The notes beneath the pieces were generated by a model, which saw only the letters and a list, made by a program, of their open reading frames with translations, did not search any database and was not told the origin of the DNA. DNA of 63,116 nt, the filler included, from Rhabdomonas costata (taxonomy: Eukaryota): assembly GCA_019059605.1 (NCBI GenBank). It is 38 parts of 38 records of this genome, joined end to end, with 100 filler letters (N's around TTAATTAATTAA, not from the genome) between each part and the next. Parts side by side here need not be neighbours in the genome. Positions count along the whole stretch, not along the records: positions 33,286 to 34,848 come from JAHMHO010012995.1; 37 more parts are not named here. One strand, given 5' to 3'. A program made the translations under genes and the position numbers. This document shows positions 1 to 63,116 of this stretch, in pieces (the first letter of the stretch is position 1; each line of letters opens with the position of its first letter).

Positions 1-1562
1 TTTGGGTTCCTTCAGCACCAATCCTCGAAATTACACTGGCGTGGTTCGCTATAATCTGAAGATGACATTCAGAATATAGCGAATGATCTGAAGATGACAT
101 TCAGAGATCCTTCTTTCCGATGAAAGTTGCCTAATTTCAGAGCAAAATCGGCAATGAGGAGCATCACAATTCAGTTGTATGCGCGCCATCCCATGAAGGG
201 GTGAGAAGTCAAACCAGTCGGTTTCCGCGCTAAAAGGAATACTCTAATTATTAAAAATTACCTGCAAAAATGAATTTTGGCAAAAAAAAAAACTGAAAGA
301 AAACGATCAACATTCTCATGAGAAACAGCGGCCACAAATCAATGAGATCAAGCACCCGAAACAACTAAGCCATTTTCAAGGATTTAATCTAGCTCTGCAT
401 CTACAACAAAAGCACGATGATGACTTCCGTGCTGATATGAAAGAGATCGTGGCAATAATGGCAAAAAGATGGTCCAAAAGTTTTTCATAACCAACACAGT
501 TGCGGCAAAACAATCACGAAAATGATCCAGTACTGCAGAAGCAACAGCTGTCGAAGGCACGCCTTCGCAGTTGCGATTGTCGTGAACCAACAGTCCGCAG
601 GAGAAAGGTTACATTCGACATAAATCACCATCACAATATCACGAGGGAGGCAGAAGCGGGTTGTTCGGAGTCGTCACACCGGGACTGGAAGAGCGTCCCA
701 TCATACTGTCGACATGTTATCTCGCTTGCCCCCCTCCCCTTCTCATCCTTGTTGGCTCCCCTGTCCTGTCTTTTAGTGTCACTGTGTATCACCAGCACTG
801 TGCCTTTGGTTACATTCTGCATTGCTGCTATGGATTTTGAAAAATCCCTAATTAATGAATTTCTTTTTGATCGCACCCACGAAAAACTGAGGAAAACAAC
901 CGTTTCATGCCTCCTCTTTCTTTTACGGTTACTTCCTTCAGTTGAGCAATAGTTTGGTGCTGCGATGTCGCGTTACCTCTTTGCCAGTGTTTAATTGAAT
1001 GTTCTTTTCAGTTTTTGGGTTTTGAGGAAGCGGAGCATGACACTTACTTCTATCATTGCTAGACCACAAGAAGAGAAGAAAATGCAAGCAAACAAATAAG
1101 AACAAGACATCCCAAAGCGCTGTTCTCTTTGTCACAGGCCAGTCCTGCGCGGCGTTCACCGGTTGTCCCGCGCCTCGGACTTTTCCCAATCTCTCGAAAG
1201 TTTGCGTAGAAAACCCTTGCACGGAAGATGACTGTTGCATGGAAGGTGCTTTCTTTCTCCCGTTTTCCTCATCCTTCTCCCACTTTCCCTGTGTGCATTC
1301 CCAATCTGTCATGTGGTCCCCAGTTTTTTTGTATGTATGCATACTTTTTTCCCTTTCATCCTGCTGCCTTCGCGGATTTCTTGATGCTCGATCGTCACAT
1401 TCCTCGCAATTACTCCGGCAACTATAGCGGTGATGATGCTCACTGCTGTTGAGCTTGGACAGCATTTTATCGCAATTTATGTAGGTTGGAGCTTGGAGAA
1501 GGGTCGTGAACTCGATTTCCTGGGCGGCATGATTCATATCGTATGCCTTTTCTTTCTTTTGT

Positions 1563-1662
1563 NNNNNNNNNNNNNNNNNNNNNNNNNNNNNNNNNNNNNN
1601 NNNNNNTTAATTAATTAANNNNNNNNNNNNNNNNNNNNNNNNNNNNNNNNNNNNNNNNNNNN
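1563..1662. other. Artificial contig-joining linker (first of 37 identical linkers)
   Basis: N44 + TTAATTAATTAA (stop codons in all six frames) + N44. It recurs about every 1.66 kb, e.g. 3224-3323, 4888-4987, 6551-6650 and so on to 61455-61554. The contigs between linkers are 1560-1588 nt long, as in a length-sorted concatenation. Confidence 0.99.
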
Positions 1663-2696
1663 GTGGTGGTGGTAGTACGTTAAAGCCATTCTCCCGGTGG
1701 GTTTTTCGATCACAAGATGACTACGGCGCACCTTTACTGCGTTCCGGCCATGCTCCGTGCAGTGGTGGTGGTGGGGGCATGAAGCCCGACACGGGCAGGG
1801 AGGATACGACGATGAGGATGCATTGTTTTTTGAAGCATTTGGGACGGTTCAAAAAGTGTCTTCACGAAAAGTCGTGGACAACAGGCCCGCAAAAGCCGTC
1901 AACCGGAGGGTGATCACTTTTTGCACGCAATCAAAATGTCTTGAGATTTACGAATTTTGGTAATCGGTTTGGGCGAAGCGGGGGCCAGCCACCCTGTTGC
2001 CCTGCTGAACTTTCTGTGTGGGTTATCACCTCGGTCATGCTGCTAATCATCTTTTTACGTTTGTCTTCGGGCCCCTCTCTGGTTCTGTGAACATTTGGAA
2101 GGCTTTCGCTTCGTAGTCGTCGAATTTGTCGCAGAATCCGAACGCGTCTGAAGTTCCATCAGAATAGCGCCCAACCCGCAGAAGAAAACCTTTGGAACAG
2201 AGGGATCAGTTGTTCCCAATTTCGCAAATGAAACAATGAAACAGAAATTCGCAATTGAACTTAACGAACCAGGCCCTGTGCTTCCCGTGAACTCCAGGCT
2301 GCCGAACTTTTGCATGAGAAACGAAATGCGTGTCATGTCCATCAACAAAGCTTGGGAGCACACATCCCGACAAACTGCCACTTTACAAGGGTCCAAGTAT
2401 ATACAAAGCAAACACGCCCTCACCGGGAAAAAACCAAACAGGTACAAATGTCACCAACACCTGAGGGTCATTCCGAAGTCAGTCGCTACACAACACATGC
2501 ACACAAAGACATACGACCGAACAGTAGCAAAGGAGACGTCCTCCACATCCCCACTCACGGCTTCTGCTGGGAACCCTTTTGTCGCAACAGCTGCTGGAGT
2601 GTGGGTGCATTATGGAGGTAGGACGCGTTCACGTGGCGCTTCTTCAAGTGCCGGATCTTATCCCGGTCCAACCGGTCCGGCTGGACGACCAGTTCG

Positions 2697-3038
2697 TCAA
2701 ACATCCGGGAAAACATAATCTGAAATCACGGAAAACGGCACTCACCGACAAAAATGTCCACTCCACTGTTCAATGGAGCGCTGCGCCTCAGCAAGACAAC
2801 CATGGCGAATTCCTGAAAAACCGTGCCCAATAAAGCATATCCAGCTTGACCAAGCGGGGAGGGAGGCATAAAAGCAGCATGGCAAAAGGGAAGGACCAAA
2901 GCATCCAGACAACGGGAAAGAGACAACGGCGGCTGAAAAGAGCAAACTTTGCTCTCCGCTGCGGAGCTCAAGGGCCGGTTACGCAGCTCCTCCACAGTCG
3001 CGCGGTACTTGGAAATGACCTGGGCCTCCTTCAAAGCT
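2697..3038 (-). CDS. 3'-terminal exons of an unknown protein, possibly ending in a SET-like motif
   Basis: Exons 3038-2948, 2812-2746 and 2719-2697 have GT-AG boundaries and compatible phases. They give ALKEAQVISKYRATVEELRNRPLSSAAESK/EFAMVVLLRRSAPLNSGVDIFV/DYVFPDV*. The last intron is only 26 nt. Confidence 0.4.
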
Positions 3039-3527
3039 CTGAGGCCCCCCCCCCCTTCCCCTGTGACGAAACGCAAGTTTCGCCCCGTCGACGAGGGCTA
3101 GATTGTAAGTTCGAAAATTATCACCAAAAAAAAAACAGAAATGTGACGAAAGCTTAATTTGCTGAGCACCGCCACCCAGTATTTCACTCCTCGCAAAGAT
3201 TTGGTCTGGCAGGAACAACACACNNNNNNNNNNNNNNNNNNNNNNNNNNNNNNNNNNNNNNNNNNNNTTAATTAATTAANNNNNNNNNNNNNNNNNNNNN
3301 NNNNNNNNNNNNNNNNNNNNNNNGGGTGGTGTTCAATGTTGTTGTGCAACGGGTGTGTGTCACTGCGTTGGAATGGGAACCTTCCGTGTGGCGTTTTCGC
3401 GCTTGGAGCTCCATAATATAATGACCGCCTTATTGTGTGAGTTTTGAGTGAGGGGAGGGCATTGGGGTCCGGAGGCGCAGGAAACTTTGTTTTGGATCGG
3501 ACTGGACTGGTGGTTTCCTCTCCGCAG

Positions 3528-3857
3528 ACCCAGCTGGCGATCACCTTCGCCTCGGGATACCTTGCCGGGATCATCTGCGCGATTGTCTCTCACCCCGCGG
3601 ATACGCTGGTGTCCCTGAAGGGCAAGGCGGCCAACGCGGGCAAGGGCTTTGGGCAGATCGCGCAGGACTTCGGCTACGGCAACCTCTTCACCAAGGGTCT
3701 GGGCACCCGTATCATCATGATCGGTACCCTGACCGGGCTGCAATGGTGGATCTACGACTCCTTCAAGACGGCAATGGGTATGGGCACAACCGGGGGGCTG
3801 ATGAAGTGCAGCTGCCCCCAGTGCAAGGACAAGAAGCCCACCGCAGGAGGCCACTAA
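3528..3857 (+). CDS. Mitochondrial phosphate carrier (SLC25A3/MIR1/PIC2 family), last exon
   Basis: Acceptor tttcctctccgcag at 3527. Translation TQLAITFASGYLAGIICAIVSHPADTLVS...KGLGTRIIMIGTLTGLQWWIYDSFK matches the third carrier repeat of phosphate carriers (SHPAD, RIxMIGTLT.LQWxIYD). Ends in TAA. Confidence 0.95.
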   Translation, partial: TQLAITFASGYLAGIICAIVSHPADTLVSLKGKAANAGKGFGQIAQDFGYGNLFTKGLGTRIIMIGTLTGLQWWIYDSFKTAMGMGTTGGLMKCSCPQCKDKKPTAGGH

Positions 3858-5348
3858 ACTCAAAGCGGCAGCCAGTGGGGATGGAGGGAGAAGAAGTATG
3901 TGAAGTGGGGTGTGGGCCCTGGTCCTTCGGTTCCCCACTTTCTGTGGTAGCGCGCCGATGTGACGCTTTATGTATGGCCGGTGGTATTGGTAGGGTGTGG
4001 CTCCTTTCTGTTTACCCATTAGTCCTCTTTTTTCTTCCGTTTTTTCCCGCAAAAGGTGCCACACGGGGTGTCGCTGTTGGTGTATACTGCTGCCTTTGTG
4101 ATGAAAATGAGACCCTGTCCTGCTCTAGTTTTTTCAACGGTACTGCTGGGTAATTGGCGTCTTATTGTTCTTCTCCCAAAGTCCTGACATCCTCATTGCA
4201 TGAATGAAATCACAGTCCTCCAGGTTTGTGTGATGGTCATATTTTGCGTCAGTATCGCAGATGTTGAATCTCCAGGGGTTGCTTTGCACACGTTTTGAAG
4301 CCAAGCAAAATGAACAAGCAACGTCGCCAAAAATGAGTCCGATGTACTAAAGCTTGATGCAAAAAAAAAAAAAAAAAAGGAAAAAGCACACACTCTAAAA
4401 GCTGGGGCAAAAAATTGGTTACATCTTCCGGGCTCGACTCTGCTTCCGTCGGTTTATTCTATGCTTTCCTCCCTTTCCCGGCAGTTGCGTGCTCGTCTTG
4501 ACCCGGAGAGCTAGGGCGGAAGGAAAAGCGCACACGGCGGAAGCACGGAACACACAAGCCAGAACCTGCATCGAACTAATTTAATGTCCCCACCGTGCGC
4601 CCCCAAATGCCCACCGGTAGAGGCAAAGGAGGGCAAGGTCTCCACCAGGTTTGTGTTACATTGCGACATATTTATTCAAATATATACCAAACACCACACC
4701 CCCCAACCATATACACCACATATGGACGGAACATTTGGCGTTTGCTTGTGGTTGTGTCCGTAAAAGATGCAACCATTTCAAGAGGCCCCGCAAGGTTCAA
4801 AGCGCATTCTAAATGAGGAACCTCCAGAAAAACTCTAAGAGTGGCGCGGCAAACGAAGGATACTCGAGACTGGATTGACCAAAAAAANNNNNNNNNNNNN
4901 NNNNNNNNNNNNNNNNNNNNNNNNNNNNNNNTTAATTAATTAANNNNNNNNNNNNNNNNNNNNNNNNNNNNNNNNNNNNNNNNNNNNGGTTTGGGGGAGG
5001 CTGCCACTGTCACTGTGAGTTTGGGAGGTCATCGCGTTTGCCAAGACAAACTGCTTCTCGTTTTGTCCAAGAAGGCGGATGAGACAGCTTTTATAAAACA
5101 TTAGGCCTGAGATCCGGCCGTTTTCTTATACCATGAGCCCATGGCTGCACAAATGCCGTTGATGGCTTCCGTCAAGGTGGGCTTGTCTAGTTTTTTTTCT
5201 AATTGTGCAGCACTGACAATGAACGGTTGCCTGCTGTTTCCCGTTCTTGCAAAGACACGGGTGAGTGGGTATAAATTGTTGGTTGTTGCGAGGCACAAGG
5301 CTGGGCCTGCATTCGTGTTTCCTACATCCGCTCTGATTCTTTTCTCAG

Positions 5349-5948
5349 TGTGGCCCACCCTCACCGTGGACTGGTTTCCCTGCTCCTCGAAGACCTTCTC
5401 CGAAGACGGGAGCCCATACGACGTGCACAAGCTGCTGTTCGGGTGCCAGACCAGCGGCCAGGAGGAAAGCGCCCTGATGGTGGCTGAGGTCCTTCTGCCG
5501 TCCCCGCCGGTATCCCATCGTCACCACCAACTGCTCACTAGTGGCTGGAGAGTGGAGAGAAGCTCCTTCATCGCGAGTTTGGAGGAAGGAGAGGGGCCCC
5601 TTCCCCGTTGGTCTTATATTTATGACTGAGGTTGGTTTTGCCTGGGGATCTTGCCTTGATCTTAAGGGTTGAAAGTAGTGTTGTTGATAGTAGCAAGAGT
5701 AAAGGGCACCCGTTTCATTGCCAGAAAAGGGCAACCATCTGCCCTGGGCAGTAGGCATTTTTCAGGTGGTTGCGTTGTCATGTTGGTGTCTGGTCTGTGA
5801 GAGGGGGGTGTATAAATGGCTGCCTTCGGTCTCTTGACAGGCTGAGCTGAACATGAAGCTGTATGACGCAGTCCTGGAGGAGGTTGGTGGGTACGCGCAG
5901 ACTGACGCGAAGATCAACATCAAGACAACGACCGCACCGGATGGCCAG
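5349..5948 (+). CDS. RBBP4/MSI1/HAT2-like histone-binding WD40 protein, N-terminal exons
   Basis: Exons 5349-5509 (WPTLTVDWFP...VHKLLFGCQTSGQEESALMVAEVLLP) and 5841-5948 (AELNMKLYDAVLEEVGGYAQTDAKINIKTTTAPDGQ), joined by a GT-AG phase-0 intron. They match the CAF1C H4-binding pattern WPSLTxQW...HRLxLGTHTS...LxIAxVxLP...YD...GGF...KIxI. Confidence 0.85.
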
Positions 5949-6936
5949 GTTCTTTTTTTTTTGCACTGGGGCGATGGAGAATGTTGTGGCACGCTCTGAA
6001 TTCAAGCGGGCAGAGCAGACAGATGTCCGTTTAACACATGAAATTACCTTAACAGGAGGATAGGTATGGTTGCGTGCGTAAGTGCGTCCGCCGCCGGGGT
6101 GCAACCGGAGCGGGCCGCATAGGCGGGGACGTTGCCTTTGAGGGGGGGATAAATTTTGTTCCAACGGGGCGATGCACGTCAAAACGTTAAAACGATGCTT
6201 GCACACTGGTATATAGGGGGTGCCGGGCCTCCCTTCGCTTGGTTTTGTCCCTCACCATTTAACGGCGTTACACCGTTTAAATCTCCCCGCCCCCCATTAT
6301 ACGGGACCTAAATTTTTAGCGGGGTGGAGACTTGCTCTGTCCCTGGGGAAATAGAACCTATCGCACACGCTCTGAGCCTCGGGTAGGGTTGAGACCGTGC
6401 GGATCTGGAATCATTCCGGGGAATCCAAACCAGCTTCCTCAAAGACCGTTTTAAATGAGAATTAAAAAAGGGCATCGACCTTCCCTTTTGCCCTCCCCAC
6501 AGTGCTGTTTACAGTGCACGTCGATATGACATGGCACTCCAACCAACACANNNNNNNNNNNNNNNNNNNNNNNNNNNNNNNNNNNNNNNNNNNNTTAATT
6601 AATTAANNNNNNNNNNNNNNNNNNNNNNNNNNNNNNNNNNNNNNNNNNNNTTTTTGGTTTTTCTCCTTGCGCACACCTGTCTCTGTAAAGGAAACACACC
6701 CGTTTCTCCCACTCCCAGGGTTTCGTGGCTTTGTTTCGTGCTTCTCTGTATCTATGTCGTGGACGATTGTGCGTCTGGTCAATCTGGACAATGAACAGAT
6801 GCCAGATTTTGGTGAAACTCTTACTTTGGAGATGAAGCAGGCCATATTGCTCAGATTAGATTTCGGGCGCTGGTGCATTTATGCCCCCCCCCCCCGACAG
6901 GGTGAGCTGTGAAGTTTTTTTTGTCCCCTTTCTGAG

Positions 6937-7030
6937 TTTGCAGGGGGTTAGGAGGTGATGCACGTGTTCCCTGGGATTCTAGTATAGGGATTTGCAGGGG
7001 GTTAGGTGGCGATACACGGTTCCAGGGATT
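6937..7030 (+). repeat. Two diverged tandem copies with about 54-bp spacing
   Basis: TTTGCAGGGGGTTAGG(A/T)GG(T/C)GAT(G/A)CACG...TTCC...GGGATT at 6937 and 6991. Confidence 0.7.
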
Positions 7031-7942
7031 AAAATCGAAGCTTTTTGGGGGGTACGTGGCGAGGGGGGGGGGCATAAATGCACTATGCCAGTTTCCGAAT
7101 TAGATAGGGATTGACCACAATACAAACCCTACGGGGAAAAAAGAAAATATTAAGTCGACGTTTCACTAGGAACTCGTACCAGCCAGTTCCAGTCACAATC
7201 GGAGCCGAAAAGCTAAAAAAAATCAAATAACGCCAGATAGTGAGGATCGTTGCACACAACTTCTTGGAGAGCGGCCCCAAATGCTCAACGTCTGAAATCA
7301 GACAGAGCGTTTTGCTTTAAGGAGTCGATTTCGAAAGGATGCAGACCACGCGATGAACTCCCGAGGAAACCGGGATATGCCCTCGGATACCCACCAAACC
7401 ATCAAAACCTGAGGCAAAAAAATGGAAGCAGCTGCGTTTAGGGCTTCAAGGGAATCCATCTATCCAATAATTCATCCAAAAACGGGTAGTCAGGCAAGGT
7501 ATTTAATCGCAACAGAGGCAGAATCACGTCGAGGGCTAGAGATGCGTATAAAGAGCCAACGGACAGCCACCTTCTCATAGCAGTCGACCACTTGCAGCAC
7601 AACCTCTCTACGAATCCATTGCCAGTAGAACAGCACCAAAGGATCACAGCCTGCAAAAAAAAATCCCCGCTGAATCCCAACCATGACATCTCTCGGGAAA
7701 AGAAAAATGCTGGCGAATGTCTTTGCGCACATAAGAACCTTACAGCTGCTCGAAACGAAGTACAGAGGAAAGACAATCCGTTTCTATTCCCCCACGCCTC
7801 ACCTAGAAGGCTAAGTAGGCAAGGAGCGACGGAACGTTGAAACTTCAATGTTGACTGTACCTGAAATGCAATAATGCCGACTGTTACTATTATAAAATAT
7901 CAAGAAAGGGAGCGCAGAGCCCAAAAATCCGGGGGCTGCTAC

Positions 7943-8102
7943 CTGCGCCTTCCGCTTCCGAGGCCCTCTCGAACAACAGCTCGAACACCGTCACCACCTC
8001 CACCTTCCCCGGAACCACCACCCGGCCCAGAGTCCGGAACTGGAACTCCGACGAAGCGCCTTGTGCGGTGCTCTCCGAGACCATCACCGTGGTCCCAAAG
8101 AA
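7943..8102 (-). CDS. Class III adenylate/guanylate cyclase, C-terminal part of the catalytic domain (exon)
   Basis: CAG/GT-bounded exon FFGTTVMVSESTAQGASSEFQFRTLGRVVVPGKVEVVTVFELL, matching the pattern GTxIxxSE...FRxLGxVxVxGKxExVxVxEL. A phase-compatible next exon is possible at 7650-7571. Confidence 0.85.
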
Positions 8103-8315
8103 CTGCGAGAATCAGCAGAATTCGGAGAAGTTCTAAACCAAACCACAAATAGCTGATATGCCATTGAAGCAAAAGTGCGCAAGCACTTTTTTGATGGGGG
8201 GGGGGGAAAACTTNNNNNNNNNNNNNNNNNNNNNNNNNNNNNNNNNNNNNNNNNNNNTTAATTAATTAANNNNNNNNNNNNNNNNNNNNNNNNNNNNNNN
8301 NNNNNNNNNNNNNGG

Positions 8316-9877
8316 TGGCTTGGAGGTGAGTCTTCGTCCTGGGGTATCTCTCCCATTTTGGATGAGACGGGCCAGCAGTGCTGTTCCCTGGAGGCTGTAG
8401 ATACCGTCGTGCGCCGGTATTGGGTTCAGGGGGTCTGGAGGATGCACGAAGGTGTTGACTCCGTCTCCAGTTGGGCTTCCTTCAGGGCTTCTCGCTTCTT
8501 TGGTCACCTTCCTCGGTGTAAGTGGCCCCATGAGCGCTGGACCATGGAGCGGGTGCAACATGTTCTGGGTGGAATGCGTGAACGCTCCTCCCCCGGAACG
8601 CGGGGTATTCCCTTGGCTGTTTGGAAGTCCCTTCCGGATTCCTTCGTGGCCCGCCTCGCTGAATTGTTTAACCTGGTGGAGAAAGAGGGGCACTGGCCGG
8701 ATGAGATGCTCCGGGCCTACGTCGCCATGATCCCGAAGGCCTCTGGGGGTACTCGGCCCCAGGACCAACGTCCCATCACGGTGCTGGACGTGCTGTACCG
8801 CCTGTGGGCCAAGGGTACTATTCAGTGCTGGGCCCCGGTACTGCAGGGCTCTTATCTGGGTCCCTCGGTTATGGGCTTTCGTGCACAGTCCAGCACTATA
8901 CACCTGGCGCAGCTGCTGACCGACGCCATTGAGCTCCAGCGGCGGCGAGGAAAACCCCTTTGGCTCGTCAAGTTTGATGTGGCCAAATGTTTTCCTTCCC
9001 TTCCTTGGTGGGCTGTCTTCGGCGTTATGAAGGAGACGGGCATCCCTACGGACGTTATCCGGTGCTTCAAGCACTTTTATGCCCATCTTCGGCACCGTTT
9101 TCGGTACGGCCAAGTTGAAGGTTCTGAATGGACCATGGCCAATGGGCTTGCCCAGGGCTGCCCGGCCAGCCCGGATCTCCTTAACCTTCTCTTTGAACCC
9201 TTTCACCGCTGGGCTGGAGCTCAGCAGGTGGGGGTCCGCATGCATGACTGCTATCTTGCCTCCAGCAGCTACGCGGACGATGTGTGCCTGCTCGCCACTT
9301 CTTTGCGAGAAGTAGAGCTGCTGGTGGGAGCATACCAGAGCTGGTGTCAGTTGCTTCGTGTGTAGCTCCACCTTGGGAAAACTGAGCTCTGGTGCTCTGA
9401 GCTCCCAGCTGGCCGGCGGATCACCCTTACCCTGGACTCTGGTCCTCTTGAACTTGCGACCCGGGCCACCTTCCGAATGGTAGGTATCGAGTTGGGCACG
9501 GAGACGGCTGCGACGGCCGCCCACATCTCGTCTCGCCTGCCGCAAGCTCTCCACGCTGGCCGGCGTTTGATTGCACTGGCCGTCCCTGCTCCTGTGGCTT
9601 CCCAGATGTGGAGTACTGCCATTCTTCCTCGGGCCCTGTACGGCTGCGAGGTGCGTAATCTCTCCAACTTACACTTGCTCCCTTTGTGGGCCCAGGGGAA
9701 GCGAGCCCTCACTCGGCTGCCCCCATTGTCTCTGAGTCATTTTGCGGCTGCGGAAGTCATTGGGGGCCTCCCTCTTGGAGCTTATGCTATTCGGGATCCA
9801 CGGCTGGACATGCTCGCTCGGAGGCTGCGGTGGCTCCAAGTACTGGGGAACCACTCCGGGATGCTGGGTACCCTGCA
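8316..9877 (+). mobile_element. Non-LTR (LINE-like) retrotransposon reverse transcriptase, with one in-frame TAG
   Basis: Intronless frame with the RT motifs IPK...QRPITVL...YRLWAK, GFR, KFDVAKCFPSL, GLAQGCPASP and SYADD. After TAG at 9363-9365 the same frame continues to the contig end (LHLGKTELW...ILPRALYGCE). Confidence 0.95.
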
Positions 9878-9977
9878 NNNNNNNNNNNNNNNNNNNNNNN
9901 NNNNNNNNNNNNNNNNNNNNNTTAATTAATTAANNNNNNNNNNNNNNNNNNNNNNNNNNNNNNNNNNNNNNNNNNNN

Positions 9978-10017
<40 letters not shown>
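9978..10017 (+). repeat. (GT)20 microsatellite at contig start
   Basis: Direct reading of the sequence. Confidence 0.95.
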
Positions 10018-10019
<2 letters not shown>

Positions 10020-12115
10020 TTTTGTGGCATGGCTGGGCGACTCTGCATAAGGATGGGGGCGCCGTCCGTGTTTATTGGGACGGGACGGTCATGGTTCAGG
10101 AAATCCTGGGTGCATTCCTCGTCGTCTTATGCGGGTACCGACGGGCACGGCCGGCGATGGGGATGGCTTTGCGGGGAATGGTACCCAGAACTTTAGAATC
10201 AGTCCGGAAGGTCTTTGGCGGTGTTCGCAGCGATGTAAAGAGGGATCTGCATAGAAGGGTCTTGTGACCAGGCACGGACTGAGGAGGTCATCTTCTGGTT
10301 CTTTCTCTGCCAGCGTGTGTTGAGGTCGGGTTCCACACTCGGAACGCTTGGAGGCTCACCCAGGTCCTCCGTATAGTATCTTACGGCCTGGGCAAGGCCT
10401 CGGGGGCTGTTGCACATTCCGGGAAAGAATCCGACCACAACAGGAAGACGGGGCGCTGGGCAAGATGCCCTTTCTTGCGAACCATAACGCCGCTAGCGGC
10501 ACAGATGGAGTTAGGACTGTCCGATGTCAGCAACACAACCCACAGTCACATGAGAAGAGGGCGTCGTCTTCTCGGTTCGCATTTGGTGAGACGCTACACT
10601 CGCCTGGGGGAAGGTAAGCGCCCCAAAACCCAGGACAATATTAATGCAGTCTGCGAATCACAGCCTCATTTTGTGCATATTACGCCATATTATTCACAGC
10701 AAAGCATAAAAACATCCTTACAAAACACAGCTCATGTCTAAGGCGTTATGCAGGAAGCGTTGCGCTGAGGTTTCTGTGTGGAATGATGCCATGCTGTCAG
10801 AAAGTGCAAAACACATGAAGACATCGGCGTCCATCATCTCTTCAAGTGACAAACAAACTGCAACCAAGCAAGGTTAGTCCTTGGAAAAGAACCACCGCGG
10901 CTACCAGTACACCAATGCCCGTCCACAGCTCGCTCGCCTGAAGACCAAAGTAGTTGCTGACGAACTTCCAAATAGGAACTTGTACCAGCGTTTCGGGACT
11001 CGACGGGTCCAGAACCTGTGCGCGTGCCGGGCAAAAACGAGGCGAGCGCATGCGCGTATGTGCACCAATAAGGTCCGGCCAAAAGCCGAAAAGGTCCCTA
11101 ATACAATGGTATTGAGTCAAATTTCAGCGTGTCGACTTCAGCTCTTAAGGTGAGACCCAAGCTGTTGGTCTGACTCAAGCTTCGAGGAACTGGTCAACGG
11201 CACGGCATCAGCACGACTGATGCGCTAAGGACCCCGCAAAAAGAGAGGGGTCCAATCTGGAAACCTGATTACATCCGTATTCTGTCCCGGCTGGGAGCTT
11301 CTCAAACCACAGTTGACCGTGATCTCCTTGGCTCCTTCGTTAATTTTGCTTGAGAATTCGCGATCGCCAGAGTGCCCACAAATCCATCTACCTTGCTCCT
11401 CGGCTCTCGCTCTGCAACGGCGGGGCTTGGCCGCCCTCGGGTTTTCATGGCAGACATTTTTTGATTTGATTTTTTGCTTTCAGTGTATCCGCATGAATGT
11501 GTATTTGAGGAGTGTCAACTACGCGACGGCAGGGCATGAGATACAAACTAAAGCAAAAACACAAANNNNNNNNNNNNNNNNNNNNNNNNNNNNNNNNNNN
11601 NNNNNNNNNTTAATTAATTAANNNNNNNNNNNNNNNNNNNNNNNNNNNNNNNNNNNNNNNNNNNNTGGTGGAATGGCAGTAGTCCTCACACGAGTTTACT
11701 GGCAGCCTCCCCTCCTGGGGCCATGGGTCATGCCCAACAAACAAACCGACAAACAAAGTGCGGGTTTGAACCGTAATAGGTGCCCCGCCCCAGATTCTTG
11801 CTGTGGAAGCTCGTTCTGCCCTTCGAGATGGTAGTTACAGGCAAGGGAAGAGCTTAACCATCCGATTTGCAGCACACGGGAAGTAGATGCATTTGCAGAG
11901 GCACACTCGTATTTGCACATGCACTTCAAGTGGGTTTGTGTTGCTACTTCAGCTGTGGACACTCGCGGAATGAGAGAGGCAATGGGTGTGGGAATTTAGA
12001 GTCTCTAGAAATTCGTAGAGAATCGAGGCCATCGTTTACCGTTTGCACTGCCAGCCCGTGCACTCGCATGGCGCCTGCCTGCCCCCCCTCCGCTTCTGCA
12101 ACCTTCACTGCTCAG

Positions 12116-12883
12116 TGGCAGCGCAATGCCACGACATGGGTGACATACTGCCCGGAGTGGAGCTCCGCCATCACGCGGGCCGAGCTGCGCTCGAAGCCTG
12201 AGCTGCAGGTCCGCCTGGAGCCCGATGGGGTCCTCCCCGCCGTGTACCACATCGTCTTCGCCACAGAGCAGATGATTAGCTTGCGCTCAGGTGCGCGGTG
12301 GCATTGTGACGCTTGCGTGCGCACGGTGAGGCTTTTGGGAGCTTCTTGGGCTACTTTTACTGGGATTCTGGGTCGCCAGCACAAGCTCAGGGTTGTCTGT
12401 TAGATCGAATCACCCCAGGACCCCAGGTGCGCATGGACGACGTGGTACTATGCCCGCCATTGCTTGTCCTGAGTTGAAGAGAAGTGCAGGGAGCCGGGGG
12501 TCAGGTGCAAAACATACAAGGGTCCAACCCCAACCCCAATCTGCTGCTCTCAGCCATGATCCCTATGTGAGACTCAGGAGGAGGAGGAGGAGGAGATGTG
12601 GGGCAAGAACAGGAGGGAAGTTTCGGGTTGGACGGGGTTGTGGTGTCAGGACGGGTTCGGCGGGTTCGCCGCAACCCTGAGACGAAGCGGTGGGAGTGGC
12701 AGTGCGACGATGGGGCGGCCTCCTGGAGGCCCTTCGCAGAGGGACTGCAGCCCAAGCTAACCTCTGCGGCCGCGGGAGGCCCCTCTGCTGTTCCTGGGCC
12801 AGGGCTATCTCACTACCGTCTCAGCGTGGACGTCGGTTACATCATCAACCTCAGGTCCAAGAAGCAGATGAACGTTTTCACAG
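12116..12883 (+). CDS. Tandem WWE-domain protein (Deltex/PARP-type), internal exons
   Basis: Exons 12116-12290 and 12650-12883 with a GT-AG phase-1 intron. They give WQRNATTWVTY...YHIVFATEQMISLRSG/RVRRVRRNPETKRWEWQCDDGAASWRPF...YIINLRSKKQMNVFTG, i.e. two WWE consensus units (WxW..D..WxPY...YxIDL..MxQxN..TG..RxVRR). Confidence 0.8.
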
Positions 12884-13458
12884 GTCGGCATTGTGTAACT
12901 GGACGGAGTTTCGCGTTTGACATATTCTTGTCCACGTACTACTCAAAGAGGCACCCGTGAATGGTAATTGTCGGCCGAGTATGCGGGTGAAGCCAGCTGG
13001 TCTAAGGGCCATACGCCTCACCGGCCATGCCTTGCGGATTTTGGGAATAAACGCTTTTAGCAGAGCAGGTCTTGCCCCACATACCATTGCGCATACTTTT
13101 GGCGTTAATGTGTGGGCAGGGCTGCCGGTGTCAGCGGACAGTTCCTCAGTCCCGCAGTCCCAGTGAGACAGGTAGCTGCGTGGGAAAATGCGTGGAAAGT
13201 CTCATCTCGCTGAGTCACCACAAACAAANNNNNNNNNNNNNNNNNNNNNNNNNNNNNNNNNNNNNNNNNNNNTTAATTAATTAANNNNNNNNNNNNNNNN
13301 NNNNNNNNNNNNNNNNNNNNNNNNNNNNGGGTTTGGTGCGCACATCGCCTGAGGCCCTGCTGCATTTGGATTCACCGGAGGGACGGACACCGCATCCACC
13401 TGTCACCTGCTGTCCTTTTGCGACGTGACCTCCGCTGTCTTCTGGCTTTTTTCTCCAG

Positions 13459-14252
13459 TTGCCGGATACCTGGAGCTTAAGCCGAAGGTATTCTATTTTT
13501 TTTTGCGCTCGCCAGGCTTGCCAGGTCGCCACAGTGCTGCATCGTGCGGCCCGGGAGCACGGCTTCGAGGCCCACATTGGAGTGGTGCACCGTCCGGCTT
13601 GGTACACCCCTGTGGGCTGCGACTCCCTGAAGGTGCTCCTGGTATGATATTGTCCCAAGCGCACTACCCTCCCCCTCCCGCATCCTCACTCGCTCCTTCT
13701 CTATTATGGAAAGATAATTGCTTGATTACGATAGGGCGCTGTTTGCTTTCCCTTTCCATGGATATATTTACCGCCGCCGCTATGACAGTCGGGCCTGGCC
13801 CCGAGGGCACCGAACAGGCTAATAAATTTCGAGGCATAGGAGTATTTGTTGGGTCATGTTTTGCCTATTAACTGCATCCCATGGGGCGTGTTTTCGTTCT
13901 AAGCCTATTTAAAGACTTTAATTCGGATCTTGAATGTCTCTGATCGTTAGTGTCCCTTTGTGCCGCTGTGCCAGTGTGGCTGCAACAATTGTGCCTGAGT
14001 TAAAATGGCTGGGGTTACCTTGTTCTTTCGGTATGAACTCTGTAGACTCTGTTTGCTCCTCGTTAGATCTCCCCATTCTAGGCGATTTTCTGCTTTCGGG
14101 CAGAAGAACGGCTTCTTTCGTGCCTCAAACGTACTTCCCGCTCCGGACCGTTCTCTCCTCCCCCGTTCGCGATCGCTCAGGTGCTGGGCTCCTTGGTGGG
14201 CCGAGCTCACCTTCTGGCGGCGCTGAACCAGACCTACAACACAAGCATCCTC
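13459..14252 (+). CDS. Degenerate class III cyclase-like domain, exons
   Basis: Exons 13459-13487, 13516-13641 and 14181-14252 give ...ACQVATVLHRAAREHGFEAHIGVVHRPAWYTPVGCDSLKVLL/VLGSLVGRAHLLAALNQTYNTSIL. This aligns to AC..A...RIG+..G...G......VLGxxVNxAxRL..LN..YxTxIL. Confidence 0.7.
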
Positions 14253-14991
14253 GTGGGTGACCCTTTATTTTCTGTGTTCGTCCTGTTTTCGTAATACACG
14301 GTCCAATTTCGTTTCTTGTTTTGAAAAAGACCAAGTCCCAAGCTCGAATTTCACAGAAGAGGGTTTTTGAAATGGAGATGAACTCAGCCTCTAAAATACC
14401 TCGGCAGTGCCCCGGAGAAGGGTATTGCATTTGAGGGGATGGGAGGGGGGAGGTCAGTTTGGTCAGCTCCTTTCGAGGCACATGCTTTTCCCGACCATCT
14501 TCCCCTCGAAATAAGATCAAGCCCGTCTGTGAGGGCGAAGCGGGCCCGGGGTCTATTTTAGGTACAGTGGGCCTCGTAAAACGCTGCGTAGGCCGGTCCT
14601 TGAACCCCCAGGCCCGTACCTCGAAATAAGGGACATTTTAAAAAACGCTCCAATAGGATCAGTTGTTACATTTGGTAACGGTCAGCTCCACACTCCACAC
14701 GGCAACGGGCTCCCGCACCCCTGGCACCCCTTCCCGGGCACCCAAGTGCTCCCGGCAGGCGAGGACCCCCCTGCGGCCGACCTCGTCAGCGCCCCAGCTC
14801 AGAAAAGAAAAAGGCCCTGGCGACCGGGACACCTCCCCGGCCCCTCGAGAGCGCGCGCGGACGCCCTGGCCTCCTCATAGCCACCACCAACNNNNNNNNN
14901 NNNNNNNNNNNNNNNNNNNNNNNNNNNNNNNNNNNTTAATTAATTAANNNNNNNNNNNNNNNNNNNNNNNNNNNNNNNNNNNNNNNNNNNN

Positions 14992-15969
14992 GTGTGTGTG
15001 TACTTCAGTGGGAAAACGGCGGTGCCCTACATTCTTGTTGGGTTTCGGCAGCAGCTGAGTAGTGGCCAGCAAGTGGTGATCATGAATGGAATGCGAACCG
15101 ATGGGTTCTCCGCCCAATTTCGCATGAATCTCACCGAAGGCAGCCGGTTGTATGCCATGGAACGGTCGGCCTCTGCATTGCTTCTTGCCGCCAGCCATGG
15201 CAGGGTCTACACCCTGCAAGGGAAACAGTCCGTGGGGGTTTCCGCCTTCCACAGCACAGACCCTGTCATTCGAGACAGTGCCGGAGTGCTGGTCGGCCAC
15301 GGCGGGGAACCATCATGGTGGCTCTCCACACCGCTTTACTCGATGCATAAGTTGTGTGATGGGGGGACTTATTTTATTGTGACCCAGCCGCTCACGGAAT
15401 ACGGGCTGAACTATGTCCTGGTGGGAGTGACACCCGAGGATACGATCATGAGCGCGGTGAAGCGGGCCACGCGGATCACGATTATCATTTGCTCGTTTCT
15501 CCTTGCTGGTGACGTTGTAATTGCGATTCTCCTGGCAATCCTTCTAGCGCGACCGCTGAGCAGAATGCACCGCGGTATGATGAACCTGGCAACGCTCAAC
15601 TTTGACAACACCAGCAGTGGCGACGAGGGCTGGGGACGCCGCCGCCGCCGCCGCCGCCATGGCATCGTTCAAGTGGATGCCGTTGAGACCGTCCTGAGAC
15701 GGCTCTCCAACGGCGTGCAGTCCTTTGCACAGTACGTCCCTGTGCCTCTCGTTCGGCACATTCTGAGCCAGCCCACTCGCAGCGGAGCCTTCATAGACCA
15801 CTGCGTGGTGACCGTGGCGTTCTGCGACTTGCAGAGCTTTCACCTGTACCACGAGATGTTGTCTCCGATGGAGCTGCTTCTGGTGCTCACACAGTTCTTC
15901 GACCTGATCTGCGAGGCCGTGAACGCAAACTTTGGCACTGTGGACAAGTACATCGGCGACTGTGTGATG
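14992..15969 (+). CDS. Receptor-type adenylate cyclase (sensor region - TM - HAMP - cyclase), partial
   Basis: A 978-nt open exon. It contains a hydrophobic helix ITIIICSFLLAGDVVIAILLAILL, a HAMP-like segment ARPLSRMHRGMMNLATL, then SFAQYVPVPLVR, and the cyclase motifs TVAFCDLQSF and GTVDKYIGDCVM. GT donor at 15970. Confidence 0.93.
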
Positions 15970-16894
15970 GTGCGTTAGCATTGCGTGTGATGTGCCCCTT
16001 GCTTTTTCGAGTCTTCCTCAACATACTTCCGAAGTTCTTGGCGGGAACTTTTCCAACGCTACAACCCTACGTTCTGTCATATTCAGATTTGCAGGTGGCG
16101 ACGGGTTGACATTCAATATTCTTTTTGTCTGCTCACGAAGAGCCAGGGGGAAAGCTTTTATTCGTTTACCACTTGATATGCGATGCATCCCTCTTGCTGC
16201 AACTTAAAACGCAACTCAACGTATCTGGTAGCTGGTGTTTCCTGGCACCGTGGTCCGTGTGATGCCCGTGGCATTGCAGCGCAGCACAACTGAATTAAAG
16301 CACCGCCCGCTACCACTTCGTTTAAGAATTTGGCCTGTAATGGTGTGTGCCCATCGTAAATTCGCTGTTCCCTTCGATGAATCTCGAAAGGTGTCACCAG
16401 GCTGTCGAGTCATTGGGGAACATTGGATTGCTTGCGTCAGGTGTTTCACTTACTTCTTGCTTTTCTGTTCCTTGTCCTCAAATGGTGAGGAAGGGATGTG
16501 GGCACCGGCAACCTCGCCAATCCGCCACCGCCCGCCACAGTCCCAGAGCTCAAANNNNNNNNNNNNNNNNNNNNNNNNNNNNNNNNNNNNNNNNNNNNTT
16601 AATTAATTAANNNNNNNNNNNNNNNNNNNNNNNNNNNNNNNNNNNNNNNNNNNNTTGTGTTGGTCCCTGCGGAGGAAAGCCGTTCTGTTTTTGCTTAACC
16701 GTGGTAAGTACGCTGAAGTGGGACATTTCAAACGGAGCAAACTGACGGAGCAGATTTAGTTCAAAGGCCAGCTCGAAGTCCCCGGAGCGGTGGCGGGGAA
16801 GTGCCATACCTGGGCAGTGAGCTGTGGCCTTGAGTGTGTGGGGGCATACAGAGTAATCCGAGCACATGCAGGCAGGAAAGCGGAAGAAAGCAAC

Positions 16895-18064
16895 CTGAGA
16901 CTGAGCACAGCGAGGTTGCCTTGGGCTGGGCGGAGGTGCCCCCGGGGCAGCCCGAGATCCCTGTCAGCACGGGGGATGGCACAAAGGAGACCAGCACATT
17001 GGTCTGCCTCGACAGCCGACCTTCGACCTGAAGGACGAACACAACACATAACAGACACACACACACACACACACAAAGCGAGTGGGTTCGATTGTGGGTG
17101 GGAGAATGAGTGAGTTAGTGAGTGCATCTGCCCTTCGCAATGCAATGCTGCGGAAACCATTGAACGGAACGGTGCTGGATGGTGCCTCCGGGGGGATAGA
17201 TGGGCGATGTTGTGGGCGATGTTGCCCATTGACAGTATGGAAAACAGCCTCCGTGACCGCTTCTCTGAGGCATGCAGACAACCTCTTCTACTTCTTACTA
17301 CTGCTGCAACTGCTTCTCTTTCCGCTACCAGGCAAATGCCATCAGGAAACAGGTCACGCTATCCCACCCAAACATCACTCACACACCACAATCCCAATCG
17401 CGATGTTCGCCCCGCCTCCGGTGAAGCCCAGGCACTGCGCCGTGGTGTCCGAGAGCACCGTGGCGGAGGTGCACTCGAAGTACGCGTCTCTGCCGCGCAC
17501 GCTGGCGTTGAAGAGCGCCCGCGAGGTGCCGTTCAGCGCGACCACGGAGACGCGACCCTTCGTGAGGAACCGCGTACCAGTGAGAGTCAGCACCTGGAGG
17601 CAAATTGATAATGGCGCAGCAACGTGGGGAGAAAGAGCTCCTTCAAAGGCGTTAGTCAGGAATATTGGGAGAAAGACATGGCTTTCAAACTGTCACACGC
17701 ACATATGCACACGGACAACGCGACAAATGGCTACCATTGCAAAAAAGAAATTTGCAGAAAAGATGATGGTGCGTTTACGCACGGGATTACAGGGTGCTTT
17801 TGGCAACCGTAACCAAACACGCATTTAACTCACACTTTTTTCGCTCTCCACAACACACCACGGAAGAAGGGGACGGGGAGGGGTGGAGAGGGTGCGGCGT
17901 ATGCCCACCTGACTTTGGTTGTTGGGCATGCACAGCACGGTCTGAGTGGGCTGGAGGTCCGTGCACCCCGAGACGCCCAGCAGCACGGGGTAAGGGTCCA
18001 CCAGGGTCACCACCACGGCCAGGTCGGCATCATTGGTCATGTTCCACATGTTAGTCACCCAAAC
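16895..18064 (-). CDS. IPT/TIG-repeat cell-surface protein, internal exons
   Basis: Exons 18064-17909, 17593-17387 and 17027-16895, GT-AG with phase-0 joins. Repeats read PVLLGVSGC...TVLC...VLTLTGTRF...C...SDTTAQC..GGGANIAIGIVVEGRLS...PVLTGISGC...TSLC. Confidence 0.8.
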
Positions 18065-18317
18065 CTGGCAACACCCACCACCTCAGGTCTCGCAACGCCG
18101 TGCTCACCAGAGCGAAAGAAACGTCATCGGAACACCCCGCGCCGCGCAGGCAAGGTTTCCGCCCATCCACAACATCCATTAAGAAAAAGGGATAACAAGG
18201 AGCTCCACTAGCGGGGANNNNNNNNNNNNNNNNNNNNNNNNNNNNNNNNNNNNNNNNNNNNTTAATTAATTAANNNNNNNNNNNNNNNNNNNNNNNNNNN
18301 NNNNNNNNNNNNNNNNN

Positions 18318-18830
18318 CGTCGCTCCCCACCATTTAAGGTGGTTCGCTCCTCTCCTCTTCACTCTTCTTCTTTCTTCACTCCCAGGGCCCCACGAAACGC
18401 AGTGAGTGGGGATTGGAGGCATTCGAGGACCCGAGAATGCCGACAGTAGGAATAGAGGTGAGCTAGCGTACCGACGTCAGTCGGGGAGCGAAGCGAACCA
18501 TTACTTTTAGGGAGTATACGACCGAATGCACATGAGGGCGTATACGACCGGCTTCTCTTCACTCTTGGGGGCCCCATGACCATCAGGGAGTGGGGATAGT
18601 AGGAGGGATGCCATCGACGCAAGGAGATGACATCCCGACATCAAGCATTCTACTCTCCTTGTCGTCTGCATGCTCAGTCCTTCGCATGCATCCTCTACTC
18701 CCTCTACCCCCTCACTCCACCACCATAAGGTGCTTACGTTCGGGAATCCATGCATTGACTACACTTGTCTCTTCACTCACTTCGCCACCATAAGGTGCCT
18801 CCGTTCGTTCCGACCTTGGCGAAGCCACGC
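18318..18830. repeat. Hairpin-dense, internally duplicated non-coding element
   Basis: Many short stems, including CCCCAC/GTGGGG 18388-18411, GGCATTC/GAATGCC 18418-18441, CCGAC/GTCGG 18471-18484, TGCATGC/GCATGCA, and CACC-ATAA-GGTG twice. TCTTCACTC occurs four times. Confidence 0.6.
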
Positions 18831-21800
18831 AGAACTCATCCCTTACGCTTAGACTTAGAAGGTGGTTGAAGGGTTAGGCATAAGCGTATCGGTATTGGCA
18901 TCGGTCTCAGCTTCAAGGCTACCACACCCCTCCGCTTCAACCTTAGCGTTACCTTTACGCTTACCCTTACACTCCTACCACTATACCCTTTACCTTCAGA
19001 GTGTGGACGTGATGCTAACCCTTGATGCTGATGCGGTGTTGTCGGGGTGTTGGACTGCACAAGGACTGACACACCGGTAAGAGTGATGCCCTGACACCGT
19101 ACCACCACCACCAACGCTACCACCACCAACAACAAGGCAAGCACAGAACGCGTAGACCATTAGTAATAGGGTAAGACACCCTACGTTGATGGCATACAGG
19201 CCCTGTGTCCAACCTCGAAGCAGAGGGATAGGGTGTAGCATGTGTGTTATGTGTAAGGTAAGAACGTAGAGGGTGGAACCATGTGGAAGGGTCGGTATGC
19301 CCAACGCAGCAAGGAACCAGGAACCTCCAACGCCAACCCTACACATAGCCATCACGTGACGTCTACTAACTGGGTAACCAAGCCCCAACGTTGGACAACC
19401 GCACGATGACCACATGTTCGTACCAACACCCCACACACCCGGACCTTCTACAAGATGTGTACGACCTGCGACGTCACCGTTGGAAGGAAGAGCGTGAAGA
19501 GGATGATACCACGGTCGTAGGTATGGCACGAAGCGTAGACAGCACACAAGCTGATGTAGGACTGACCCACCTTCTCCACGTGGTGCCAACAACCAACCTG
19601 AGCTCCATGCACGAACGCACTCCATCCCAACCGGTTGTCTCGCCCAGGTCTGACGCTGTACCATGACGTAGAAGGGACGCCATGACACCAACGCTGCACC
19701 AAGCTGACCGGACAACCTTCCAGCCCAAGAGAACCTTGCCCTCACACCCAGCGTAGTGGCTAGCACCCAACTCTACGGGACCAGTGAGTGTCTTAGCAGG
19801 GATACACGCAGCACCATCCAGTCGTAATGAGGACAAGAAGAAGCACGCGCGAAGAACCAGCACCGACGTGACAGCAGAAATCCNNNNNNNNNNNNNNNNN
19901 NNNNNNNNNNNNNNNNNNNNNNNNNNNTTAATTAATTAANNNNNNNNNNNNNNNNNNNNNNNNNNNNNNNNNNNNNNNNNNNNCGCCAACCCTGCTTTTT
20001 CCAACATCCACTTCGCCATCAGTAAGCTTTCAACAACCCCATCCTCCTTCGGCAGTTTGTCTGATACCCTCGACCACACACCACAAGCAGCACATCCCCA
20101 TCCTCATCACCATCCCCAAACGGCCAGCAACGCTTCTCCTGCACCCGTTCCCTTGCTCCAGGCGGAATGGATAGCATAGTTTCGAGTTCTCCATCCATGC
20201 GATCTCATTCCTGATGCGGCTTTGCGTTCCTGCCTTTTAACTGTGACTGGCGTCTTCTGGAAACTCCCCAGTGTGCGATCTTGACGTCAGGCCTTGAGCC
20301 TTCTTCGCCTCGTAGTCTCGAAACCATAACATTGTTCACCCCCAGTACCATCTCCGCAAAGAAACCCTCTTTCACAACAAAAGCGCATCAAACATATAGC
20401 AGCATATCCCACCATACCCATACCTCCAAACAACGTACCGGGTCCCCACCGAGACGCCGACGGAAGGGACACTTCGTAATTAATTGCAGCACCGACGCAG
20501 CCAAGAAAGGAGGGGCAGCAGGCACTACCTGCATTGCACCCAAATGCGGTGGCGGCAGCGCACTGATGTCGGCCCGCCATGCAGCCACATTCATGTCCGC
20601 TCTCCCTCCACAACTCACCAGCCACCCCACACAGACACCAGTACTATATCGACATCATCAATCAGTCAAAGAACCCACTTACACGCCACCGTATTTCTCG
20701 TTCTATCGTTCTGTTTCTCGTTCACATATAAAACCCTCTTCAAACGCGCCCATTGTTCCAGGCTTATCATCGCAAAATGGATCCGAAGCTCTTGGCTTTG
20801 ATTATTAGGTCACTAATTCGAAGGGAAAGTTTTCGATGTTAACACACTGCCAACTTTCAAGGTTTCGGATGAAGTGGAAATCGAAGACCACACACCAGAT
20901 CAGTACGAAGACCACACGGGGGACGCCCCGTCGGATCATCTATGACCCACTCCACAACACACAGTGGTAAAGCTCAAGAGGGAACGCAGTCTGTCGAAAT
21001 TTCCTCGCACAGACACGGGGAGGAACGTTAGAGCACCTGGGACTTGCACAATTAGAGGTGTTTGATCACACCACCTCCACCGAGATCCCAGTTCGGGTCA
21101 CGGAGGCAGGGCCTGTGCAACTGCGTCCAGCGAACCAACACCGGGCCCAGCAGTGGTTCCAACCACCGCGGACTGAATCGGGCATTGTCGCCACACTCCA
21201 CCACACACAACCACACCGGACATACTTCGAGGTGGCACCAGTAGGCAAAGCTAGTGATGCAACAAACGGACACCCCAGTCAGATCGCGAGCAACCACTGC
21301 GGAAACCCCGAGATTGGCCTCCGGGGCCCATTGGAACCACCAATTCGAAGCAAATAGTCCGGGTACAAAAACCAGCTTCTACGGCACAATCGAAGATGTC
21401 GATTCGTTTTAACCACTTTGTAGCACTCTTCAAGCGCCAGAAATCATCTCAGTCCGCGCAACAGCTTCAAGATCAAGTTCAAAGCCAGAAGCGCAGACTG
21501 GTGAGCCGACGGTGCGACATTTCATGCGGCGTTGCGACACCAACACNNNNNNNNNNNNNNNNNNNNNNNNNNNNNNNNNNNNNNNNNNNNTTAATTAATT
21601 AANNNNNNNNNNNNNNNNNNNNNNNNNNNNNNNNNNNNNNNNNNNNGTGTTTGGGGGGGTGGGGTGGCGGCAGAAATAATACCCGGCCCGCAAAGTTTTC
21701 AGTGGTGAAGAAGCGTGGGGCGCGCCAGAGAGCACACGCAACGGCTCTGCGCTGCAACCGCTGCACCGCAACGAGCCGATGCATTGCGGGGAGAAAAGGG

Positions 21801-23089
21801 GGTAGGAGTTGGTACGAAACAAGAAGAGCAAGAAGGACAGAAGCTTAAGATAATCTCAGGAGAACAAGGCGCTTTGCGACTCTGCCAGAAAAGAGCAGAA
21901 AACGTACCAGCAATGGTTTTCATAGATAGAGCAGCTCCAAGAGGAAAATTAAGCTCCCCTCACCCGAAAATAACCAACACTCACATCTTCCTCTCCGATT
22001 TCCCGAATTCTAAATTGCGCAATACATAGCTGCAGCCTGCTATTGGTGCAGATAATCGAATCGTCATCCAAGCACAAAGACATAAAACGCACAGAGTCAG
22101 CATTATCAGATGGAGAGAATTTAGGCGGAGGCATTGTCGTTTGGAAGCCGTAACTAACTCCCTCTGGGGACAGTAAGAAGACAGACAAAGCCAGGTCACT
22201 AGATCACAACGGGGTATGCTCAGAAGTATGCCCCCGGCAAGCCGCCTGGCACCCAAGAGCGTCGACAAGGCGGGTACGAATCAGAAGCACATTTTACAAC
22301 CAACGGCACGGCAGCAGCAGGGAAAAGGTGATCCAAGAAAGCTCACGGAGAGTTAGGCAAGTACACAAATCACTCGGGAATGAATCTCAAGGGAGGGACC
22401 AAGCACAGACGTAGCGAGGTACATATCACCGCAAAATTACAGGTATTCCCTGCAGCCAGGTCATACTTTGCGGTGAAAAGTATCACCTTCTTCGTGAGTT
22501 CTCGTGTGAACCGGAACAAAGACCCGTTACTCATCGACCAACGGAACGCCGCACATTGTGGGGACACCATGAAGGAGCGGCAGGGTAGAGGGACGGGGTT
22601 CAGCGCAACTCCTTACAGCGATGACCACGCCCCAGAGGCTGGGCTAGGTAGCTCCTGTGGAGGGCGAAGGGGCGCTTCCCGCCGTCGCTTTCTTGGCGGG
22701 CGCCTTCTTGGGCTTCAAGTCCAGATCTACTGCAAGGAACTCACGGGGCTCCACTGGGCTCACCCCATCCAGCATCAGCACCTTGAGGATGTAGTCTGTC
22801 TGCAGGTACAGGATGGGCTTCCCCAGAAGCCCTAGACTGGGCAGTGCCTTGATGGTGGGGCCGACCTCTCCGTGAGAGCCGTCCACGAAAACATGGGTGG
22901 CCTGCTCAACAGTTCTGGGTTCCAGGGTGAAGTCCTGCCCCCCCCCCCCCGAAAAAACAAGGTTGGACTGTAACAACGGAGCTAGGCTCTAACATTGAAA
23001 CATGAAAAATGCGAAGAAAAAAAAACTAAGCTTTCCAGTATTCGCTAATTCCCTTAGTGCTTGCACACCTCTAACGAAGTTAGGAAGGA

Positions 23090-23205
23090 GTGTGTGATAT
23101 GTGTGATAATCCTTATTATCAAGGTTGAATCGTGATTGCCAGTGGCCACATACAGAATCGGATTTGGCAACCTTGATAATAAGGATTATCACACATATCA
23201 CACAC
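23090..23205. repeat. Perfect 38-bp inverted repeat with 40-nt spacer (MITE-like or amplification fold-back)
   Basis: GTGTGTGATATGTGTGATAATCCTTATTATCAAGGTTG (23090-23127) and its exact reverse complement (23168-23205) at the contig end. Confidence 0.9.
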
Positions 23206-25149
23206 CCCCNNNNNNNNNNNNNNNNNNNNNNNNNNNNNNNNNNNNNNNNNNNNTTAATTAATTAANNNNNNNNNNNNNNNNNNNNNNNNNNNNNNNNNNN
23301 NNNNNNNNNGTGGGGGTTGGAAAATTTTGGCTTTGATATAGCTGCGATAAATTTGACTGCAAAAGCTAAAAACGTCACGGCATTGTGTGCCATTTCCTTC
23401 CATTTTTAGCAGCCGAGATTACCACAAAAAAGCAGAAGAAGGAAAAAATCAAGTAGTAGCATATGGTAATGAACACAGCAGCAATTCAGGAGGACAACGT
23501 GTTAGCTTAAGCTAACTGATGTGTGGTACTGGACCACCTATGCTGTACTATGTGTGGTTGCGTTGGTGCTGTTGCTTTCTTTTCGGTGCCTTTGCTTTTT
23601 TGATTGTGGCAAAAATGCATTGCATTCTACGCCGCCACCATATGGTTTTATTGCTCAGCTGCATGCGGTCAAAACAGTCAAGCCCGCAGAGGTGCTAGAC
23701 ATGTGGTATACAAGATCTGCAGTGGGTGGCACCTTAGGCCGTCCGATGTTCTTCCTGGTAAATCCCTGCCGAAAGTACCAAGTAAATACATTAGTAATGT
23801 CCCCCGAAGCATACAGGATACCACATTCACGTTGATCACTTGTTAAACAATCAAGTTCAAAATTAACCCATCAATCTTTGTTCCGCTCCATACTGTATTT
23901 GTTCAATTTTCACTGTTTTTTGTTTCCTACGCTGTCTCGCACATTTATCCTCTCATGAAAAGTCATGGCTCCACACTGGCTCCACTATTTAGCTCCATGC
24001 ATTTTATCAACGTTGAAAATATGTTTAACGGTGGTAAAAATTCACCATGGAAAACAGAAAACAAAAATCAGCAACTAACAGCAAAAACCGTTTACCTTAC
24101 CCAATCCATTTACGTATATAATTTGATCCAGTTCGTTGTGACACTCCATATACGTTCCACATTTTACCATCAAATCACAGCGGTGTAACCAACATCCGTC
24201 TAATTTATTGCGACATGCTTAAGCAAGTACATGAGATATAAGGCTCACTGCGAGTTCGTAAAAGACATAGGTGTAGACTCTCCATAAAACCGAACACATT
24301 ATATCCTTGATTGTCTAAAGTAAAGTACCTTGGAATCTGAAGATGCTTTGCTGATACAAAAAATCAATTCATGGTGTCACCATTAATTACACAGCCATGA
24401 TAATTGTTGGCTCACTTGTACACATTTTTCTTGCACAATATAGGTAGCTGTATTCTTCCTTTGGCACTATAAACTCACTTCATCATATTTACATTTGCTA
24501 CCTCCTTCTTAAGAATCCTCTAAAAGTTCTTTATAGGCATCTTCCATAGCATCAAACGATCATTCTTTGGACACTTATCTGGAGTTCTACTCAACATTTT
24601 ATCCATTTGATTCTGAGCGTCCATGCTCTCTCCAAGGATTTAGCTTCTGGGATGCATCGAATGAGTTTTTCTTCTCCACTTGATCTCATGAGGACACGTT
24701 ATCCGCATCTTGATCCTACTCTGCATCATTCGGGACTCAATTTCTTGAGTAATTCCTCAAAATTATTCCAATCGAGGCTCTTGGAACAGGCGATGCTGCT
24801 CTGGATCATTCTAATGTATGTACGCTCTTCATCTGAGAAATCTTCGTCTTCCATGGCCATTTTTCACAAAAANNNNNNNNNNNNNNNNNNNNNNNNNNNN
24901 NNNNNNNNNNNNNNNNTTAATTAATTAANNNNNNNNNNNNNNNNNNNNNNNNNNNNNNNNNNNNNNNNNNNNGGGTGTGGGTAAATGGGTAAGAAGACAC
25001 GAAAAGTTGACTGAACTCTTCTTGGTTCTCGTCGTCGCTATTACACGGGGGGCAATAATCCCACCCCCCCATTACAAAGAGAAAAAGAAAGAATACACAC
25101 TCCAATACCCTCCCCAATGCAAAGAGGCCGGGTGAGGGAAGCGCTGCAC

Positions 25150-25903
25150 CGTTCCACGGGTGTTGACGCCAAGAATCCCGTTGGTCTTCTCATTGAAGGT
25201 GGACACAAACACGGGACTGTCTGGGGTGACGTTTTCGGAGTAGATGAGGCTGGCCGAGCTGAGGTCGAAGAGGTAGAGGTATCCCGAGCGGGTGATGAGG
25301 TACAGGACTCCCAGCTTTGCGCTTGCCTGAAAAGCATTCGGATGACACCTTTTAAAAAGGTGAATGGACGTTTATTTGGAGGAGAAGCACCTACACTGCA
25401 CCACATGTAGCAGGTAGCAAGAAAACCTCGACTCCAAAAAACACAAAATGAACTCTGTGTGTGTGTGTGTGCAGCAGTTTTGAGAAACAGCGCCTAAGAG
25501 ACCAAGGCACCCCCACGTGAACGGGGAGTCCCGACGTAGAGTCACCAGTACAATGTTAACTTTCCCTCGCTTCCGTCCACGGTCGAAATAAAAACCTCAA
25601 GTGCGCACATGCGGAAAACTGGATTATGGACCTGGACCTTGACCTGTGCAGAACTCTGCTGCTGTGACGTGAGGAATCGCCAGAGTCTGCCAAGCGCAAC
25701 GGACTTCGTAGCAGCAAACCCGGTGCCGAGAGGAGGTGCGCATCACCAAGAACACGTGAACGTGAATGAGTATGCCATGAGAAGAAACGTGTCACCTGCA
25801 AAGCGACGGGGAAGTCCTGTGGCGAGGAGAACCCTATGCTGGTAACCTTGCGCTCGAAGGTCGTGGCGGCTTTTGCAGCCGTGGGGAGCTCCATAACGAA
25901 CAA
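25150..25903 (-). CDS. CHC: Clathrin heavy chain, terminal-domain (propeller) exons
   Basis: Exons 25903-25796 (LFVMELP...FERKVTSIGFSSPQDFPVALQ) and 25326-25150 (ASAKLGVLYLITRSGYLYLFDLSSASLIY...PVFVSTFNEKTNGILGVNTRGT). These match clathrin DFPVAMQ...VxLITKxGYxHxYD...IF.......GIIGVNRKG. Confidence 0.93.
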
Positions 25904-27535
25904 CTGTAAAAAAAAAACACAACAAGAGCGACAAGAGAGGACGGAGCAGGTGTTTGTGTGAACCAACTCTCTTTGTTTCGAATTTGAGGGACGCCGGCGT
26001 TGGAGCACCAAACAAAAAAATGTTCCCTTAACTCTGTTTGGGGTGAAACTGAAACTGGACCCTCGTGACGTGAAGTTCTTCCCACTCGATGGAAACGGCT
26101 GTGGGCTGAGCTTCTGAGCTTCTGAGCTTCAACTTCAACGTCTTTTCAGGCAGTCCACCTGTTTCCTTCCTTTCCTACAAGGTATTACGCAGGTTTATTT
26201 TTTCAGAGGAGGCGAGAAGCCTCTCACTCTCACTCTTTGTGTGTGAGTGTGTGTTGGGAGCATTGCGCTGGCTGTTGCCTGGTTGACTGGTTGCTTGGTT
26301 GTTGGTGACTCTGGACTGACTGGCGCACGCGCTGTTGGCCACGGGTGCTCGCGAGAGGTGCCGTTGGAGCGAACGGTGCCGTGGGGGAACCGGAACCGGC
26401 TCACAGCCGAGCGTTCCATATTTGACAACCTTCCTTTTGCCCCACGGGTCCCGGGGCCTTTGTCGCGCATCTGCTCTTTTCCAGCGGCTACCTGCAATGT
26501 TCCATTGCGGCTCAGGTCTCTGCGACCCACCAACNNNNNNNNNNNNNNNNNNNNNNNNNNNNNNNNNNNNNNNNNNNNTTAATTAATTAANNNNNNNNNN
26601 NNNNNNNNNNNNNNNNNNNNNNNNNNNNNNNNNNGGGGGTTGGTTGGTTTGGTAGCTTTTGTTGGGATTCTTTTATGGACTTATGCCTTGCCAATCACTG
26701 ATGCAACCAAGTTGACCAGGGGCGCGCTGATTGCAAGCGGTGCCCGATGCGCCTCCAGATTCAATGAAATGAAGCTTTTGTGAATCCCCGTCTCTTTCCG
26801 AAGGTTCCTCTGTCCATCCCTCCCAATGTCAAAAGCCGTTTTGCAAGTGTGCACGCAATCCACACAGGCTACGCGATTATATACGGAATTTTCACATCGC
26901 GTCTCTCTGTGTTCCCTATTTGTTGTTTTTATTTTCTCTATGCTGCGATTTTTGTGTTTTAGAGAGGATTTCTCCGCCAAGCGACCAAGCGCGCTCTCTG
27001 TTTAGAATTAGTGAGTTAGAAATCCACTCTCTGACTAAGTTTTTTGTAACCGCTTTTTTGCCGTAGGCTCTATATTAGCTACTTCCTTCCACAGATTACC
27101 CCTCCTCCTGCGTTGGGGGCTGCTCTCATGGAAAGCTCCAGTGCAGGTGACATTCTGCATTTTCTGTGGTGGTTTTCGGGACGCTTTTTTCATCTTTGTC
27201 TTTGACCATCTTTGTCTTTGTCTCCGACCACGATGTTGTCTTTGTGGGCCGATCAACCGTTTCATGTGCTCAAAAGTTATTGAGTAGCACCTTTGCAGCG
27301 ACGCGGGACTGTTTTTTAGGCAAACCCGCAGCTCCGTATGGAAATTTCCGCGATGAGGACAGTCTTCCTGGTGTTCAGAATTCGGAAAACCGTCGGAAAC
27401 CCCCGAAGGTATTTGTTCCGGTTTTGTATGCCCTGCGTATGCGGGTGTGCACTGGCTCCTTTGGTGTGAATTTGGGGGCTGAATTGGAAGCACTGCCTTG
27501 GAACTTGTCTTACTCTTACTCGTCTCGGGCAACTT

Positions 27536-28019
27536 ATGGACCCGGGGGAAGCTGCGAGGTGCCACCCACCGCAGCAACACCTGCCTCAAAGCCACCCACA
27601 CATACAACCCAACACCACCACAACCAGCGAGGCGAAAATCGAAGTGATCGGAGAGAAGGCAGCGCAGTACCCGGGCGGACGAGGCAACAGGGAAAGGAAG
27701 CCCGAGAGGCAGCACTGGCAACGGAAGGAGCTTGGGGCTTGCCCAGAGAAGGTGACATCCGCACTTCTGCAGTGGCAGCGCAACCAACATCAAGCCCAGC
27801 ACATTTGCCTTAAGTTGAGTTGGTCTGACCTTTGCCCACAGGCTGGGGCCGCTGGGACTCAGTCAGACACCTCCCGGGCCTCCCGCGGTAGCCCAAGGGA
27901 ACAGTCCTGGGAGAGCCGTACAAGGGGCCATCAGTCCACGGGGGCGAAGTCGTGGGGCGCTCCCGCCCCCCCGCTCCCGCAGCCCCCGACGTGCCGGTTC
28001 TGTCGCAAGCGCCAGGCCG
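27536..28019 (+). CDS. Possible first exon of an unknown low-complexity protein ending at a CxxC
   Basis: An ATG after a pyrimidine-rich tract opens a frame MDPGEAAR...PPTCRFCRKRQA. No family recognised. Confidence 0.3.
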
Positions 28020-28669
28020 GTGTGTATTCCCTATGGATTACTTCGCAGCTCCCAATACATTTACCCCTTAGAGATATGACTCTGTTTCTCAGTGGCTCTG
28101 TTTTGTCAAGCCGGTGTCTTTGGAGATGTGTGGGGCATGTGCGGATCCGCGAGGGCTGAACATCTCCAAAGACACCGGCTTGACAAAACAAACCCACNNN
28201 NNNNNNNNNNNNNNNNNNNNNNNNNNNNNNNNNNNNNNNNNTTAATTAATTAANNNNNNNNNNNNNNNNNNNNNNNNNNNNNNNNNNNNNNNNNNNNGGG
28301 TGGTGTTCGGCGAAATTGAGAACCCCGTTTGGGGTAGCCGCCAAAAAGCTGGGCACGATACCGCTTACGCAGCTGAAGCCGATTCTTCATTGTGCAGCCT
28401 GCTCTGTGAGAAAATTGCTCCGGGAGATCGTGGTGTGTTCTCCTGCAACAAAGCACTCTGAAGTGTTGCAAGCTTGCATTTGATGCGGGCACATAGGCGC
28501 GGTTGTTCGCTGCCTCACTGCAACAGCCACCGGGGACCGGAAAGACGCAAGTCAGTCTTCCTTAAACATTAAAGACCCCATCCTCCGATGTACACAACCC
28601 CGGGGTACGGAATAAGCGTGCAACAGAACGTACACAAATGGGTGCTGCGGGAACAAAGCCTTCGCGCAC

Positions 28670-29636
28670 CTCAGTGAGCATTTTCATGACCAAGTCCCTG
28701 GCCGCGGGGGAGAGCTTGGAGCTTGGAGAGAAGCTCCCCGTTCTGGCATCTCCCTTTTTCGAAGCACCCATACCACAAAGCATAGCATGCACACACAAGA
28801 CCATATTGCCTAGGATGTGGTCAAGCAGGCTAAAAGCAATCATATGCCCGGCATCGTTGAAAAAAAAGAAAAAGAAAGAAAGAAAAACATTGCCTCTTCA
28901 CGGATTTCTCGCGCGCGCTGAAAAACGCACACCGCCCGGGGCTCGTGCAATGAAAAGCTGATCCCAAGCAACCGAAAACAAACAAACACCTGCCTCAGGG
29001 AGGACGAGAACAAGGGGTAAGAGGAAAGACCCTCTGGGTGTTCCTCCGAACAGAGCCCCTTCAGCATGCCCTTGCCCCCTTCGTTTTAAGATGCAAAATG
29101 TTACCGGATGCACACATCACAGACCCGGAAAGGGAGCTCCGCAGTGAGCAGGAAGTACACAAAGCAGCCCAGGCACCACATGTCCGCAGGAAAGCTGTAC
29201 GGCTTCCTTTCCAGAAGCTCCCTGCCACCAAATGAATACTCAATCACCACCTATCCGCCTTACTTGTGGGAATTCTGAAAACTGAAGAGGACGCTGGAAT
29301 CATGAGGAGGGGCGGAACGAATTTTCGATGGACACGATGCACAGCCGACAACAGCTCGAGGAATTTGCCTTGCTTCCTCCCATTCAATTGCAGAAGTGGC
29401 ATCATCCTGCCGTCGATACTCAGGTGCTTTGCCCTGAGAATTCATCCCTGCCCCATTCAAAAAACCTCTTGAGTCGAAGCGCCAACCAACTCAACTGAAA
29501 CAAACACACAAAGGGAGACAGAAAGGGCGCCTCCAATCACATACGGGGGCATGAAATCCTTGGTTCCGCAGACTGTCCCGGTTTGCATTCCAAAGTCCGG
29601 GGAGAGCGTGGTCGCCAGCCCGAAGTCCGCAATTTT
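28670..29636 (-). CDS. Ser/Thr protein kinase (CAMK/Aurora/PLK-like), subdomains VII-XI
   Basis: Exons 29636-29545 (KIADFGLATT...TVCGTKDFMPP), 29221-29125 (ELLERKPYSFPADMWCLGCFVYFLLTAELPFR) and 28742-28670 (...LSPAARDLVMKML). One short linking exon is not resolved. Confidence 0.92.
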
Positions 29637-29960
29637 CTGATCAAAGGCAAACCATTCACTAGTACAAAAACTGCGGGCGTAAGCAAAGTGAGCAGCGCAG
29701 CTGTGATATTCGAGAGAGAATGACGAGGAAACCAAAGATAGAAGCACGGCCTACATACGTGAATACAGAGCAAGAGGGAAAAGTCCCCAGCAAAGGGTCC
29801 ATATACTTCGTCCTTGCGTCGCATCTTGTCGTATCAAAAAGCATATTCCAACCCCACCACNNNNNNNNNNNNNNNNNNNNNNNNNNNNNNNNNNNNNNNN
29901 NNNNTTAATTAATTAANNNNNNNNNNNNNNNNNNNNNNNNNNNNNNNNNNNNNNNNNNNN

Positions 29961-31522
29961 TGTTGTTGGTCAGAAATTTCGTCTTTTTTTTTTCTTGCTT
30001 TTACACACTAGTGAACTGGCCAACGTTGTATTTGAGTTCACACGCACACATGCTTTCCGTGCCATTCATAACTGTCAGTGTTTTTTTGTGTTGGTCAGGT
30101 AAATCGGGAAGTTTACCCAAGTTTCGTGAAAAAATGCATGAAAAAATCGTAACAGTAAAGATCGTTTTTTTGGCACGGCCAAAATTTACTGGTCCCAGTG
30201 TGGAATTCGTTTGAATGCTTTTTTTTAGCTGAATGATCGATCCTCGAGACCCACCCTTGCCGTGGAGGACAAGTCCAAATACGGCACCAAGCTAGATGGC
30301 ACCAAGCTAGAGACCGGGGCAAGCTGCCCCGTTCGTGAGGCGTCCGTGATTCTTTTCGGGCTACTTTCGCACAGCTACAGAGTGAGCTGGTTCGACTTTC
30401 GTCTCAGCGTATGTGGCCTTTCCGAGGTTTGTTGCCTTTTGTAAAGGGTTGTGATGTCGGTTTGCCGGTTAGGTTACCCAAAAAAGAGCACTCTCCACAA
30501 ATTGGCTTGAGTCGGGCTTCAGACGACGGGCAAATGACAAGAAGGGCATTAGGAGACTCTTCTGTAGAAAATAAGGCGGAAAAAATCCAGATGGGGACGA
30601 GAAAGAGTGAATAAAACGCCCCAAAATAAATACCGGGGCGGTTGGGGTTAGGTAAGGATTAGGTGGGATTAGGGTTAGAATTCCCGTGTTTTTTCTCTTC
30701 GGTATTCGGCAATTGAGGTAAATTTAATCGGACGGTAATGGGTGGAGATGGACCCGCAAAGCCTCCGACCACCCCCCATCCCCTCTCTCATTGTAAACGA
30801 CAGCCTGTTAGTGAGTTCCCAGGTTGGTTGATGGGGTTTTGGTTTGTTTGCTTGATCGCTTGTTTGCTTGTTCGTTTGTTGCACGTGTTCGCATCTTCTT
30901 CGAGTTCCACCGCGGTCCCTTCCCTTTCCACTCGCGCATTCTGTGTTTCTTGTGAGTCCGCTATTAGCGAGCGGAATTAGAGACCGCCTTGGCGGATTCC
31001 CGCTTTTTCCCTTTCCGGCAAACCGACATCACAATCCTTTACAAAAGGCAACAAACCTCGGAAAGGCCACATACGCTGAGACGAAAGTCGAACCAGCTCA
31101 CTCTGTAGCTGTGCGAAAGTAGCCCGAAAAGAATCACGGACGCCTCACGAACGGGGCAGCTTGCCCCGGTCTCTAGCTTGGTGCCATCTAGCTTGGTGCC
31201 GTATTTGGACTTGTCCTCCACGGCAAGGGTGGGTCTCGAGGATCGATCATTCAGCTAAAAAAAAGCATTCAAACGAATTCCACACTGGGACCAGTAAATT
31301 TTGGCCGTGCCAAAAAAACGATCTTTACTGTTACGATTTTTTCATGCATTTTTTCACGAAACTTGGGTAAACTTCCCGATTTACCTGACCCACACAAAAA
31401 AACACTGACAGTTATGAATGGCACGGAAAGCATGTGTGCGTGTGAACTCAAATACAACGTTGGCCAGTTCACTAGTGTGTAAAAGCAAGAAAAAAAAAAG
31501 ACGAAATTTCTGACCAACAACA
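29961..31522. repeat. 508-bp inverted repeat arms around a 546-bp core
   Basis: 29961-30468 is the reverse complement of 31015-31522; I found two mismatches. The ORF track shows the same peptides on both strands. The core contains GGTTGGGGTTAGGTAAGGATTAGGTGGGATTAGGGTTAG. Confidence 0.97.
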
Positions 31523-31949
31523 NNNNNNNNNNNNNNNNNNNNNNNNNNNNNNNNNNNNNNNNNNNNTTAATTAATTAANNNNNNNNNNNNNNNNNNNNNN
31601 NNNNNNNNNNNNNNNNNNNNNNGGGGTGGGAGCCGAAGCACAATTACCTTCGGATTGAATCGCACAACGTTGTGGGGAAGTTTCGATTTCTTCCTGATCC
31701 TCTCAGTGTGGACACACTGAAATTAACATACGACAAATGGGTTATCATGACGGCATTGAGGTCAAATTCCTCGAAATTCTGGTCCACATACCGTTAAGCA
31801 GGCGCATTGTGAGGTTGGAAGTCATTATCCACGGATTGCTGTTGGTAAACAGGGTCATTGGAATATCCCATTGGAAACGTCAGTGCGCTTGAAGAACGGG
31901 GTCATCGGCTTGCTCATGCGTGGGCAGCTGGCCAACGGGGTCCAGCTCC

Positions 31950-33060
31950 ATTGTCTCAAATGGGATCAGCTAGCTTAAATGGAAGACTCATCTTCTTCCT
32001 GATGTGGGCAGGGATGTCAATCTCATAAGTGTTTTTAGTGATCTTGTACCAAAGGCCTTCGGTGCCAGGTGTCAGGCGGGGCCCAGCTGGTTCCTGTGGT
32101 GCTTCAGCTTGTTGATCGACACGTCCTGCCCAACAACGAATTGATAGTTGGCGCGCTCGCTGTTGACAAACTCCTCTGCAATTTCCCGTTAATGGTACAG
32201 GTAAAGGTACACAAAGGCCCAGTAGGAGTTCATCTAGTAAGCCACTTCTTGATTGTCACCGTGCTCTCTCAGGTTAGCCTCTCCTCGTCGAAGTTGGTGA
32301 TGTCAAATAAGAAACTAGTGTGGTAGCACATGTTGAAGACGTATGGGCTGAGCTCTGTGCATCCGAGGGGTGGCATTGTTGATGGAGATTTCAAAAAATT
32401 TCAGCAGGAGAATCCAGTTGTGCAGCCTCCAATCCCTGACGTTCTGCACTTTGGCGAGTACAATTGTCCGCATCATCCTGCTTCATTGTTTGGTTCGTTT
32501 GCTCCGCGGACCATTTGCCTGCAGAAGGAACGGGGAAGTCATGATCTACTTGATTTCCATCATATCGCACATGGCCTTCCAGAAAGCGCTCGTGAACTTG
32601 GTGTCATTTTCGGAAATGATGCTGTAGGGTAATCCATCGTGAAAAAACAGCTCTGCCACTTGGGATGCCTCACTTTTCCGAGCATGGAATCAAAACCACA
32701 TGCTTTGAAGCACGGTTTGTGACGGTCAGCACCTGATTTAAAATCTGCCCCTGTACCGCTTTGACCTTTGGCATGTTCGCACTATCCAAGGGACTTTCAA
32801 TGCCTCAGGGGCATCTCCAATTGTTCCATGTGGTCTCAGGGAAGATGATGTTGTGCCTTGGTCTGTTTGCATGCCATGCAAGTCCTGCAATAGCGGCTCA
32901 CGAGCCTTAAGGGATGCTAAATTCGGTAGCATTTCCTCACCAGGCAGACAGTACAATTGACTCCCAAAAGGCCTTCAACAGGCAGGTCATGGTACTGCGC
33001 AATGATCTCCTTGGTCATTGATTTCGGCACTGCCACTAATGTTTCCGTAGCATCGTTGGA
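31950..33060 (-). mobile_element. Decayed Ty3/Gypsy LTR-retrotransposon integrase
   Basis: Zn-binding domain VPKSMTKEIIAQYHDLPVEGLLG...VSRYCRTCMACKQTK, followed by the core VLTVTNRASKHVVLIP, GLPYSIISENDTKFTSAFWK, TSPF..QANG..EQTNQTMK, and a C-terminal VFHLS. Many stops and frameshifts. Confidence 0.88.
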
Positions 33061-33804
33061 GACCAACTGTGGAGGAGCGGTCTCACAAATGATGGTCGCG
33101 TGACGACCATGAGATTTACTTGAGGACGAAACTGTGAATGGAGCAGCCAACTCCGAGTTTTTTGCAAGAGAAGTCCACAACCACANNNNNNNNNNNNNNN
33201 NNNNNNNNNNNNNNNNNNNNNNNNNNNNNTTAATTAATTAANNNNNNNNNNNNNNNNNNNNNNNNNNNNNNNNNNNNNNNNNNNNGTTACAGAACGACAC
33301 AACAAGCAGTGGTCATAAGTGGCCCAAGCCCCTTCTGTTTTTTAAGCAAACGCGAAGCATGCAGGGGCATCACCCTCGCCTCAGCACTGTTTGGTTGTGG
33401 TCCGATTTCTAAGCAAACTCTTCCCTTCTTTATAAGAGCATCCTTGTATGGCTTAGCCCAGCATCCCACAACAAGCGAGGGGAGGGGACACCTCACATCC
33501 CCAGCTTTGCTCGCTCAAGCGGTTTACCAAAGATCTCGTAAGAAAGAAAAGAAACGGTCCGAGACTTGAAAACATCGTTGTAGACCTTTTCAACGAAACA
33601 AAGAGCCGTCAACTGCGCTATCCGATGCCCAATTAAAGAATAACGTAAGCGAAACGCTGAGTCCTGTTGCGGTGTTCGATTGTTAGCGGATCGCCCAAAG
33701 TACAGAGGAAAAATGTGCAACGGAGAGAGATCTTCGGATGTCACGGGATGTCACATCCTCCCAAAGTTATTCTGCAGCAAAATGGCGCGTCGCATCCCCT
33801 CCTC

Positions 33805-34398
33805 TCAACTGGCCTGCTTGGCGGACTCCTCCGGAAGAACCTCCACGCGGCCCCGGCCCGTCATCGTGGCCAGAGCAATGGTGGCGTGAATCCGGCAGGA
33901 CGTGCCGTTGAGCCGAAAGGGTTCCCCGACAAAGGTGAGGGTGTCCTCGGTGAGAGTATAGCTCTCCTTCTTCAGAGCGGAGTTCAGGCTGGTCACCCCC
34001 TTCCCTGGACGGGACTGTCCCGACCACGATAAGAACGAGCAAAATGGAAACTCGCAGTTCTTAAAAATGAGATGGAAAACCAGACCCGGACAGAGAGTGG
34101 ATATGAATTCACATTTTGAAACAATGAGTGGATGAGACCTCCTTGTGGTGGCACACGCAATTGCAAAGCAAAAAGATAGGAAACAGGAAGTAAATGAAAC
34201 AAGATTCACAGCCGGAAGTCAAGTGGGGAGGGGGAGCGCTTTTATTCTGACCTCAAAGTCCACAAAGCAGTGGCTCGTCTCGCGGACGTGCCTTCGGAGG
34301 TCCTCAGGGTCGGGCTCAGTGGTGCCGCGCTTGTAGTACGGCGCACGGATGTCCTGTTCGGCGGACAACCGCTGCACAAGCTCATCCACGTGGGCCAT
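33805..34398 (-). CDS. Complete two-exon gene, 118 aa, CBF-beta-fold-like protein
   Basis: ATG at 34398; exon 1 34398-34252; GT-AG phase-0 intron 34251-34015; exon 2 34014-33805 ending in TGA. Protein: MAHVDELVQRLSAEQDIRAPYYKRGTTEPDPEDLRRHVRETSHCFVDFESRPGKGVTSLNSALKKESYTLTEDTLTFVGEPFRLNGTSCRIHATIALATMTGRGRVEVLPEESAKQAS. The fold call rests on a by-eye comparison with a recalled CBF-beta sequence. Confidence 0.75.
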
Positions 34399-35314
34399 TG
34401 TTGTGCGCGTGCTTTGAAGCCCTCTGCTTGGGAGCTCCGCAGCTACAGCAGCAGGAACCCCCCGGACGCACAGTCTTTCTTTGCGTAAAACAGATACGTG
34501 GACAGGGCGTGCAGTCACAAGATGCTGATTATCGCAAGGATGAGGAAAAGGTTGAAATCAACGTAAATGGTGAGCAGGAGCTCACAGTCAAACGCCGGGG
34601 TTGGTTTTGGTGGGAAGGCGACCAACAAGACCAGAATGTCCAATATTGACTCCTTGCAAAACGAGAGGAACGGCAATCCTGAAACAAGAGCTGATAGTAG
34701 GATGGTTTGGAAACAATTTGATGTGAAAACTCCCACTTCAAAAAAAAAGCAATTTACTTTCATCCATGGAAGCATCAGGCTCAGACAACTCACATCTTCC
34801 AAAAATCGTACGCAACAGCAACAATGCAGCGTTACGTAAACACAACCCNNNNNNNNNNNNNNNNNNNNNNNNNNNNNNNNNNNNNNNNNNNNTTAATTAA
34901 TTAANNNNNNNNNNNNNNNNNNNNNNNNNNNNNNNNNNNNNNNNNNNNAAAGGTGCAAAATTTCATTTGTGAACATAGTAAGTCAGAATGTCCCACCATG
35001 GCGTCAGCAAGTGCGACTGATCACAGGTTCCACCGCCTTCGGCGGGGTCCCGATAAGTGAAAACTCTCTAAAAACCGCCCGAGCCCAGCTCCAACCAGCT
35101 CCAACATTATTTTCCCTCGGGATTAACTGGGACGTTTGCGATTCGGTCTGCCGGAACTCTGCACACACACTTAATTTTACGGTTGCTGTGTTTTTTGTCT
35201 AAATGCAGGGTATACTTCAGGATGAATGGATGAAGGGGACTCTTCAATGCGGAGATTTCCCAAGTTTGCACAAATACTGATCGTGACTGCAGTGCGGCGC
35301 TGGAGGGCATACAT

Positions 35315-35914
35315 TTGCTTGATGCCGATGCTTCGCCTGAACACCCTCATTTGAGTGACGCTCCATTGCCTGTGCCTTCTTTTGACCACAAACGTGCACA
35401 CGAGCTGACAAGGCTGATTGCCACAGCGCTTGCTGGTGACGCGGTCAGATTGTGTGCTGTTCTTTCGCGTGAGCGGCCGTCCCCCAGCTGCAGAAAGAGC
35501 CCTACGTCTCCATGTTATATCGGTCTGCCCGTGGTGGACATGTCCCAGTTCTCAGTGGTTTTTCAATGGTGCGGGGAGCGCTGCTTGTTCTGGACGGACC
35601 CCGTCACGGGCAGTTATGCCTTGCACGTGGCGGCGGATCAGGGTCACCACAAACCGTTAGTATGGCTTCTAGCTCACCACGGTGCACATGTACCGCGCTC
35701 CTTTGATGTACGCAAGCTTCACAATCTGTTTGGAGAGAGTCCTGTTGACTTCTGCGTGAGGGGATCAGAGAAGTATCCTAAATGCCTCCGGGTGATGGAG
35801 GCCTACCTGGGGTGCGAACTCTCGATGGGTCTCGATGGCGGAATGTACGGGCAGGCCGCGGGGCCGTGGTCATCCGAACGTACAATCGAGCGTTCGCTCG
35901 ATGCGTGGCGATAA
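35315..35914 (+). CDS. Ankyrin-repeat-like ORF
   Basis: TGSYALHVAADQGHHKPLVWLL...NLFGESPVDF resembles the ankyrin pattern G.TxLHxAA..G...V..LL...N..GxTP. Confidence 0.6.
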   Translation: MLDADASPEHPHLSDAPLPVPSFDHKRAHELTRLIATALAGDAVRLCAVLSRERPSPSCRKSPTSPCYIGLPVVDMSQFSVVFQWCGERCLFWTDPVTGSYALHVAADQGHHKPLVWLLAHHGAHVPRSFDVRKLHNLFGESPVDFCVRGSEKYPKCLRVMEAYLGCELSMGLDGGMYGQAAGPWSSERTIERSLDAWR

Positions 35915-36223
35915 GCCCACTCATTGGGGACCGCAATCGACCTTTTTCACCCGGGGATATTTGCATTAAGCAGCTTTGTGATGGCCTGGTTCAAGAGGGG
36001 AGGGCTTATGTGGGGAAAGTTGGTCACGCGAAGTGGTCCAAACTGCGGGCGGAGCACCTGCTGAAAAGTGAGCCCACACACGCCAACTTTTGGGCACGCC
36101 GTTCCACTCCGGAGCAGATTGCCAGTCGGTAAAAAGAGGTTTATCTCAGCGGTAACGATCAGCAACTGTATGACACGGCAGTGTACCTCTGCACGGTAGC
36201 GTCCTTCTAGTTTCGATCCGTGA

Positions 36224-36516
36224 ATGCAGCGCTTCGCAACCGAGATGCGCTTCCGAGAGCCCCTGCTTGAAGAGTCTCTGAGGATCCCAAGGCAGCTGCT
36301 TGGGGATTGTCATCCGAATTTAGCGACGAGTTTGAACAATTTGGCGGAGCTTTATCAAGCGCAGGGCAAGTTTTCGGTTGCGGAACCACTTTTTGACGAG
36401 TCACTTCAGATTCGCAGGCAGCAGCTTGGAAGTTCCCACCCCAACGTGGCGACCAATCTGAATAATCTTGCGGAGCTCTACCAGGCTCAAGGCAAACACT
36501 CAAGGGCCGGGGCGAT
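36224..36516 (+). CDS. Kinesin-light-chain-type TPR repeats (42-aa unit), runs off the contig
   Basis: EPLLEESLRIPRQLLGDCHPNLATSLNNLAELYQAQGK and EPLFDESLQIRRQQLGSSHPNVATNLNNLAELYQAQGK, with a 126-nt period. Confidence 0.9.
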
Positions 36517-36616
36517 NNNNNNNNNNNNNNNNNNNNNNNNNNNNNNNNNNNNNNNNNNNNTTAATTAATTAANNNNNNNNNNNNNNNNNNNNNNNNNNNN
36601 NNNNNNNNNNNNNNNN

Positions 36617-38180
36617 GGGTTGTGGGAAGATGTAGCTATTTGGGGATGCTGATGCTGGGTGCTATGAATGGGGTGTTGTTTTGGGTGTGCGGATGGGTGG
36701 TCGTGTTCTGTGAGTATGTGGTGGTGTTGATATGGGTGGAGTATGTGGTGTGGTGCTTTTGGGTTGGAGCTGGTGATTGCGGTGTAGGGTTCGGTGGATC
36801 TGGGTGGTGGTCTACGGCCTTGTGTTCTGGTGTCGGTGTCGGGTTCGGTCTCCTGCCTTCGTTGTATCCTGGTCTCCTTCGCTGTAATAGTTCCTGCTGC
36901 TGTGTCTTCGTGCTTCGTTGGTGCTGGTGTGGGCTTGCTGTGTTTCCTTGGTGCTTGGTTCTGTTGTGCTTGGTGTCCGTCGTTCGTAGTCAAGTTGCAT
37001 CTGGGAAAGTTGTCATTCTGTGGTGTGCTTCGGTTGGGAGGTGTGTTTCAGTGGTGGTGTGACTTTGTGTGTCTGCGTATCCTTTGAGCATGAATCTAGC
37101 CGGTCTGCCTTTCGATTGTCCCGGTTGTGTGGTATGTTGGGTTGGCCTTCCTGTTGATGTGGCATTCGTGCTTGGGGTGCTGCGTATCCTGGCGTTGGAT
37201 GGGGTGGGGTTGCTACTGGCTTGGAGTGGTTTTTGGTGTGCATGGTGGTGTGAGATGCGGGTTGGTTTGGGTATGCAATGAGGTTGGGTAGGTGCTTCGT
37301 GGTGTACTGTGTGCTTCCTTCGCTACTTGTGCTGTGTGTTTTGGTTGCACTCTTGGTGGGGTTGGTGCTTTCAACGCCATACCCTATCCCTACCACTATG
37401 CATGCCACTACCACAACACTACATACCATAACACTACATACCATAAAAATAACTAGAATCACCACCCCACACATCTCCTTGAACACTGCCCAGGGTGACC
37501 AGACGCACAATCGTCCACCACAGAGATACAGAGAACCACGAAACAACGCCAAGCAACAAGAGCAATAATTATACACGCGCGCGAGGAACCTAAGGGCCAG
37601 CATACCAGGAGACATACTTGGAAGTGCAAAGTCGGACAGGAAGGAACGTAGCACCGAACACGAAGGCCCAACAGCAGCTGCCGAGAGAGTAAAGAAGTTC
37701 AACACAACAAGTCCACCAAGCAAAACCGAGGCCAAATCAACCGCAGCACCAAACACACCAAGAAGAATAGCAAACCCAACCCACCCAGCACCAAATCATC
37801 ATCAGCACCACCTCGGACGACGCAACACTCCGAAAACGCAAGCAACCCGTGGCACAGACCCGCGACACGAACTCCGACTCACATTCTGGCCGATATCAAG
37901 GAATACACAAACCCTCAAGGACACCCAAGGACAGCAACACCACCACCAAAAAAGCAACACAATACCGCACCAAAGAAGCCTCACAAGACAGAAGACAGGA
38001 CACCACAGCCTACGCAACCCCGCAACCACTGACCACCTCTGACCCACAGCATAACAAAGCACCCCTAGCTCTAGCCACCTCAGCCCCATGCGTAGGTGTA
38101 GTAGAACCCTGACACGCCGAACCCTCCACCCCTACCCACCCTCTGACCCACAACCTAACATCGAACCCGTAACCCAACAA
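36617..38180. repeat. Low-complexity DNA with a G/T-rich half switching to a C/A-rich half
   Basis: G/T-skewed from 36617 to about 37370, and C/A-skewed from about 37372 to 38180. ORFs here are compositional artefacts. Confidence 0.75.
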
Positions 38181-38549
38181 NNNNNNNNNNNNNNNNNNNN
38201 NNNNNNNNNNNNNNNNNNNNNNNNTTAATTAATTAANNNNNNNNNNNNNNNNNNNNNNNNNNNNNNNNNNNNNNNNNNNNGGTTTGGTGTTGTGCGTGCA
38301 TGGGCAAATGATGTCTCGTGGTCGTTTTATTTTTGGATGCTTTTTGGGGGCTTATTTTTTATATTGCTTGTGATTCAAATATGTCTTTCCTCGTTTCCTT
38401 TATGCTTCGGGTCTTTTTGCTTTCAAGCTTTTATCCATCGCCTCGATTATCGGTCGCATTTTTCCCAACATTTTTTCTCCATACAAGTCACCGCTGTACT
38501 AGATTTTGCATTGTTTTCGCTGCAAGCTCATTTCCGCTCCAAAAAAAAG

Positions 38550-39593
38550 TTGGGACTCACGCTGGGCAACATCGCCGTTGGGGTGGCCCGGGCTCTGAAC
38601 CCGACCGTCACAGCTGCCCTGCTGGACGTGCTGCTGCCCGCACTGCTGCAGTGGGCCCAGCTCACGCCTGATCCGTCGGCCAAGCTGTGGGGTGTGGAGC
38701 TGACAGCGAGGATGCTTCACCACGCCGTGGTGCGTGCATGTTTTGTGGTGGTCTTGTAATTTGTAATGTGCTGCTGCATTTTGAACGCACGCACCCTTTA
38801 TAGCTCCTGTGAGTGCTCTCCATTGCTGACAGGAACGACGATGTGTATGTTTCCGGAGCACCGCACTTAACAACAGTCGGGTTAACAGAAAGCAAAGGCC
38901 TGAAACAAGAGAGGAAGGGTTGCCAGGAACCACTTCACATCAGATTTCAATTATCGTTCTTTTAGGCGATTGAACATTTAGCTTGGGTTTGAATTAATGC
39001 TACCTGTACATTTCTGGCTCATGTGCAACGACCCGTTTCTTTTTTATAATGGCGTGAGTGAGTAGCAATTTGAAAAAGGAGCCCATTCCCACGCTCCAGC
39101 TCCGTGTGATATATGCTTCTTTGATGGGCTGTAGTGTGTGAATTCGGCATCCTGGCTCCAATGGAACGCTGCTTCTTTGTGCGCAGGTGTCCTTCGCTGT
39201 GTCTGCGGAGACAGCGCGAGAGCAGCTATGCCACTATCTGCGAAAGGTGAGGCATGTTGCTGGTGACAAGTCTTCTGCACTATTCATCGGTGAATAATTG
39301 CAAACGGGCTGTGTTTATTGGCTCTTCTCAAACGGGTCCCAGCATCGCTGGTCAATGGATGAGAGCTTGAAGCGGGAGCTCTGGCTTGTTGCGAACACAT
39401 TTCCGCCCCGTCCTTCTTCCAAGTTTGTCGTTCTCGCTCACGCTGCATTTTTGTGTAGATGTGGGATACCTGTGTGATTTTTCCACGGTCAGGTTGCTTT
39501 CTCAGTGATCGGGCAGGTGCACGATGCACTTGCTCGGGATGAGGGTGATCCGGAGCTAGACTACTCGCTGTATCTCTGCGAGCTCCTCTTGCG
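38550..39593 (+). CDS. Unknown alpha-helical (HEAT-like) protein, internal exons
   Basis: GC-rich exons with AG/GT bounds at 38550-38729, 39187-39246 and 39517-39593, with compatible phases: LGLTLGNIAVGVARAL...LLDVLLPALLQWAQ.../VSFAVSAETAREQLCHYLRK/VHDALARDEGDPELDYSLYLCELLL. Confidence 0.55.
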
Positions 39594-41663
39594 GTGTGCG
39601 TGCCTATGAGTTATTCCATGGAGAGAGTGGGAATTTTCTAACTGAAAGAGCACAGGGAACATAAAACGAGAGGGGAACTCACTTTCGCTGTATCTCCGCT
39701 CGTTCTATTTCCTTGATTCCGGACAAGAAGAGAGCCGTTGCCAGAGAAAGGGGGGTGTACACCAACCAAGAGAAGCCCGGGAGGTTACGGGAACTTTTCA
39801 TTGTGTCGACTGAAGCTCCGGTCCGCAGGTGCGCAACACCACANNNNNNNNNNNNNNNNNNNNNNNNNNNNNNNNNNNNNNNNNNNNTTAATTAATTAAN
39901 NNNNNNNNNNNNNNNNNNNNNNNNNNNNNNNNNNNNNNNNNNNCAGGTCCGGTGTTGTACATCCTCTTTCTCACGTGCCCTTAGAAGCGTGTGCATCGTC
40001 TCTGTGGTTGCTGGAACACCCCACAACCATCACCCGCACGCTTGCCATTCCTTCACCAGCACCGCCCGCCACATCGATGGACGCACTTGCACACCCTCTC
40101 TCTTGCTCTCAGCTCTTTGATGCCTCTATTTCTTCGTGTCTCTCTCTCCTCTTTCCGCTTTCAGCTTCTGGTTTCCTCGTGAATGCCGTTCCTGTAGAGG
40201 TTTTCTTAGCCCTTAGGCTGTTCAGTGGGTCCCCTTTGTCATCTGTTCTGCTACTTCCTCTTGCTTCTTCTCTGTAATTTATTCTTTCTGGCTCGTGTGC
40301 TTGGGCAGGTGCGCTGTACCGAACTTAACACCCACAGTGAGCACGTTTTACTCCATTAATTTCTCGATCGCAACCTGCGGCTGGAAGAATGGGCCCACGG
40401 ACGGTGTCTGTTGGTTTTGGGATTAAATTCCAAATAATTATTTGTGCAGATTATTATTTGCTAAGAAAAAAGGAAACAAAAAACGGATAATAGTAGTTTG
40501 AATTGGGGGGAGGGGTTGCTAAACGTGTAACGTCGTTAAGCGTTTCGGGACTTTGTGAACTGTTAGGGGCTGCATTATTTTAAGGACGGATGCCAGTCCG
40601 CGGTGCTGACGGAGCGGACAGATGAGCTGATGTCTTCAGGTGGGGGATCATGTAAAAATTGTCGTTCGGATATTTACTGATAACACGACAAACAGCAAAA
40701 ATTGGTATGTTTTGGTGAAGTTTATTTGCAAGCACAGGGGATTAGTTGAACTGTACTGCCACGAGATGATGTTTTTATCCCTGAAGAGTGCAGGTAGAGT
40801 GTCTCCCCCCCCCCAGATGAATATTTTTTGCTTAAAATTTTTTAAACGTTTACCGCCCCCTCCCCACCCCCAACTCATACAACTGCAATTAAAGATGCTT
40901 TCTCTTGTTTCTGTGCTCCTTCATGGGAGTTGCCATGCATGCCGAGCATTGCCTTATCAGCACCCAAGCAGAGGACCTTGCTTGCGGCTGTAATGCGCAC
41001 ATGCGAGATCGGTCCACTTGTTCCCCTTGTTTCACCATCTTTTGTTGTGTTGTGGTACATGCGAAACCGCAACACCGCACTTCAAGCTAGCTGGGGCATT
41101 TCATGCTTTTAGTTCTTTTGCCAACCTCAACCCACGCTCGATACATGTCTCTCGCAATCAGTTGGGGATAACTTTTTGTTAGGGGGCTGCGTCGAAGCGC
41201 AGCGGCAGCAGTTAGCAGAGTCCACCCCGAAAGGAACCCGACCGATGGGAGAGCTCATAGCTCGACAGGCTCGAACACACTAGACAGGTGGGAGGCGATG
41301 TCAAAAGTTTGTGTGCACCCAAAGACAAGAATTTCACTGCTGGAGGTTGGAAAAAATAAAGAAGGGCGATAAATAAACCTCAAAGATTGCGGTTGACCAG
41401 GATCTGCAAGAACCTGTGGCTTTGTACCCGCTGCCCCACATCACGACCACCATTACACCTGAACTGGACATAGTTACCGTCTATCGTTTAAGTCAACACA
41501 ACCCCCNNNNNNNNNNNNNNNNNNNNNNNNNNNNNNNNNNNNNNNNNNNNTTAATTAATTAANNNNNNNNNNNNNNNNNNNNNNNNNNNNNNNNNNNNNN
41601 NNNNNNGTGTTGGTGTGTTGTGGTTTGTGGTTGTGTGCGTTTTCGTGATGGTGACTTTTCCAG

Positions 41664-42732
41664 GAACGGTGAGTGAAGGCTTTCGGACCTTCGTGGGGTA
41701 CAGCGGGGGCGAGGGCAGCATTTTCGTCAACGGTGTCCAGCCTGGGCAGAAGGTGATTGTAGTGGATGACATGCTCTCCAGCGGAGGCACCTGTGAGGCC
41801 CTGTGCCAGTGCGTGGTGCGGCGGGGCGGGGTTCTGGTTGCTGCAGTGTTTGCCTCGGAGAAGGTCAGACTCCTCCCCCCCCCCCTGAGATTTTATCGCC
41901 CATAATACCGAAAAAGAATCCTGAGGAGAGCGCCAGAGCCAGTGAGCAGCTTAAAACGAGCTGGTCAGGAAGAGCAACCCCGAAGCCCCGCGACGAGCAG
42001 AGTGAATCCAGAGGCAGTGGCTGAGAACGCCAGAGGCCATTTGGACCCGCACTCAGAAGTTAACCCAAGTGTCATTATAGAACAATTGGGATGTCCAACA
42101 AGCAGCAGCGACACTGGGCACTGCCTTCTTTACTTCTGCATAACAACAACAATTATCCCGAATATGGCACCAGAATGGCAAAGGAACAGGGAACGAAGCC
42201 ATTTTCATCACATGCCGCTTAGCACTGCTGAACGTGAACGTTCAGTATTCTGTTAGTGTTTGTGTGTGTTTGGTTGTTGGTTGTGTGTGTGTGGCAAGAT
42301 TTACCACAGCCCCTTGGTGCTCATCGTATGCATCGCAGATAAATCGCGAAGGAAATATTGTGAGCCCGATGAGCCAGTGCCGCCACTCAGGGAAGCGGCT
42401 CGCCGCCCAGGCATCGGGTGGCTTCGCCAAGCTTGGCGGTTTCATCCGGCCTCTGTGAGTCATACGAATGTCCCTAAATAGGCCATGGGGCAAGGGCTTT
42501 CGTGGAACCCGCGTGGCTCCTTTTGAATGACAATAGAGAAAGCGTGTGTGGGTGTCTGTGAAGACGAAGAGTTTGGAAACGCGGTTTTTGTTGTTGTCGG
42601 ATTTTCCTTTAGGTGAACCTCAAGGGCAGGCAGAGGCTGGCGAAGTCCTTCCCCAGCCTGCAGATTTTCTCCGTGTGCTACTTCAAGTCCGAGGGGAAGT
42701 ACACCGTGGAGGCCACCCCAGATTCGAAGTAG
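41664..42732 (+). CDS. Type I purine phosphoribosyltransferase, last two exons
   Basis: Exon 41664-41863 carries the PRPP-binding loop KVIVVDDMLSSGGT. Exon 42613-42732 reads VNLKGRQRLAKSFPSLQIFSVCYFKSEGKYTVEATPDSK* (phase-0 join, TAG stop). Confidence 0.88.
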
Positions 42733-43443
42733 CGCCCAAAGCAGTTTGTAACTGTCTGCCTTGTCGTGTGGAATGTATTTGAACTCCCCCGAGTCTTCAT
42801 TGGCATCCCTGTTCTATTATTGGTGGGTGCTTTGATTTTCGAAGGTGGCAACATAATTCAAAACCTGTCGAAAAACCCAAGAGCCTGAAATTAAACTGCT
42901 TTTAGCCCACCTCAGAGGCAGAACGTTTGGTACCCCGTGTGTTCGGGTACGCCTGCAGACGCGACGGTCCAAATTTAAAAACCTAAAAATTCAAGTAAAA
43001 ACCTATCCCCTTTGCCTCTGTATCCGTAATTTAAGAACGATTTGAGGCCTTCTTTGCAGGAATGGAGGGCGTTTGGGAGGGTTTCCCAAAAAGTGCTCAT
43101 TCCGCCGAAGACTTCTTGCTGGTTGCTTGGCGTCGGAACCGAAGCCAAGAGTAACATACCACCCACACCNNNNNNNNNNNNNNNNNNNNNNNNNNNNNNN
43201 NNNNNNNNNNNNNTTAATTAATTAANNNNNNNNNNNNNNNNNNNNNNNNNNNNNNNNNNNNNNNNNNNNGGGTGTTTTGTACTGTGTTATCGAAACCCTT
43301 CCTACCAAGTTTCATAAAGGACTTTCCCCGCGCTCAACGGGATGATGAGTCCAACAGCAGCACCCACAGTGAAACAAGAGAAAGAAGCCTAACACGCTTC
43401 CCAGTAGAACACTTCACAAAAAGTCACTCCCGCCCCTTCACAC

Positions 43444-44766
43444 CTTGAGTAGGAAGGGTTTCGATAACACAGTACAAAACGTCCCCATCGCTGTCGTTGT
43501 GGGGAAGCTGAAAGGAGATCGTCACCCCCGAGGGAGCAGACACTCTGGCACCATTGGCATTTGGGGGGTGATTGACCCGAAGCATGACTTGCCCCTGCGA
43601 CGCGAGAAAGAAAGACCCGTCCACAGACACACCCTCCAACGTTGCTCGGTCCACGTCAATTCCGAGCAAACGACAGAAACGAAATCCGGGGTAAACAGGG
43701 CGAAAATCCCGAAAAACTGAAAGGCAAGCCCAATGCCAAGATTGCATCCCACAGAACAAAATCGCAAATAATCCTGAGATGGTGACGTTTGCGCAAGCAA
43801 TATCCGTTGTCTTCGCAGTGTTTCGTTGGGAAAGCTTTGCTTTCTACTAAAATGAGATGGCATCTCCTTCTGGCTTTCCTTCGCTTTCATTTCCGACGGT
43901 GAAACCACACTCCAGCAGCCAATCGAATCATTCCGTTGCCAACATGAAGTAGTCCTCTGTTGAACGTCTGGGGACTTTGCGGTTCGATTAGGATAGCATT
44001 ATCGGCGGCGGCGGCCAAACCGCGTCCGCGGCGTGGAGGCGGGACGGATGAGCCAGAGGTCTCCGTACCACGAGGGGGGTCAGGCAAAAATCCAATTGTG
44101 GACCATTTGTGAAAGGTTGCTGAATTCTTACCGTTGATATACAACAAAATTTTCATTTGGAGAGGTTGCCGAGCACAGGTGTGAAAACACCTCAAGAGGT
44201 AAATTTCCCGTGTGGTATGTCAGTGAGACAGGCCGAAAATTCTTCCCCAGTGTGTCAAATATTAACCCCCCCCCCAAGGTTCGTTCAGTACAAACGTAAA
44301 AAGAAAGGAACAAAAATACCATACCATAGCAAAGCTGCCGTCATCCAGAATGCCGGTGTACGTGAACCCATCCTGCGTGAAGGTCTGCGAATGACTCTGG
44401 TACACCATAATTGTGTTCGCAGGAACAGTGGTGCCGCTGGCAACCAGCTGGCTGCCTCCAGCCTTCAGGATCCCTTGAGTGGGCAGCACTGTAACATTCA
44501 TGTCGAACGCCATCGTGACATCCACCGCACTGCTCGGGATGTAGCTCACCACGGTATAGGGCTGCTCCGTGTGGAAGATCGGCGCGGCGTTGGCGGCGTG
44601 CATGGGAAGGACCGGAGTCTCTCCACAGGGCGCATTCTGCAGGTAGGTGGAATCCACCAAGGACAGCGATATGTTTTGCGCGGAGAGAGCCAGCAGGCCA
44701 TCGGGGCTGTCCGTGGAGTCATCGAAGTGCCACTGCACTACCAGGTTGGGGGTGCGCTCACGGACT
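43444..44766 (-). CDS. Extracellular Ig/cadherin-like (Big_9/tandem-95-type) repeat protein, exons
   Basis: Exons 44766-44325 and 43594-43444 with a phase-0 join: ...VTVLPTQGIL...VY...DGFTYTG...FAM/GQVMLRVNHPPNA...DSDGDVLYCVIETLPTQG. The LPTQG, DxFTY, NxPP and DxDGDxL motifs fit this repeat family. Confidence 0.75.
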
Positions 44767-45469
44767 CTGCAAGTGCAGAAAAAATATGCACAGATGCACT
44801 AATTAATCCGCAGAAAGTGTTAGAACACCAAGNNNNNNNNNNNNNNNNNNNNNNNNNNNNNNNNNNNNNNNNNNNNTTAATTAATTAANNNNNNNNNNNN
44901 NNNNNNNNNNNNNNNNNNNNNNNNNNNNNNNNGGTTAAAAAGCCTTGAAAGGGCATTTTGGCGTCAAAAGGGGCTTCAAAAGGGGTGAAAATGAGGGAAC
45001 TTCGGCCGCTTGGGTATAGTGGTGTTTCGGCTGGTTGCAATAGCGGCAAACCGGGGGGAGGGGTCCCCCTTCCTCGAAGTATGTGTAATCCGTAATGGGA
45101 CAAGCATGCACCCTCGTTTCGTTACGGGACCCCTTAGCGCGGCGCGCGGCGCGCAGCGCCCTTACTTGCCTCATATTGGCGGGGGTTCGTGGAGTCGACC
45201 AAGACACTTCCGTTTGCTTGCGCAGTTTAGACGCACGGAATGAAAATGCCTCTCTCTATGTCTCTGGGAAGAGTGAGATGGTGTGTATCCACCCCAGACA
45301 TTTTTATACCCACGAGTAGTGTTTTCTGGCGCTGCAGTGGTGTGGGTACATCAGTTTCCAGCTGCGAACCCAGAATGCAACAGCTATTGACATACTGTGG
45401 TGATGTGCACAGTTGTATTTCAGTTGTCTTGTTCTAGTGTTTTCCCGCTTTCCCTTTTTTGTCTTTCAG

Positions 45470-45611
45470 TATTTGCAGTCAGGGACGGTTCTTCTGAAGC
45501 ACGGTCGCCAGGGGAAGCCGCACTATCGTAGGTTCTGGCTATCCGACGACCTCCGGCAGCTCTGCTGGACTGAGCCGGAAAACCCCAACCCGAAGCAAAA
45601 GTCGAGCTCCG
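45470..45611 (+). CDS. PH domain (PLC/Mcp5-type) exon
   Basis: tctttcag|YLQSGTVLLKHGRQGKPHYRRFWLSDDLRQLCW...|gt matches L..G..LLKxGRxGKPxxRxFxLS.D...LxW. Confidence 0.85.
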
Positions 45612-48600
45612 GTGTGTGTGTGAGTGAGTGAGTGAGTGAGAAATGGGAATGGCTGGAATAGACCGAGGAGCGAGAAAGGTAGAGAGTGAAGGACGAGGAT
45701 GGGAAACTGTGGAAATCACCACGGGCAAGAATGGGCGCAATGGACATTGGGAGAAAGAGAGAGAAAGGAGAACAACGGTGGCGGCGACAGCATTGGGAAC
45801 GGAAAAGGTGCAGCGGCATATGGAGCAATGCAGCAGAAATGGGTGGCGGCAAGTGAAGCAGAGATGGGTCAGATGCCGTGGAAGCTAAGCGACACTAAGC
45901 GGTGAGCAGGACCTGAGAAGGATGGTAAAGGAAAAGGGAAAGGCTGGAACCACAACCACCGCAATAGAAAAAAGGAAGCGTCGAGCCGGAATGTGCAGTG
46001 GAGCCAGGGAGGGGAGCAACTATGGCGACCAGACCAAGGAGGTGGGAAGGAGTCGAGATCGTGGAGTTTTACTTCTTTTTTCTTTTTTGTGTTTTATCTT
46101 TTCCCGTAACGAAACGTAGTGTAGTGTAGGGTTTAATACGAGGAAAACGGGAAAATGTCTGCCTGTGTGTGTGTGTGTGCGTCTTTGTGTAGACTTTTTT
46201 TTTGCGCGAAGTAGTCGGCGTTTCAAGCCTTCGTAGGGCCTTAAAGCCCAGGTTTGTGGGGGTGGGCTATCCGATGGAAAAGTTCCGGGGCAAAAATTCC
46301 ACAATTTTAACTTTTCGAACCTAATACCCGAATTTTGGGGCCCGCGGACATTGCCGAATTCTTTTTCTCAAAAAAAAAAACGCCAAAAATCGCGTTTTTG
46401 GACTATAGAACAAAGTAGACTTCGAGTCCAGTCCGGAAAAGGTGACCTATCCCCCCATTTTTGGGGTCGTAGAACACGAAAAACACCAACAAAACNNNNN
46501 NNNNNNNNNNNNNNNNNNNNNNNNNNNNNNNNNNNNNNNTTAATTAATTAANNNNNNNNNNNNNNNNNNNNNNNNNNNNNNNNNNNNNNNNNNNNGTGTT
46601 GGGTGTGGTTGGGTTGGTGTGTGGAACAGCGATGTTGGAGTTTTCCGCCGTGGATGGGCTGGTGGGGCTGTTACTAACGAGGATTCGACAGTCCAGATCG
46701 CGGCCGTTGTGGCAGAGTAAGCCTCCGCAACAGAAACGCGGGCCCCTTGACGCACAAAGGGGCACCGGGCCCTTATTCCAGGAATTTAGACACCGGGCCC
46801 CTGAGACAATACGACATCCGGATAAGGTGGCTTGGCATTCACTGGTTTGTTGAATGCGGCGTTCAAAAAATACAATCCAGGAGTACGCAGGATCCACATC
46901 AAATCAGACCGCCCCATACAAGCGTCAAAGGTGAAATGGCTGAAAAAGTTGCAGCCCCACCACGCAGGACTCAGTCCAAACTCCGGGGTTTGTGCAGGCT
47001 TCTGCTTGTGCTCCGTGGTTGATTCTATTGGCCTTCGCTTTCGTGTTCGGGTTCTGGCATTTGGTCTTTGGCATTCGGGTTTCGGTGGGCTGGCTTTATG
47101 TAGCTTTAGCAGAAGCCGGTCGTACGCAGTATGGCCGGCACGCGGTGAAGGAAATGCGGTGTAGGTTTGGGGCAAGCTTGAACGCAGGGACTGGTGGCGG
47201 TAATTACGTCTTGGCATTATTATAGGTCTTTAACCAATTCGGCTTCATGGGTTTTCATTGTACGTGTGTGTTTCTTCTTGCATGGTATGATATGGTATGG
47301 TATGGTATGGATGTGCGTATGGTAATGGTGTGTAAAGGTGGGAAGTGTTGGGGTCACGTTGGTGTCGCTTTTTTGTGTTGGTGGGATGTAGGCTATGAGC
47401 TTGTGTGCTATGGGTGGGTGGGGCGTTGGTGCGTGAGTTGGCTAGTGGCTTTGTGGGTGTGGTAGTGTGGAGTGTGGTGGTTGCTGTGGTACGGTCTGGC
47501 AGTCAACAATGCCGAAAACGTGTAGTAGAGTCCAGGGTTCCCTGCATTGTGGTACGTTGAGCATTCGATGGGTGGGTCGTTGGGTCGTGTGGACTTTGGT
47601 GTCGCTTCTCTGAGTTCGTGCCTTTGCCGTACTTGCTGTAGGCTATTCCGTCAGTTATAGGTAGTGATTCCGAGTTCCTATTGGGGTCTGTTGGGGTTCG
47701 GGTTCTGGCATTCGTTTCTGGGTTGGTGACTTCCGGTAGCGGTGCTTGTCGTCGTGGGTTTCGTCTTCTCTCTCGTGTGTACTTATTGGTTGTGCTCTCT
47801 GTTGTTGTTTCCAGTTGGTTGGTGTCCTCCGGTGCTTTTGGATTTCCGGGGCAGCAGGGCCAGGTGATTTATGCTAGGGTGGGTAGCAGTTGTAGGGGTA
47901 CCAGTGTACATTGTGAAAGAGGGTGGTTCATGGTGTGTGCTGACTCCCTGTGCTGGGCTGCTGCCTGTGTGGGCTCTGGTGGTGGAATTAGTTAAGATTG
48001 CTGTTGACCTGTGGCCATGGTGTTGGTGCTTGTGCTGTTAGCCTTTGCAATGGTGTCAGGTTGGTTGGAGTCAGGATAGGTTGGATCCACTTCTCGAGTC
48101 AAGTCCCTCTACTCTGCAAGCAGATCGAAACAGAAACTGAAGTACAATCCCAACAACANNNNNNNNNNNNNNNNNNNNNNNNNNNNNNNNNNNNNNNNNN
48201 NNTTAATTAATTAANNNNNNNNNNNNNNNNNNNNNNNNNNNNNNNNNNNNNNNNNNNNGGGTGTGTGGGGCACGGCTGGGAGCAATCCGCGAGCTTCCAG
48301 TTCTTCTGCGAAAACAGTGAAAACGAGTAAGATGAGTCAGTCGAAGAGTCGAAGGAGAGGACAGAAAGGAAGGAAACTGTCGCTCCCGCACTAAGTACAC
48401 ATTCACACGTAAAGAGAGAGAGAACGAGAGAGGCAAGAACACACTCAATGAATGGGAAAGGAGGAAAGAAATAGCAGGACGTTGTAGGCCCATCTAGCGA
48501 ATGGCTTGCAAAGCCACTGAAAGCGGAGAAGGTGACCAAACATTATTCGGCGCTCGAGCGTTTTTCGGAGTGGCAACTCGTCCGGCAAATCACTTGTGAG

Positions 48601-51600
48601 CGAAACTGTTAACAAAAGCACGCAATTACCAAAATGTATGAAATAATGAATCAATAGTTCAGAAATCTGCTTGTGCTTAGCCCTCTAATGAAGTAGATTC
48701 TCCACTGATCAGCTCATGTGTATTGATATGTCATCAACCCAGGCTTCCGACAGCTATAAGATAAAACTACCTTGTTTTGAGAGTAAAAGACCAAGCAACA
48801 CAATTATCCAGAGAACTGAATTCCCTTTCATTACATTTTCTGTGGAAAGGTCAAAATACAAAAAAGACGAATGTATGGTATCCCTACTTGCTTTTGGTCG
48901 AGAGTCAGCAGGCTCAAATCAAAACCCAAATTTGGAACCTCAGGGTGTATAATTTTTAGATGTTGGTGGTTCTGTTATGCTGATCACTAGCCAAACTCTG
49001 CTCGTTTGTACGCTTTATTCTTTTTTCGTTCTTTTACCCAGCTGCGAATGCACGCTGGATGTTTTGTGAAGTCTTTTTGGTTGTTTAATGTGTCAGACAG
49101 GTGATGGTCTGGTGGTAGTAGCCGGTTTTATTCTTTCACCACTACACAGACGAAGGGTTTACGGGGTTGTGACACCTCTACCTTTGTACAGGGTAGGATG
49201 TTGGGCCCTCGCTGGGTTTCCAACATCGCCACGACCACCTGATGATCACCAACAACGTGAATCCAACGGTAGGATACGAGGGTTACAGAGGGTTAGACAG
49301 CCGATGCCTGGCACTCGATGCAGAACCACCAACGTAGGAGGAACGCTGCCAATGGCTGGATGATAACAGCATGACATTACCTTACGCACAGACTAACCCA
49401 CCTTCTACACGTGGTGCTGAAACGCAAGGAACGCCGATGCCACTACCACCACATGACATTGAGGTTGGGAACGGGATGATACACACAGGTTACCACACTG
49501 TACATCGGCAGCATGCCTATGGGTACCAACACCCTACGCCCTACCTCAACACCAGGTACTAACACACACACACACACATAATAGTAATGATAGGGTAACC
49601 ATGTCCCTACGTTCCTACCATGGCATGTACGCTATGGTGTTGTGTCTCTGGATGAATGGGGTCACACCACCTTGGCCAACCTGTGGCTTGATGTCATGAC
49701 TCGCCCCACCCCAACGCGATATCACCTCAGTGTGTGAAGTTGAGCAACCTGTGCCGATCCTCCTCCACCTTAGCTCCATCGTTACCAGTGGCCTTCTACG
49801 TAGTACTGACGCTACATTCGCNNNNNNNNNNNNNNNNNNNNNNNNNNNNNNNNNNNNNNNNNNNNTTAATTAATTAANNNNNNNNNNNNNNNNNNNNNNN
49901 NNNNNNNNNNNNNNNNNNNNNGTATCAAACCGATTTGCGTAGTATGGGCAGTATTCGGGTCGAGAACCGCTTTTTGGAAAGACGATTTCCGGTCATTTAT
50001 GATAAAAGTCCCCGCTCACTTTCGATTCCGCCTTCGAACGCTGTCGAAATTGACGAGCTTACCATCCAGACATGCCCGCGCAATTCATTGTATCCCGCTT
50101 GTAGTGCCCAAAACCTCCACGACGAAAGTGTCCACCCGGCACCCTTCTGAAAGCACAGCTCCAAGGGTTGTCCACGCGAGAAAAGGACCCATTTTCCAAA
50201 GAAGGAGTGTGAAAGCGTGTCACGGCTTAAACCGCGTAGGTTTGACAAGCGCAAAAATAAAAAGGGAGAGGGAGAAAGAAAGTGAAGAGAAGACCTGGGG
50301 GGCTAGCGCAGAAGTTTTCTGATGAGAGACGAGTAGCGTAGGAAGCAGCGCGGGTATGTTTGGGATCAAGTAGCAGGCGGCGGATGAGATCAAGGGGCGT
50401 GGGGCGGCGAAAGCGGAGCATGGCATGGAGCGAGCTTCGCGTGGAGGTTTAGCGCAAGAAGTAGAAGTATTCTGAAAAGTCCTTCCAGCACATAGCCCCC
50501 GAAAGTCATGGAGATGAAACCAAAATGGCGCAGAACGCCACTATTCCAGAACAAACGACGCAACATTGGAAGCGTCAGCTTCCTCCGTAGGAAGGATCAC
50601 TGTCGTCAGATTGTTGCGTCTACAGGGCAATTACCGCACACGCAAACCCGAGTTCCCGGGAAAGGCTTAGGCTGGTCAAAAGCTCCATCGATTCGGCGGA
50701 CACCCCTTAGGCGCTCTCCGCGAAAAAATCCCCCAGGTTGTGGTCAACCTGGGCGATATAAAGGCCAAATCTTTTACAAATAGTTTTGTTCGCTTGAGCG
50801 CAATCTGAAAAAAGGATCGCCGTTGGCGCCAACCGCTTCCCCAGAGGGCAAACGTCATCCGCAGAATTGGGCCCGATCATGCCTTCGTCCCGCTTTAGCC
50901 CCGCATCTGGCTATACAAAAATGATACCTGTTGACCTATCAAATAGGCTTCTAAAGTCTTCTTTTGCATCAGCATCATGACCATGGATGCCCTTCCTCTT
51001 TCGACTAACCTCACATTCATAGGTCTTCACCTCAAAGCCTTTCCCCACAAAAGCCAAAAGGAACTGCGGAAAGCTGAGATCCACAGTTCATCACGCAGAT
51101 CTTATACCGCTGATGAGACAAGCGTATTTTCGGTCCCAACACCCGCGTTGCTATGGTCCCAGAGATAAGCCAAGAGAATATACATCTTCAGTGGAAGGTG
51201 GCAACCTTCCAGAAGACTACAAGACTTGTCTTACACCTTGCGATCTCAGGAACGCTCGGAACATCGCCGGTACCACGCAGAGCAAAGAGGTTGGCCACAG
51301 TGGCCTTTCCAATCATTCACCTGCATATTTGGACAAAAGTTTCTCAAGTGGCACTCATACTCACATAGTTCTTGCAGTTCAAATAAGAAAACATCGCTGA
51401 ACTGGTGAGATCACGAACATTCCATAACCCTAGGCCGGTTGCGTGGTGGACTCCGTCCCCCAGGACAACAACTGCACAACACACNNNNNNNNNNNNNNNN
51501 NNNNNNNNNNNNNNNNNNNNNNNNNNNNTTAATTAATTAANNNNNNNNNNNNNNNNNNNNNNNNNNNNNNNNNNNNNNNNNNNNAATAAATGGCAAAGCT

Positions 51601-53750
51601 GGTGTTGTCCATTGCAAAATTGTTCCAGTGTAGCTTTTGTTAATGGTGTGGGGCTTCTATACGCTCTCCAATATCCCCGTGTCATCTTCGTAGATCTGTT
51701 GTTGGTTCTCAGCAGATTGCTCTGAATAACTGATTTACAGTGACTTAGCGGTAAAAATTAATAAAATAGCTGCAATCTACCATGATAATATTAAAGATGT
51801 GCTTCGTTTAGGCGAAAAGCTAAACGAGCTCTTTTGTATTGTGGGTTTGCGTAAGGACTTAAAACACTAATCGAAGCGCATACTCTCTTTTTTGTTATTG
51901 TCAAAATTAGGAAGTTGATCAAAATGTGGTCTTCGATTTTTTACCGAAAACCGCGAAATAGCAACCGATATAATGTAAAACATACGTGAATGTTTCTGAT
52001 TGAGTGGAAACAACGTGGATGTAAAAGCACACTAGGACATTGCAGGAACATGAATAAAGTATTGGAGTTATTGGTATACCACACGACTTTAAATTAGCTG
52101 AGGTCTTACATGTTGGCTACAACGCCGTGTGGTGAAATACATCCAAGGTTTCATCAATATCTTGAGTAAACACCACTCGCTGTTTGCCACAGAGGCGTTT
52201 CCGGCGTGAAATAAAACATATCAAACACGTCTGTTTGTTAAATCAGACAACGAATTCTAACCACATGTAAGTTGCGTGTGGACTCAGCCCACACGCCACA
52301 GACCCCTGCACGTGCATGGCGCCATAAACCACTTTAAACTTCACTATTGTACTATGTCCCGTCTAAAAATAGTTGTGCCATACATATACATTGCGTATGT
52401 ATACAGCATATGTTTGCGCATTGTTATATACCAACAATATTTTGCTGTAATTTTTCTATGCTCACGTTTGACATTGTAGAGGATATACTTTAGAGCCATT
52501 GCAGCCGCCACTCAACTAATGCCCACGCATACCAGCACGGACATCTTTTGAAATACGTTGGCTCCATTATGGACGCGTATTTCCATTTTCTCATCTACAA
52601 ATAAATAATGTACTACATTTCGTATGTTGGTGTGGTATAAACCTTCTTGACCAGCCTCAAAGTCCTTCTTTACCGCTGCAAATCCAGAAGCGTAGTGGCC
52701 AACTCCAGCTGAATATTTTTGCCTGGATTTGAGCCATTTGACATGCACAGCAAAGAGACTTTGCACCACTTCAAAAGCCTTTTTCCACATGACCTTTCTT
52801 TGATCAATTCCGTCCATAATTATCCATTAACCACCGCGTCCTGTTTCGTTCCGCCAATTCCGTTAAAGTTACAGTATACATGAGAACGTTTTATATAACA
52901 ATAGTGTTAAAAAGTGGAGGTATGTCAAAATTACTTAACAATGAATTGTTCCAGCGGTGCTGGTGCATAGCGGGTACGCAGCAAACGCCCAATGTCCATA
53001 CAAATCGACGTGACTTCTTGTAGCAAAATGACGTATTTTTGACAAAAACTGTCATAAAAGAAGTTTCTTTTTGTGCAAAACAGTGATCTAGTGGTGTTCT
53101 GCGATGATGGTTGACTGCGTTAGAACTAGTGCAGAAACAACCTAAANNNNNNNNNNNNNNNNNNNNNNNNNNNNNNNNNNNNNNNNNNNNTTAATTAATT
53201 AANNNNNNNNNNNNNNNNNNNNNNNNNNNNNNNNNNNNNNNNNNNNGTTGGGGGGTCTGCATCTGAACTGTGGTTTGACTAGGTTGGTGGTTTTTGTTTC
53301 AAAGTTTTTGGTTCAAAGTGCCTTCGATTTAATTTCACTTGATTTGGCAGTGATTTCATGTTGTCTCACGGTCTTCCGGGGTGAATCAAATGTTACAACA
53401 TACGGTTTCGCCAATCTTAGAGGAGTGAGTCACTTCCTGGCGGACGCCAGAGCGCCCCAGTAGTTCCCAACATCTTCTTGCCGACTTTTGATTGTCCAAA
53501 AGGCCAAGTTGCACCATTAGTAAGCATGGCAGCGCTTGCCGTCATTTCAATCTCGTGGTCCTAAACCCAAGTGAACCAAACCGTATCATAAATGCATCAT
53601 AAATGCTCGAAGCAGCGACATTAGTTGACATCCCGTGACAGGCGCGTGAATAGGTCCAAGGGTTCTCAACATAACTATCCCTTCGGGGGAGGGCGCACAG
53701 ATAAAAATCAGATACGTCCTAGTAAAAAAGGCGACGACAAAGAATTGTAC

Positions 53751-53970
53751 CTCGCCTTCCGCAGGCACATGCAGGCGGCTTGAAAGCTGCAGCTGACCCC
53801 TCAGCAAGTCCCTCCACTTGGACCTAATTTGGAAATCAAGGGAGGTGCACACCCGAAAAATTGCACGGCAGGTCTTTTCCGCTCGGAAAACCTCCCCCGG
53901 AGAAAGGTAGGACAGCACAAGCCCCAGGGCATCGTCCGAGAGTGCAAGTGACTCAGAGAGCCAGTGGGAG
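53751..53970 (-). CDS. F-box domain exon
   Basis: AG/GT-bounded exon containing LSDDALGLVLSYLSPGEVFRAEKTCRAIFRVC, which fits the F-box pattern LxD+xLxxILxYL...+.....xCR. Confidence 0.7.
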
Positions 53971-54548
53971 CTGCGGATAGAGATAGAAACACTGAGAAGG
54001 AAAGTAGAGAAGGAAAAATAAAAGGAATAAAAATACTAATGCTAACACACTGCCTTGCACCCGGCGCAGGGTCGGGTGAACTGAAATAATGGCCTGCTGA
54101 AATCCTCCGGCGTACACCGTAACGCAACAAACCGTGTATTGCTTTCAGGCTGGGTCGTAGTTTCGTTTCCTTTTCTTTTCAGAGGGCTCGTAATGGATCA
54201 CTCCGCCCCCCCCCCCCCTCTCACAGACAGAAAAATGGTGCAACAAAGTTGGGGGGGAGGATAACGGTCACAACTGATAACAATCTTTTGGGAGCACATT
54301 TTGAAAACGTGGCTAAGACCCCACAGGTCGCGTTCCCGTCCCTGCCGCCCGCTCAGCCCGCCTCAGCAGCCATCTAGGTGGCAGTGGCAAAGTTAGCTTG
54401 ACCCCTCTACACAAAAGAAAGCCATTTCTGGCATCATTTATCCGACCGTTTTTTTTTACTGTAAGTCAATTTAGCAAAGTTTTCAAAGCAGTGGTGAACG
54501 CTAAACGCCCCCCCTCCCCAAATACCATTGTCCTGTGCGTGCTCGGAC

Positions 54549-54807
54549 CTTTCTCACGGATGAACAGCTCCTGCTGGTCAATCCGGACCCTCTTCAGCCC
54601 CTTCCCACCCGCCAGCACGGCGATGTACTCCCCCTTTGTGAGGTCCACGCTCTGCACCACCGCGGAGCTCCACGACCTCCGGTCCGACCGCAGAAGCTCC
54701 ACCTGGTCCCCCACCCGCCACCGGGGCTGCCGCCTGGGTCGTGGGGGGAAGCTGGCCTCTCCCTGCAGCTGCCGGTGTCGATGGTGGTGGGCGAGGTGAG
54801 CCCCACA
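54549..54807 (-). CDS. Tudor/Agenet/SH3-like barrel exon, 5'-truncated
   Basis: WRVGDQVELLRSDRRSWSSAVVQSVDLTKGEYIAVLAGGKGLKRV, GC-rich and codon-like. Confidence 0.55.
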
Positions 54808-55410
54808 ANNNNNNNNNNNNNNNNNNNNNNNNNNNNNNNNNNNNNNNNNNNNTTAATTAATTAANNNNNNNNNNNNNNNNNNNNNNNNNNNNNNNNNNNN
54901 NNNNNNNNTGTGTTAGGTGAGTTTGGTGTTTGTTTTTTGTGGGGCGGCCTCTCCTGGAGGGGGGAAAGCCACTCGCCATTTCAAAGGGAGTTTGATTCTC
55001 TTGATTTCAACCGCATCTTCTGATGTGCTGTTTCAGCATCTGCATGCGGCATGTCTTTTTTGGCTGCCCACATTGTTTTGGTTCTTTCATTGGTTTGGTT
55101 TTTGGTTTTTTTGTCATGTGTTTTACTTATGCTATAGTGTCAGAATCTGTATTGTACGTTCCTTGCGCTCTGTTATCGCACATCTTCCGTGCCGTTCGTA
55201 AGTTTCCCTCTTCCTTCATTCTCCAATCGAGCTTTGGGTCAACATGATAACCGAGTAACGTGATGGTACCTTTCCTCTGGGCCGAGGGTTATAGTTCATT
55301 CTGGGCATCTGCCTGAGAAATATGTCCTCCTTATCCCTTCTTTGGTTTCGAAGTGTCACCGCTGTGGCTTCATCGGCAGTGACACGAAGGCATCTCGGCT
55401 TTCTTCGTAG

Positions 55411-55632
55411 GCCCTTCTCGGTGCCCTTCCCACGCCCTTCGTGGGCACGGAATGGCGGCTGCGCTCAGCTACATCGATGCTGTGCAAGCTGGCCGCGCAC
55501 TCCCTGCAGGCCCGCCAGCTCAGCACTCCACCATGGCGGCGGGCCCGCTTCCTTAGGCTGTGCTACAGCCGAGGCCTGCGGGTGGAGTGCAGCGAGTGCG
55601 AGGACATCCCTTCCGCCATCGCTGTGGACAAG
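55411..55632 (+). CDS. Probable exon of an unknown protein
   Basis: Acceptor ttcttcgtag, then a GC-rich open frame ALLGALPTPFVGTEWRL...ECSECEDIPSAIAVDK. The donor is uncertain (AAG|GCAGAC). Confidence 0.4.
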
Positions 55633-58600
55633 GCAGACCTCCCTTCGGCTTTTCTCCCACCAATTTTTCTACATATTTCTATTATGCTCTCATGGCCACC
55701 CAGATGTGGTCACTGTGATGACTGCGTATCACAGCTATCGTAGCCCTCCCAGCACTGTCTTTCCGCCTCGAAGAATTAGACTTTCTGGATCACTGAAGGC
55801 GTGGGGGAACGAGGACAGCGCTGCGGAGTTTCGAGTTCCGAGTTCCCAGAATTCCCACCACCGCAGGGCACGAGGGATACAATGATTGCTGTGCGTGATG
55901 AGTGCGGTGGTAATAGTAAGCAGTGGAAATAATGAGAAGTTAGCCCTTAGCAGCGCCGCCCTCTCGACGCCTTCCGAAACCGCGATCCTCTCGCGAAGGG
56001 GTCTCTCCAATTGCTCTTTCCCCCTTGTATCCACTGTTTGCAGTTTTCCACGTTCCCTGACCTCTGGCCCATGTGTTTTGGAAAAACAAGGGGTATTTCT
56101 TACAAAACAGAAAGGCTGAAGGAATGACTGAGACAGAGCAAAATGGAAGACCACCCTTTACCATCCCTCTACACAAATGGGCCAACCCCTAACGTAGGTA
56201 CCATGTATTCTGAATTTAATGGTCACTTCTAAAGGGAGCACCCGGTGTCATGCGTAAAACAACGGTGTATCCCTGAAACCAACAACCATGCGGCATATAA
56301 ACGAGTTTACCCCCACCTTAGATTATTCTCGCGCTCCTGTTTGTAATTGTCTGTTTGGTGTGCCTTAGAGCGCCGTGGATTCCGTGGTCTCGGCCTTCCT
56401 CCTTCGCCGCTGCGCGGTGCTGCGGCAGCTGGGGCTTGTTCCCCCCCCCCCAGGACGGCCCCACACACNNNNNNNNNNNNNNNNNNNNNNNNNNNNNNNN
56501 NNNNNNNNNNNNTTAATTAATTAANNNNNNNNNNNNNNNNNNNNNNNNNNNNNNNNNNNNNNNNNNNNTGTGTGTTGGAATGAGAGAGAAAGCTTCCCCG
56601 TGCTCTCAAGAAATGAAGGATGGAAAGTAGGGGAAGTTTTTTTTTGGGGGGGGGAGTGAATTCCAAGTGCAAAACTAAACTAAGGGCTCGCCATGCGAAG
56701 ACCACAACGAAGAGAAAAGGAAAACTGCAGAAAAAGAGATGCAGTGAGCGAGACGAATAGTGAAAAGCTCCAAAGCTCCGACATCAAACCATCAAATTGT
56801 TTGGTTTGATCAGCGCTTCTGTAAACCTTCAGTGGCGTGCGAGTAAATCAGGATCGTGTGCACCCTTTCTGAGACATTCGCCGTACCAGTGGAGGATAAG
56901 CACCACCTTCAAAATGAGGTTTCTCCAATAACGTCAAGTTTCGATGAGAGATTAGTTCTTCAAGGAGTGAGCAACAATGGAACGTGCACGTGCAGTTTAA
57001 AGTTTGAAGGTCCAATTGGAAATCATAAAATTGAACTGGAAATACAATGGCGGAATAAGGGACGCCGCAAGCTTTACTTACTCAATAATCAATCCAGTCG
57101 CTGTTTGCTGCATTTTTTCGGGCCGAATTACATTAGCCATAAAGTTTGGGACACCCGCCCGGTATATGCAGCACTGGCTACCAAGGCCCACCAAGGCAAA
57201 CTCACCCACGACAGAAGAGGCTGCCCACTGCTTTCACACAAGCCTATGCAGCAGCGTGCGGTTCCCTGAGAGGCTAAAGAATCGCATAGAAACACGTAAA
57301 GGCAAAAGAAAGAGAGCGAGAATCGACGGGAGAGCTGAGAGGAAGGGATGGTGGCCATGAGAATGGCGGCGGCGGCGGCGACTGTCATGGTCCCAGAGGA
57401 GCCACACGAGCTTCCGAACAAATGACGCAACGTTATCCGCATCTAATTTTGGGGAAAGAAGAACCCAAAAGTACGGGCTCCGAAACATCACGTTCAGCCG
57501 ACAAATGACGGTTAGCCATCTCTGTTTTTCCACGGGAAGATTGCACGGTTAGGAATAATCCAGTCGCTGTTAGGTGTGATGGATGCGCGTATGGATCCCT
57601 GCGAGAAGCGTCCCAAGAGATGAATAGTTCCTATGATGTGCGTGGCACAGCTCCGTTTGAAGGCCGCTGAAGTGCTTCCTCGAGGATCATGGTACCAGTC
57701 GATGTCACGCGGAACGTCAATGGGAAAAGATGGGCGGAGGAAGTAGGGAGCCCGAGAAAAAGAGGAGGCACGCCAAGAGAAACAGGACTGCCAACGCATC
57801 TCTATCCCTTATCATCTCTCCCCACTCCCACCAACCCTTCCTCCTCCACTGATCACTGACCACTGACCCCGTTACTGCTTCCCGTTGGGCAGGTAATCAG
57901 GCTCACCAAGGATGTCATACTCCTGCAGCATGAGAGTGCCGGGAAGACATGACATGGAAATGACATGACATGGAAATATACGCTGCTGCATACATCAGCC
58001 TTGGAGACGTGGGGCCAGAGAGCGGCGGCCATACGCACAGATCCGCGAACACGGAGCAGAGTAGAGAAGAAAGCATGCCAAATGGCCATCCCGGGGTCGG
58101 CGTTCTTTGCTACAACACACCATTAACCAANNNNNNNNNNNNNNNNNNNNNNNNNNNNNNNNNNNNNNNNNNNNTTAATTAATTAANNNNNNNNNNNNNN
58201 NNNNNNNNNNNNNNNNNNNNNNNNNNNNNNCTGAAAGGGATGAAAGGACTTTAATGCGAGCGCCGCGCCTCCGCTGCAAAACTCCATCTCATTTCTCTAT
58301 TTTCACCTGAACGCCTAACAGTCAACCATGGGCTTCGCTAATCTGCAGACACACACCACAGTTTTGAGACCGGCAGCGGCATAAAAATAGGGTAAAATTC
58401 TTTCGTTCGAAATGTTACAGACTAATTTCTGAGTTTCCGGTTGAGTTAGCCTAACATTTTACCAGGAGTTACCAGGTTACCAGGAGTTTTCCACAAGAGA
58501 GGCAGGTTTGGATTATTCTAGATCGTTCAAAATCGCGCATTTTGAGTTGATAAAAAATAAAAGTTCCCATCGCGATGTAAAGCGCGGAAAGCCATCAGAC

Positions 58601-58664
58601 ACGGACATTGGAACTGACAGTGAAATAATAGGAATTGCGAGGTCGCGCACCACCGATGCACACG

Positions 58665-59774
58665 TCACAGAAGGAAAGATGAAGCAGCCAGCGCTCGGTC
58701 TCCTGCGTCACCAAAGGGGTTGCCATGCACAAACAAGACTCTCAGCTTGGAAAAAAAGCCGCACGCCGCCAGTCCTTCGATTCCCACATCTCCGATCTCA
58801 TTGCCAATGACGTCCAACCGCGTGAGATTCGGGAAAAAGGAGGAGGCTGCAAGGGCAAGCAGCCCGGAATCCCCGATCTGGTTATAACCCAAATACAGGG
58901 ATGTCAAGTTGGACAGCGTTGACGAACACGCAAGCGCTTCAATTCCCTCATCTCCAATTTTATTAACAGCCACATGCAATGAGGTCAGCTTGGGGAAGAA
59001 AGAGGAAGCAGTAAACGCTTGCATTCCTGGGGTTGCAATCTCATTGGAGCCGAGACAGAGGGATGTGAGGTGGGGAAAGAACGAGGAAGTCGCCAGGGCT
59101 TGAATTCCCGCATCTCCTATCTGGTTTTCCTCCAAGCCCAACAGCTGAAGGCACGGAAAGAAGTAAGAATCCGCAAACGCCTGGACTCCTGAAGCGCCGA
59201 TCTCGTTGTACCCCAGAAACAGGTGTGTCAGCTTCGCAAAATAAAGGGAAGCCGCAAGAGCCTGCATTCCTTCATCCCCAACTTCGCAGTTACGCACGTT
59301 CAGGGAAGTGAGATTTGGAAAGGCCCAGGAGTCTGCGAGGGCGCGCATTCCCGGAGCCCCGATCTGGTTGCCTCGCAAACTCAGGGACCTGAGACTCGGG
59401 AAGCAAGAGGATGCCGCAAGCCCTTGCATTCCCAATGCACCAAAGCCGTTGCCCGCCAGGTCCAAGGACGTGAGTCCGGTGAAGAGAGGAGAAATCACCT
59501 TGTCCAAAACTCCTCCATCCCTGAGGTTAAGGTGCTCCAGACACAACGACCGGAGATTGGGAAAGGGAGGAGCACCAGGCCGTGCAGAAAGCTCTGCAGC
59601 ACCGCTCCGGAGCAAAAGCTCCAGCACCTCTCTTCGTTTGATGGAAATCTCCGCAGCACAGCAACCAAGCCGCAAGCTCGCCGGCGCGGATATCCTTAGC
59701 AAGGAGTCCTCGAGGGTCTCTGGGCAGCGGAGGTCAATCGTCCACTCCGGGACGAGAAACTCATCAACCAACAC
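58665..59774 (-). CDS. Leucine-rich repeat protein (RNI-like, 28-aa repeats), 5'-truncated, no intron in the visible part
   Basis: About 10 repeats of FPxLTSLxLxxNxIGxxGxQALAxSxF over 369 codons, ending in a stop. Confidence 0.95.
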   Translation of the reverse strand: MLVDEFLVPEWTIDLRCPETLEDSLLRISAPASLRLGCCAAEISIKRREVLELLLRSGAAELSARPGAPPFPNLRSLCLEHLNLRDGGVLDKVISPLFTGLTSLDLAGNGFGALGMQGLAASSCFPSLRSLSLRGNQIGAPGMRALADSWAFPNLTSLNVRNCEVGDEGMQALAASLYFAKLTHLFLGYNEIGASGVQAFADSYFFPCLQLLGLEENQIGDAGIQALATSSFFPHLTSLCLGSNEIATPGMQAFTASSFFPKLTSLHVAVNKIGDEGIEALACSSTLSNLTSLYLGYNQIGDSGLLALAASSFFPNLTRLDVIGNEIGDVGIEGLAACGFFSKLRVLFVHGNPFGDAGDRALAASSFLL

Positions 59775-60484
59775 CCAACCCCACCCAACACTNNNNNNNN
59801 NNNNNNNNNNNNNNNNNNNNNNNNNNNNNNNNNNNNTTAATTAATTAANNNNNNNNNNNNNNNNNNNNNNNNNNNNNNNNNNNNNNNNNNNNGGTTTTGG
59901 GTTCATAGCGCGCTGTTGCCTGTTGATGACCGCTATCTACCCAAAGGGCGCACGCGCTGTTGGCCACATGTGCTCGTGAGAGGTAGTCGGCGCGAGTCGG
60001 GCCGTTGGATACCACCTCACCGCCGTGCGTTCCACACGCGGTAACCTCGTTACTGAGCCATGGTCGTGCATCTAACTGTTTCCAATGATATCCGCGCTCA
60101 TCCATTACTGAGGTCTCTCAGGTTTCGTCCTCCTTCTCTGGGAACCTTCTCTTCTTGAAGCGCACCTTTTGGCTTTTCCTTCAAATGTGTGCACGGGCAG
60201 CAACGATGCCTGCAGGCGATGCCGAGCTAGGACATACCTCTGTGTTGCGCCACTGTCTGTCTTTGCCCTCTTCCGCTGACCCCTCTGCCTGGGCTGTCTA
60301 AGTGAGTCTTCGAGCAGGTGCGCCTGCGCTTCACGTTGGCCAAGGGTGATAAAACGATTACGATTTCTTGCGGCGCGCGATGGTGATTGCACCTGGGGTG
60401 ATTGGTTCGATCTCACCTGCTGCGAAAGTGCTGATGCGGTTTCACGGGGGGGGGGGGGGGGGGAAGGCGCAGGCGGTGCCATAC

Positions 60485-61274
60485 CCCGTGCTCGACGCCG
60501 AGCTTGATCGCGCGCTGCAGGCTGTCGCTAGAGTTGTTGTTGTCTGTCATCGCCCAGTCGTACACCCCCATCACACCCCCGGGCTTCAGCACGCGGAACA
60601 TCTCCGAGTACACCCCAGCCTGAGGATGAGCGAAACAACGCCACGCCCAAGGGAACAAACGAGGGTCACGATGAAGGGGCAAAGGAAGAATGGGAGGGAA
60701 AGAGCAGCGAGGGAGGTACCAAACAGTTTGAGAAAACAGTCGCAACGAGGAAAAGACAACCGAAAACCTTGCTCTTTCCCACTGGGCGTTCATTCATCGC
60801 TGGAAAAGCACCGAAACAAAAGGGAACTTCGGAACTGGGGCCAAAAACAACGCTGGGCTAGTCTCGAGCGAAGTGGGGACTACTCGGGGCGGGGGTCCCT
60901 ATTCCACCTTGTCCGGGGCGTGGCAAGTGGCTTCAATGGCGTAGACCGCGTCGAAGTGGTTATCGGGAAAGGGCATCTTCATGAAGTCCCTGAGAGGAAA
61001 AAGATACAGCTTGCAGTGGCGCACCTGACCCATTCTACCCACTACCCTCATCACACCTAAGACAAATTCACCATGGTAACTATACATTAACTATTAATAT
61101 ACAGCAGATGTGGGTGCTGGGAGTGAAAAGGGAAGCGTACCCCTTCTGGAAGTCGCAGAACTTCTGCAGGTTCTCCCTTTCCACGGCGACCCGCCCGCGC
61201 TTGATCTGATATTTGTTGTTGTTCAGCCCCGTAACATGGGCGCCGGTGAAACGGGCGATGGCACGCATGGGACC
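60485..61274 (-). CDS. SMT1: Sterol 24-C-methyltransferase (SMT/ERG6 family), internal exons
   Basis: Exons 61274-61141 (GPMRAIARFTGAHVTGLNNNKYQI), 60989-60908 (DFMKMPFPDNHFDAVYAIEATCHAPDK) and 60619-60485 (GVYSEMFRVLKPGG...YDW). GT-AG introns with compatible phases. IEATCHAP is the SMT signature. Confidence 0.95.
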
Positions 61275-63116
61275 CTGGGAAGCAAAAGCCCGATGGGTGT
61301 ACAGGGAAGGGGGGCACCGGAACTTTGGAACCATTTTCCCACATAAAACTCGGAAAAATTAACCCAAAAAGATCCAAGGTGGGCAGCTGAGTCGGGGGGT
61401 TGTGCTAGACGACCTAGACTTATCAAATCAAACCACACCACACACACCCACCACNNNNNNNNNNNNNNNNNNNNNNNNNNNNNNNNNNNNNNNNNNNNTT
61501 AATTAATTAANNNNNNNNNNNNNNNNNNNNNNNNNNNNNNNNNNNNNNNNNNNNGTGGGTGTTTGTTCTCTTGATTTCCACCACGAACGCAAAATCTGGA
61601 AGCAGAGTAAAATGTTTTTACTAACACTGTTCACAAAAAAATTTTGCACACACAACGTTGGTTGAGTTTATTTTGTTGTGGTTTGACTTTATGCAAAAGC
61701 GGCTGTTGGTTGAATTAAGTTTTGTAAGTTTGGGGCGCAAATCGCGAACCATACACTCGCAGAAAAACAAAATCCTTCCACAATGTCCAATTGAACAGCA
61801 TCCCCATCCCGCAACCACTGTGCTACTTTAAAGCGCGTTTCTCTAGAGACACCGATACAGAAAAAGGTGCGTTAAATGAGTTCACCTGCTCTTGATTGCC
61901 TACCTTGTTTGTCTTGTGTTTCTTGCTGTTCACCGTTGTTAAGACGAAAAGAACGTGGTATCAAATTAGACCTACTGATGTTGTAAGGTGGCGCATTAGG
62001 GGGTTAAGGGGTTATTTTTGACCGCACTGTTTGCGCAGTTGTCTAAGGTTAGTCCAGCGTCAGCGAAGTTTCCTGTCCAGTTTTGTTTGCCATTTTTCTA
62101 TCATGCACCGCACTGGAAAAAAGCGCTTTCCACCTCGAGCCGGAAGAAAACATACACCCAAACCATTCCATACCACACCTTACTTTGGCTTCCACACCAG
62201 AAGATACTAGTAGGCTCCAAGATCACCCCAAAATCAGCTGACCACGCCTAAGTAAAGAACATTCTTAACAAGCAACGCCTTTAGTTGACAAAATCATTGA
62301 ATTCAACGCCAGACAAAATCGGGACATCCATTAGAGGTTCCTCACAGTGTTTCTGGCAATATACTACACACCTCAGCAAACAGAGGCCGTACCAACCGCA
62401 GAAAGTCCAACAACCATAGTGCATTTGCACGAATAAACACATTTCCAACCAGCGCGACTGGAAAGGTTGACGTTCTTGGTTTGATTGCACAACCTGAAAC
62501 AGATTTCGAGCTCCAAAGACCTCAGCAACGCGACATACATCATATTTGCCATATTGGCACATGTTGTTGTATGCGGCTTCAAAGGCTGCACTGTTGACTT
62601 ATGGAGCTGTAACAATAAATCCACAATGAAAGTGGATATTGTCGTTCAGTGGACAATTTCAGATGGCAGCAACCGGCTGAAACTCGTTATTATTGTTCCT
62701 CCTGAATAAAATGGTATTCTATGAGGACGTTTTACTCAAATGAAGTAGTCTTCTGGAATTGTAGACATAGAGGTCATTGTGCAAGCGCTTGTCCAGATAT
62801 TTGTAGCAAACAACCAAGCAGCAGCAATAGGACACATATCCATCACTATTTCCTTGTTGTTCTCATATCTCCAGACTTTTCAACCAAACCACCAAACTGA
62901 ACTTGGCTGCAATTCCACTTCCACCTCCCACACTTTCACCCCAGCCCTCGATCCCACCACCATCCTATAATCACGCACAACCTTGTCAAACCTGTTGTGC
63001 GTAATTAATCCACAAGCCAGTTAATGGACTCCAGCTTAAGATCTACATGCCCTGACCAAGCACTATGTGGCACCCGTGCAAGATAATGGTAATCATTACC
63101 CTTTACAACCACAAAC

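Follow-up and report, generated by a model that had tools for sequence, protein, structure and literature searches.

CBF-beta is the much-studied human partner of RUNX, part of the leukaemia fusion CBFB-MYH11 and hijacked by HIV Vif, and its origin is usually placed with animals. A locus in the genome of Rhabdomonas costata (GenBank assembly GCA_019059605.1), which an earlier note read as a gene for a CBF-beta-like protein, raises the question of whether such a protein exists in a protist and, if so, where it belongs and what it might do there. The answer that we consider best, with a probability of roughly 0.7, is that the locus is a spliced euglenozoan gene whose product, a single-domain protein of 118 aa, belongs to the CBF-beta superfamily, has bacterial relatives linked to MbtH and would act as a clamp subunit.

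The window, that is, the whole stretch of DNA analysed (63,116 nucleotides, filler included), is a chain of about 38 unrelated short contigs (about 1.56 kb each) and not one stretch of genome. Because N44-TTAATTAATTAA-N44 linkers repeat about every 1663 bases across it, positions 33286-34848 are the true context of the gene and the remaining window is not its neighbourhood. This contig holds only the CBF-beta-like gene, which has the following layout:

33286..34848, no strand assigned: the gene's own contig, 1563 bases, bounded by N44-TTAATTAATTAA-N44 linkers at 33186-33285 and 34849-34948
34252..34398, minus strand: coding exon 1, 147 nt (ATG plus 48 codons), from its translation and alignment to orthologues
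34015..34251, minus strand: phase-0 GT..AG intron, 237 nt, 44.7% GC, read from the sequence, with orthologous transcript proteins unbroken across the junction
33805..34014, minus strand: coding exon 2, 210 nt (69 codons plus TGA), from its translation, a Pfam CBF_beta match at E 0.21 and a match to the Euglena gracilis protein P0003 at E 7.7e-17

The coding region opens with the ATG at 34398-34396, upstream of which the exon-1 frame contains no ATG, and closes with the TGA at 33807-33805, both on the minus strand; splicing leaves a CDS of 357 nt, which encodes 118 aa. Exon 1 encodes an N-terminal helix (DELVQRLS), the APY motif and a second helix, while exon 2 encodes the beta-sheet core of the predicted CBF-beta-like fold. 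The intron (34251-34015) begins with GTCAGA and ends with GACAG, and without splicing the exon-1 frame meets a stop 10 codons inside it (ORF 34219..34557). GC content is 63.3% in the exons (GC3 79.8%) and drops to 44.7% in the intron, a composition that fits the exon-intron model. The junction, between FVDFE and SRPGKG, is crossed gap-free by 11 related proteins (P0003, which is a Euglena gracilis transcript protein, and 10 more), so that its support comes from orthologous proteins. When exon 2 alone was searched against 5.8 billion proteins, P0003 was found at E 7.7e-17, far above chance. Codons, splice sites and gap-free orthologues all agree with the gene originally proposed (two exons, ATG, phase-0 GT-AG intron, TGA, 118 aa), and we regard this model as confirmed at the sequence level.

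Eleven euglenozoan proteins share 50-66% identity with the spliced protein; their sources are Euglena gracilis, E. longa, Ploeotia, Chasmostoma, Namystynia, Sulcionema, Flectonema, Papus and further assemblies. A phmmer search over 1.84 billion representatives returned only 6 proteins at E<=0.001, and among eukaryotes the family was seen in this analysis only in Euglenozoa, namely in euglenids, diplonemids and a prokinetoplastid. Its members are standalone proteins of about 105-118 aa with the invariant blocks APY, H.F..FE, PG.G.T.LNS, LNG and TM.G.G (alignments A1, A2 and A4), and an MbtH part is absent from all 12. The window protein has the same length, standalone form and invariant blocks, and it falls within the group of these proteins that a tree separates at SH-aLRT 100. 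P0007, P0009 and P0017, three fragments from ORF calls on related genomic contigs, match P0003 or P0011 exactly for 24-31 residues before diverging, the pattern expected of exons flanked by introns. Judged from these alignments, the window gene is an orthologue of a family strongly conserved across euglenids, diplonemids and a prokinetoplastid. The earlier description of a protist gene is borne out, all named relatives being Euglenozoa.

The tree itself contained 113 rows (of 128, 15 near-duplicate metagenomic fusions were dropped) and was built by a 'quick' method. A branch with SH-aLRT 100 separated all 12 euglenozoan rows from the rest; the tree is unrooted, comprises euglenozoan and bacterial rows only and was flagged for long branches. 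This result also bears on the possibility that the contig stems from contamination, bacterial or other, or from mis-assembly, and not from a protist genome. At just 1563 bases it offers nothing besides the gene by which it could be placed, and the nearest relatives outside Euglenozoa are bacterial. However, the GT..AG intron comes with a sharp GC drop and a broken unspliced frame, the protein is 57-66% identical to transcriptome proteins of eight named euglenozoan species versus at most about 35% to bacterial ones, and its place among Euglenozoa has SH-aLRT 100 support. We therefore give almost no credence to contamination; the argument against a bacterial contaminant that had been drawn from the intron holds, and the eukaryotic rows also stand apart from all bacterial rows. 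The gene is an intron-containing, nuclear gene of a euglenozoan.

Is its product related to CBF-beta? For the Pfam scan of the window protein, the exon translations were taken separately: exon 1 had no match, and the only match of exon 2 was CBF_beta (PF02312) with 11.7 bits and E 0.21, far under the cut-off of 25 bits. Seven of the nine full-length orthologues matched PF02312 at 12.6-16.5 bits, so that the gathering cut-off for CBF_beta was reached neither by exon 2 nor by the orthologues. The Pfam scan gave no match for P0010 and P0012, nor for the partial proteins P0006, P0008 and P0017, and for P0014 a family other than CBF_beta ranked first. An NCBIfam scan of 6 proteins yielded nothing meaningful. 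Searches of the PDB sequences with exon 1, exon 2 or P0003 singly found no CBF-beta, and neither did the Euglenozoa-only profile A1 at E<=10. The PDB matches that A1 did give (PorA N-domain, annexin and PHO4, E 0.18-0.87) were at chance level and were discarded. Thus single proteins remained sub-threshold, whereas the joint euglenozoan and bacterial profile A2 had CBF-beta as its 13 best matches (E 0.002-0.0065) among 177,635 PDB sequences, and profile A3 matched solved CBF-beta at E 3.9e-4. In the A2 alignment, profile positions 8-113 run collinearly with CBF-beta residues 14-128 over about 105 positions, and the three blocks that the earlier note had matched by eye to human CBF-beta are also aligned by HMMER.

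These data indicate a weak direct sequence link between the euglenozoan proteins and animal CBF-beta. Bacterial relatives strengthen the connection: hhalign of the euglenozoan family (11 sequences) against bacterial standalone members (6 sequences) gave a probability of 98.7% and E 3.3e-16 over 95 columns, and all six of the latter match Pfam CBF_beta at E<=0.01. Since hhalign ties the family to bacterial members that themselves pass the Pfam cut-off, and since the joint profile reaches E 0.002, the sequence of the window protein places it in the CBF-beta superfamily in a wide sense (animal, bacterial and euglenozoan).

The fold was judged on the Chasmostoma orthologue P0010, which is 64% identical to the window protein. 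AlphaFold2, given a 32-row alignment with P0010 as its first row and mostly bacterial CBF_beta members below, returned a model with pLDDT 90.6 and pTM 0.78. (A run on P0003 as a single sequence was unusable, with pLDDT 37.) In Foldseek, the listed matches of the P0010 model down to rank 39 were all CBF-beta chains (best E 3.9e-5, TM 0.71-0.73, 20-23% identity), and the first other fold appeared at rank 40 with a probability of 0.14 and TM 0.20. VIA-align against 48,161 chains gave 1e50_B at Z 12.5 (rmsd 2.4 Å, 105 of 111 residues aligned) and 4n9f_a at Z 9.5, with the next fold at Z 5.4. The model therefore matches only CBF-beta among PDB folds and predicts, as far as this orthologue can stand for the window protein, a CBF-beta pseudo-barrel across the whole domain. 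With the sole, sub-threshold Pfam match and the joint profile pointing the same way, the label 'CBF-beta-like' is supported.

Compared with animal CBF-beta (CBFB; PF02312; PDB 1E50, 1H9D and 4N9F), the protein is predicted to adopt the same fold over nearly the whole chain, and the collinear profile alignment has G-x-T-x-L, L-N-G and G-x-G segments in common, including an Asn that corresponds to N104. Both proteins are small and single-domain and lack catalytic motifs. On the other hand, identity is only 20-23%, the window protein and its orthologues score under the Pfam cut-off, and animal CBF-beta is longer, with 4- and 8-residue inserts relative to the 118 aa of the euglenozoan protein (HMMER alignment); the aligned euglenozoan domain ends near residue 113 and is followed by a short tail. 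Such low identity would be compatible with convergence or a predictor artefact, in which case the family would be an unrelated small beta-barrel; moreover, the euglenozoan proteins alone miss significance against CBF-beta, and AlphaFold2 was trained on CBF-beta structures. Yet profiles that use no structure rank CBF-beta sequences in the first 13 places among 177,635 PDB sequences (E 0.002; 3.9e-4 with A3), bacterial members clear Pfam's curated CBF_beta cut-off, and the structural match extends over 105/111 residues at 7 Z units above the next fold, which makes this explanation very unlikely. Under the preferred superfamily reading, a second eukaryotic lineage, the Euglenozoa, keeps a strongly conserved standalone copy of the CBF-beta fold that lies below current Pfam thresholds, and a practical gain is the annotation 'CBF-beta-fold protein' for a nameless euglenozoan family.

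MbtH-like proteins have no enzymatic activity of their own; these small proteins bind a larger partner (adenylation domains) and activate it. By sequence comparison, the closest relatives of the family outside Euglenozoa are widespread bacterial CBF_beta-type domains located beside or behind MbtH, often in NRPS clusters. They occur either as standalone proteins (about 105-125 aa) beside MbtH or as MbtH-CBF_beta fusions (about 186-208 aa). The euglenozoan profile matches one such fusion, P0016, at E 1.4e-4, and the window's spliced protein matches a bacteria-only HMM with 31.4 bits (E 7e-12, Z=1) over residues 5-115, its identity to bacterial proteins being at most about 35%. Motif counts in 80 bacterial loci showed an in-frame MbtH motif upstream of the domain in 30, an MbtH motif anywhere in 53, and in 41 an adenylation-domain motif together with a further NRPS motif; these are raw motif counts, without a background control and with many loci incomplete. 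Pfam confirmed the MbtH/NRPS context in both loci examined, L004 and L009, whose domains score 29.8 and 28.2 bits, respectively, against the CBF_beta cut-off of 25. The fusions, the neighbouring MbtH genes and these two loci agree with the mention in the earlier note of similar small bacterial proteins at MbtH/NRPS loci. The nearest ESM Atlas clusters were likewise bacterial and named MbtH or CBF_beta, at a recognition value (1892) below the trust line, and serve as a lead only.

The alignments show homology of the euglenozoan family to the bacterial domain over its full length, with the same standalone length and common invariant F, G, T, L, G, L, G and G columns. The differences are that the euglenozoan proteins are not fused to MbtH, that the window gene has an intron, that a 2-residue insert (P-G) precedes the G-x-T motif, that the euglenozoan proteins have their own APY/GKPDPEDL block, and that they form a separate, long-stemmed group in the tree. 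With MbtH-like proteins (PF03621) themselves, the fusion or neighbour partners of the bacterial relatives, the likeness is a functional analogy only: there is no relation in sequence or fold, and the window protein has no MbtH motif. Our literature search found no publication on a bacterial CBF_beta domain with MbtH or nonribosomal peptide synthesis. The domain is a large and apparently undescribed reservoir of the fold, and natural-product biochemistry gains with it an unstudied accessory domain of NRPS systems.

What do these relatives mean for the origin of CBF-beta? The phylogeny covers Euglenozoa and bacteria and sets the euglenozoan rows apart from all bacterial rows; being unrooted, without animal sequences and under a long-branch warning, it cannot show a bacterial donor, and a bacterial origin of the euglenozoan gene is something that we infer. 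In the unicellular protozoan genomes that they searched, Sullivan et al. 2008 detected no Runx and no CBF-beta (PMC2527000). This fits the earlier view of CBF-beta as animal-restricted, but bacterial proteins already bear the Pfam label CBF_beta in databases, as automatic names only. We tentatively raise a scenario that we ourselves consider doubtful: CBF-beta would be no animal invention but belong to an old clamp-subunit family that began in bacteria as accessory proteins of peptide synthetases, linked to MbtH, and was taken up by eukaryotes at least twice. One uptake would lie in the animal line, where the protein would have come to serve Runx; the other would lie in the euglenozoan ancestor, where it would have become an indispensable and highly conserved subunit of a lineage-specific partner, held through an N104-type face. 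The origin of CBF-beta can now be tested by phylogeny and partner hunting, and a conserved putative binding face is indicated by two segments of exon 2:

33979..33999, minus strand: motif GVTSLNS, residues 55-61, from column counts and the HMMER alignment
33904..33912, minus strand: motif LNG, residues 84-86, corresponding to CBF-beta L103-N104-G105, from the HMMER alignment and column counts

Column counts were made over 128 rows (12 euglenozoan and 116 bacterial), in which F48, G55, T57, L59, G79, L84, G102 and G104 are invariant or nearly so; G55, T57 and L59, in the first motif, are so in both sets. In the HMMER alignment, T and L of GVTSLNS correspond to CBF-beta T62 and L64 (the G61-L64 stretch), while G55 lies opposite a two-residue gap that directly precedes CBF-beta G61. 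The conserved glycines may serve as structural turns and not form a binding surface. N85, the counterpart of N104, is Asn in all 12 euglenozoan rows and either Asn (49) or Asp (67) in the 116 bacterial rows, so the window protein, by alignment, has Asn at the N104-equivalent position. In CBF-beta, the substitution N104A leaves folding intact but abolishes RUNX binding (PMC10866659, PMC13121600).

We propose that the euglenozoan protein is a small non-catalytic subunit that would clamp onto a partner protein, as CBF-beta and MbtH do, and would thereby stabilise or activate it. The putative contact face would comprise the superfamily-wide G-x-T-x-L and L-N-G segments, which hold G61-L64 and L103-N104 in CBF-beta. 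As for the partner, an adenylate-forming or NRPS-type enzyme of Euglenozoa is a possible but doubtful candidate; the protein would then be its accessory subunit, with or without an MbtH-like protein, in secondary-metabolite or amino-acid-activating machinery. The ties of the bacterial relatives to MbtH and NRPS genes (30/80, 53/80 and 41/80 loci; L004 and L009) favour this idea, and Euglena transcriptomes contain NRPS-like genes. However, the 12 euglenozoan proteins are all standalone with no MbtH part, and the window has no MbtH or NRPS motif, either on the gene's 1563-base contig or elsewhere among its roughly 38 unrelated short contigs. In addition, the long stem away from the bacterial rows, together with invariant motifs of their own (APY, PG.GVTSLNS), suggests a changed partner, and conservation over phagotrophic, phototrophic and parasitic lineages would better fit a housekeeping partner.

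The partner of the proposed clamp subunit is probably something other than a Runt-domain protein; we know of no Runt-domain partner in Euglenozoa. A true Runx/CBF heterodimer, with an unnoticed euglenozoan Runt-domain or Runt-like Ig-fold protein, has in our view a very slim chance, even though the fold is common to both and the N104-equivalent Asn is invariant in Euglenozoa (for its role in RUNX binding, PMC10866659). The protozoan genomes searched by Sullivan et al. 2008 yielded neither Runx nor CBF-beta (PMC2527000), and our literature search returned no paper joining the Runt domain and Euglenozoa. Furthermore, because Asn or Asp is also kept in bacteria, where the domain goes with MbtH/NRPS, the N104-equivalent residue does not imply a Runt partner. 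The euglenozoan protein would probably be independent of Runx, as the earlier note had supposed. Separately, the literature on euglenids and 'core binding factor' yielded a Euglena extract study.

Linkers made of 44 N, TTAATTAATTAA (an all-frame stop spacer) and another 44 N recur about every 1663 bases through window 1-63116, indicating that the window is a chain of about 38 contigs, each of about 1.56 kb. Two of these linkers (33186-33285 and 34849-34948) flank the contig of the gene examined here; the order of the window is not a genomic neighbourhood, and the gene has no neighbours elsewhere in the window beyond its contig, 33286-34848. Sequence reading and translations bore out every element of the gene proposed in the earlier note, namely an ATG, two exons, an intron, a TGA and a 118-aa product.

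Gene model on contig 33286-34848
34398, minus strand: start codon ATG (sequence reading)
34398-34252, minus strand: exon 1, 49 codons (translation)
34251-34015, minus strand: intron of 237 nt, starting with GTCAGA and ending with GACAG (sequence reading)
34014-33805, minus strand: exon 2, 69 codons followed by TGA at 33807-33805 (translation)

The CDS comprises 357 nt and gives a protein of 118 aa after splicing; without splicing, the exon-1 frame reaches a stop after ten codons of the intron, and this frame contains no ATG 5' of 34398. The GC content was 63.3% in the exons (GC3 79.8%) versus 44.7% in the intron. The evidence for the splice is comparative and comes from the proteins of relatives. 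Exon 2 alone matched P0003 (E 7.7e-17, 70% identity), whose 113 residues derive from a Euglena gracilis transcript. This protein is continuous across the junction site (FVNFESRPGQG; FVDFE/SRPGKG in the window protein, with the slash at the junction), and ten additional relatives are likewise gapless there. Three database proteins (P0007, P0009 and P0017) are short prokaryote-style ORF calls from small genomic contigs (1.3-5.5 kb) that have exact runs of 24-31 residues in common with P0003 or another relative, P0011, and then diverge; they look like single exons of euglenid orthologues continuing into flanking introns or non-coding sequence. Because the window's junction falls inside two of these runs, related euglenids appear to have introns elsewhere in the gene; the window's intron would be absent from them, and intron positions appear to differ between euglenids.

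A HMMER search of 1.84 billion representative proteins with P0003 returned only six at E ≤ 0.001, while a profile search of 5.8 billion proteins returned 15 matches at E ≤ 10. All named eukaryotic sources of the family are euglenozoans: the euglenids Euglena gracilis, E. longa, Ploeotia vitrea and Chasmostoma nieuportense, the diplonemids Namystynia karyoxenos, Sulcionema specki and Flectonema neradi, and the prokinetoplastid Papus ankaliazontas. Two members are located on long contigs (3.8 Mb and 829 kb). The spliced window protein, assembled from the exon coordinates, shows 50-66% identity to 11 full-length members, whose alignment has 28 invariant columns, a high conservation given the distance between these lineages. 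Neither search returned a trypanosomatid member, a hint that the gene was lost or diverged in that group. Neither Pfam nor NCBIfam assigns the family.

Taken alone, the euglenozoan sequences carry a weak yet consistent CBF-beta signal. CBF_beta was the sole Pfam match of exon 2 (E 0.21), and it matched seven of nine full-length orthologues (E 0.0069-0.11; top-ranked in six of the seven), the Chasmostoma orthologue P0010 and P0012 giving no match; the Euglenozoa-only profile did not retrieve CBF-beta from the PDB at E ≤ 10. When bacterial rows were added, the 13 best PDB matches of the profile were 13 distinct CBF-beta sequences (E 0.002-0.0065), with profile positions 8 to 113 aligned to CBF-beta residues 14-128. 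A bacteria-only profile reached CBF-beta in the PDB at E 3.9e-4.

The bacterial relatives at MbtH/NRPS loci that the earlier note had mentioned do exist. The euglenozoan profile matched P0016 (188 aa, E 1.4e-4), a fusion with an N-terminal MbtH domain (PF03621, 70.4 bits) and a C-terminus scoring 23.3 bits against Pfam CBF_beta, slightly below the cut-off of 25. A search with this C-terminal part gave 36 proteins, mostly MbtH fusions of 186-208 aa with some standalone forms (106-124 aa), and three of the 36 carry a precomputed PF02312 label. Among P0016 and P0018-P0040, the 188-aa MbtH fusions, known only from metagenomes, form the bacterial clade best matched by the euglenozoan profile. A scan of prokaryotes at one genome per species, in which 173 of 180 pattern matches were confirmed, returned 80 loci from Cyanobacteriota, Acidobacteriota, Nitrospirota, Chloroflexota, Actinomycetota, Pseudomonadota, Gemmatimonadota and Bacteroidota; the 188-aa clade is not represented among them. 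Using sequence motifs of MbtH, adenylation domains and NRPSs, we found, as raw counts without background control and with many loci incomplete, an in-frame MbtH motif upstream of CBF_beta in 30 of the 80, an MbtH motif anywhere in 53, an adenylation-domain motif in 43 and the latter together with a second NRPS motif in 41.

Both loci examined with Pfam confirmed such a context. Capilliphycus salinus (L004) encodes a 112-aa CBF_beta protein (29.8 bits) with a 71-aa MbtH after it; an aminotransferase, a methyltransferase and a CmlA_N/TubC_N/reductase protein come before it. Along L004:3807-10605, NRPS C-A-T motifs are followed by a CmlA-type diiron beta-hydroxylase that has a TubC docking domain and a reductase as fusion partners; next come a methyltransferase, a class-III aminotransferase and another 112-aa ORF, which has no family, and then CBF_beta and MbtH. 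L002-L008 have a similar order. CBF_beta precedes MbtH in these clusters, whereas MbtH comes first in the fusions. A Gemmatimonadota MAG (L009) has a 195-aa protein in which MbtH is fused to CBF_beta (28.2 bits). Its gene is flanked by an A-T-TE gene on one side and two C-A-T genes on the other; a TonB-dependent receptor, a substrate-binding protein and ABC transporter parts are encoded nearby, and L009:1923-17062 looks like a siderophore-type cluster. All six standalone members of the bacterial set matched CBF_beta at E ≤ 0.01, hhalign of 11 euglenozoan against six bacterial sequences gave 98.7% (E 3.3e-16, 95 columns), and the window protein scored 31.4 bits against a bacteria-only HMM over residues 5-115 (E 7e-12, one-sequence search). 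These profile comparisons firmly support homology of the euglenozoan family with the bacterial CBF_beta domain.

An AlphaFold2 model of P0010 (64% identical to the window protein), built from a 32-row, mostly bacterial alignment with P0010 as the first row, had a pLDDT of 90.6 and a pTM of 0.78. In Foldseek against the PDB, all rows to rank 39 were CBF-beta chains (best E 3.9e-5, TM 0.71-0.73, rmsd about 3.1 Å, 20-23% identity), and rank 40 was a lipocalin (probability 0.14, TM 0.20). VIA-align against 48,161 representative chains gave 1e50_B at Z 12.5 (rmsd 2.4 Å, 105 of 111 residues aligned) and 4n9f_a at Z 9.5, the following fold being a VirK protein (Z 5.4). As far as prediction can settle it, with a program previously exposed to CBF-beta and a model of an orthologue, the family is thus predicted to have the CBF-beta fold. 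The earlier note had proposed this AlphaFold and Foldseek comparison, which placed CBF-beta at the top on the 64%-identical orthologue; its three blocks matched by eye to CBF-beta are paired identically by HMMER, and its overall CBF-beta-like interpretation is supported by the joint profile and the predicted structure.

The 12 euglenozoan and 116 bacterial rows share F48, G55, T57, L59, G79, L84, G102 and G104 (window numbering) as invariant or nearly invariant positions. At position 85, all 12 euglenozoan rows have N, and the bacterial rows divide into 49 with N and 67 with D. The conserved glycines may be simple turns. In the HMMER alignment, T57 and L59 correspond to CBF-beta T62 and L64, G55 lies opposite a two-residue gap immediately ahead of CBF-beta G61, and L84-N85-G86 corresponds to L103-N104-G105. 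Two papers report that the CBF-beta substitution N104A abolishes RUNX binding with folding retained (PMC10866659, PMC13121600). We found no catalytic motif and no family besides CBF_beta in the euglenozoan protein. Among characterised proteins, its closest relative is CBF-beta, a subunit that clamps the Runt domain without itself binding DNA; its bacterial relatives are linked to MbtH, a small protein that binds adenylation domains and acts as an activator. Given these roles, the conserved positions and the N104 equivalence, the best reading is that the euglenozoan protein would be a small clamp or chaperone-like subunit, binding its own partner through the same face as CBF-beta. Such a partner is unlikely to be an adenylate-forming or NRPS-type enzyme on the bacterial pattern, and a Runt-like protein is far less probable still; otherwise it would be a euglenozoan-specific protein. 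The protein starts where the domain starts and so lacks space for a targeting extension at its N-terminus, which suggests that this putative subunit is cytosolic or nuclear.

In an unrooted tree of 113 domain rows, made by a quick method with no animal sequences and after dropping 15 of 128 rows (near-duplicate metagenomic fusions), the 12 euglenozoan rows, the window's among them, lay on one side of a branch with an SH-aLRT of 100 and a long stem, and none fell among bacteria, subject to a long-branch warning. The distribution fits a single presence in the euglenozoan ancestor, and a domesticated bacterial gene would be a reasonable hypothesis for the origin. Some bacterial proteins are already labelled as Pfam CBF_beta, and names such as 'Core binding factor beta subunit domain-containing protein' have been assigned automatically. 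Literature searches, which covered the main texts of mostly open-access papers, found nothing on MbtH- or nonribosomal-linked CBF-beta proteins or tying CBF-beta or Runt to Euglenozoa. We regard the euglenozoan family as a branch of the CBF-beta superfamily that is divergent, standalone and intron-bearing and that belongs to a phylum from which no Runx is known.

Nine further long open frames of the window matched no Pfam family at E ≤ 0.001. On a different contig, a 375-codon open frame (58665-59792, minus strand) encodes an RNI-type leucine-rich-repeat protein (Pfam LRR_6, 167 bits).
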